Positions 1-34,528 of a DNA stretch of 34,528 bases are shown here, piece after piece. The first letter of the stretch is position 1. Each line of letters begins with the position of its first letter. A model generated the notes under the pieces. The model saw only the letters and a program-made list of their open reading frames with translations, ran no database searches and was not told where the DNA came from. Source of the stretch: a bacterium (GTDB lineage Bacteria > Zhuqueibacterota > Zhuqueibacteria > Zhuqueibacterales > Zhuqueibacteraceae); the NCBI GenBank assembly GCA_044869275.1, contig JBIOXB010000190.1, positions 1 to 34,528 of the forward strand, read 5' to 3'. The position numbers were made by a program, and so were the translations under genes.

Positions 1-97
1 GATTCCAACGCCGGCTGAGCTTGTCGAAGCCGGCTTTTTGAACTTAGCACCCTTCGACAAGCTCAGGGTGCGGCATTCCCAAGTATTCACACAGGCT
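1..97 (+). mobile_element. MITE family A, copy 1 (5'-truncated by window edge), carrying a GCTGAGCTTGTCGAAG / CTTCGACAAGCTCAG inverted repeat
   Basis: Nearly identical to 4926-5021; ends in TTCACACAGGCT like the other copies. Confidence 0.85.
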
Positions 98-576
98 GGG
101 ATCTCCCATGTGCAAACGCTCGGTAAGCTGCTGTGAGGTTTTAACCAGGATGTCCATGGGCAAGGGATGCGGGACACTCAGCGCAAAAAATCATTGCAAT
201 AATATGCCTTTAATGGCATACTACGCGTGCTTGGGAAATAATTTGCGGATTTGATGGTATGGGCGCCAAGCGCAACCGGAAAACCGCGTCGTGAAGAAGA
301 AAGCTCTGTAGTTTTTACCATGCAAATGCAGTGTCACGTGTCGCAATCGTAATGCAGAGGAACGGGCATAGCTAAAGTAAAAGAAGGTTTGCAGGCGTTC
401 TGGTTGCGCGAGAACATCGATTTGGTTACATTTCTAGTCGATCAAATCGATTTTAGAGCATAGTGCTGAAGTGGCGCATTTATGGAACAACGCACTGGTT
501 TCTGCACCTCAGCTTTTCGCACATGCTCAGTGCGTCTCCGTCATTTGCCGCACGAACAAAGCGCAACGAGTCACAT

Positions 577-734
577 ATGATGAGTAAAAAAAAATCTGAC
601 CACCGACGAGGCAATCCCCTGCCCTCCTTTCTCAAACCCCTTTTTGGGGTTTGATTCTGCAGGTACCCAATAAAACGGTCAATTCTTGGCTGCGATCCAC
701 GCGCAACGAGCCATGGAGTAGGAGATTGACATGA
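577..734 (+). pseudogene. Internally deleted, frameshifted DUF6922-like antitoxin remnant
   Basis: N-part ...LPSFLKPLF joins, through the T5 run at 641-645 (one T short), a second frame FWGLILQVPNKTVNSWLRSTRNEPWSRRLT* whose TGA overlaps the next ATG (ATGA). Both halves resemble the termini of the small antitoxins that precede AbiEii genes. Confidence 0.5.
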
Positions 735-952
735 AGCTTCATTCTGAAATACTCTCTACTGCTCAAAGGAAGGTCCTGGCTCAACTTGGCCCGCCTATGC
801 ACAGGCGCGGTTTCTATCTTGTCTATTTCGACGACGCCGAGCGTGAGCCAATGCCGAAAAAGCTTTGGAATGTCAATTGGCGCCGGATCAGAGAAGAAAT
901 CCAAAACCAGGTGAAGACAATCGCAAAACGAAAAAGAAATACCTTGACCTGA
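731..952 (+). pseudogene. Internally deleted AbiEii-family nucleotidyltransferase toxin remnant (73 aa)
   Basis: MKLHSEILSTAQRKVL...GFYL is the usual AbiEii N-terminus, normally continuing xGGTAL...HRxSxDxD. Here it is fused directly to a typical C-terminus LVYFDDAEREPMP...W. SD AGGAG upstream. Confidence 0.6.
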
Positions 953-1036
953 GAACGAGAAATATTTAAACTACAATCGGTTTGCCACGCGATACCTCCC
1001 GCTACTCACGAATGGCTGAACGCTACGGACACAACA

Positions 1037-1714
1037 ATGAAAAACCGAAATCAGCTCCTGTTTGCGGCTCTTATGCTCATGACCACGGTCTCCCTCAGCC
1101 AGCAAAAAGCAACCCGGGTGATTTTCTTCGGTGATTCCATCACGCAGATGGGCGTGCAGCCCGGCGGCTATATCACGAAAATAAAAGAGGGGCTCGACCA
1201 GAAAGGCGCGGGCAGCGAATATGAGCTGATTGGCGCCGGCATCAGCGGCAACAAGGTCTATGATTTATATTTGAGGATCGAAGAAGATGTGTTGAGCAAG
1301 AACCCCGATATCGTGGTGATTTACGTCGGTGTGAATGACGTGTGGCACAAGGCTTCGAGCGGCACCGGCACGGATGCCGACAAGTTTGAAAATTTTTATG
1401 CCGCCATCATCAAAAAACTGCAGGCGAAAAATATCAAGATCATTATGTGCACACCGGCCGCCATTGGCGAGCGCACGGATTTTTCCAATCAACAGGATGG
1501 GGACTTGAACTTCTATGCCCAGATCATCCGCAACCTGGCGGCCAAATACAACTGCACGCTTTGCGATCTGCGCAAAGCCTTTTTGGAGTATAACCTCAAA
1601 AACAATCCTGCAAATCAAGCGTCCGGTATCCTGACGACCGACAAGGTGCATCTGAATGATAAGGGAAATCAGTTGGTAGCAGATCTTTTATCAGCGGAAT
1701 TGCACCACCAGTAG
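1037..1714 (+). CDS. Secreted SGNH/GDSL hydrolase
   Basis: Blocks FFGDSIT, AGISGN, GVND, DKVH; N-terminal signal-like peptide. Confidence 0.93.
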   Translation: MKNRNQLLFAALMLMTTVSLSQQKATRVIFFGDSITQMGVQPGGYITKIKEGLDQKGAGSEYELIGAGISGNKVYDLYLRIEEDVLSKNPDIVVIYVGVNDVWHKASSGTGTDADKFENFYAAIIKKLQAKNIKIIMCTPAAIGERTDFSNQQDGDLNFYAQIIRNLAAKYNCTLCDLRKAFLEYNLKNNPANQASGILTTDKVHLNDKGNQLVADLLSAELHHQ

Positions 1715-1747
1715 AAAATTTCCGAGCCCTTCTTTTTCCTCCGCATA

Positions 1748-2350
1748 ATGGCAAGTTCTTCCGCCCATACTCCTGATACCGAATTGACCGCGGCGATAAA
1801 AGCTTCGGATCACACGGCTTTCAAAGTACTTTATTACCGCTATTTCGAAGCTTTGTTTCGTTTCCTATGGCGCCAGACTGGCGCAGAAGAACTTTCCAAG
1901 GACCTGCTGCAGGAAGCATTCGGCCGCGTGTGGAAAAGCCGCATGCAGCTCGATCCGCAGCAATCGATCAAGTCATATCTTTATCGCATCAGCTACAATC
2001 TCGTGATCGATCACCGCCGCAAAAACAAGCTGCCCTTGGACTCTCTCGACGGCCATCCTGAAATCGCGCCGGCTTACGCCCCTGATGAGCAATTCGATCT
2101 TCATGACAAAATTCAACAGGCGATCCAAAACCTGCCGGAGCCGGTGCGCCTCGTCTTCACCATGAATCGTTTCGAGGGCCTCAAATACCTGGAAATCGCC
2201 GCGGCATTGAATATTTCCGTGAAAACCGTCGAGGCGAGAATGAGCAAGGCCCTGGCACTGCTGCGCGAGAAATTGGCGCCTTTTCTGATGATCCTATTGC
2301 TTTGCGCCTCTTACACCTTACACTTTACACGTGTAAAGTGTAACGTGTAA
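1748..2350 (+). CDS. ECF RNA polymerase sigma-70 factor (FecI-like)
   Basis: Region 2 (DLLQEAFGRVW, SYLYRISYNLVID) and region 4 (GLKYLEIAAALNISVKTVEARMSKAL); FecR downstream. Confidence 0.93.
   Translation: MASSSAHTPDTELTAAIKASDHTAFKVLYYRYFEALFRFLWRQTGAEELSKDLLQEAFGRVWKSRMQLDPQQSIKSYLYRISYNLVIDHRRKNKLPLDSLDGHPEIAPAYAPDEQFDLHDKIQQAIQNLPEPVRLVFTMNRFEGLKYLEIAAALNISVKTVEARMSKALALLREKLAPFLMILLLCASYTLHFTRVKCNV
2311..2350. repeat. Heptamer (TTACACN) tandem-repeat palindrome, 40 bp
   Basis: TTACACC TTACACT TTACAC|GTGTAA AGTGTAA CGTGTAA; supplies the stop codon of the sigma gene. Confidence 0.9.
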
Positions 2351-2555
2351 AAATTCAGAAGCCTTTTCGCATCATTCCCGAAAATTCTAATGAATCCTGA
2401 TAGGGTTTTTGCAGCCATGCACGTATTAAATCACAGAGCGCGCGACGGCTCGGCAGCTTTCGAATCCTAGGTCGGAAGTTACGAGGCAAATCGTGACGTG
2501 TGAATCTCAAAAAAAAGCGTGATGCTGTGGAAATCAACTGTCAGGAGTCTTTCGC

Positions 2556-3548
2556 ATGAAGCAGTGTATTTTAACCTCCAGCCTGGCAATGCTCGCTGCC
2601 GCGGGCATGATGCTCGCCGGCTGCAACTCGGTGAATGGGCCCGATGCTGTTGCCGACGATTCGTCCGGCATTGCCGAGAGTTTTGATGTCACCGCGTTGG
2701 ACAGCCAGACAAGTCTGCTCAGCTCCGCCGGCGTGAATTTGGATAGCGCCAACGCGTTCTTCGTTTTGCGTTGGAGCGAGGGCCTGGGACACTTTCAAAC
2801 CGGCGATGAAGTGCGCGGGCACGCCTCAGCGGTGGTATATGCGGATCCTGCGACCTTGCGCGATCGCGAGGCCTTGGGTCTGGACATGGGCGACGTAGCT
2901 GTTTGGAGTGGCGCTCATCAATTCAGCCTTCCCAAGCTGGTGAATACTTTGTTCGGCGTGCGCTATGGCATGTTCGGCTGTAGAAAAGATCCGCATGGCG
3001 GACCCGGTGGTCACGGCGGCCCGGGCGGCGGTTTCGGCGGCCCGCGAGGTGGACATGCCGGTCCCCGCGACAGCTTGCTGACCTTCGTCAATGTCCGCTT
3101 CATTGGCGGCGGCACGTATCAATTCAACGTCACCGGCTCGGACCAAGTCGCGGCCATGACGCTGGATATTCAAGCGCCGGTGCAGTTAGTGCAGATCACC
3201 GGATTTGCGGACAAGGACTCTATTGACGCCACGCAAGATCTCACGATTTCATGGGCAGGTGATCCGGCCGCCAATAATATGGTATTGGTGCTCGCGCCCG
3301 CTTTCAAGCGAGATCGTTTCGGCGGCCCGGGACAAGGTGTGGCCCCGGTATTTCAACGCGTGGAGGCCGCGGCCGGCAGCTATACGATCCCGGCGCAGGC
3401 TCTGCAAAACCTATTGAGCGCCTCGAGCGCGACCGCAATCACGGTGCATTTATCTCAAGCCGTGGTGCGTGAAATCAGCGACGCCAGCCTCGGCAAAATC
3501 CTAGTGAGCGCCGGCACCGATGACAAAGTATTGTTGCAAGCGAAGTAG
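2556..3548 (+). CDS. Hypothetical lipoprotein with a Gly/Pro/His-rich insert
   Basis: SD AGGAG, lipobox LAGC, low-complexity HGGPGGHGGPGGGFGGPRGGH; no family recognised. Confidence 0.8.
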   Translation: MKQCILTSSLAMLAAAGMMLAGCNSVNGPDAVADDSSGIAESFDVTALDSQTSLLSSAGVNLDSANAFFVLRWSEGLGHFQTGDEVRGHASAVVYADPATLRDREALGLDMGDVAVWSGAHQFSLPKLVNTLFGVRYGMFGCRKDPHGGPGGHGGPGGGFGGPRGGHAGPRDSLLTFVNVRFIGGGTYQFNVTGSDQVAAMTLDIQAPVQLVQITGFADKDSIDATQDLTISWAGDPAANNMVLVLAPAFKRDRFGGPGQGVAPVFQRVEAAAGSYTIPAQALQNLLSASSATAITVHLSQAVVREISDASLGKILVSAGTDDKVLLQAK

Positions 3549-3575
3549 CGGTGCAGTGTTCGTTTGAAATGGGCG

Positions 3576-3607
3576 TAGCGCAGTCCCGGTTTTTCGGGGC
3601 TGCGCTA
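3576..3607. terminator. GC-rich hairpin after the lipoprotein gene (terminator- or GTAG-REP-like)
   Basis: TAGCGCAGTCCCG-loop-CGGGGCTGCGCTA; no U-tract, and a MITE is inserted at its 3' foot. Confidence 0.4.
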
Positions 3608-3608
3608 A

Positions 3609-3709
3609 TACTACAACGTTGAGCCAACGCCACCACCAAGCATGTCATCCCGAAGCTTCGGGATGACATGCTGGTTTTGGTGCAAAAATGTGAACTTAAC
3701 GATGTAGTA
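3609..3709. mobile_element. MITE family B (101 bp), CTAA target duplication, with a central perfect 34-bp palindrome
   Basis: TIRs TACTACAACGTTGAG / CTTAACGATGTAGTA (13/15); CTAA at 3605-3608 and 3710-3713; AGCATGTCATCCCGAAGCTTCGGGATGACATGCT at 3639-3672. Confidence 0.8.
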
Positions 3710-3809
3710 CTAAGCGCTCTGTCGCCAGCGGATGCGCCCTGCCATACCCTCAAAATTTTCTTAACAAGGAATCAGCATAGGCATTGGTTACTATTCTCGA
3801 TTTGACATC

Positions 3810-4826
3810 ATGAATCATATTGATCCGAACGAATTGCTCTCGCGCTTTTTTTCCGGCGAAGCGACGGCAGAGGAACGGGCCGAAGTCGATGCGTGGCGGC
3901 AAGCTTCTGCGGAAAATCAGAGCGCCTTTGCCGCATTCGAGAAAATCTGGAAAAACGCTGCGGAGCAATTGCCGCAAATTCCCAGCGTCGATCAGGCCTG
4001 GCAGGAATTGGCGGCACAACTCGGCCTGCCAGCCGAGGGGCGAGCGGCCAAAATAGCGGCGCTGCAAAAGCCGCCGCAACCAATGGTGCGCAAAGCTTTT
4101 TGGAGCGACCGCTATGTTTGGGCGGCTGCCGCCATCATTCTCTTGGCATTCGCCACGATGCTTTATCAGTATTTGTTCAATGCCAACCCCTTGCAAAAAG
4201 TCCTCGCGGCATATGGCCAGCGTGAAAACATTGAATTGCCGGATGGTTCTTTCGTGCAATTAAACAGCGGCAGCGAAATCCAATTCCAAAAAAACTTTTC
4301 AGATTCTGTGCGTTTGGTTACGCTCGCCGGCGAGGGCTATTTTGAGATCAAGCACGAGCAGCGGCCGTTCGTCGTGCATAGCGGCAATGCACAGATCACC
4401 GTTTTGGGAACGAAGTTCGGCGTCTGGTCGAGAAACGAGCAAACACGCGTGGCCGTGCGCGAGGGCCGGGTAGCATTCGGCGCATGGCAAGCGCCGCAAA
4501 TAGCGGCTGTCGTTTTGACCGCAAATCAAACCAGCTCTTGTGGGAAAGACGGCGTGCCAGAGGCGCCCAAAATGATCGATGCCGGCCACTTGTTAGGATG
4601 GCTGGAAGGGAAAATCGTTTTCGATCAAACTTCTCTTGCGGAGGTCATTGCCGAATTGCAGCGTGTTTATAACGTCAGTATCGCGATGTCGAATCCCGCC
4701 CTGGGCTCTCATACCATCACCGGCTCGTTTCAGCACAAACCGGTCGAATCCGTGCTGTCCTCCATTTGTCTGACATTGAATTTGCACTATGCGAAAGAGG
4801 GAGAAAGATGGGTCATTTCGGAGTAA
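3810..4826 (+). CDS. fecR: FecR-family anti-sigma factor
   Basis: N-terminal LLSRFFSGEATAEERAEVDAW, single TM (WAAAAIILLAF), LPDGSFVQLNSGS, LAGEGYFEI, VLGTKF, C-terminal GW..GKIVF...L.EV..ELQR.Y. Confidence 0.93.
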   Translation: MNHIDPNELLSRFFSGEATAEERAEVDAWRQASAENQSAFAAFEKIWKNAAEQLPQIPSVDQAWQELAAQLGLPAEGRAAKIAALQKPPQPMVRKAFWSDRYVWAAAAIILLAFATMLYQYLFNANPLQKVLAAYGQRENIELPDGSFVQLNSGSEIQFQKNFSDSVRLVTLAGEGYFEIKHEQRPFVVHSGNAQITVLGTKFGVWSRNEQTRVAVREGRVAFGAWQAPQIAAVVLTANQTSSCGKDGVPEAPKMIDAGHLLGWLEGKIVFDQTSLAEVIAELQRVYNVSIAMSNPALGSHTITGSFQHKPVESVLSSICLTLNLHYAKEGERWVISE

Positions 4827-4905
4827 GGGCACCCAAACGCTTTATTGGTAGTGCACTCTCACCATAATTCTTGTAACCCCCTAACTATATCATTCAGAAG
4901 GAATC

Positions 4906-5021
4906 AGACTGTGTAAATACACTTGATTCCAACGCCGGCTGAGCTTGTCGAAGCCGGCTTTTTGAACTTAGCACCCTTTGACAAGCTCCGGGTGCGGCAT
5001 CCCCAAGTTTTCACACAGGCT
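4906..5021 (+). mobile_element. MITE family A, copy 2 (116 bp)
   Basis: Imperfect TIRs AGACTGTGTAAA / TTTCACACAGGCT; flanked by GAATC at 4901-4905 and 5022-5026. Confidence 0.88.
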
Positions 5022-5057
5022 GAATCTTGTGCAGCATAATCACAATGCTTGCGATAA

Positions 5058-5441
5058 TCATTCCGTGACTTGCATCTTGATCCACTCTGCCGGGCCCTTA
5101 ACTTGGCGCTGGTTGTTTTGGTATTTGACTTCGACCAAGAGTCCCTTCCGAATATCCTTGAAACCGCCCTTTTGACTGGTTGCTTTCAGCTTGCTTTTAT
5201 CCAGCCAGATTTGGGTTTGTTCCGTGATTTTCACCTCATAGCTTCCGCGAGAATCGGCGACGGTGATGGTCCGATTGGCTGTGTCGATGGCCGTGATTTT
5301 TCCGATGCTGGTGTATTTCCCCGATAAGCCCGGGGATTGCCCGACCGGGATAAAGATTTCCGTCGCTTTTTGTGCATAAACACATGGCAGACCGCCGAGC
5401 AAGGTGAGGGCGGCAACAGCCATTCTCAAATGCTTCAACAT
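5058..5441 (-). CDS. Small secreted hypothetical protein (beta-rich, OB/DUF5666-like)
   Basis: SD GGAGG; signal peptide ending VYA; GKITAIDTANRTITV...VKITEQTQI...DIRKGLLVEVKY pattern. Confidence 0.8.
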   Translation of the reverse strand: MLKHLRMAVAALTLLGGLPCVYAQKATEIFIPVGQSPGLSGKYTSIGKITAIDTANRTITVADSRGSYEVKITEQTQIWLDKSKLKATSQKGGFKDIRKGLLVEVKYQNNQRQVKGPAEWIKMQVTE

Positions 5442-5500
5442 GTCACAACCTCCATTCTTTTATCTCGACTCAACAGTTTGCAACCCAAAGGCTCGAAGCG

Positions 5501-5599
5501 CAAAATCCAAAGCACAAAGCACAAAATCCAAAAATCAAAGCGTCGCGAAATCTGCGGGGGTTTTGGATTTTGGATTTTGAATTTTGAATTCTGGATTTG
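5501..5599. repeat. Heptamer repeat with inverted arms (CAAAATC/AAAGCAC vs TTTGGAT/TTTGAAT)
   Basis: Period-7 tandem units on both sides of a short spacer, arms roughly complementary. Confidence 0.8.
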
Positions 5600-5613
5600 A
5601 TCTCTGGCTGCAA

Positions 5614-6957
5614 TCACTCGACCAGCTGGGCCCGCGCCTGCTCTTGCTCGCGGATGGCCTGTCGTGCGAGCTTGCGTCTGAATACCACACCACTGATAGC
5701 ATTGTCCGTGAGCCGGCGCGCCCTTTTCAGATGCGCAACGGCCTCCGGATGCAAATGAGCGCCGGCCAACACCTCGATGCTATCATCAATTTCCTGCCGC
5801 GCGCGTTCCAGCAACAGTTTGGATTCTTTCCATTGAAAGAAACCGCTCTGGATGCTTGACTCTGAGAACGCATTACTTTCCCGAATATTCTCCAAGGCAT
5901 TGAGAACCCTGAGGAACGCTGCCACTGCCACGATTTGAGTGCCATCCAGCTCGATCCCCACACCGTTGGGATCTGTACTTGCCAGAAAACGGCCGGAAGG
6001 CGAATTGTTAAACGCTTCGCCATCATAAAATCCCACGGCTCCCTCGATGGTTTCGATGGCATTGTTGTGAAAGAAAGGCCCGGAATCGGCCGCTTCCACC
6101 AAAGGCGGCACATTGAATGTGCTGTCACCCGGTATGCCGAATCCATCATCCGGCGGAACCAGCTCACCCGTTAAATCGGCCGGCTGGTCGGGAAGATCCT
6201 CAACGCCCGTATTAAAACTGGCATTGCCCAGGTTCTGTCCGCCCACATTCGCATTCGCGCCGGCATTCGTGTGGCAGATGCTGCACTTTCCCAGGGTATT
6301 GTCGAGAAAAATTTCCTGTCCGCGCTTGGGCACAGTGCCCTTCAAAGGCAATGGCAAAGACAAATCCTGCTGGCGCCCCAACGAAAGCTGAAATGCTTCC
6401 AGGGCGTCCAATTCCTCCTCGGTGGGAAGCCGAAAATCGACATCGGGAATGCGACTCAAAGTCTTGGTGAAGTGCTGAATAACGGCGCCGATGGCAAAGG
6501 AACGCAGCGATCCGTCGCCGGGCGCGCCGTCACCTGACCATCCCGTGCGGGGGCCGTCCGGGCTAGTGATGGAGGTCGGAAGCGCCAGGGTATGTGGCAC
6601 CCCGCGCATGACGAATTTGTTTGGCAAGTCGTCAAAACCATCCAGGTTTTCCATAATCAATCCAAACTCTCGCATCAGCCGGGGATTTTCAAAATTTTCT
6701 TTCAAGGCTGGATTGAATTCCGCGACAAAAAGCGGATCATCCTGCGGCAGAGTGGCGATAAACGCGGGGTCGATGGTGAAGTTATTTTCTTCCGGATGGC
6801 AGGTTCCGCAAGTTCTGCCGTTGCCGTTGAATGTTTCGTTGAAGAAGATCTTTTTCCCTTTGGCAATGAGGGCCTCCGGCGAACCGGGAGGCGGTGTTGA
6901 TGATTGGCAGGCAGACAGCGTTAGCAGAATGAGCAGGACGGGTATGAAGTTTCTCAT
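5614..6957 (-). CDS. Di-heme cytochrome c lipoprotein of the bCcP/MauG superfamily
   Basis: Two CxxCH motifs (CGTCH, CSICH), FNVPPL...GPFFHN motif, lipobox LSAC. Start placed at ATG 6957 behind AAGGAG (ORF track begins at 6978). Confidence 0.85.
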   Translation of the reverse strand: MRNFIPVLLILLTLSACQSSTPPPGSPEALIAKGKKIFFNETFNGNGRTCGTCHPEENNFTIDPAFIATLPQDDPLFVAEFNPALKENFENPRLMREFGLIMENLDGFDDLPNKFVMRGVPHTLALPTSITSPDGPRTGWSGDGAPGDGSLRSFAIGAVIQHFTKTLSRIPDVDFRLPTEEELDALEAFQLSLGRQQDLSLPLPLKGTVPKRGQEIFLDNTLGKCSICHTNAGANANVGGQNLGNASFNTGVEDLPDQPADLTGELVPPDDGFGIPGDSTFNVPPLVEAADSGPFFHNNAIETIEGAVGFYDGEAFNNSPSGRFLASTDPNGVGIELDGTQIVAVAAFLRVLNALENIRESNAFSESSIQSGFFQWKESKLLLERARQEIDDSIEVLAGAHLHPEAVAHLKRARRLTDNAISGVVFRRKLARQAIREQEQARAQLVE

Positions 6958-7045
6958 GCACATCTCCTTTCCAGCCATGTCTTCATGGTGAAAGCCGGCA
7001 TATTTTCGGCGAAAACTCCGCTTTGTTTCTGTTCTCCCTGTTTTG

Positions 7046-7073
7046 ACTATAGCACGAAAAACGAATAATGCAA
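7046..7073 (-). promoter_or_regulatory. Putative sigma70 promoter of the di-heme gene
   Basis: TTGCAT-16 nt-TATAGT with TGn before the -10, on the minus strand. Confidence 0.35.
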
Positions 7074-7182
7074 CTACAAAAAAACGTGGCTTTCCGCGCG
7101 AAAAGTCTTATTATTGTAGCGAATTGTCAGTTCAGTGGGGAGTATGTTGCCCACCAATCAACTTCCTGACCATCTACGCAGT

Positions 7183-7299
7183 ATGAAGCAAGTACGGGTT
7201 CTAAAAATTGTTGTTGCCTCGCCCAGCGATGTGCAACCCGAGCGCGATGCCATTCCAGCGATTGCCGACGAGCTGAACAAGGGCATCGCCAGCAAGTGA
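7183..7299 (+). pseudogene. N-terminal fragment of a DUF4062 (TIR-like) domain protein
   Basis: MKQVRVLKIVVASPSDVQPERDAIPAIADELNKGIASK* matches the hhhASPxDVxxER...N start of DUF4062; DLRW follows the stop in frame. Confidence 0.65.
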
Positions 7300-7560
7300 G
7301 ATTTGCGTTGGAGCGGTGCACAAAATCACAAATGAACACAGTGATGATGCTTTGTTGCTTGGTTTACAGGATAGTTATCGGAGTGTAAGATAGAACGCAG
7401 CTGATGCGGCTCTGATCAATGATAGTCCTGGCTCATCGGTTCTTTTTTTAAAATAGCAAAATGGATTGACTTGCTTGATCGTGGGTCATCTGCAATTTCG
7501 CCCTTGGTTTGACGATTCGTACCAACGGGGCATTAGTTTCTTTATCGACAAAGATTTTTA

Positions 7561-7611
7561 CCGCGAATAAACGCGAATAGACGCTAATTCTTAATTCGCT
7601 TCTATTCGCGG
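7561..7611. repeat. Decamer (ACGCGAATAR) tandem repeat with an inverted arm
   Basis: CCGCGAATAA ACGCGAATAG ACGCTAAT ... ATTCGCTTCT ATTCGCGG. Confidence 0.7.
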
Positions 7612-7872
7612 AAAAAGCCTGCTTGGTTGCGGCTTGTTCACGTTGGAAGCTTGATTTCCCCTTTGGCTTGACGATATGCCCGAAGAGGCATCGTGCAAAA
7701 GCGGATCCCAACTATTTAAGGCGTCTGGCAAATCAGTTGAGATGCCGAGAGCCACAACTGAGGCCTTGTCATTAAAAAAAGCCCCAAAGGGTTTGATGAA
7801 GGAGCGAAGGCAACAGCTTGGATCATAAATCAATTAGAGCACCAGAGAGCTCTGAAGAATTGGTTACCGAAA

Positions 7873-7963
7873 AGCCCCAAAGGGGCGCCATGTAACAGCC
7901 AAGGGCAACGCCCTGGAAAATAGATAGATCAAAATATCCTGGAGCCCCAACGGGGCGACATAG
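7873..7963 (+). repeat. REP cluster left of the Y1 transposase
   Basis: AGCCCCAAAGGGGCG...AGGGCAACGCCCTGGA...AGCCCCAACGGGGCGACATA; inverted copy at 8471-8560. Confidence 0.9.
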
Positions 7964-8008
7964 ATTTTTTCCTCAATCCAACCATTTCGTCAAGGGGAGG
8001 GGGTCACC

Positions 8009-8461
8009 ATGCCACAAAGCCTTGCGAGCATCCCAGTCCATTTTATTTGGAGCACGAAAGACCGGCAGCCATTCATCCGGCCGGAAATCGAAAAAGAATT
8101 GTTCAGCTATATGGCCGCCATCTTTCGCGAGTATGAATCTCCGGCGCTCACCATCAACGGGACCGAAAATCATGTGCATAGCCTCGCCATACTTTCGCGC
8201 AAGATTACCGTCGCCAAGCTCATCGAAGAAGTGAAAAAGAGCTCTTCGAAATGGATTAAAACCAAGGGCGAGTTCTATAGGGACTTCTATTGGCAAAGTG
8301 GTTATGCCGCATTGGGAATAGGGCAATCGAATATCGAGGCATTGAAGAGATACATCGCCAATCAGAAAGAACACCATCGTAGAAAAACATTTCAAGAGGA
8401 GTATATCGTGTTTTTAAAAAAATACAATATCGAATACGATGAACGATATGTTTGGGATTGA
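8009..8461 (+). mobile_element. tnpA: IS200-like Y1 HUH transposase, REP-associated (RAYT-like)
   Basis: VHFIWSTKDR, HUH motif NHVHSL, FYWQSGY, catalytic YIANQ; strong SD; no tnpB; flanked by inverted REP clusters. Confidence 0.92.
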
Positions 8462-8470
8462 CGAGATATT

Positions 8471-8560
8471 TATTTCGCCCCGTTGGGGTTGTCGCTTGTA
8501 ATGATGGTTTGTTTGTCCAGGGCGTTGCCCTTTGCTTCTACATGTCGCCCCTTTGGGGCT
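8471..8560 (-). repeat. REP cluster right of the Y1 transposase (inverted)
   Basis: Reverse complement AGCCCCAAAGGGGCGACATGTA...AGGGCAACGCCCTGGA...ACCCCAACGGGGCGAAATA matches 7873-7963 except in the spacer. Confidence 0.9.
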
Positions 8561-8837
8561 TGGTGCTGTCGACTATTGAAGCAAGCCATCTCGGGGGCTC
8601 TGCGGCAAAGTAATGGCACATCTCGCGTGAGCAAGTGACAACCCCAAAACTCCAGGGAAGGTGGAGTGTGCAATGCGCACTGAGAATTAACGAGAAGGTG
8701 ACAGTAAGCACCAAACAATATCCTGATCGAAAGAATTCAACGAACAAAAACAACTCTTATCCGTTGGCTTGTTTCTATCCGCTGGAAAATCTTTTCCATT
8801 CCTGCAATTGCAGCAGCTACCCTGATTCGGCCTTACT

Positions 8838-11800
8838 TCACACTGCAACCTCCGGCGGCAACAGTTTGTACATCACCGGCGTCACCAGGCGCGCGAGCAA
8901 TGTCGAGCTGATCAGGCCGCCGATGATCACCCACGCCAGCGGCGAGTAAAGCGAGGAGCCGCCCAAAGCAATGGGCAAAAGTCCGCCGATGGCCGTCATC
9001 GTCGTCAGCAACACCGGCACGAAGCGAATCTCGCCGGCTTTTTGCACGGCCTCGTCGAGGCTCAGGCCTTGCTCGCGCAGTTGATTGGTGAAATCCACCA
9101 GCAAGATCGAGGTTTTTACTTCGATGCCGACGAGCGCGATAAAACCGATGATCGCGGTGAAGGACAATGAATTGCCGGTGAGCAATAGAAACACCAGCCC
9201 GCCGACCATGCCCAGCGGCACCACGGAAAGCACGATCAGCGTGCTTTTGAAACCCTTGAACTCCAATACCAGCGTCGCGAGCACGCCAAAAATCGCGATC
9301 AAAATCGCTGTGCCCAGGCCGCCGAAACTTTCCTGCCGGCTCTCAATCTCTCCCGCAGGAATATAATGATAACCCGCAGGAAATTTCACCGCCTCGAGCT
9401 TGGCCAAAATCGCTTTCGTGACTTTGTCCGTATTGTGGCCGGTTTTGACAAAAGCCGTCAGCGTTACCGCGCGCTCCTTATTGTAGTGATCGATGCGCGT
9501 GGGCGAGGCTTTGAATTCCAGCGCCGCCAACTGGCGCAATGGAATTTGTGCGCCGGTCATGGAGGCGACGTAAATGTGATCGAGCGCCGTGATCTCGGGC
9601 TTGCCATTTCTGGGCAGAGTCAAATTGATGTCGTACTCATCACCGTCTTCTTCTCGAAATTTTCCCGCGCTGATGCCGGCCAGGCTCATGCGCACGGTGC
9701 GCTGCACTTCGACCACCGGCACGCCCAGCAGCCCGGCTTTGTCGTGATCCAGCGCCACTTGGATGTCGGTTTTGGCAATCTTCACCGGATTGTTGACATA
9801 CAGTGTGCCCGGCGTGGATTTGAAAATCTCTTCCACTTCTCCTGCCAGCTGCTTCAATGTCTCGAGATTTTCGCCCACCAAGCGCACGGCAATGGGCGCG
9901 TCGATGGGCGGCCCGTTCTCGAATTCCTTGAGCTCGATCTTGGCATTGGGATAGCCCGCAAAGAGCGCGCGCAGCTCATCATAAAATTGCGGCGTGTGCG
10001 CCGTGCGATATTTGTGCAATTCCGCCAAAATCTCGGCGACGTTGCTCTTTTCATGGCGCGTCGCCACGTTGTAATAGACAAAAGGATTGCCTTTGCCGAG
10101 ATTGGTCATGTAGCTTTTGATCTCAGGCCGTCGCGCCAGCTCGGATTCCACGAAACGCACGGCTCTGTCGGTTTCGGACAGGCTGCTGCCTTCGGGGGTT
10201 TCGAGGGTGATGCGAAACTGCGGCAAGCCGGCTTTGGGAAACAAACTGTAACCGATGACCGGCACCAGTAACAGGCTGGCCGCGAACAACCCGCCGGCAA
10301 TAGCAAGGGTTCTTGCCGGGCGCGCGATCGACCATCCCAGCAGGCGTTTGTAGGTAAAATGGATAAAGCGATTCAGGCCTTTGAGAAAAATATTGCCGTG
10401 CTCGTCTTCATTTTCATGCAGCACGCGGCTGGCCAGGAACGGAATGATGGTCAAAGACACGAACAACGAAGCCAGCACGGTGACCACCACGGCCACGGGC
10501 AGGCTGCGAATGTAGTCACCCGCCGCGCCCGGCAAAAACAGCAGCGGCAGAAAGGCAAAAATCAAAGTTGCGGTGCAGCCGATCACCGCCACGCCGATTT
10601 GTTTTGTCGCGGCGATGGCAGCTTGCACGCGGCTCGCGCCCTGGCGCAAAAAGCGCGTGATGTTTTCCGCCACCACGATGGAATCGTCGACCAGCAAGCC
10701 GAGCGCAATGACAAAGCCCACAATGCTCAATTGGTTGAGATTGAAGCCAAACGACTCCAATAGGAACAAACCGATCAAAAGCGAAAGCGGGATCGAAATC
10801 ATCACGATGAGCGAGGCGCGCACGCCCAGGGGCAAAAGTGTGACCAGCACCAGAATGATGGCGATCCCAAAGTCGCGGTAAAGGCTGTTCAAACGGCCGG
10901 CGACATTTTGCGCCTGATCGAATCCGATTTGCAGAGAAATATTTTTCGGCAGCTCATTTGCAAAGGCGGCAACTTCCGCGCCGAGATTTTCGCGCACCTT
11001 GAAAATATTCTGCCCGGCTTTCTGATTGGCAGTCACGAACACGGCACGCTGACCATTGTAGCGGCCGGCATAGGTCAGGTCTTCATAATTCCATTCCACC
11101 TCCGCGACATCCTGCAAAAACACCGCTTGGCCGGCAGCGGCCCCCACCACCGTGCGCCGGATTTCCTCGAGCGATTTGTAATTCCCGCTGGTTTTAATGT
11201 TGAACTTCTTGCCGCCGACATCCACACTGCCACCCGGAATGTTGGCATTGCTCGATTGGATCATGCCGATCACCTGGCTGAGCGGAACGCGGAGTTGCGC
11301 GAGCTTGCCCAAGTCCAGCGCCACGCGCACTTCGCGCTCGGGGTAGGCCAGCTTTTCCACTTCTTTTACACCGCTAACGGTTTTCAACCGCTTTTTGAGC
11401 TTTTCGGCTTGCTCTTCGAGATCTTTGTATGGCGCGGTTTCGGAAACCAGCGCAATTTGCAGAATATTGACGTTCGTGGTGTTGAAGTGCACGGTTTCCA
11501 GGCTGAGCAAATCCGCGGGCAAATCGCCGCGAATGCTGTTGATCTCGCGCAAAACCTCGTCGTATTTTTTGTCGGCGTCAACGTACGTTTCGAATTCAAC
11601 GCGCATATACATCAAGCCGTCTTCCATTTCCGCGCGCAGACGCTTCAAATCTTCGAGCTCGTTGATTTTCTCCTCCAGCGGATCGACCACGAGCTGTTCG
11701 AGGTCCACCGGGCCGGCGCCGGGATAAATCGCGATAATGGCGTAGGTGGGATTGGGGAACGAAGGATCTTCCGAACGCGAGATGTTGACAAAGGTATTGA

Positions 11801-11876
11801 CGCCGATGGCGATCAACGCGAGAAAGACCACGATGGTGAATTGATAGTTTTTGACGGAATATTCTGTGATCTTCAT
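8838..11876 (-). CDS. RND efflux transporter permease (AcrB/AcrF family)
   Basis: 1012 aa; YPGAGPVDLEQLV, ALGLLVDDSIVVAENI, IRFVPVLLTTMT; two large periplasmic loops. Confidence 0.96.
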   Translation of the reverse strand: MKITEYSVKNYQFTIVVFLALIAIGVNTFVNISRSEDPSFPNPTYAIIAIYPGAGPVDLEQLVVDPLEEKINELEDLKRLRAEMEDGLMYMRVEFETYVDADKKYDEVLREINSIRGDLPADLLSLETVHFNTTNVNILQIALVSETAPYKDLEEQAEKLKKRLKTVSGVKEVEKLAYPEREVRVALDLGKLAQLRVPLSQVIGMIQSSNANIPGGSVDVGGKKFNIKTSGNYKSLEEIRRTVVGAAAGQAVFLQDVAEVEWNYEDLTYAGRYNGQRAVFVTANQKAGQNIFKVRENLGAEVAAFANELPKNISLQIGFDQAQNVAGRLNSLYRDFGIAIILVLVTLLPLGVRASLIVMISIPLSLLIGLFLLESFGFNLNQLSIVGFVIALGLLVDDSIVVAENITRFLRQGASRVQAAIAATKQIGVAVIGCTATLIFAFLPLLFLPGAAGDYIRSLPVAVVVTVLASLFVSLTIIPFLASRVLHENEDEHGNIFLKGLNRFIHFTYKRLLGWSIARPARTLAIAGGLFAASLLLVPVIGYSLFPKAGLPQFRITLETPEGSSLSETDRAVRFVESELARRPEIKSYMTNLGKGNPFVYYNVATRHEKSNVAEILAELHKYRTAHTPQFYDELRALFAGYPNAKIELKEFENGPPIDAPIAVRLVGENLETLKQLAGEVEEIFKSTPGTLYVNNPVKIAKTDIQVALDHDKAGLLGVPVVEVQRTVRMSLAGISAGKFREEDGDEYDINLTLPRNGKPEITALDHIYVASMTGAQIPLRQLAALEFKASPTRIDHYNKERAVTLTAFVKTGHNTDKVTKAILAKLEAVKFPAGYHYIPAGEIESRQESFGGLGTAILIAIFGVLATLVLEFKGFKSTLIVLSVVPLGMVGGLVFLLLTGNSLSFTAIIGFIALVGIEVKTSILLVDFTNQLREQGLSLDEAVQKAGEIRFVPVLLTTMTAIGGLLPIALGGSSLYSPLAWVIIGGLISSTLLARLVTPVMYKLLPPEVAV

Positions 11877-11930
11877 GATGGCCTCGAGTGGAGCGAGTAC
11901 AACGATTGAAACAAAGACTGTGTTGGTTTT

Positions 11931-11984
11931 TTACACGTTACACGTTACACTTTACACGTGTAAGGTGTAACGTGTAACGTGTAA
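11931..11984. repeat. Heptamer (TTACACG) tandem-repeat palindrome, 54 bp
   Basis: (TTACACG)2 TTACACT TTACAC|GTGTAA GGTGTAA (CGTGTAA)2; same family as 2311-2350. Confidence 0.92.
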
Positions 11985-11999
11985 TTTGGAGATTTTCAT

Positions 12000-13069
12000 T
12001 CACTGGACAATCTTCACGCGCGCGCCTTCGCTGAGGTACGCTGCGCCGCCGGTGACGACCTCCGCAATATTTTCCAAGCCCGAGCTGACGGCCGCTTGCT
12101 GGCCGTGAATGAACGCAACGGTTACTGCCCGCCTAGTGGCGATGTGGGCAGGCGCGATCGTAAAAACATTGCCGCGATTACCGTCGGCTTCGACCAGCGC
12201 CTCAATCGGAATCAATGCCAAAGCCGATTTGCGCGAAGGGCGATTTCGGCTCTTCCCATGATTCCGGACATGAACATGGCACCTGGCGGCGCGGCAACGG
12301 CCAATTCGACTTCAAATGTTCCCGTCATCGGCGCCGCCGTCCCGGAAATCTCAGTCACCATGGCCGGAAACAATTGGCCGGGGAAAGCATCAAACGCAAG
12401 CTGGGCCGTATCTCCCAACGCCACGCGCACCACGTCGCGATCGGCCAATCCCACCTTCAGCACCCAGCCGGCTTGCGCGCTGCTCATGGTCAGCACTGGC
12501 ATGCCCGGGCTGATCAATTCGCTTTCTTCGGCAAAGCGCTTTAAAATCTTGCCGCTCGCCGGCGCATAGATGTTCGCGTAGCGCCAGTTGAATTTGGCGA
12601 TTTCCAGCGTGGACTTGGCCATCTCGAACCCGGTCGTCGCATCCTGCAATTGCTCGAGCGTCGTGACTTTGTCTTTGTAAAGATTTTGCACGCGCTCGAG
12701 ATCGCGTGCGGCTTTGTCAAAGGCATTTTGTGCCTGGTTGACCTGCGCATTGATTTCTGATAATTTTAACGTCGCCAACAACTGGCCCTGGCGCACGCCC
12801 TGCCCTTCGCGCACATGAATGCGATCGACAATGCCGCCGATCTTGAACGACAGCTTGCTCTCCGCCTTTCCGGAGAGAATACCCGTGACGCGCACCGGCG
12901 GTGCGAGCATGGCGTTTTCCACTTTGGCCGTGCGCACGGCAACGGTTTCGATCTCACTGGAATCGGCATTGCTCTCACCGCAGCCGGTGAGCGCAATGGC
13001 GAAGGCGCTGATACCCAACGCGAGCAACGCGGCGGTAATCGTCGTGGTGCAATGTAATGGCTTTTTCAT
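12000..13069 (-). pseudogene. RND periplasmic adaptor (membrane fusion protein) split by a single-base frameshift
   Basis: Lipoprotein-like leader (LTGC), lipoyl halves (VREGQGVRQGQLLA; IYAPASGKI). The C-terminal LIPIEALV...VSSGL...VVTGG..YLSEGARV lies in a different frame; one extra base at 12238-12240 restores ...EIAPSRKSALALIP. Confidence 0.85.
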
Positions 13070-13206
13070 ATTTGAGACCTCCAGAAGGTTTTGCATGGCG
13101 TCGAGGTTTTGTGGAAAGTTTGGAACGGTTCTATGTGCCTTGTCATTTGTATATTAAACGTGCTCTTGATTCCGATCTGAGCACTTATTGAGGCCTAACT
13201 TTTTCA

Positions 13207-13254
13207 GACGCAGAGCGTCATCGCATGCGTTCCACCGCTGAGCGGTGGAACGAG
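13207..13254 (-). repeat. REP-like double hairpin
   Basis: GACGCAGAGCGTC and CGTTCCACCGCTGAGCGGTGGAACG palindromes. Confidence 0.8.
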
Positions 13255-13277
13255 TATTCCCGTCTCTATATTCGCAA

Positions 13278-13384
13278 GACAGAAAGATGGAGGACAGAAA
13301 AATAGTTTTTTTGCTTCATGCTACCATCATCAATTTCCATGGCTCGACGCCAAACGCCATTTTTCTGTCTTTCATTTTTCTGCC
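13278..13384. repeat. Inverted repeat built from GACAGAAAAAT-type units
   Basis: GACAGAAAGATGGAGGACAGAAAAAT ... ATTTTTCTGTCTTTCATTTTTCTGCC. Confidence 0.8.
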
Positions 13385-13473
13385 TTGGCCTTTGTTCAAG
13401 CCAACTGAGCAGTTCCAGCATACGACTTCTCTATATTTTTTCGTTGGGCCGCCCGCAGGGCCTTTGTGCTTAG

Positions 13474-13604
13474 CAGGATGCTGAAAAAGCCTCGAATTGC
13501 TCTAATTCGTCATTCCCGCGAAAGCGGGAATCCATGATTTTGTTGGGTTTTCTGGATACCCGCTTTCGCGGGTATGACATTTAAAAGAGTTTTTCAGCAG
13601 CCTG
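13474..13604. mobile_element. MITE family C (131 bp), IS5-like ends, TTAG target duplication, carrying a GTCATTCCCGCGAAAGCGGGAATCCA repeat pair
   Basis: TIRs CAGGATGCTGAAAAA / TTTTTCAGCAGCCTG (14/15); TTAG at 13470-13473 and 13605-13608; internal inverted pair at 13509-13578. Confidence 0.85.
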
Positions 13605-13615
13605 TTAGACCTCTT

Positions 13616-14980
13616 TCACTTTTTCGTAACCTGCAGCGGATAAAGCCCGGCGACGCGCTCGAAATGCGCGTGTTTGATGTAATAATCGTAAGTGGTCAAG
13701 ATTTGATTGATGCCGGCATTCGTGTAGGCGGTGCGCGCGTCGAGATATTCGATCTGCGCGGCGCTGCCGAGCTGGTATTTCTTTGCCACCAATTCGAATG
13801 ATTTCTCCGCGCTCGCGAGACGGTCGTTGGCCGTCGCAATTGCGCTTTGGGCCACCATCATGTCGTGGTGTGCCGTGCGCACTTGCAAATCGATTTGATT
13901 CTCTAATTCCACTTGCCGCGTTTGCAGGCGCGCGCTTTCCAATTGCGCCTGTTGCCGCTTGGCGGCATCCTGAAAACCATTGAACAGATTCCATTGCGCC
14001 ACCAGTGAAACAATGAGAAAATCGTTGTCCGCGTCAAAATCGTAGGTATTGCCCTGGAAGCCGTAATCGATTCCCAATCCCAGCGTGGGCATAAAGCTCG
14101 AGGTGTTCACTTTGACGCCGGCCTCGGCAGCTTGAATGCCGGCTTGGAGTTGCTGTAATTCCTCGCGGTGTTTTTTTGCTTCCACTTGCGCGCGTTCGCG
14201 ATCGAGCGCGATTTCCACCGCCAGGGAAGAATCGGGAGCGAGTGCGATCGGCGTGTCCAGCTGGCGATTCAGCAGAAAGTTAAAGTATTGCGCTGCGGCC
14301 TCGCTTTGCTGACCGGCTTCTGCCAGCTTCTGCTGCACTTCCGAAAGCTCGGCGCGCGCGCGATAGACAACGTCTTCTGTGATTTTTTGATTGGCAAGGA
14401 GGCTTTGATTCACCCGCAGGTTTTCTTCCAACAGAGGAACAGTTTTACCATACAGTTCCACCACGCGCACGGTTTTGGCATAGTTGAGATAAGCGGTTTT
14501 GATGTCGGCCACCAATTGCCGTTGAAAAGACCGCAAATGCGCGGCTTCGGCTACACGCAAGCTGGACTGAACCCGATAATTATAATAGATGGCAGGATTA
14601 AAAATCGGTTGCGTCAGAGTGACTTTTGCTTCGCGCGCTAAGGGCAGGCGCAAATTGAGACCCAGGGGAAATGCCTCTTGCTGCAGAAGCTGATTCAATG
14701 TGGCATAAACGGGGTCCACCAGCCTGCCGAAGTCGAGCACATTGCCTTCTAATTTGGAATAGCGTGCGCCGAGATCGAGCGACGGCAAAAACAGCCCGCG
14801 CGCTTCGCGCAAAGCTTGTTCGCTTTTTTGGTATGAAAAGTTTTGTTGTTGGAGCGCGAGATTGCTTGCCAAACCTTCGCGCACATATCCCTCCAGCACG
14901 CCACTTTGCGACCTGGCGCTGGGCGTGACGTTGAGCCAAGTTGCCAGGCAAATCAGAATTGCAAAAAGCGATTTAGTCAT
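13616..14980 (-). CDS. TolC-family outer membrane efflux protein
   Basis: Signal peptide; duplicated OEP repeats (ARGLFLPSLDL / TSSFMPTLGL; WNLFNGF). Start at ATG 14980 chosen from GAGG spacing. Confidence 0.92.
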   Translation of the reverse strand: MTKSLFAILICLATWLNVTPSARSQSGVLEGYVREGLASNLALQQQNFSYQKSEQALREARGLFLPSLDLGARYSKLEGNVLDFGRLVDPVYATLNQLLQQEAFPLGLNLRLPLAREAKVTLTQPIFNPAIYYNYRVQSSLRVAEAAHLRSFQRQLVADIKTAYLNYAKTVRVVELYGKTVPLLEENLRVNQSLLANQKITEDVVYRARAELSEVQQKLAEAGQQSEAAAQYFNFLLNRQLDTPIALAPDSSLAVEIALDRERAQVEAKKHREELQQLQAGIQAAEAGVKVNTSSFMPTLGLGIDYGFQGNTYDFDADNDFLIVSLVAQWNLFNGFQDAAKRQQAQLESARLQTRQVELENQIDLQVRTAHHDMMVAQSAIATANDRLASAEKSFELVAKKYQLGSAAQIEYLDARTAYTNAGINQILTTYDYYIKHAHFERVAGLYPLQVTKK

Positions 14981-15045
14981 GATCATCCTCTGCCGTGAGG
15001 TGCGGTGTATCCTCATTGGAACTTTGGTGACGCAAGGTAAAAAAA

Positions 15046-15058
15046 TGACTAAGAGTCA
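15046..15058. promoter_or_regulatory. Putative TetR operator upstream of the tolC-like gene
   Basis: TGACT-AAG-AGTCA palindrome; same motif at 15784-15796. Confidence 0.7.
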
Positions 15059-15130
15059 CATAAACTGCTAAAAAAACGCGAGTTGAATTCGCGGCATCTT
15101 CTTACATGCAGACGTGTGGAAAAATATACG

Positions 15131-15781
15131 TCACTTCTTCTTTGAAGTTGCACGCAGAGATTGCAGGGTCAATTCCCAAGACTTGGTCATCAACGCTTCC
15201 AGATCGATTTTATAGTCGTGCATGAAATGATCGGCCTTGTTGGCGATCAGTCCGATCATGCCGTTGGAGATGCCCCATAGCGTAATCGCCACTTCGATCG
15301 GCTTGAGCTCCTTGCGAAAAACGCCTTCTTTGATGCCGCGTCCATACACCTGGGCCACCACTTGCAGGCAGGCCAGGGAGCGTTGCTCGGAACATTGCAG
15401 AACTTCTTCTGAGACTTTGGAGTGCAGCACGCGCGCATCCGCAAACATGAGAATATGAAAATAGTCGGGATACTTTTTGTAGAACTGATAATAGGCAAAA
15501 CCGATTTGCCGCAGGGCCTCGTCCGCCTTCATCGGCAGAGCGGCGACTTCCTCGAACATGCGGCGCAAAATTGACAGCCCTTCTTCGAGCAATGAGACGT
15601 ACAGATCTTCTTTGCTCTTGAAATAAAGATACAGCGCGCCTTTGCTCAATTCCGCGGCCTCAGCCACGGCGTCCATCGACGCCGCCTGCATGCCGTGCTC
15701 AAAAAAAATTTTGCGTGCCGCTGCGAGAATGCTCCGCCGGCGATGCTCTTTTTCGCGTTCTTTGCGCTCTAATGTGCCCAT
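15131..15781 (-). CDS. TetR/AcrR-family transcriptional regulator
   Basis: ILAAARKIFFEHG...SMDAVAEAAELSKGALYLYFKSKEDL helix-turn-helix. Confidence 0.96.
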   Translation of the reverse strand: MGTLERKEREKEHRRRSILAAARKIFFEHGMQAASMDAVAEAAELSKGALYLYFKSKEDLYVSLLEEGLSILRRMFEEVAALPMKADEALRQIGFAYYQFYKKYPDYFHILMFADARVLHSKVSEEVLQCSEQRSLACLQVVAQVYGRGIKEGVFRKELKPIEVAITLWGISNGMIGLIANKADHFMHDYKIDLEALMTKSWELTLQSLRATSKKK

Positions 15782-15783
15782 TA

Positions 15784-15836
15784 TGACTCTCAGTCAGTTT
15801 TCGACTATAAGATAACAACGTAAAAGAAAAAGTCAA
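15784..15836 (-). promoter_or_regulatory. tetR promoter and autoregulatory operator
   Basis: Minus strand TTGACT-16 nt-TATCTT (TGn-extended); TGACT-N3-AGTCA at 15784-15796 just before the ATG. Confidence 0.65.
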
Positions 15837-15997
15837 GCGGTTTTTAAAAAACTCGCGGGGCGCAAAGCGCATGGCGTTTCAGAACGGGAAAAACACAAAG
15901 TGATTGCAACGCGAGAAACTCACATTCCTCCAAGCCAGCACTTGCCATTCAAGAATGAATTGCCTAATTTGCGGCGCGACGACAAAGCAGGAATCTG

Positions 15998-17719
15998 TTG
16001 ATCACCTCTCTGGCGCCAAGCCCCATGGCTGTGAAGACCAACACCTCCGCTCTTTTCGAAACACAAGAAACGGCGACGGCCCTTCCTCTTGCTCCGCCCC
16101 GGGAGGTGGAACACGCGCCCTCAGAAGCGCAGCGCGCCGGCACAATGCTGCGCGTTTTCGGCAATGAGCGCCTCGCGTTTTTCGAATCGGAGCGTGCGCC
16201 ATTTTATCTCAATATTCTCTACAAAATGCTGCTCCTGCGGCGCGAGCATGAGCTGCAGCCGCCGCACGAGGATTTGTACTACGCCGTGCGCGAGAGCCAA
16301 TTGCTGCTGGCGGCGGATTATGAATTGAATCAATTCGCGGCGGACGTCGCGCAACTGCTCGCCTGGGGCAATCTTACCAAAGTGTTGGAACCTTACCGCC
16401 TGCGCAGCTACAAAGATCTCAGTCGCGAAAATTACCGCTACGTGCTCAATGAGAACACCGTCGCATTTCTGCAATGGCTCGAGTATCGCGTGCGCACGCG
16501 CAGCGAAGGTCGCAGCCGCGACGGCCGCAATTTTTTGCAGGACATTGTCGCCGCACTGCAGGAATTCGACCGGTTGTGCACCGCGGCCCCGCTGCACGAA
16601 ACCGGCTTGTCGGAAGAGATCGCCCGGCGCGCGATGCATTTGCGTTACGCCATCGAAGATCACATGCACGATCTTTCCGCCGAGTTGTTGGAATTTCGCG
16701 CCACCATGGTGCAGTTCGTCACGCGTGCCTACGATATCGAGACTCTTAAAGGGATTCTGTTATGGCTGAGCCGCTATGTCGAAGTCTATTTGCAAGGCAT
16801 CTATCATTTGCGCGAGCGTATTCTCGAATTGATTGCCAGGCTCGACACCAACGCTACCCGCGTCTTGCTGGCGAGCAGCCAGGCGTTTATCGCCGCGCAA
16901 CGCCGCCAAATGCCGCAGGCGCTGCGGGGCGATCTCGCCGCGGAACCGGCTGACGCCGAAGACTTCTTGCGCCACGTGCACGAATTTTTTGCGCGCGACA
17001 CGAAGCTGGACGAGCTGTGCGAGCGCATTCATGCCACGGCGCGCGAAGTGATCAAGAAGATGGACGCCAAACTGCGCGAGCTCGAGCGCCGCAACACGCG
17101 TATTCACGATCTTAAGGCACGCATTCGCGAGCTCGCCAACGCGCCGGTTGATCTTCGCTACGGCGGCAATTCTCTTTCATCTGATGGCCGGCTATTCGAA
17201 GCAAGCGAAGAGGGCGAATGCCTCGCAGGTTATCGCTTCATCAATGCTGTGTTGCTACCCTCTTACGCTCAACTTGATGCGCAATATTGGGACTTGCATA
17301 CGAAAGCTGCACCGCCGCGGCCACGCAGCCGAACGCAGAGCTCGCCTAGCTCCGTGCCCAAGACTTACCTCAAGTCCAAGGCGCGAACCAAACAAGAAAT
17401 CTATGCGCTGGAAGCAAAAAGGCGCGAAGAGCTCCGCCAGTGGCTCCTACGCTTTTTGTTCAAGGGACAGGCAAAAATCCGTCTGGCCGGCCTCGAGCTC
17501 GACGACCCAAGCGCCGCTGCATTCTGGATGAAGCTCATGCATTTTGTCCACGTTACACCGACTAAAGATTTGCAGAAACTGCAAGTGCAAGTGCGCGAGC
17601 TCACGCAGCTCTCAGAGATTCCAGCGAGTGTGCTGATCGGCAATGCAACGGCAGGTGTTTATACGCCGGATCATCTGGTCATCGACTTAAGCGCAGAGGG
17701 CGGAGGGCCGAGAGCATAG
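15998..17719 (+). CDS. jetA: Wadjet JetA (kleisin-like; DUF2397/TIGR02677-like)
   Basis: QLLAWGNL...SYKDLSRENYRYVL signature; first gene of a jetABC-like run. Start uncertain (TTG 15998 or ATG 16025). Confidence 0.82.
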   Translation: MITSLAPSPMAVKTNTSALFETQETATALPLAPPREVEHAPSEAQRAGTMLRVFGNERLAFFESERAPFYLNILYKMLLLRREHELQPPHEDLYYAVRESQLLLAADYELNQFAADVAQLLAWGNLTKVLEPYRLRSYKDLSRENYRYVLNENTVAFLQWLEYRVRTRSEGRSRDGRNFLQDIVAALQEFDRLCTAAPLHETGLSEEIARRAMHLRYAIEDHMHDLSAELLEFRATMVQFVTRAYDIETLKGILLWLSRYVEVYLQGIYHLRERILELIARLDTNATRVLLASSQAFIAAQRRQMPQALRGDLAAEPADAEDFLRHVHEFFARDTKLDELCERIHATAREVIKKMDAKLRELERRNTRIHDLKARIRELANAPVDLRYGGNSLSSDGRLFEASEEGECLAGYRFINAVLLPSYAQLDAQYWDLHTKAAPPRPRSRTQSSPSSVPKTYLKSKARTKQEIYALEAKRREELRQWLLRFLFKGQAKIRLAGLELDDPSAAAFWMKLMHFVHVTPTKDLQKLQVQVRELTQLSEIPASVLIGNATAGVYTPDHLVIDLSAEGGGPRA

Positions 17720-17804
17720 CGCAGAGGGCATAGAGCCTAGCGCGTGCCCTTCACGCTTTGCCCTCTGCCCTCTGCTCTAAGCTCAATGCCTTCTGCGCTT
17801 TGCC
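17711..17804. repeat. Heptamer repeat (AGAGCAT/AGGGCAT vs TGCCCTC/TGCTCTA) with inverted arms between jetA and jetB
   Basis: Period-7 units; the jetA stop TAG lies inside the repeat. Confidence 0.8.
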
Positions 17805-17819
17805 ATTGGAGCCCACACC

Positions 17820-18482
17820 ATGTCCACCGAATTCTTCTCCCACTTGAATCTTCACAAGGTGAAACAACTGCTTAATATCTTGCAGGAATCGCCTTATTTT
17901 TACCGCGATGATGATCCCACGTTGTTCGCTTTTCTCAGGCAAAATCGCTTGCAGTTCGAGCGCTTCTACCAGCATTTCTACGGCTGGGAGATCGTGGTGG
18001 ATCAAAAATGTGCACGGCTCTATAAGCCGAATTGGTACAACGATTTCGTCACGCCGGCGCAGCGCGATTTGTTTCAATTGACCAGGCGCAACGATTGCCT
18101 GGCATTCTTGCTGGTGCTGGAGTTCTATGAACACCTCCTGGAGGAGCAGAATCTCACAATTGAAGACACCAATCCCAAATTTTATTTCGGCGAGCTGCTC
18201 GAGTTCGCCCAGCGCCGTCTGCAGGAGGAATTAGGAGAAAAAGCACCCAGTATGGCCGGTGTCCGCGAGATTCTTCGCCGTATCCTGCCGATGCTGCTGC
18301 GTTACCGCTTTCTGCGCGAGCATCCTCCCGAGTATGAAGACGGCGAGATCGACAAAGACAAGTGGATCTACGAAGGCATGCCCGCGCTGTATCATTACGA
18401 CAGCCGCGTCGCCTCGCAATCGATTTATGCCGCGTGCTTTGGCCCGAATGGGAAAGATCAGAACGGCTCGGATGCAATATAG
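17820..18482 (+). CDS. jetB: Wadjet JetB (KITE-like; DUF2398/TIGR02678-like)
   Basis: LL..P...DDPTLF...FYGWEIVVDQKCARLYK pattern; SD GGAG; abuts the SMC gene. Confidence 0.8.
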   Translation: MSTEFFSHLNLHKVKQLLNILQESPYFYRDDDPTLFAFLRQNRLQFERFYQHFYGWEIVVDQKCARLYKPNWYNDFVTPAQRDLFQLTRRNDCLAFLLVLEFYEHLLEEQNLTIEDTNPKFYFGELLEFAQRRLQEELGEKAPSMAGVREILRRILPMLLRYRFLREHPPEYEDGEIDKDKWIYEGMPALYHYDSRVASQSIYAACFGPNGKDQNGSDAI

Positions 18483-18483
18483 T

Positions 18484-21400
18484 ATGAATCCTCCGCGAAA
18501 AAATTATCTCGAATATCAAATCGTGCGCCTGCGATTGATCAATTTTCACAACTTTGTCAACGAGATCATCGACCTACGCCAGGGCGGTCATCTCTTTTTG
18601 GTGGGGCCCAACGGTTCCGGCAAAAGCACGGTCATCGATGCCGTGCACGTGGCGCTTTCGGGCGCGCAGGAGGTCGAACTCAATGCCGCGGCACGCCTCG
18701 GGGGTCGTAAAGACGAAGGCCGGACCCTGCAAGGTGTGGTATTACGTTACGATCGCGAACTCGGCGCGCTCAATGCCGGCGGCGGCATCAGCTATGCAGC
18801 ACTTGAGCTGGCCGCAGCACAAGGCGAGAAGCGCATCGCGCTCGGCATCGGCCTTGAGGCGACGACGATGGAGGCGCGACTGTCACGCTGGGGATTCATA
18901 GTGAAAGGCTGCGGCGTGGAAGAGCTGCCGTTGGTGATGGAGGAATTAGCGGGTCAGCGGCCGGCCACGCGCACGGAGCTGGAGGAGAAAATCGGCAAGG
19001 GCAATGTCTATGGTCAACTAAAGCCCTTTCGCAAAAAAATCGCCGAGGAGTTCTTTGCCTCTGAATCCCTCTATGAACAAGTGGTGCACTTGTGGGGCAC
19101 AGGCAAGGCCTACCGCGAGATTTGTGCGCGCGCCGGAGACTTTCAAACATTGTTCATGAGCCTGTTGCCCGAACCCGACCTCGAGATTTTTGCCGAGATC
19201 ATCCACAGCCTGAGCATTATTCAGGAATTCGCCGTCACGCTCGAGCAACTGTCGGAACAGCTTCGCTATCTCGAACGCCTGCAAACGCTGCAGGACACTG
19301 TGGCCAAGGCGCGGGAGGAAGAAACACGCTACGCTTGGTTGATTTCATACCGTGCAAGCCAGGCTGGCAAGGAGCGTCTATGCGAAATGGACAAGCAGGC
19401 GGAGCAACTCGCCGCAGAGACGCAGCAACTGGAAGCACACCTGCAGGCCGCGCAAGATGAGCTCGCACATGTCAAAACAATGCTCACCGGGCTGCGCCAC
19501 AAGGATGAGGCCAGACTCCTGGACCGCTTGCATGCCAAGAAGGAAGAGTCACAACGACGCCAGAAATCCCTTCAGCCCATACAAGAACAGGTCAGGACTT
19601 ACGAACAACGCCTGCAACGCGCCGAACACGAGTTGCGTGTGCGCCATTCTGAATTGCTGCTTGAGCTCGAACAAGCGCAACACGCGTTGTCACAAAACCT
19701 GCCGTTCTTGAAACCGGCACCGCGGCCGGTCACAGAATTTGTGAAAAATCTTGCGCTCACCACACCGGCCGATTTTCGCGAGCGCAGCCTGGGACCGGAG
19801 GCGAAAGCCGCAGCCCAAGCAGCTTCCGAGCAATTGGCAGAATTAACGCAGGAACAGATGCGCCTGCAACATGAGCTCGAGCGCCACGAGCAGCTCAGAC
19901 ACGAGATGCAGGATGGCATCGCGCGCTTGCAGCAGCAACGCGAATGGCTTCCGCAACTGCCGGACTACCACCAATGCTTGCAAAGCCTGGAAGCGGAGGG
20001 GTTGCAGCCGCTGCCGCTGTACAAATTACTGGAGTGGCGTGCGGATGATGCGGACCTGCGTGCGGCGGTTGAAGAGTTGCTGGGGCAACAACTGCTGGGA
20101 ACGCTGGTGCTCAACGGTGAAGCTGAAAGCATCAAAGCTGCCGTTTTACAAAGTTTTCCAGGGATTGCGATTGCCCAACCGCTCGAGGAGGAAGTAACCA
20201 GTCCGGAGTGGCTAACAGCGGCATTGGAGGATCGTTCCGGCGGAGCCGCGCTGCAAGTTATCGGCGCCGCACTGGCGGCTCGCGAGGGCCAGCAAGCTGA
20301 ATATGCCTCCCGATCACGACAACTCGCCTTGCGCGGCTTGCGTTGGAAAAGCGAGCTCAAGCCGGCACGCCTGATTGGTGAAGAGGCGCGACGTCGGGCT
20401 TTTGAGCAGGAGCTGGAGCAGCGGCAAGCCGAGCTGCGCGAGCAGGAGAACAAGATTGCCGAGGCGGAAAAGTTGAAAGAGCAAACGCTGGCATTGATAT
20501 CGCACTGGCGCAACTTTACCGGGCATTTGCGCAATTTCATGGAGGAAAGGCTGCCACAAGCATTTCGTGCACACGAAGCAGCCGAAACGCAATGCAAAAA
20601 CCTGCAAAGCTCCCACGCCGAATGGGCCAGCAACCTGGCCCAGGCCTGCGCAGACCTAGAACAACTCGAACAAGAAAGTCGACAACTTGAACAGCACGCC
20701 CGCGCCGGCGGCTTGGAGGAGCTGGCCAGAAGTATCGCGGCCTTGGAAAAACGTGAGCGCGAGTTTGAAGCGAGAGTGCGAGCTTCATCCGAGGAACGAG
20801 GGCGGTTGCGCCATGAAGTGACCCAGCTGCAGAACGAAGTCTCCTTCCAGAAAGAACAAGTGGCGCACCTCGAGCAGGATTTGCAAGACAAGACCGTGCA
20901 ATTGCGCCAATATGTTGCGGAGCCGGCTGCGCCGGATTTGGCCTATTACGTTTTGAACACCCGTGGGGGAGAGCGTTTCAAATCCGATGCCGCCATTCAA
21001 AGCCGCAGGCAAGAGGCGCATGACACGATCAACAACGCGATCACCCGGCTGCAAGGCTCGGGCGAGGAGGGCGTGCATTACCGCCAGTATGCCGGCGTTT
21101 TTGCTTTCAGCTATCTTCCCGAGGAGAATCAAATCATCGACCGGCAACATCAGCCACTGGCCGGCGTACATCGCCGTTTACATCAGGATCATGCCGAGCA
21201 GCAAGAGCTGCTCAACGAAAAGAACAAAGATTTGTTGGATCGCTTGATCATGCACAGTCTGTTGCGGCATCTCGTCGAGCAAGTCATGCTGCAAAGGCAT
21301 ATGATCAAAAATATCAACCGGCTGCTGCGCGAGATCGATTTTGGCGGCACGGTCTACGCGTTCGCCGTGCATGCCAAACCCGAGCACGCTGAAGTGGTGC

Positions 21401-22005
21401 GGATTTTGGAGAATTCTTCCCTGCTCAATGAAGAGGGACAGCAAGGCTTTCGCGCCTTCATCGAGGCACGGTTGGCGGATTTACGCAGCAGCGAGCCCGG
21501 CACGGTGCCCCCGCTGTTGGATTATCGCACTTGGTTCGATTACAAGCTCACATTTCGCGATACCAAAGACCAGGCGACGGAGCTGACGCGGCGCATGCGC
21601 AACCTCGGTTCCGGCGGCGAGCAAGCTGTGCCAAATTATCTGCTGGTGCTGGCCATGGCGCATCTCGTGTTTGAAAACAGCCGTGCGCGCTTGCGGCCGA
21701 TGCTGTTTGACGAGGCGTTCTACGGCATCGACGCCGGCCGCCGCAACCGCTTGCTGGAATTTGCCACGCGGCTTGGCATGCAATTGTTCGTCGCCTCGCC
21801 CGATCAGGACGGGCACACTGAAGCCGTGCACTACGCAACCACGGTGTTCGTACAAAAAGATGAAAGCCGCGACGTGCATCTCACCGCCTTGCACTCGCAT
21901 TTTGCGCCGGAAGAAAAACAAGAAACTTTGTTTGCTGCGTCGGCACCGCTGCGTGAAGCGATCGTTGTTGACAACGTAGAAGTGGTGGCACAAAATCGGA
22001 ATTGA
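18484..22005 (+). CDS. jetC: Wadjet JetC, SMC-family ATPase
   Basis: RLRLINFHNF, Walker A GPNGSGKST, long coiled coils, LDYRTWFDY, signature GSGGE, Walker B/D-loop LFDEAFYGID. Start at ATG 18484 (or 18472). Confidence 0.92.
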   Translation: MNPPRKNYLEYQIVRLRLINFHNFVNEIIDLRQGGHLFLVGPNGSGKSTVIDAVHVALSGAQEVELNAAARLGGRKDEGRTLQGVVLRYDRELGALNAGGGISYAALELAAAQGEKRIALGIGLEATTMEARLSRWGFIVKGCGVEELPLVMEELAGQRPATRTELEEKIGKGNVYGQLKPFRKKIAEEFFASESLYEQVVHLWGTGKAYREICARAGDFQTLFMSLLPEPDLEIFAEIIHSLSIIQEFAVTLEQLSEQLRYLERLQTLQDTVAKAREEETRYAWLISYRASQAGKERLCEMDKQAEQLAAETQQLEAHLQAAQDELAHVKTMLTGLRHKDEARLLDRLHAKKEESQRRQKSLQPIQEQVRTYEQRLQRAEHELRVRHSELLLELEQAQHALSQNLPFLKPAPRPVTEFVKNLALTTPADFRERSLGPEAKAAAQAASEQLAELTQEQMRLQHELERHEQLRHEMQDGIARLQQQREWLPQLPDYHQCLQSLEAEGLQPLPLYKLLEWRADDADLRAAVEELLGQQLLGTLVLNGEAESIKAAVLQSFPGIAIAQPLEEEVTSPEWLTAALEDRSGGAALQVIGAALAAREGQQAEYASRSRQLALRGLRWKSELKPARLIGEEARRRAFEQELEQRQAELREQENKIAEAEKLKEQTLALISHWRNFTGHLRNFMEERLPQAFRAHEAAETQCKNLQSSHAEWASNLAQACADLEQLEQESRQLEQHARAGGLEELARSIAALEKREREFEARVRASSEERGRLRHEVTQLQNEVSFQKEQVAHLEQDLQDKTVQLRQYVAEPAAPDLAYYVLNTRGGERFKSDAAIQSRRQEAHDTINNAITRLQGSGEEGVHYRQYAGVFAFSYLPEENQIIDRQHQPLAGVHRRLHQDHAEQQELLNEKNKDLLDRLIMHSLLRHLVEQVMLQRHMIKNINRLLREIDFGGTVYAFAVHAKPEHAEVVRILENSSLLNEEGQQGFRAFIEARLADLRSSEPGTVPPLLDYRTWFDYKLTFRDTKDQATELTRRMRNLGSGGEQAVPNYLLVLAMAHLVFENSRARLRPMLFDEAFYGIDAGRRNRLLEFATRLGMQLFVASPDQDGHTEAVHYATTVFVQKDESRDVHLTALHSHFAPEEKQETLFAASAPLREAIVVDNVEVVAQNRN

Positions 22006-22031
22006 CTAAATCGGCTAAAATGTTGTACCTT
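22002..22031 (+). promoter_or_regulatory. Putative internal sigma70 promoter for the Rpn-like gene
   Basis: TTGACT-18 nt-TACCTT; the -35 overlaps the jetC stop codon. Confidence 0.4.
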
Positions 22032-22038
22032 GAATCAA

Positions 22039-22929
22039 ATGGGGGAAAGAGCCGTGCAAGATATCGATCGCGTATTTAAAGCTTTATTAGGGCTGCAACC
22101 AAACAGCTTTTTGGATCTGCTCTTTGGCCACGAGCGCAAGATCGTGTTGAAAGAAGTCGCCGATCCGCAAATCAATTTACCGGAGCTACGTGGGGACAAG
22201 GTATTTGTGGTCGAAGAAAATGGCACGGCATTTAATATCATTCTCGAAGCAATGTTGCGTCCGGCGGTCGAAGAATTGCCCACATTTGAGCTGAAAGCGA
22301 GGGGAATGCAGTATCTCACCAAACGACCAACGATGGTTGTCATTGTATATCTCGAAAAAGGGCGATATGCTTCTTTCCCGGATAGCTTCGAAATTCGACA
22401 TGGTGCTTTTGCAAACCAAATCGAGCTTGCCAGAGTTTTGTTGTGGGAATATGAGTTGCGTATCACCAGCGGCGAGCTGAAAGAGTTGGCGCCGTTTCTT
22501 TCGCTGTTCAAAGATCAACCGGATCCTGATGTCATTGATACTCAGATTGCGCTGCTTCATCAGATCGCTGATACGAAAATCCAAAACGATCTCATATCCT
22601 TGGCCGCTGTAATTGATGTACGTGTGTTCGGTCTTTCAATTGTAATTGAGAAATTTAGAACGGAGGAAAGAATGCTCAAGGAATCTAGCATCGTGCAAGA
22701 GTGGGTGCATGAAGGAATGGTTGAAAGCAAACTTGCTTTGCTTCAGAGTATTCTTGCGAAAAAATTTGGGGATTTGACCCCGGATCTCGCAGACAAGTTG
22801 CATCAACTAGAGCTTACGGAATTGGATCGGCTCGGCCCGGCACTGTTGGATTTTCATAGCTTGGACGATTTGAAAACCTGGCTGAACAATGCTGCCTCCG
22901 GCAACGGGCAAAAGCAAATGGCGAATTGA
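22039..22929 (+). CDS. Rpn/YhgA-like PD-(D/E)XK-fold protein with a C-terminal DUF4351 domain
   Basis: DRVFKALL, LRGDKVF, IILEA, VVIVYL, LAPFLSL; C-terminal L.KKFGDL...L..L.LTELD.LG.ALLDF.SLDDLKTWL. Start is ATG 22039 or GTG 22054. Confidence 0.8.
   Translation: MGERAVQDIDRVFKALLGLQPNSFLDLLFGHERKIVLKEVADPQINLPELRGDKVFVVEENGTAFNIILEAMLRPAVEELPTFELKARGMQYLTKRPTMVVIVYLEKGRYASFPDSFEIRHGAFANQIELARVLLWEYELRITSGELKELAPFLSLFKDQPDPDVIDTQIALLHQIADTKIQNDLISLAAVIDVRVFGLSIVIEKFRTEERMLKESSIVQEWVHEGMVESKLALLQSILAKKFGDLTPDLADKLHQLELTELDRLGPALLDFHSLDDLKTWLNNAASGNGQKQMAN
22672..22929 (+). CDS. Putative internally initiated 85-aa small form (RpnS-like antitoxin; DUF4351 only)
   Basis: GGAGG at 22662-22666, 5 nt before the in-frame ATG at 22672 (MLKESSIVQEW...), right at the domain boundary. 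Confidence 0.6.
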   Translation: MLKESSIVQEWVHEGMVESKLALLQSILAKKFGDLTPDLADKLHQLELTELDRLGPALLDFHSLDDLKTWLNNAASGNGQKQMAN

Positions 22930-24238
22930 CGCCGACATACCCACTTTCAAAGAGCGCCTGGCCGAAATATTGCCCAAGAATTCGGCAATGGCCGCCTTTC
23001 TCAAGGACTTCTGCGCGCGCTCGTTTAAGACCGGCGAGCTTCCCAAGCGCAGCCGTTTCCGCCACGTTTCTCCAGAACTGAAAAGCGACCTGCACCTCAT
23101 CTTCGGCATGCGCGCGATTAAAGAGCAGCAAGATCATCTTGTTCTCGACCTCACGGCGGCCGGATGTGCGGACACCGAAGCGCGACGAAATCTGCTGCAC
23201 GCTCTGGTAGACGTGCTCGGCCTTCAGCCTCAAAACCGGCGCGAGCAGCGACGGCAAACGCATGCAACATTGCAGGAAAAATTGCGAACCTTCCTCCCTC
23301 TTCTTCGCTCTCCTCTCCCACAAAAGGTTCATCAACGTCTCACTGACGATCTCGCCGCACAGCACGGCTATCTTTGGCGCGAAGGCATCTTGAGAAAGCA
23401 GGCAACAACGGCGTTAAAAAATGCCTCCTCAATCCTGAGCGCGCTGGAGCTCGTTGCTGCGCGCGAGCGTTCTTGGAATTTTTCGGAGTTGGGCGCACGG
23501 GTTGTGGGTTCATCAAAGGGCTTTCGCCCCGGCAGCGAGCTCTATCGCCTGGCGGCAGATTGGACGCTGCCGTTTTTGGAGAATGCTGAAACTCTCTCGC
23601 AAATCGAGGACACCGCGATTCGCCGCGCACGGGTGTGGGAACAGCTTGGCGTGGAGCAGAGTGGCGCTGCGATCACGGCCATGATCGGAGGTCCGCTGGT
23701 CTATAAAAAGCGAGGCCGGACCTTCGCGGCGCTGCAACAATATTTCGAGATGGGCGAGCCGGCCACACTTTCGCTGGCGCAGTTGGCAGGCCTCGAGCAT
23801 ATTGCGCCCTTGTTCCATACGATTCTCACGGTCGAAAATTTGACCCCGTTCGTGCAAGCGGTGGAACAACCAGCGCTGTCGCATGCCCTGATCGTTTACA
23901 CCGAAGGCTTTCCCAACCGCGCCGTGTCGCAATTGCTGAGGCTGTGCCAACAGCACGTTGCGAATCTGAGTTTTCTGCATTGGGGTGATACCGACCTTGC
24001 CGGCGTGCGCATTCTCAGAAATATCGCGGATATTTTGGGCGAAGCGCCGGCGACTTTTCGTTGCGGTCCGGAAGAGATTGCGCGATTGCAGTCCCGCTTG
24101 ATTCCGCTCACGCCGGAAGCACACGATCACATCGTGCAAGATCTCCGCGATTATCCTGATGCGCCCGGCCATGAGATTTTGCAGGCGGTTTTGCAGTACG
24201 GCGGCTGGCTGGAGCAGGAAGCATGGGAGAAGCCGTGA
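22889..24238 (+). CDS. jetD: Wadjet JetD, Toprim nuclease (DUF2399/DUF2220-like)
   Basis: ILTVENLTPF, LIVYTEGFP, LHWGDTDLAGVRI (DxD), terminal LEQE. True start may be downstream (e.g. ATG 22988). Confidence 0.88.
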   Translation: MLPPATGKSKWRIDADIPTFKERLAEILPKNSAMAAFLKDFCARSFKTGELPKRSRFRHVSPELKSDLHLIFGMRAIKEQQDHLVLDLTAAGCADTEARRNLLHALVDVLGLQPQNRREQRRQTHATLQEKLRTFLPLLRSPLPQKVHQRLTDDLAAQHGYLWREGILRKQATTALKNASSILSALELVAARERSWNFSELGARVVGSSKGFRPGSELYRLAADWTLPFLENAETLSQIEDTAIRRARVWEQLGVEQSGAAITAMIGGPLVYKKRGRTFAALQQYFEMGEPATLSLAQLAGLEHIAPLFHTILTVENLTPFVQAVEQPALSHALIVYTEGFPNRAVSQLLRLCQQHVANLSFLHWGDTDLAGVRILRNIADILGEAPATFRCGPEEIARLQSRLIPLTPEAHDHIVQDLRDYPDAPGHEILQAVLQYGGWLEQEAWEKP

Positions 24239-24307
24239 AGCATCATGAGCATAATTTCAAATCCCCGATAACTCAACACAGACGAGCCGCAATTAGAAAA
24301 ACTTTTC

Positions 24308-24370
24308 CCAACGGATAGATGAAGCCCAACGGATAAATTTTCGATCCGTTGGGCTTCATCCATCCGCTGG
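24308..24370. repeat. Long hairpin downstream of jetD
   Basis: CCAACGGATAGATGAAGCCCAACGGAT-9 nt-ATCCGTTGGGCTTCATCCATCCGCTGG, 27-bp arms with 2 mismatches. Confidence 0.8.
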
Positions 24371-24423
24371 AGATTTTCGCTTTTTCAAAAAATTTCACTA
24401 GTAAGAATGTCATTCCCTCGAAT

Positions 24424-25203
24424 ATGGATACACTGGAAGGCAAGCAATGCGTCCTGCCGGCCTTGCAGGCCCGGCAAAGGAAGTTCAAACTCATCTTGAT
24501 CAAGCAGGGCAGCAACACGGCTCATGTTGAGGAAATTATCGCGGCAGCCGAAGCGCAATCAATTCCGATCAAATTTGTCGCGGCCGCCGAGCTCGAGGCC
24601 ATGACCAAGGGCCGGTCCCACGGCGGCGTGGCGGCGATTTGCAGCGCTAAGCCGGCGACGAATATGGCGGCAGTCCTCGAACGTGTACAACATGCAAATG
24701 AGCCGGCGTTGCTGGTGCTGATCGAAGGCACCGAAGACGCACAGAATCTGGGTTATACGCTGCGCACGGCCGAGGCCTTGGGCGTGCACGCCATGTTGCT
24801 TAAGAAGCACGTGTGGAATTTCGATGATGCCGTCCTTTCCCGCGCCTCTTCCGGCGCGTTTGAAAGGCTGGCGCTCGCCCAAGTTGAAAATCTCGAAAAA
24901 GAATTGCTGCCTTTCAAAAGAATGGGGATCAAATTTTGGGGATGCATTGGCGGCGCCAAGCGCGACATTTATCAAGCCGATCTGACGCACGCGGTTCTGC
25001 TCGCCATCGGCGGCGAGCGCCGCGGCTTGTCCGGCGCCATGCGCGAGCTCTGCGACGGTTTCGTTCGCATTCCCATGGTCGCCGGAGCGAGTTCCTTGTC
25101 TTTGAGCCAGGCGGCATGCATCGTCATGGCTGAGGCCATGCGACAGCGCCTCGTCGCGCAAAAACAAAGCCGGCCGCTCGATTCGCAATCAAATAGCGCT
25201 TGA
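24424..25203 (+). CDS. TrmH/SpoU-family RNA methyltransferase (RlmB-like)
   Basis: HGGVAA, DAQNLGYTLRTAEALG, IGGERRGLS, RIPM...SLSLSQAA; start placed at ATG 24424. Confidence 0.92.
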   Translation: MDTLEGKQCVLPALQARQRKFKLILIKQGSNTAHVEEIIAAAEAQSIPIKFVAAAELEAMTKGRSHGGVAAICSAKPATNMAAVLERVQHANEPALLVLIEGTEDAQNLGYTLRTAEALGVHAMLLKKHVWNFDDAVLSRASSGAFERLALAQVENLEKELLPFKRMGIKFWGCIGGAKRDIYQADLTHAVLLAIGGERRGLSGAMRELCDGFVRIPMVAGASSLSLSQAACIVMAEAMRQRLVAQKQSRPLDSQSNSA

Positions 25204-25228
25204 CAAGCCGTGGGGCTCATGCTATATT
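25200..25228 (+). promoter_or_regulatory. Near-consensus sigma70 promoter for the peptidase cluster
   Basis: TTGACA-17 nt-TATATT with TGC before the -10. Confidence 0.7.
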
Positions 25229-25398
25229 AAAAAAGTTTCAACGGTTGCTAAGCCCCGCTCCACGCTTTTCAGCGCTGCGACGATTCCTTTTCAGTTCTGC
25301 TCGCAACGCTGCGATCCTTGCTCCTTCGCTGTGCTTAAAAAACTCCTCCAGAATGACAAGCCGGACGGCGGTATCGGCCTCATGATTTCTGCGAACGC

Positions 25399-26610
25399 AT
25401 GGCAAACTCAAAGCGCATTTCCGCTTCCTCCCTTTCACGTCGAGATTTTCTCAAAACGCTGCCCGGAACGGCGTTCCTTCCATCGCTACTCTCAAAATCG
25501 GCATTCCCGGCTGCCCCTGAGCAAAAACGCGCGCGCTTGCGTGAGCTGGGCATCATCATCGGCGCGCTTCAGCCCGGCCGCTTCAACGCGATCACTGATG
25601 TTCCCGGCGTGAAAGTGGGGCATTGCACGCGCCTCGCAGGCGCAGGCGATTTGCGCGTCGGCGAGGGCCCGATCCGCACCGGTGTGACGGTGGTTTTTCC
25701 GAATGACGACATTTTCAATCGCAATGTCACGGCGGCGCGTTTTGTGTTGAACGGCAACGGCGAAATGACGGGCGTGGGAAAGGTCGAACAAACTGGCCTG
25801 CTCGAATCGCCGATCTTTCTCACCGATACTTCCAGCATCGGCCGCGTGATGAACGGGGCACTCACCTGGTTTCTGCAACGTTATCCCGAGATCGGCGATA
25901 CGGCCCACGTGCCCGTTCCCGTTGTGGCTGAAACCTGGGGAGCGTTTTTACACGATGCCGAAGGCCGCCATCTGCATGATGAACACGTGCTCGCTGCCAT
26001 TGCCGCGGCGCAATCCGGCCCGGTGCCAGAAGGCGTGGTGGGCGGCGGTGTGGGCATGGTGTGTTATGATTTCAAGGGCGGAATTGGCACCGCTTCGCGC
26101 GTGCTGCCGCAAACGCACGGCGGTTATGCGATCGGAGTACTGGTGCAAGCCAATTTCGGCAATCGCGAAGAATTGACGATCAATGGCGTGCCCGTGGGAA
26201 AGGAAATCTCCGACTTGCAGCCCATTGAAAATAAAACCAAGTCCAAGTCGATCATTTTGATCGGCGCGACCGATGCGCCGATGATGCCCTCGCAATTGCA
26301 GCGGCTATGCAAACACATGGCCCTCGGCCTCGCGCGCACCGGTGCGATGTCCTCGCATGGTTCCGGGGACTTGCTTCTCTTCTTCTCCACGGGAATTCAA
26401 ATTTCACGCGAGGCCCAGGTCGCGGACATCGAAGTCTTCAATGATGAATGGATTACGCGGGCGCATCATGCTGCCGTGGAAGCCGCGGAGGAAGCGGTTT
26501 TGAATGCCTTGTGCATGGCCGAAACGACTGTGGGGATCAATGGCAATACGGCTTTTGCCTTGCCGCTTGAGCGCTTGCCTCAGATCATGAAGAAATATGG
26601 GCGTTTGTGA
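25399..26610 (+). CDS. DmpA-like P1/S58 aminopeptidase with a Tat signal
   Basis: SRRDFLK twin-arginine motif; NAITDVPGVKVGH, NGNGEMTG, KGGIGTASR, VQANFG, SIILIGATDAP, HGSGD. Confidence 0.92.
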   Translation: MANSKRISASSLSRRDFLKTLPGTAFLPSLLSKSAFPAAPEQKRARLRELGIIIGALQPGRFNAITDVPGVKVGHCTRLAGAGDLRVGEGPIRTGVTVVFPNDDIFNRNVTAARFVLNGNGEMTGVGKVEQTGLLESPIFLTDTSSIGRVMNGALTWFLQRYPEIGDTAHVPVPVVAETWGAFLHDAEGRHLHDEHVLAAIAAAQSGPVPEGVVGGGVGMVCYDFKGGIGTASRVLPQTHGGYAIGVLVQANFGNREELTINGVPVGKEISDLQPIENKTKSKSIILIGATDAPMMPSQLQRLCKHMALGLARTGAMSSHGSGDLLLFFSTGIQISREAQVADIEVFNDEWITRAHHAAVEAAEEAVLNALCMAETTVGINGNTAFALPLERLPQIMKKYGRL

Positions 26611-26626
26611 AAGAGCGGGGTTCAAG

Positions 26627-26779
26627 TTCGAGGCTAGAAGATCGAGGATGGATGATCGTGGATGGATGATCGAGGATAGAAGATCGAGGATGGTGGATCG
26701 AAGATGGTGGATCGTAATTACCTGGGCCGAAACTAAGCAATCTTTTTTTTCGATCATCTATCCTCGATCCTCGATCCTC
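26627..26779. repeat. Heptamer repeat (ATCGAGG/ATGGATG vs TCCTCGA) with inverted arms
   Basis: About 12 period-7 units followed by a shorter complementary arm. Confidence 0.85.
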
Positions 26780-26813
26780 ACGCTTTGCCGCAATATCAAT
26801 CCATTGAAACGCC

Positions 26814-27785
26814 ATGTTAAGCACGGGCTCAAAGAATTCAATCACCGACGTTCCCGGCGTTCACCTCGGCCACTTCACTTTAGCCGATGGGGAAATTCAA
26901 ACCGGCGTGAGTGCGCTTCTGCCGTATCCGTTGAGCGTACGAGATCGCAAGCTTTTCATCGGCGGGTACGCCAGCAACGGTTGGAATGAATGGACCGGCC
27001 TGCACGTGGCGCAGGATTTTGGCACGTTTTCCTCGCCGATCCTCTTGTGCAATGCCACGACGGTTGGCATTGCTTATGACGCCTTGATCTCTTTCGGCCA
27101 TCAACGCGAAGCCGGCCTGCCCATTGACAACGCCTGGCCGCCGATCGTGATCGGCATCGATGACGGCTACCTCAATGATCTGCGCCAGCGGCGCATCACG
27201 CACGACCACATTCTTCGCACAATTCATGAGGCAAAAAATCAGTCCGCGGGCAACGGCAATATTGGTATCGGCCGTGGTCTATGCGCGTTCGGCGGCAAGG
27301 GCGGCACGGGTGAAGCTTCACGTTTGGTGACTGTGAATCAGACAGATTTTACCCTCGGCGCATGGCTGGCGGCAAATGGTGGCGAGCCTCTGGGCGCTGC
27401 TTCGCATGCCATTGCAAGAAATTTGGCTTCCTGCTTCATCCTCCTTCTCGCCACTGACGCGCCTCTATTGCCGGAGCAATTGCGGCACCTGGCCGAGGCC
27501 GGCATGCGCGGTCTGGATGAATTCGGCTTAGCGGAATCACTCGATCAACAACTCGCTTTGGCGTTTTCCACTGCCAACACAATGGACAACGCCTTCAGCG
27601 ATGCTTTGCAACTTTTTCGTGAGCAACACTATGCGGACGATTTGCTCGCGCCGCTTTTCATTGCTGCGGCAGAAACGAGCCGGGCCGCGCTCCGCAACGG
27701 CTTGCGCGCGGCAACCGCAGTGACGGGAAGAAAGGGCCGCACAGCACCTCCCCTCGAGGCCAGCGCTTTCAACGGCCCCGAGTAG
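26814..27785 (+). CDS. Divergent DmpA/S58 paralogue with degenerate catalytic motifs
   Basis: NSITDVPGVHLGH, KGGTGEASR and ATDAPL retained; SIIL replaced by SCFIL, SGD absent, no signal peptide. Confidence 0.82.
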   Translation: MLSTGSKNSITDVPGVHLGHFTLADGEIQTGVSALLPYPLSVRDRKLFIGGYASNGWNEWTGLHVAQDFGTFSSPILLCNATTVGIAYDALISFGHQREAGLPIDNAWPPIVIGIDDGYLNDLRQRRITHDHILRTIHEAKNQSAGNGNIGIGRGLCAFGGKGGTGEASRLVTVNQTDFTLGAWLAANGGEPLGAASHAIARNLASCFILLLATDAPLLPEQLRHLAEAGMRGLDEFGLAESLDQQLALAFSTANTMDNAFSDALQLFREQHYADDLLAPLFIAAAETSRAALRNGLRAATAVTGRKGRTAPPLEASAFNGPE

Positions 27786-27889
27786 CGATGAAAATTCGAG
27801 CCTATGCCGGAATCCCTTGACAGGTACCTGCCGGCGATCATCGCCACGCGTGCGGTCAAAGTGTAGATTGTCACTCAACCGGAGCCCAT

Positions 27890-29749
27890 ATGCACAACCT
27901 CATGCTTACGAAATCTGTTTGCGTTGCTTCTTTTCTCTTGATCTTGCACGCCGGCCCCCTTCACGCCCAGGCAATTCCCGAGGCTCTGGAAAACTTTGAA
28001 AAAACCGAAGCCATGATCGCCATGCGTGACCGGGTGCGGCTCTATACGGAAATTTGCAAACCGAAAACCGCTTCCGCGGCGCTGCCGATTCTGCTACTAC
28101 GCACGCCTTACGGCGCAGAGGGCTGGCCCGCTCGCGCCTTCACCGGTTATCTCAAAGAGCTGGCAGAGGAGGGATACATATTCGTATTTCAAGACATTCG
28201 CGGACGCTACAAATCCGAAGGCCAATTCGTGATGATGCGGCCGCCGCGCGATCGCCAAGATCCCCACGCGGTCGACGAAAGCACGGATGCGTATGACACG
28301 ATCGCATGGTTACTACAGAACGTGCCCGGCAACAACGGCCGTGTCGGTGCGCTGGGCATTTCTTACGGCGGATGGCTCACGGTGATGGCGATGCTGGATC
28401 CGCATCCCGCGATGAAAGCCGTCTCCCCGCAAGCCTCGCCTGCGGATATGTTTCTCGGCGACGATTTTCATCACAACGGCGCGTTTCGCTTGAGCTACGG
28501 TTTCGAATATGCCGTGCTCATGGAATCATCGAACATCAACACCTCCTTTGATTTTGATGAATACGACACATTCGAATGGTATCTCACGCTCGGCCCGCTG
28601 TCAAATGCGAACGCAAAATACCTGCACGGCAAACTGCCGACGTGGAATGATTATATCGCGCATCCGAATTACGATGGCTTCTGGCAAAAGCAGGCCATCG
28701 CGCCTTACCTGCAGCAGGTCAAAGTTCCGACGTTGAATGTCGCCGGCTGGTATGATCAAGAAGATTTTTATGGCCCGTTGAAAATCTATGAAGCGTTGGA
28801 AGGACATGACGCGCAAAACCTGAACTATTTGGTCGTGGGCCCATGGAATCACGGCGGCTGGTCGCGCGGCGAAGGCAATACGCTGGGCAAGATTGATTTC
28901 GAAAGCGGGACGAGCAAATATTTTCGTGAAAAAATTCAGGCGCCATGGTTTGCCTATTTTTTGAAAGATCGGGGCAAATTGGAATTCGCCGAAGCGCAAA
29001 CGTTTCGCATGGGCACAAACCAGTGGACCCCGCATGAGCACTGGCCGCCGCGCAAAAATGCGGCCGCGCGCAATATTTACTTTCAGGAGAACGGCAAGCT
29101 TTCTTTCGAGGCGCCGCAGCAAGAAGACAAAGATCAATTTGACAGCTATATTTCAGATCCGGACAACCCCGTCCCTTACCGCAATCGCCCCATCGAGCCG
29201 ACTTATTATGCCGCCGGCTCGGGTTGGTACAATTGGCTTACGGAAGATCAGCGCTTCGTGCATCGCCGCCCCGACGTGCTGAGCTGGGAATCCGATAGCT
29301 TGCGCGAAGCGTTGACCATCAGCGGAAATATCCTGGCGAATCTCTTCGCCTCGACGACAGGAACGGATGGTGATTGGATTGTGAAGTTGATCGACGTGTA
29401 TCCGGAAAAGTATGCCAAAGACCTCAAAATGAGCGGGTATCAACAGATGATCGCCAACGAAGTCTTGCGCGGCCGCTTCCGCAAAAGCTTCGACCAGCCT
29501 TTGCCGATGACGCCCAATCAAGTCGAGAAATTTGCCATTGATCTGCACAGTATTGATCATACTTTTCTGCCGGGGCATAGAATCATGGTGCAAGTGCAAA
29601 GCACGTGGTTTCCGGTGATCGATCGCAATCCGCAAAAGTATGTCGACAACATCTTCACGGCAACGGAATCTGATTATCAAGTTGCGACACAGCGCGTGTA
29701 TCGTTCCAAAACATATGCGTCACATGTCACGCTGCCGGTGATCAAGTAG
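27890..29749 (+). CDS. CocE/NonD-family hydrolase (alpha-amino-acid ester hydrolase-like), secreted
   Basis: RTPY, QDIRGRYKSEG, GISYGG, GWYDQED, GPWNHG; signal peptide LHA|Q. Confidence 0.95.
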   Translation: MHNLMLTKSVCVASFLLILHAGPLHAQAIPEALENFEKTEAMIAMRDRVRLYTEICKPKTASAALPILLLRTPYGAEGWPARAFTGYLKELAEEGYIFVFQDIRGRYKSEGQFVMMRPPRDRQDPHAVDESTDAYDTIAWLLQNVPGNNGRVGALGISYGGWLTVMAMLDPHPAMKAVSPQASPADMFLGDDFHHNGAFRLSYGFEYAVLMESSNINTSFDFDEYDTFEWYLTLGPLSNANAKYLHGKLPTWNDYIAHPNYDGFWQKQAIAPYLQQVKVPTLNVAGWYDQEDFYGPLKIYEALEGHDAQNLNYLVVGPWNHGGWSRGEGNTLGKIDFESGTSKYFREKIQAPWFAYFLKDRGKLEFAEAQTFRMGTNQWTPHEHWPPRKNAAARNIYFQENGKLSFEAPQQEDKDQFDSYISDPDNPVPYRNRPIEPTYYAAGSGWYNWLTEDQRFVHRRPDVLSWESDSLREALTISGNILANLFASTTGTDGDWIVKLIDVYPEKYAKDLKMSGYQQMIANEVLRGRFRKSFDQPLPMTPNQVEKFAIDLHSIDHTFLPGHRIMVQVQSTWFPVIDRNPQKYVDNIFTATESDYQVATQRVYRSKTYASHVTLPVIK

Positions 29750-29774
29750 GGAAGTGGCGGTAGGTTCTTATCTT

Positions 29775-29983
29775 GTCATTCTGCAAGAATCTTCCCATGC
29801 ACTTGGCACAGAACTACCACAGAGTCTCATGCCGTTGCTGGGGAAGATTCAGACTGTGTAAAAACGCTTAGTTTCAACGCCGGCTGAGCTTGTCGAAGCC
29901 GGATTCTTGAACTTCGCACCCTTCGACAAGCTCAGGGTGCGGCATTTTCATGTTTTCACACAGTCTGATTCCTTCTGAACGAC
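29775..29983. repeat. Host REP-like inverted repeat (GTCATTCTGCAAGAATCTTCCC ... GGGAAGATTCCTTCTGAACGAC) interrupted by MITE A
   Basis: Arms become complementary once 29851-29971 is removed. Confidence 0.75.
29851..29966 (+). mobile_element. MITE family A, copy 3 (116 bp)
   Basis: TIRs AGACTGTGTAAAA / TTTTCACACAGTCT; GATTC at 29846-29850 and 29967-29971. Confidence 0.88.
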
Positions 29984-30001
29984 ATGAAAGAGGATTTGTC
30001 T

Positions 30002-31162
30002 ATGAACAGATTTCGTTTTTACAAAAAGAACATCCACCTGCTTGTGATTGGCCTCCTGGTCGTGAACCGCCTGGCGCACGCTCAAGACCTCGACGAAACT
30101 GAAAAAATGCTGCGTGATCTCTCCGAAGCGCCGGGCGTGTCGGGCTACGAAGAACCCGCGGCGCAGGTTTTCATGAGATACCTGCGCCCCTACGCTGATG
30201 AACTGCAACGTGACCATCTCGGCGGCGTGATCGCCGTCAAAAAGGGAACAGCCGAGTCGCCGCGCGTGATGATCGATGCCCATCTCGACGAGATCGGTTT
30301 CATGGTGAAACGCCTCGATGAAAATGGCTTTGTTAAATTCTTCCCGCTCGGCTGGAATTTTTCGCAGCAAATGCTGGATCATCGCGTCATCATTCACACA
30401 CGCAAAGGCCCGGTGTTGGGGGTGATCAACACCGGCCCGGATATCAAAGCAGCAGAATTGATCAAGCGTGAAGACATGTGGGTTGACGTCGGCGTCGCGA
30501 GTCGCGCCGAGGCCGAAGCGCTCGGCATTCAGCCCGGCGACGCGGTGACGCATGAGAGCAAATTCGCGGTGCTGGCCAATCGCAAGTTCCTGCTGGGCAA
30601 AGCCTGGGACGATCGCATCGGCATGGGCGTGATTATCGGCGTCCTCAAAAATCTCGCCAAAGAAAGACACCCGAACACGGTGTTCGGCACCGGCGCAGTG
30701 CAGGAAGAAATCACACTCTCTGGCGCCAAAACCATTGTTGCAGCGGTGCAGCCGGATATCGCCATCACGCTCGACATCGATGTGACCAGTGATTTGCCGG
30801 CGTATACCAGCGCTGATTATGCGCAACCGGTGCTGGGCAAAGGCGTGGTCATCATTCTGCACACTGCGGAAATGCTGCCGCACGTCAAGCTGCGGCAATG
30901 GGTGCAAAGCATTGCGGAAGAGCTGAAAATTCCCTATCAGTTCATGCTCGAAGAGGGCGGTGGCACCGACGCGGGCCCGATTCACAAATGGAATCTCGGC
31001 GTGCCGACTTTGGACCTGGTGATCTCACAGCGCTATTATCATTCCGCCAACGGCATCATCCATCGCGATGACTATGAAAGCGCGGTAAGGCTGATTACGG
31101 AGGTGGTGAAAAGGCTGGATAAAAAAGCTGTGGAGGAACTGCGTTTCAAAACCTCCCAATAG
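30002..31162 (+). CDS. M42-family metallo-aminopeptidase with an apparent signal peptide
   Basis: GVSGYE, DAHLDEIG, KAWDDRIG, VQEE, GGTDAG, RYYHS; SD GAGGA; leader ending AHA|QD. Confidence 0.93.
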   Translation: MNRFRFYKKNIHLLVIGLLVVNRLAHAQDLDETEKMLRDLSEAPGVSGYEEPAAQVFMRYLRPYADELQRDHLGGVIAVKKGTAESPRVMIDAHLDEIGFMVKRLDENGFVKFFPLGWNFSQQMLDHRVIIHTRKGPVLGVINTGPDIKAAELIKREDMWVDVGVASRAEAEALGIQPGDAVTHESKFAVLANRKFLLGKAWDDRIGMGVIIGVLKNLAKERHPNTVFGTGAVQEEITLSGAKTIVAAVQPDIAITLDIDVTSDLPAYTSADYAQPVLGKGVVIILHTAEMLPHVKLRQWVQSIAEELKIPYQFMLEEGGGTDAGPIHKWNLGVPTLDLVISQRYYHSANGIIHRDDYESAVRLITEVVKRLDKKAVEELRFKTSQ

Positions 31163-31223
31163 GCAAGTGGATATGCCATGGCTTGTTTCTGGCTTGCGGT
31201 CATGAGAATGTAAGCAATATGAC

Positions 31224-31781
31224 TCAGAGTTTTTTTACCATCTCACCCACGCGAATCACGCCAGATTGCACGACCTTGGCATTCATGCCACGCAGCCGAA
31301 GCTGTTTTCCTATCGGGGAGTTGACAAACTTCAGTGCCTCCAATCCAAACCGCGCCATAAATTTATTACAGCCGGTGTGGGGTTGTTCGGTAACTTCAAT
31401 CACAGCCGTACCCAGAGCCAGACGTGTTCCGGGCGGCATATTTTGCACGCTCAAATCCATGTCAATAAACAGTTGATCTCCGGCCAATTGCCAGCGATCT
31501 TTCTCCCGGGCCACCAGCGCAATTGCGCGAGCATTCATGAGGTTGAGCTGCATACCGGGATGCGATGACCTGTCGGCGGTGCGGGAACTGCCGCGCGTTT
31601 TCCAATTGTCACCCACGAGCCCTTCGTCCCGATCGAGTTGCCCTGTTTCCAAGACTTCCCGCGCATCGATCTGCGGCCGGCGTACGATCAACGCCAACAC
31701 GCCTTCATGCTTGGGCGACTTGCGGATCAGATCCAACCCCGCCTCAAGCTCCCCCATACTCACATGCCTCGATTCTACCAT
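31224..31781 (-). CDS. MOSC-domain protein
   Basis: GLVGDNW, AGDQLFID, GTAVIEVT..PHTGCNKF, RGMNAKVVQSGVIRVGE. Confidence 0.9.
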   Translation of the reverse strand: MVESRHVSMGELEAGLDLIRKSPKHEGVLALIVRRPQIDAREVLETGQLDRDEGLVGDNWKTRGSSRTADRSSHPGMQLNLMNARAIALVAREKDRWQLAGDQLFIDMDLSVQNMPPGTRLALGTAVIEVTEQPHTGCNKFMARFGLEALKFVNSPIGKQLRLRGMNAKVVQSGVIRVGEMVKKL

Positions 31782-31799
31782 TATCACCTCACTAATCCA

Positions 31800-33050
31800 T
31801 CACTGCCCTAGCGCAAGTCGAATGAGCCCGGAGGCATCGCGCACGAAAATGTCCGCGCCCAGAAGCGCCGGAACAGCCCAGGTCTCGGCTTCGGCAACCT
31901 GGTAACGCCGCTCGATTTCGAATGCCGTCGCGCTGCGGCGAGCGACGATGAGATCAGCGGTGTTGGTGAGATAAACAAGATGGCGCGGCGTGAGCAACAC
32001 CGAGGCATGGTTGCCTTCTCGTCCCGCAGTGATCCAGCGGACAACGCCGGTTTTCGCGTCGAGCGCAACAAACTGGCCCTTCTGCCGCGCCGAATGGCCG
32101 TAGATCAAGCCGTCGCCATATACCGGAGAGCTCATGTACATTGCGACGTCCGCATTCTTCCAGACCTGAGTCGCTTGCCACTTGCCGTTGACCACTTCCA
32201 GCGTGTAGGCGTGGGTGCCCTGGCGCGTGCCTGAAACGATGAGATGCGAGCCGGTCCAAACGGGATTTACGATGTTCTCGTGCCACTCGTCGGGGAACGG
32301 CACGGACCAGAGTTGGGCGCCCGCCTTCGCGTCGAGGCCGATGATCGAAGTGTCTGTAAGCGTCACGATCTGCTGGCCACCCGCGATAGCGATTACCACA
32401 GGCGAGGCATATCCCGGCCCCGGCCCGCTCCAGTGCCAGCGGTCGTAGCCCGTTGCAGGATCGAGTGCCATGATCTGGCCGCCGTGAACGTCACTGCCCA
32501 CCTGAACCACTATGAGCTCGCCGAGCGCCAGTGGCGAGGCGGAGGTGCCGCAGAAGAGTTTCGAGGTATCAACTGTTTCCGAGAAGTCTTTGCTCCAAAG
32601 CTGGCGTCCCGTCGCGGTGTCCCATGCCGTCAGCACACCGGTCATGCCGAGCGTGAACAAGCGCTTTCCCAGAACTAGTGGTGTCGCGTTCGGACCCTTT
32701 GCCATACGGACGGCGTACTGATTCTTCTGAAAAGCCGCCGGGTATTTCTGCTGCCAAAGCACTTGACCGTTCGCGCGGTCGATCGCCATGACGATCTCTT
32801 CGGGGTCGAGGCGGCTGTGCACGAACACGCGCTCGCCTGAAACTACCGGCGAGGAATAGCCGGTGCCGATCTCGACGCGCCAAACGCGGCGAAGCGAGTC
32901 AGGCCAGGACTCCGGTGCGCTGGCAGCGGGTACCAACCCGTCGCGAGAAGGTCCGCGCCATTGTGTCCAATCGTTGGCGCCGAGGGGCGGCATAAGAGCG
33001 AAGGCGAGAAGAGTGGCGGCAATGAACTGAGCGGAAATGACATGGATCAT
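31800..33050 (-). CDS. Secreted PQQ-like beta-propeller repeat protein
   Basis: DWTQWRGPSRDG, GYSSPVV, repeated ALD..TG...W blades; signal peptide. Confidence 0.92.
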   Translation of the reverse strand: MIHVISAQFIAATLLAFALMPPLGANDWTQWRGPSRDGLVPAASAPESWPDSLRRVWRVEIGTGYSSPVVSGERVFVHSRLDPEEIVMAIDRANGQVLWQQKYPAAFQKNQYAVRMAKGPNATPLVLGKRLFTLGMTGVLTAWDTATGRQLWSKDFSETVDTSKLFCGTSASPLALGELIVVQVGSDVHGGQIMALDPATGYDRWHWSGPGPGYASPVVIAIAGGQQIVTLTDTSIIGLDAKAGAQLWSVPFPDEWHENIVNPVWTGSHLIVSGTRQGTHAYTLEVVNGKWQATQVWKNADVAMYMSSPVYGDGLIYGHSARQKGQFVALDAKTGVVRWITAGREGNHASVLLTPRHLVYLTNTADLIVARRSATAFEIERRYQVAEAETWAVPALLGADIFVRDASGLIRLALGQ

Positions 33051-33180
33051 AGTTCACTCTTTGATGTCTATACGCCTTTGTGGCGAAAATCTTTGCGCTG
33101 GGGGCGCACATTGAATCTGGAGAAGAATGGCAAACGGTGACTCGCATAGCGTAGAAAACCAGTGGTGCGAAATTGTTCCT

Positions 33181-34528
33181 TCACGCGCCGATCTTCGCCA
33201 CCAGCACGGTCATATCATCATGTTGGGTCGCAAAGCCGACGAATTTCTGTGCCTCTTCGATAATTCTCTGTTTGAGCGGCTCGGCATGAAGGCTGCGATG
33301 CTGCGCCACCATCTTGACCAAATTCTCTTCCCCAAATTCCTGGCCGGAGACGTTGCGCGCTTCCACCAAGCCGTCGGAGTAAAACACAAAAGTCTCCTGC
33401 GAATTCAAAGGCAGGGTCATTTCCTCGATTTCACGCGCAAAGATTTCGTGATCCGCCAGGCCCAGGCCCAGACCGCGCGGAATCAAAAGATGATGGTCGT
33501 GGCCTTGTACGCGCAAAGTTGCATTGTGCCCTGCCCGGCAGAGGAGCGCCTGCCGCTTGGCCAGATCGAAAACAGCGTACGTCAGTGTGATGAAAGAGTT
33601 TCTTTCGATCGTGCCGTAGATCAGATCGTTCACCGCGACCAAAAGCTGGGCCGGGGCATGATGCAGATGCTGCAGCGCACGAATGATGCCTTGCAGCTTG
33701 CTCATGTAAAGTGCCGCCGAAGTGCCCTTGCCCGAAACATCGCCCACCAGCAAGCCAAGTTTGCCATTTCCCAATTCGAGATAGTCGTAATAATCGCCCC
33801 CGACCTCCGTGGCGCTGATGCATATTCCCGCCACGTCCAGCCCGCGAATGGTGGGATTCTGCCGCGGCAGAGAATGTTTTTGAATGATGCCGGCGACGGC
33901 CAGCTCCTTCTGCAAACGTTCCTGCGAATGCTGCAAGGCTTCGAAGTTGAGGAAACTTTTGACGCGCAAATGATAGATCACCGTGGTCAGACCGGTGCAA
34001 ACCAAAATAATCGTGGAAAAGAAGGAAGCGGGGAAAGCGCCGGCGAGCTTCAAAAAAGAGCGCGAGGATTCCACGATGATCATGTGCAAGCCGTAATTCG
34101 CCGCCAGCATGATCAGTCCGACCATGGCCACGACGAGGGGACGCAAGGGCACCACGACGGACAACACCAGCAGGGAGATCACGAACGCCGGATAAGTGGC
34201 GGGATTGGCGCGCAACAGCGTCGAAATGGTGGCGATAACCTCCGCGACCACGATGCACGTGATGGCGATCCAACTGGCGCGGTTGCTGCCAAAGCTGGTA
34301 CGCGACAGCGACAATCCGCTGAGGCCGATCAGGAAAATCCCGAATTTATCGAGGTCTGCAAAGAGCAGGCCGGTGAACCCTTTCTCGCCGGAAATATACC
34401 ACAGCGCAAAGTCGAAGAAAAAATTCCCCATCGAAAGCACCATCGCTACGAACGAAGCGAATTGCAGGCCCAGCACACCGAGGCGCTTGATCTCGGTCTC
34501 AAGATTTTTCCCGTAATCGCTCGGATCG
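33181..34528 (-). CDS. Membrane-bound SpoIIE/RsbU-like PP2C phosphatase (5'-partial)
   Basis: EVGGDYYD, VGDVSGKG, YSDGLVEA, HDDMT; several N-terminal TM segments; frame stays open to the window edge. Confidence 0.93.
   Translation of the reverse strand, partial: DPSDYGKNLETEIKRLGVLGLQFASFVAMVLSMGNFFFDFALWYISGEKGFTGLLFADLDKFGIFLIGLSGLSLSRTSFGSNRASWIAITCIVVAEVIATISTLLRANPATYPAFVISLLVLSVVVPLRPLVVAMVGLIMLAANYGLHMIIVESSRSFLKLAGAFPASFFSTIILVCTGLTTVIYHLRVKSFLNFEALQHSQERLQKELAVAGIIQKHSLPRQNPTIRGLDVAGICISATEVGGDYYDYLELGNGKLGLLVGDVSGKGTSAALYMSKLQGIIRALQHLHHAPAQLLVAVNDLIYGTIERNSFITLTYAVFDLAKRQALLCRAGHNATLRVQGHDHHLLIPRGLGLGLADHEIFAREIEEMTLPLNSQETFVFYSDGLVEARNVSGQEFGEENLVKMVAQHRSLHAEPLKQRIIEEAQKFVGFATQHDDMTVLVAKIGA

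Follow-up and report, generated by a model that had tools for sequence, protein, structure and literature searches.

An intact Wadjet operon in the DNA analysed here probably hosts an autonomous Rpn toxin–antitoxin passenger, which would have entered the jetC–jetD junction in the ancestor of a single genus of candidate division KSB1. We read the inserted gene as a passenger and not as a fifth Wadjet part because only one sister species shares it, and its relatives lie at housekeeping sites in other members of the bacterial family. The observed basis is the gene order, the catalytic motifs, an internal ribosome site with its ATG, purifying selection, and a narrow distribution.

The Wadjet locus and its inserted gene

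The window (the whole 34,528-nt stretch analysed) carries five ORFs on one strand between 15998 and 24238, in the order jetA-jetB-jetC-rpn-jetD (Table 1). This is the gene order of the original prediction, and the Pfam families scoring above their cut-offs agree with it: DUF2397 (JetA), DUF2398 (JetB), SbcC Walker B/AAA_29 (JetC), DUF4351 (the insert), and JetD_C/DUF2399 (JetD). The Wadjet gene set, with kleisin, KITE, SMC ATPase, and Toprim nuclease in one operon, is present; PADLOC typing, suggested with the prediction, matched Jet models to all four jet genes and no model to the rpn insert. The SMC ATPase and Toprim motifs can be read intact, as predicted, with GPNGSGKST, LGSGGE, and FDEAFYGID in JetC and TVENL and HWGDTD in JetD; all 17 aligned JetD proteins share E316, D367, and D369. 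A contig of run X1 (possibly the source of the DNA itself) spans the locus with zero differences, and two contigs of a second sample, X2, cover both insert junctions, also with zero differences. No RNA sample was listed among those carrying the sequence.

Table 1. Features of the Wadjet locus, in window coordinates
Feature	Position	Strand	Details
jetA, kleisin	15998..17719	+	573 aa from TTG; alternative ATG 16025; Pfam DUF2397 57.8 bits, cut-off 28.5
jetB, single (non-tandem) KITE, 220 aa	17820..18482	+	DUF2398 38.2 bits
jetC, SMC ATPase	18484..22005	+	Walker A, signature, and Walker B/D-loop motifs intact
Predicted sigma70-like promoter of rpn cassette (TTGACT-N18-TACCTT)	22002..22031	+	weighted scan
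rpn (RpnL), 291 aa	22054..22929	+	putative PD-(D/E)XK-type N-domain and DUF4351 tail
Internal Shine-Dalgarno GGAGG and ATG, predicted RpnS start	22662..22674	+	anti-SD pairing, invariant Met
Predicted RpnS antitoxin, 85 aa	22672..22929	+	by analogy to PMC10400941
jetD, Toprim nuclease, start uncertain	22889..24238	+	JetD_C 43 bits
Palindromic repeat 3′ of jetD	24296..24372	.	hairpin -43 kcal/mol

The co-oriented gene expected in the jetC–jetD gap is there, with its predicted length of about 295 aa corrected: the start is most likely GTG 22054, favoured by an upstream Shine-Dalgarno sequence, and not TTG 22030. The jetC start is most likely ATG 18484 rather than GTG 18259. Of the predicted abutment or overlap with jetD, a 41-nt overlap holds only if jetD starts at ATG 22889; the other candidates are ATA 22937, which is the ancestral start position and an ATG in three relatives (G001, G016, and L066), and ATG 22988. 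In the same-genus genome G001, jetD begins 16 nt past the rpn stop.

A defence-island context was considered and rejected: the neighbouring genes here are of efflux, rlmB-like, and peptidase types, and none of the 11 flank ORFs from G001 and G016 that were scanned with Pfam matched a defence family.

Distribution of the insert and signs of an internal antitoxin gene

Among 26 related loci in which jetD follows jetC, a single one, that of G001, carries rpn at the junction. Next in closeness come four loci whose junction is visible (L008, L066, L067, and L069; JetC 60-67%), and none of them has it; elsewhere the junction is occupied by yjbQ (L035 and L076) or, in L066 and L067, by a palindromic repeat similar to the one after jetD here, and in L035 a PDDEXK_3 gene also separates jetA from jetB. 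The interval survey that the original prediction had proposed thus yields close homologous loci without the insert, and rpn does not count as a conserved part of Wadjet. Neither a target duplication nor a terminal inverted repeat was found at the insert junctions.

The insert carries the sequence marks of an Rpn gene-within-a-gene toxin–antitoxin. The Met at the predicted RpnS start (M207) is invariant in 22 of 22 proteins, and the Glu codon at this start is GAG in 21 of 22, compared with 292 of 659 elsewhere. Anti-SD pairing at the internal site is -9.5 kcal/mol in the window gene, with a family mean of -8.8 (24 genes) against -1.8 at 85 other in-frame ATGs. Four-residue repeats vary after the RpnS start; the window copy has no extras, and the G001 copy is 16 residues longer. 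The promoter-like element upstream (shuffle p 0.017 in the weighted scan), whose -35 box contains the jetC stop codon, recurs in G001 and in the sister copies L038 and L039; a stricter consensus promoter scan did not list an element at these positions.

The caution that Rpn/DUF4351 genes are promiscuous passengers was well founded. Of 19 family genomes, 16 have paralogues, with up to 18 matches in one genome; they occupy 14 further sites, most of them among housekeeping genes (aconitase-yjbQ, lpxA-ybjQ-lplA, tsaD, thymidine phosphorylase, OPT, TonB, and fecR). The Rpn family is nearly restricted to one KSB1 family, with members in 16 of the 167 phylum genomes at E<=1e-30; sampling outside KSB1 is thin. 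At 3 of 13 paralogue sites tested, both flanking genes are adjacent without rpn in the window genome. The pair at the jet site nests within the family's Rpn radiation, beside the OPT-site copies (94/98 support).

From characterised homologues, JetABC would extrude DNA loops and JetD would cut small circular plasmids, and RpnL would be a DNase restrained by internally translated RpnS until phage infection or stress frees it. The insertion may be tolerated since the cassette carries its own promoter-like element, so that jetD would still be transcribed, and JetD presumably cuts only together with JetABC. Wadjet and Rpn would be two independent defences whose effects add up, with no contact and a common transcript as their sole co-regulation.

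Several observations count against the passenger reading. The insert is kept in both sequenced genus members, with a dN/dS of 0.11 relative to G001 indicating strong purifying selection, and rpn is present in two of the three Wadjet loci found in 167 phylum genomes. Defence-like neighbours occur at 2 of the 14 other sites (GmrSD_N in L051 and SpoVG-TIR in L056), with a PIN gene too in L065, and rpn genes are reported to be enriched near defence genes (PMC10400941). Moreover, only 11 of 24 family copies have a promoter-like element that scores better than shuffled sequence, and no curated Rpn model is reached.

It is possible, though unlikely, that Rpn arrived by chance and was co-opted as an addiction or guard module, such that jet loss or silencing depletes RpnS and frees RpnL, stabilising Wadjet or adding abortive infection upon Wadjet shut-off. 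The retention under purifying selection and the toxin–antitoxin layout would suit co-option, and defence genes embedded in other defence operons are documented in the consulted text of bioRxiv 10.1101/2024.01.29.577857. The dS of the jet genes, 0.53-0.63 against a genome background median of 1.13 (41 genes), fits a block moved between lineages, which could profit from an addiction module. However, the retention is not specific to Wadjet, because different species also keep the paralogues at housekeeping sites; the predicted promoter and internal start would uncouple the RpnS supply from the jet promoter; and 25 of 26 related junctions lack rpn. The comparative evidence thus stands against the layered five-gene unit or guard module of the original prediction, with rpn at 1 of 26 junctions and a promiscuous family. 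Homologous loci lacking the insert and a deletion without effect had been named together as its refutation, and the comparative half is the part run here. A stabilising role for the insert may exist, secondary to a passenger origin. The argument that the dS of rpn, 1.2 against 0.6 for the jet genes, proves a separate history was dropped, since in 7 of the 13 other orthologous pairs that have flanks, rpn dS is higher than that of all the flanking genes.

A more elaborate guard, which we regard as improbable, would have jetD transcribed from the rpn promoter, its own ATG lost and its translation coupled to RpnS, so that shutting down Wadjet takes the antitoxin away as well and unleashes an abortive-infection nuclease, all on an undescribed clade with type II-like JetA and JetC and a pre-duplication single-KITE JetB.

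Active-site changes in the Rpn-like family

The insert looks like a divergent Rpn with a DUF4351 tail, and the predicted identity is upheld by the DUF4351 match, the acidic residues, and the RpnS-type internal start. D5, D48, and E65 align to RpnA D11, D63, and E82 and are invariant in the family; when RpnA is left out of the profile, D63 and E82 still align (E 7e-4, one target). The position of RpnA Q84 is M in the window protein and M or I in 22 of 22, that of R94 is T here and mostly T in the family, and that of Y98, four residues past R94, is an invariant K (Lys81). The window protein matches neither TIGR01784 nor PF04754; the best family member reaches E 0.0086, and a distant paralogue (L116) E 1.4e-5, with 25 bits against a cut-off of 52.1. 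A profile of the close family compared directly with RpnA gave no match (probability 0.5), and a 99.9% profile match was discarded as circular, RpnA being inside the alignment. The predicted N-domain structure gives middling matches to NucS (Z 6.6, rmsd 3.0, 102 aligned), XisH (Z 6.4), and McrC; the Atlas feature score to Rpn/DUF2887 clusters is 0.97, and Foldseek with the predicted Rpn model found nothing at E<=0.001. Because no curated Rpn model is reached and RpnA Q84 and R94 are missing, we only infer nuclease activity for the window protein.

The changes at Q84 and R94, the missing TIGR01784 and PF04754 matches, and internal stops in some family copies would fit an Rpn derivative whose catalysis is lost or weakened: a relic that binds DNA or has a structural role, neither toxin nor defence but a neutral or regulatory passenger. 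We find this doubtful: the invariant acidic residues correspond to RpnA residues that are each essential, whereas Q84A and R94A mutants remain toxic (consulted part of PMC5350276), Lys81 is invariant near the R94 position, and the internal antitoxin start is conserved down to the codon, as expected only if the long form is harmful. A dedicated fifth subunit binding JetD or JetABC, as a second nuclease or regulator of the complex, is very improbable, since despite the tight co-orientation and a possible translational coupling to jetD in the window genome (ancestral ATG to ATA), rpn is missing from all but one of the related junctions, its nearest paralogues sit beside an OPT transporter, and a weak search found no longer or fused form.

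Comparison with known systems

The original prediction cited no earlier account of this architecture, and our search of main texts found none of Rpn between jetC and jetD among the papers listed, although supplements (the defence-neighbour tables of PMC10400941 and of the embedding paper, bioRxiv 10.1101/2024.01.29.577857) could list cases. The Rpn papers listed make no mention of Wadjet, nor does the main text of PMC10400941 contain the word; the consulted main text of the embedding paper names no Rpn or DUF4351, and Wadjet only as an ABC-ATPase/Toprim example. As in that paper's consulted text, a candidate defence gene is nested here in another defence operon, but this gene also inserts at many non-defence sites. 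A probable Rpn toxin–antitoxin cassette that wedges into operons, a defence operon included, is a warning that embedding by itself does not make a new system.

The insert resembles the E. coli Rpn genes-within-genes (RpnA-E and RpnP2), as described in the consulted parts of PMC10400941 and PMC5350276, in its putative PD-(D/E)XK-type N-domain with D11/D63/E82 equivalents, an internal SD and ATG for a small C-terminal protein, four-residue repeat variation soon after the internal Met, and the DUF4351 tail. Also alike are single-gene gain and loss without visible terminal inverted repeats or target duplication, and insertion into operons, as with rpnC between panC and panD (PMC5350276). It differs in scoring below every curated Rpn model cut-off, in having E-A-M for E-x-Q, T for R94, and an invariant K for Y98, and in a family almost confined to one KSB1 family, with a predicted activity. 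Sequence evidence for intragenic RpnS antitoxins is thereby extended to a divergent family missed by curated Rpn models, and its altered active site is worth assaying.

The Wadjet clade that hosts the insert may be the more useful lead: its JetA and JetC are type II-like, but its JetB is half-length with a single KITE, whereas the JetB described for type II is a tandem KITE. The characterised type II system, nvJET-II of Neobacillus vireti (PDB 9QE0/9QE1; bioRxiv 10.1101/2025.03.10.642339), has the same jetABCD order and the same domain set, DUF2397 JetA, DUF2398 JetB, and DUF2399-type JetD, all above Pfam cut-offs here; TIGR02677-80 are matched with scores below theirs. JetA matches JetA2 models only in 22 of 22 aligned homologues, with no JetA1 match at E<=0.01 among the 22 members, and nvJetC (9QE0, E 2.6e-24) is the only solved structure that the JetC clade profile reaches at E<=1e-5. 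Against PDB sequences, the JetA and JetB profiles had no relevant match, and the JetD profile matched only MksG (E 0.0013). Unlike in nvJET-II, rpn splits jetC from jetD, JetC is about 1170 rather than 1371 aa, and JetB is a 220-aa single KITE rather than a 388-aa tandem KITE; type II JetB is described as about 390 aa with four winged helices, and the homologues here span 208-251 aa (best 120 of 183, in a search allowing up to 473 aa). JetB matches both halves of the JetB2 models and also JetB1.

The single-KITE JetB of similar size is shared with type I Wadjet, which provides the best structural matches to the predicted JetB model (pLDDT 84.5): E. coli GF4-3 8AS8 (Z 13.2, rmsd 4.5, 188 aligned) and P. 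aeruginosa PA14 8DK1 (Z 12.3). The best PADLOC models for JetC (JetC1 PDLC00519) and JetD are also type I clusters, although JetB1, JetC1, JetD1, and type II models all match JetB, JetC, and JetD. In contrast to type I, JetA matches type II models only, and no type I JetC structure is hit by the JetC profile at E<=1e-5. It has been suggested that tandem KITEs may be universal in type II; a type II-like system whose JetB is a single KITE goes against this, and the clade is a natural comparison for the origin of the tandem KITE.

Gene order and distribution of the insert

The predicted jetA-jetB-jetC-[Rpn/DUF4351]-jetD order holds: five co-oriented genes occupy the locus. The SMC ATPase and Toprim motifs are intact as claimed, with JetC retaining Walker A, the signature and Walker B/D-loop, JetD retaining TVENL and HWGDTD, and the Toprim acidic residues unchanged in 17/17 aligned JetD proteins. 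The co-oriented insert, put at about 295 aa, is rather 291 aa from its best start. One contig from sequencing run X1, possibly the source sample, covers the whole locus with zero differences, and two from run X2 likewise show zero differences across the junctions of rpn with jetC and with jetD; the arrangement is thus not an assembly artefact. Related records and proteins carry the label candidate division KSB1.

Genes of the Wadjet locus (positions 15998-24238)
Gene	Position	Orientation	Features
jetA	within 15998-24238	co-oriented	DUF2397
jetB	17820-18482	co-oriented	DUF2398; 220 aa
jetC	within 15998-24238	co-oriented	SMC ATPase
rpn insert	between jetC and jetD	co-oriented	DUF4351 tail; best start GTG 22054
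jetD	within 15998-24238	co-oriented	JetD_C, DUF2399

JetC occurs in 3 of 167 phylum genomes, as does JetD_C: the window's genome (G000), a same-genus relative with the insert at 73% identity (G001), and G016, which lacks it. A survey of 48 related genomic and metagenomic loci placed jetD downstream of jetC in 26 and inverted upstream of jetA in 4. In 5 others jetD is missing within 3-7 kb, 3 stop too early to tell, and 10 do not include the end of jetC. Narrow and broad profile searches found Rpn at only one of the 26 jetC-jetD junctions, that of G001, and on this comparative side the predicted layered five-gene unit is not supported. The gap is at most about 100 bp at 20 junctions; one has jetD only in part, two (L035 and L076, probably one organism) have a 619-bp gap with yjbQ, and two (L066, L067) have 200-300 bp with a palindromic repeat. 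The simplest history is gain of the insert within one genus. Neither a target duplication nor a terminal inverted repeat was seen at its junctions, as is likewise reported for rpn genes in general.

Other features of these loci merit record. In deltaproteobacterial L009-L012, jetD precedes jetA and is encoded divergently, on the other strand. In L018, L023, L025, L027 and L077, jetC is present, as are jetA/jetB wherever the sequence covers them, and jetD was not detected within 3-7 kb downstream; these are possible nuclease-free Wadjet versions, and in L018 the region downstream of jetC holds a Fic/Doc gene together with a small upstream ORF. L035 (also L076), of the same Wadjet clade, has its jetA and jetB separated by a PDDEXK_3 (GxxExxY) gene (5844-6251) and carries its yjbQ at 10643-11062. 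Palindromic repeats with a CCAACGGATA core follow jetD at 24296-24372 and separate jetC from jetD in L066 (3064-3363) and L067 (3117-3321); the core 10-mer has 58 exact copies in G000. An imperfect palindrome of short GCAGAGG/GCATAG-type repeats and complements lies in the jetA-jetB gap (17691-17800). By Pfam, an efflux operon precedes the locus and rlmB-like and peptidase genes follow it, and a defence island as its setting was ruled out; an IS200-like Y1 transposase gene (8009-8461) adjoins the efflux operon and could relate to the palindromic repeats.

Identity of the insert and a predicted internal gene

Curated Rpn models give no match above cut-off for the insert protein; the lines of evidence that assign it to Rpn are indirect but agree. 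Searching with the family profile retrieves distant paralogues along their entire length, and these weakly match TIGR01784 (best E 1.4e-5), Atlas features score the insert 0.97 against Rpn/DUF2887 clusters, and the N-domain of the structure model gives middling matches to PD-(D/E)XK nucleases. A profile built without E. coli RpnA aligns to the RpnA catalytic stretch. Insert D5, D48 and E65 correspond to RpnA D11, D63 and E82, each reported as essential (PMC5350276). The insert has 46% GC versus 52-58% in neighbouring genes, and 20/24 family copies are likewise AT-richer than their flanks.

In Rpn genes, translation from an internal start is described as yielding the antitoxin RpnS, and four-residue repeats lie 8-20 residues past that start (PMC10400941). 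The insert has GGAGG at 22662-22666 and an ATG at 22672, whose methionine, M207, is unchanged in 22/22 proteins. Mean anti-SD pairing there is -8.8 kcal/mol across 24 genes (6/30 loci were left out as duplicates, truncated or start misassigned) versus -1.8 at 85 other in-frame ATGs, and the Glu three codons before it is GAG in 21/22 versus 292/659 at other Glu codons; these genes are kin, so p-values are too strong. The repeat block is variable, and the G001 copy is 16 residues longer than the one here. The jetC stop falls within a promoter-like TTGACT-N18-TACCTT, an element that also occurs in G001 and the sister copies; a similar one scores better than shuffles in 11/24 family copies, and a stricter promoter scan did not report the element. 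Stand-alone DUF4351/RpnS-like copies directly 3' of rpn (L038:1000-1428, L051, L057:1011-1337) resemble E. coli rpnESs and rpnCSs.

A habitual passenger family and possible roles of the insert

The original prediction warned that Rpn/DUF4351 genes can be promiscuous passengers, and rightly: paralogues are present in 16/19 family genomes, with 14 other insertion sites mostly between housekeeping genes (Pfam, flanking ORFs; 44 hand-picked ORFs, mainly out of 147 listed). Defence-like genes adjoin two of the 14 (GmrSD_N; SpoVG-TIR), and a PIN gene lies upstream of one copy. The SpoVG-TIR fusion gene (L056:634-1347), directly 3' of its rpn copy, has a homologue in G000 on contig C208. G000 has the flanking genes next to each other, without an intervening rpn, at 3 of 13 tested sites, two with gaps of 87 and 154 bp and one with the genes abutting; the remaining 10 gave no information on the presence or absence of rpn there. 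In the Rpn tree the jet-site pair falls inside the family radiation beside OPT-site copies (support 94/98, just under the starred threshold). By sequence comparison, the family is a habitual passenger.

Comparison of G000 with G001 shows purifying selection on each of the five genes (dN/dS 0.08-0.20; rpn 0.11). The jet genes have dS of 0.53-0.63, about half the background median of 1.13 (41 genes), which suggests that the block was exchanged after the species split; in this comparison (the window's locus against L005) the downstream flank is common and the upstream flank different. The rpn dS is 1.2, and since rpn dS exceeds all flanks in 7/13 other orthologous pairs, it does not set the gene's history apart from the block's. 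The ancestral jetD ATG is ATA at 22937-22939, 7 nt past the rpn stop, in contigs of two runs alike, and no good ribosome site was found at candidate jetD starts (including ATGs 22889 and 22988); JetD translation may be coupled to rpn, or reduced. Such coupling is the sole possible functional wiring we found.

We consider it probable that Wadjet restricts circular DNA, that the insert is harmless, and that an RpnL/RpnS pair acts separately. Like its homologues, this Wadjet would most likely restrict small circular DNA. Because JetD cutting is reported to require its own JetABC (bioRxiv 10.1101/2025.03.10.642339), no harm is expected from an insert that brings its own promoter in front of jetD. 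Rpn would likely work apart from Wadjet. Co-option of the insert as an addiction or guard module is unlikely. Purifying selection on rpn, the low dS of the jet block, suggesting exchange between lineages, and the possible coupling in G000 count against a pure passenger; G001 lacks the coupling. That the protein is a dead nuclease we find quite improbable. The position of RpnA Q84 is M/I in the insert family, that of R94 mostly T, and that of Y98 an invariant Lys; however, RpnA Q84A and R94A are reported to remain toxic (PMC5350276), and nuclease activity is therefore plausible. Distant paralogues L119, L120, L123 and L126 also lack a Q84 equivalent (EFY, EFL, EFI, EFF); drift of the active site is thus frequent among KSB1 Rpn proteins. 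A true fifth Wadjet subunit is very hard to reconcile with an Rpn confined to G001 among the related junctions.

Wadjet type and comparison with known systems

JetA matches type II models only, and the sole structure matched by the JetC profile is type II 9QE0; the best PADLOC models for JetC and JetD are type I clusters. JetB has matches to each half of type II models and to one type I model, and its model folds as one KITE, nearest type I JetB (Z 13.2, 12.3), then MukE and nvJetB of Neobacillus vireti (10.7). Among 183 JetB homologues, the best 120 range from 208 to 251 aa in length. The type II preprint (bioRxiv 10.1101/2025.03.10.642339) describes KITE genes of that type as mostly or all larger and suggests that they might all be tandem, so by that feature the clade is not type II; it may retain the pre-duplication KITE state. 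This large single-KITE clade (alignment A3; proteins P0024-P0143) spans KSB1, Lentisphaerae, Riflebacteria and myxobacteria-like hosts; its JetB is similar to each lobe of the type II tandem KITE, and JetA/JetC are type II-like.

In the literature searched we came across no account of an Rpn gene within Wadjet. Genes embedded in defence operons are already described (bioRxiv 10.1101/2024.01.29.577857), E. coli rpnC inside panC-panD is a published parallel, and the Rpn and Wadjet modules are both of known kinds; what we see is a variant limited to one lineage rather than a new system.
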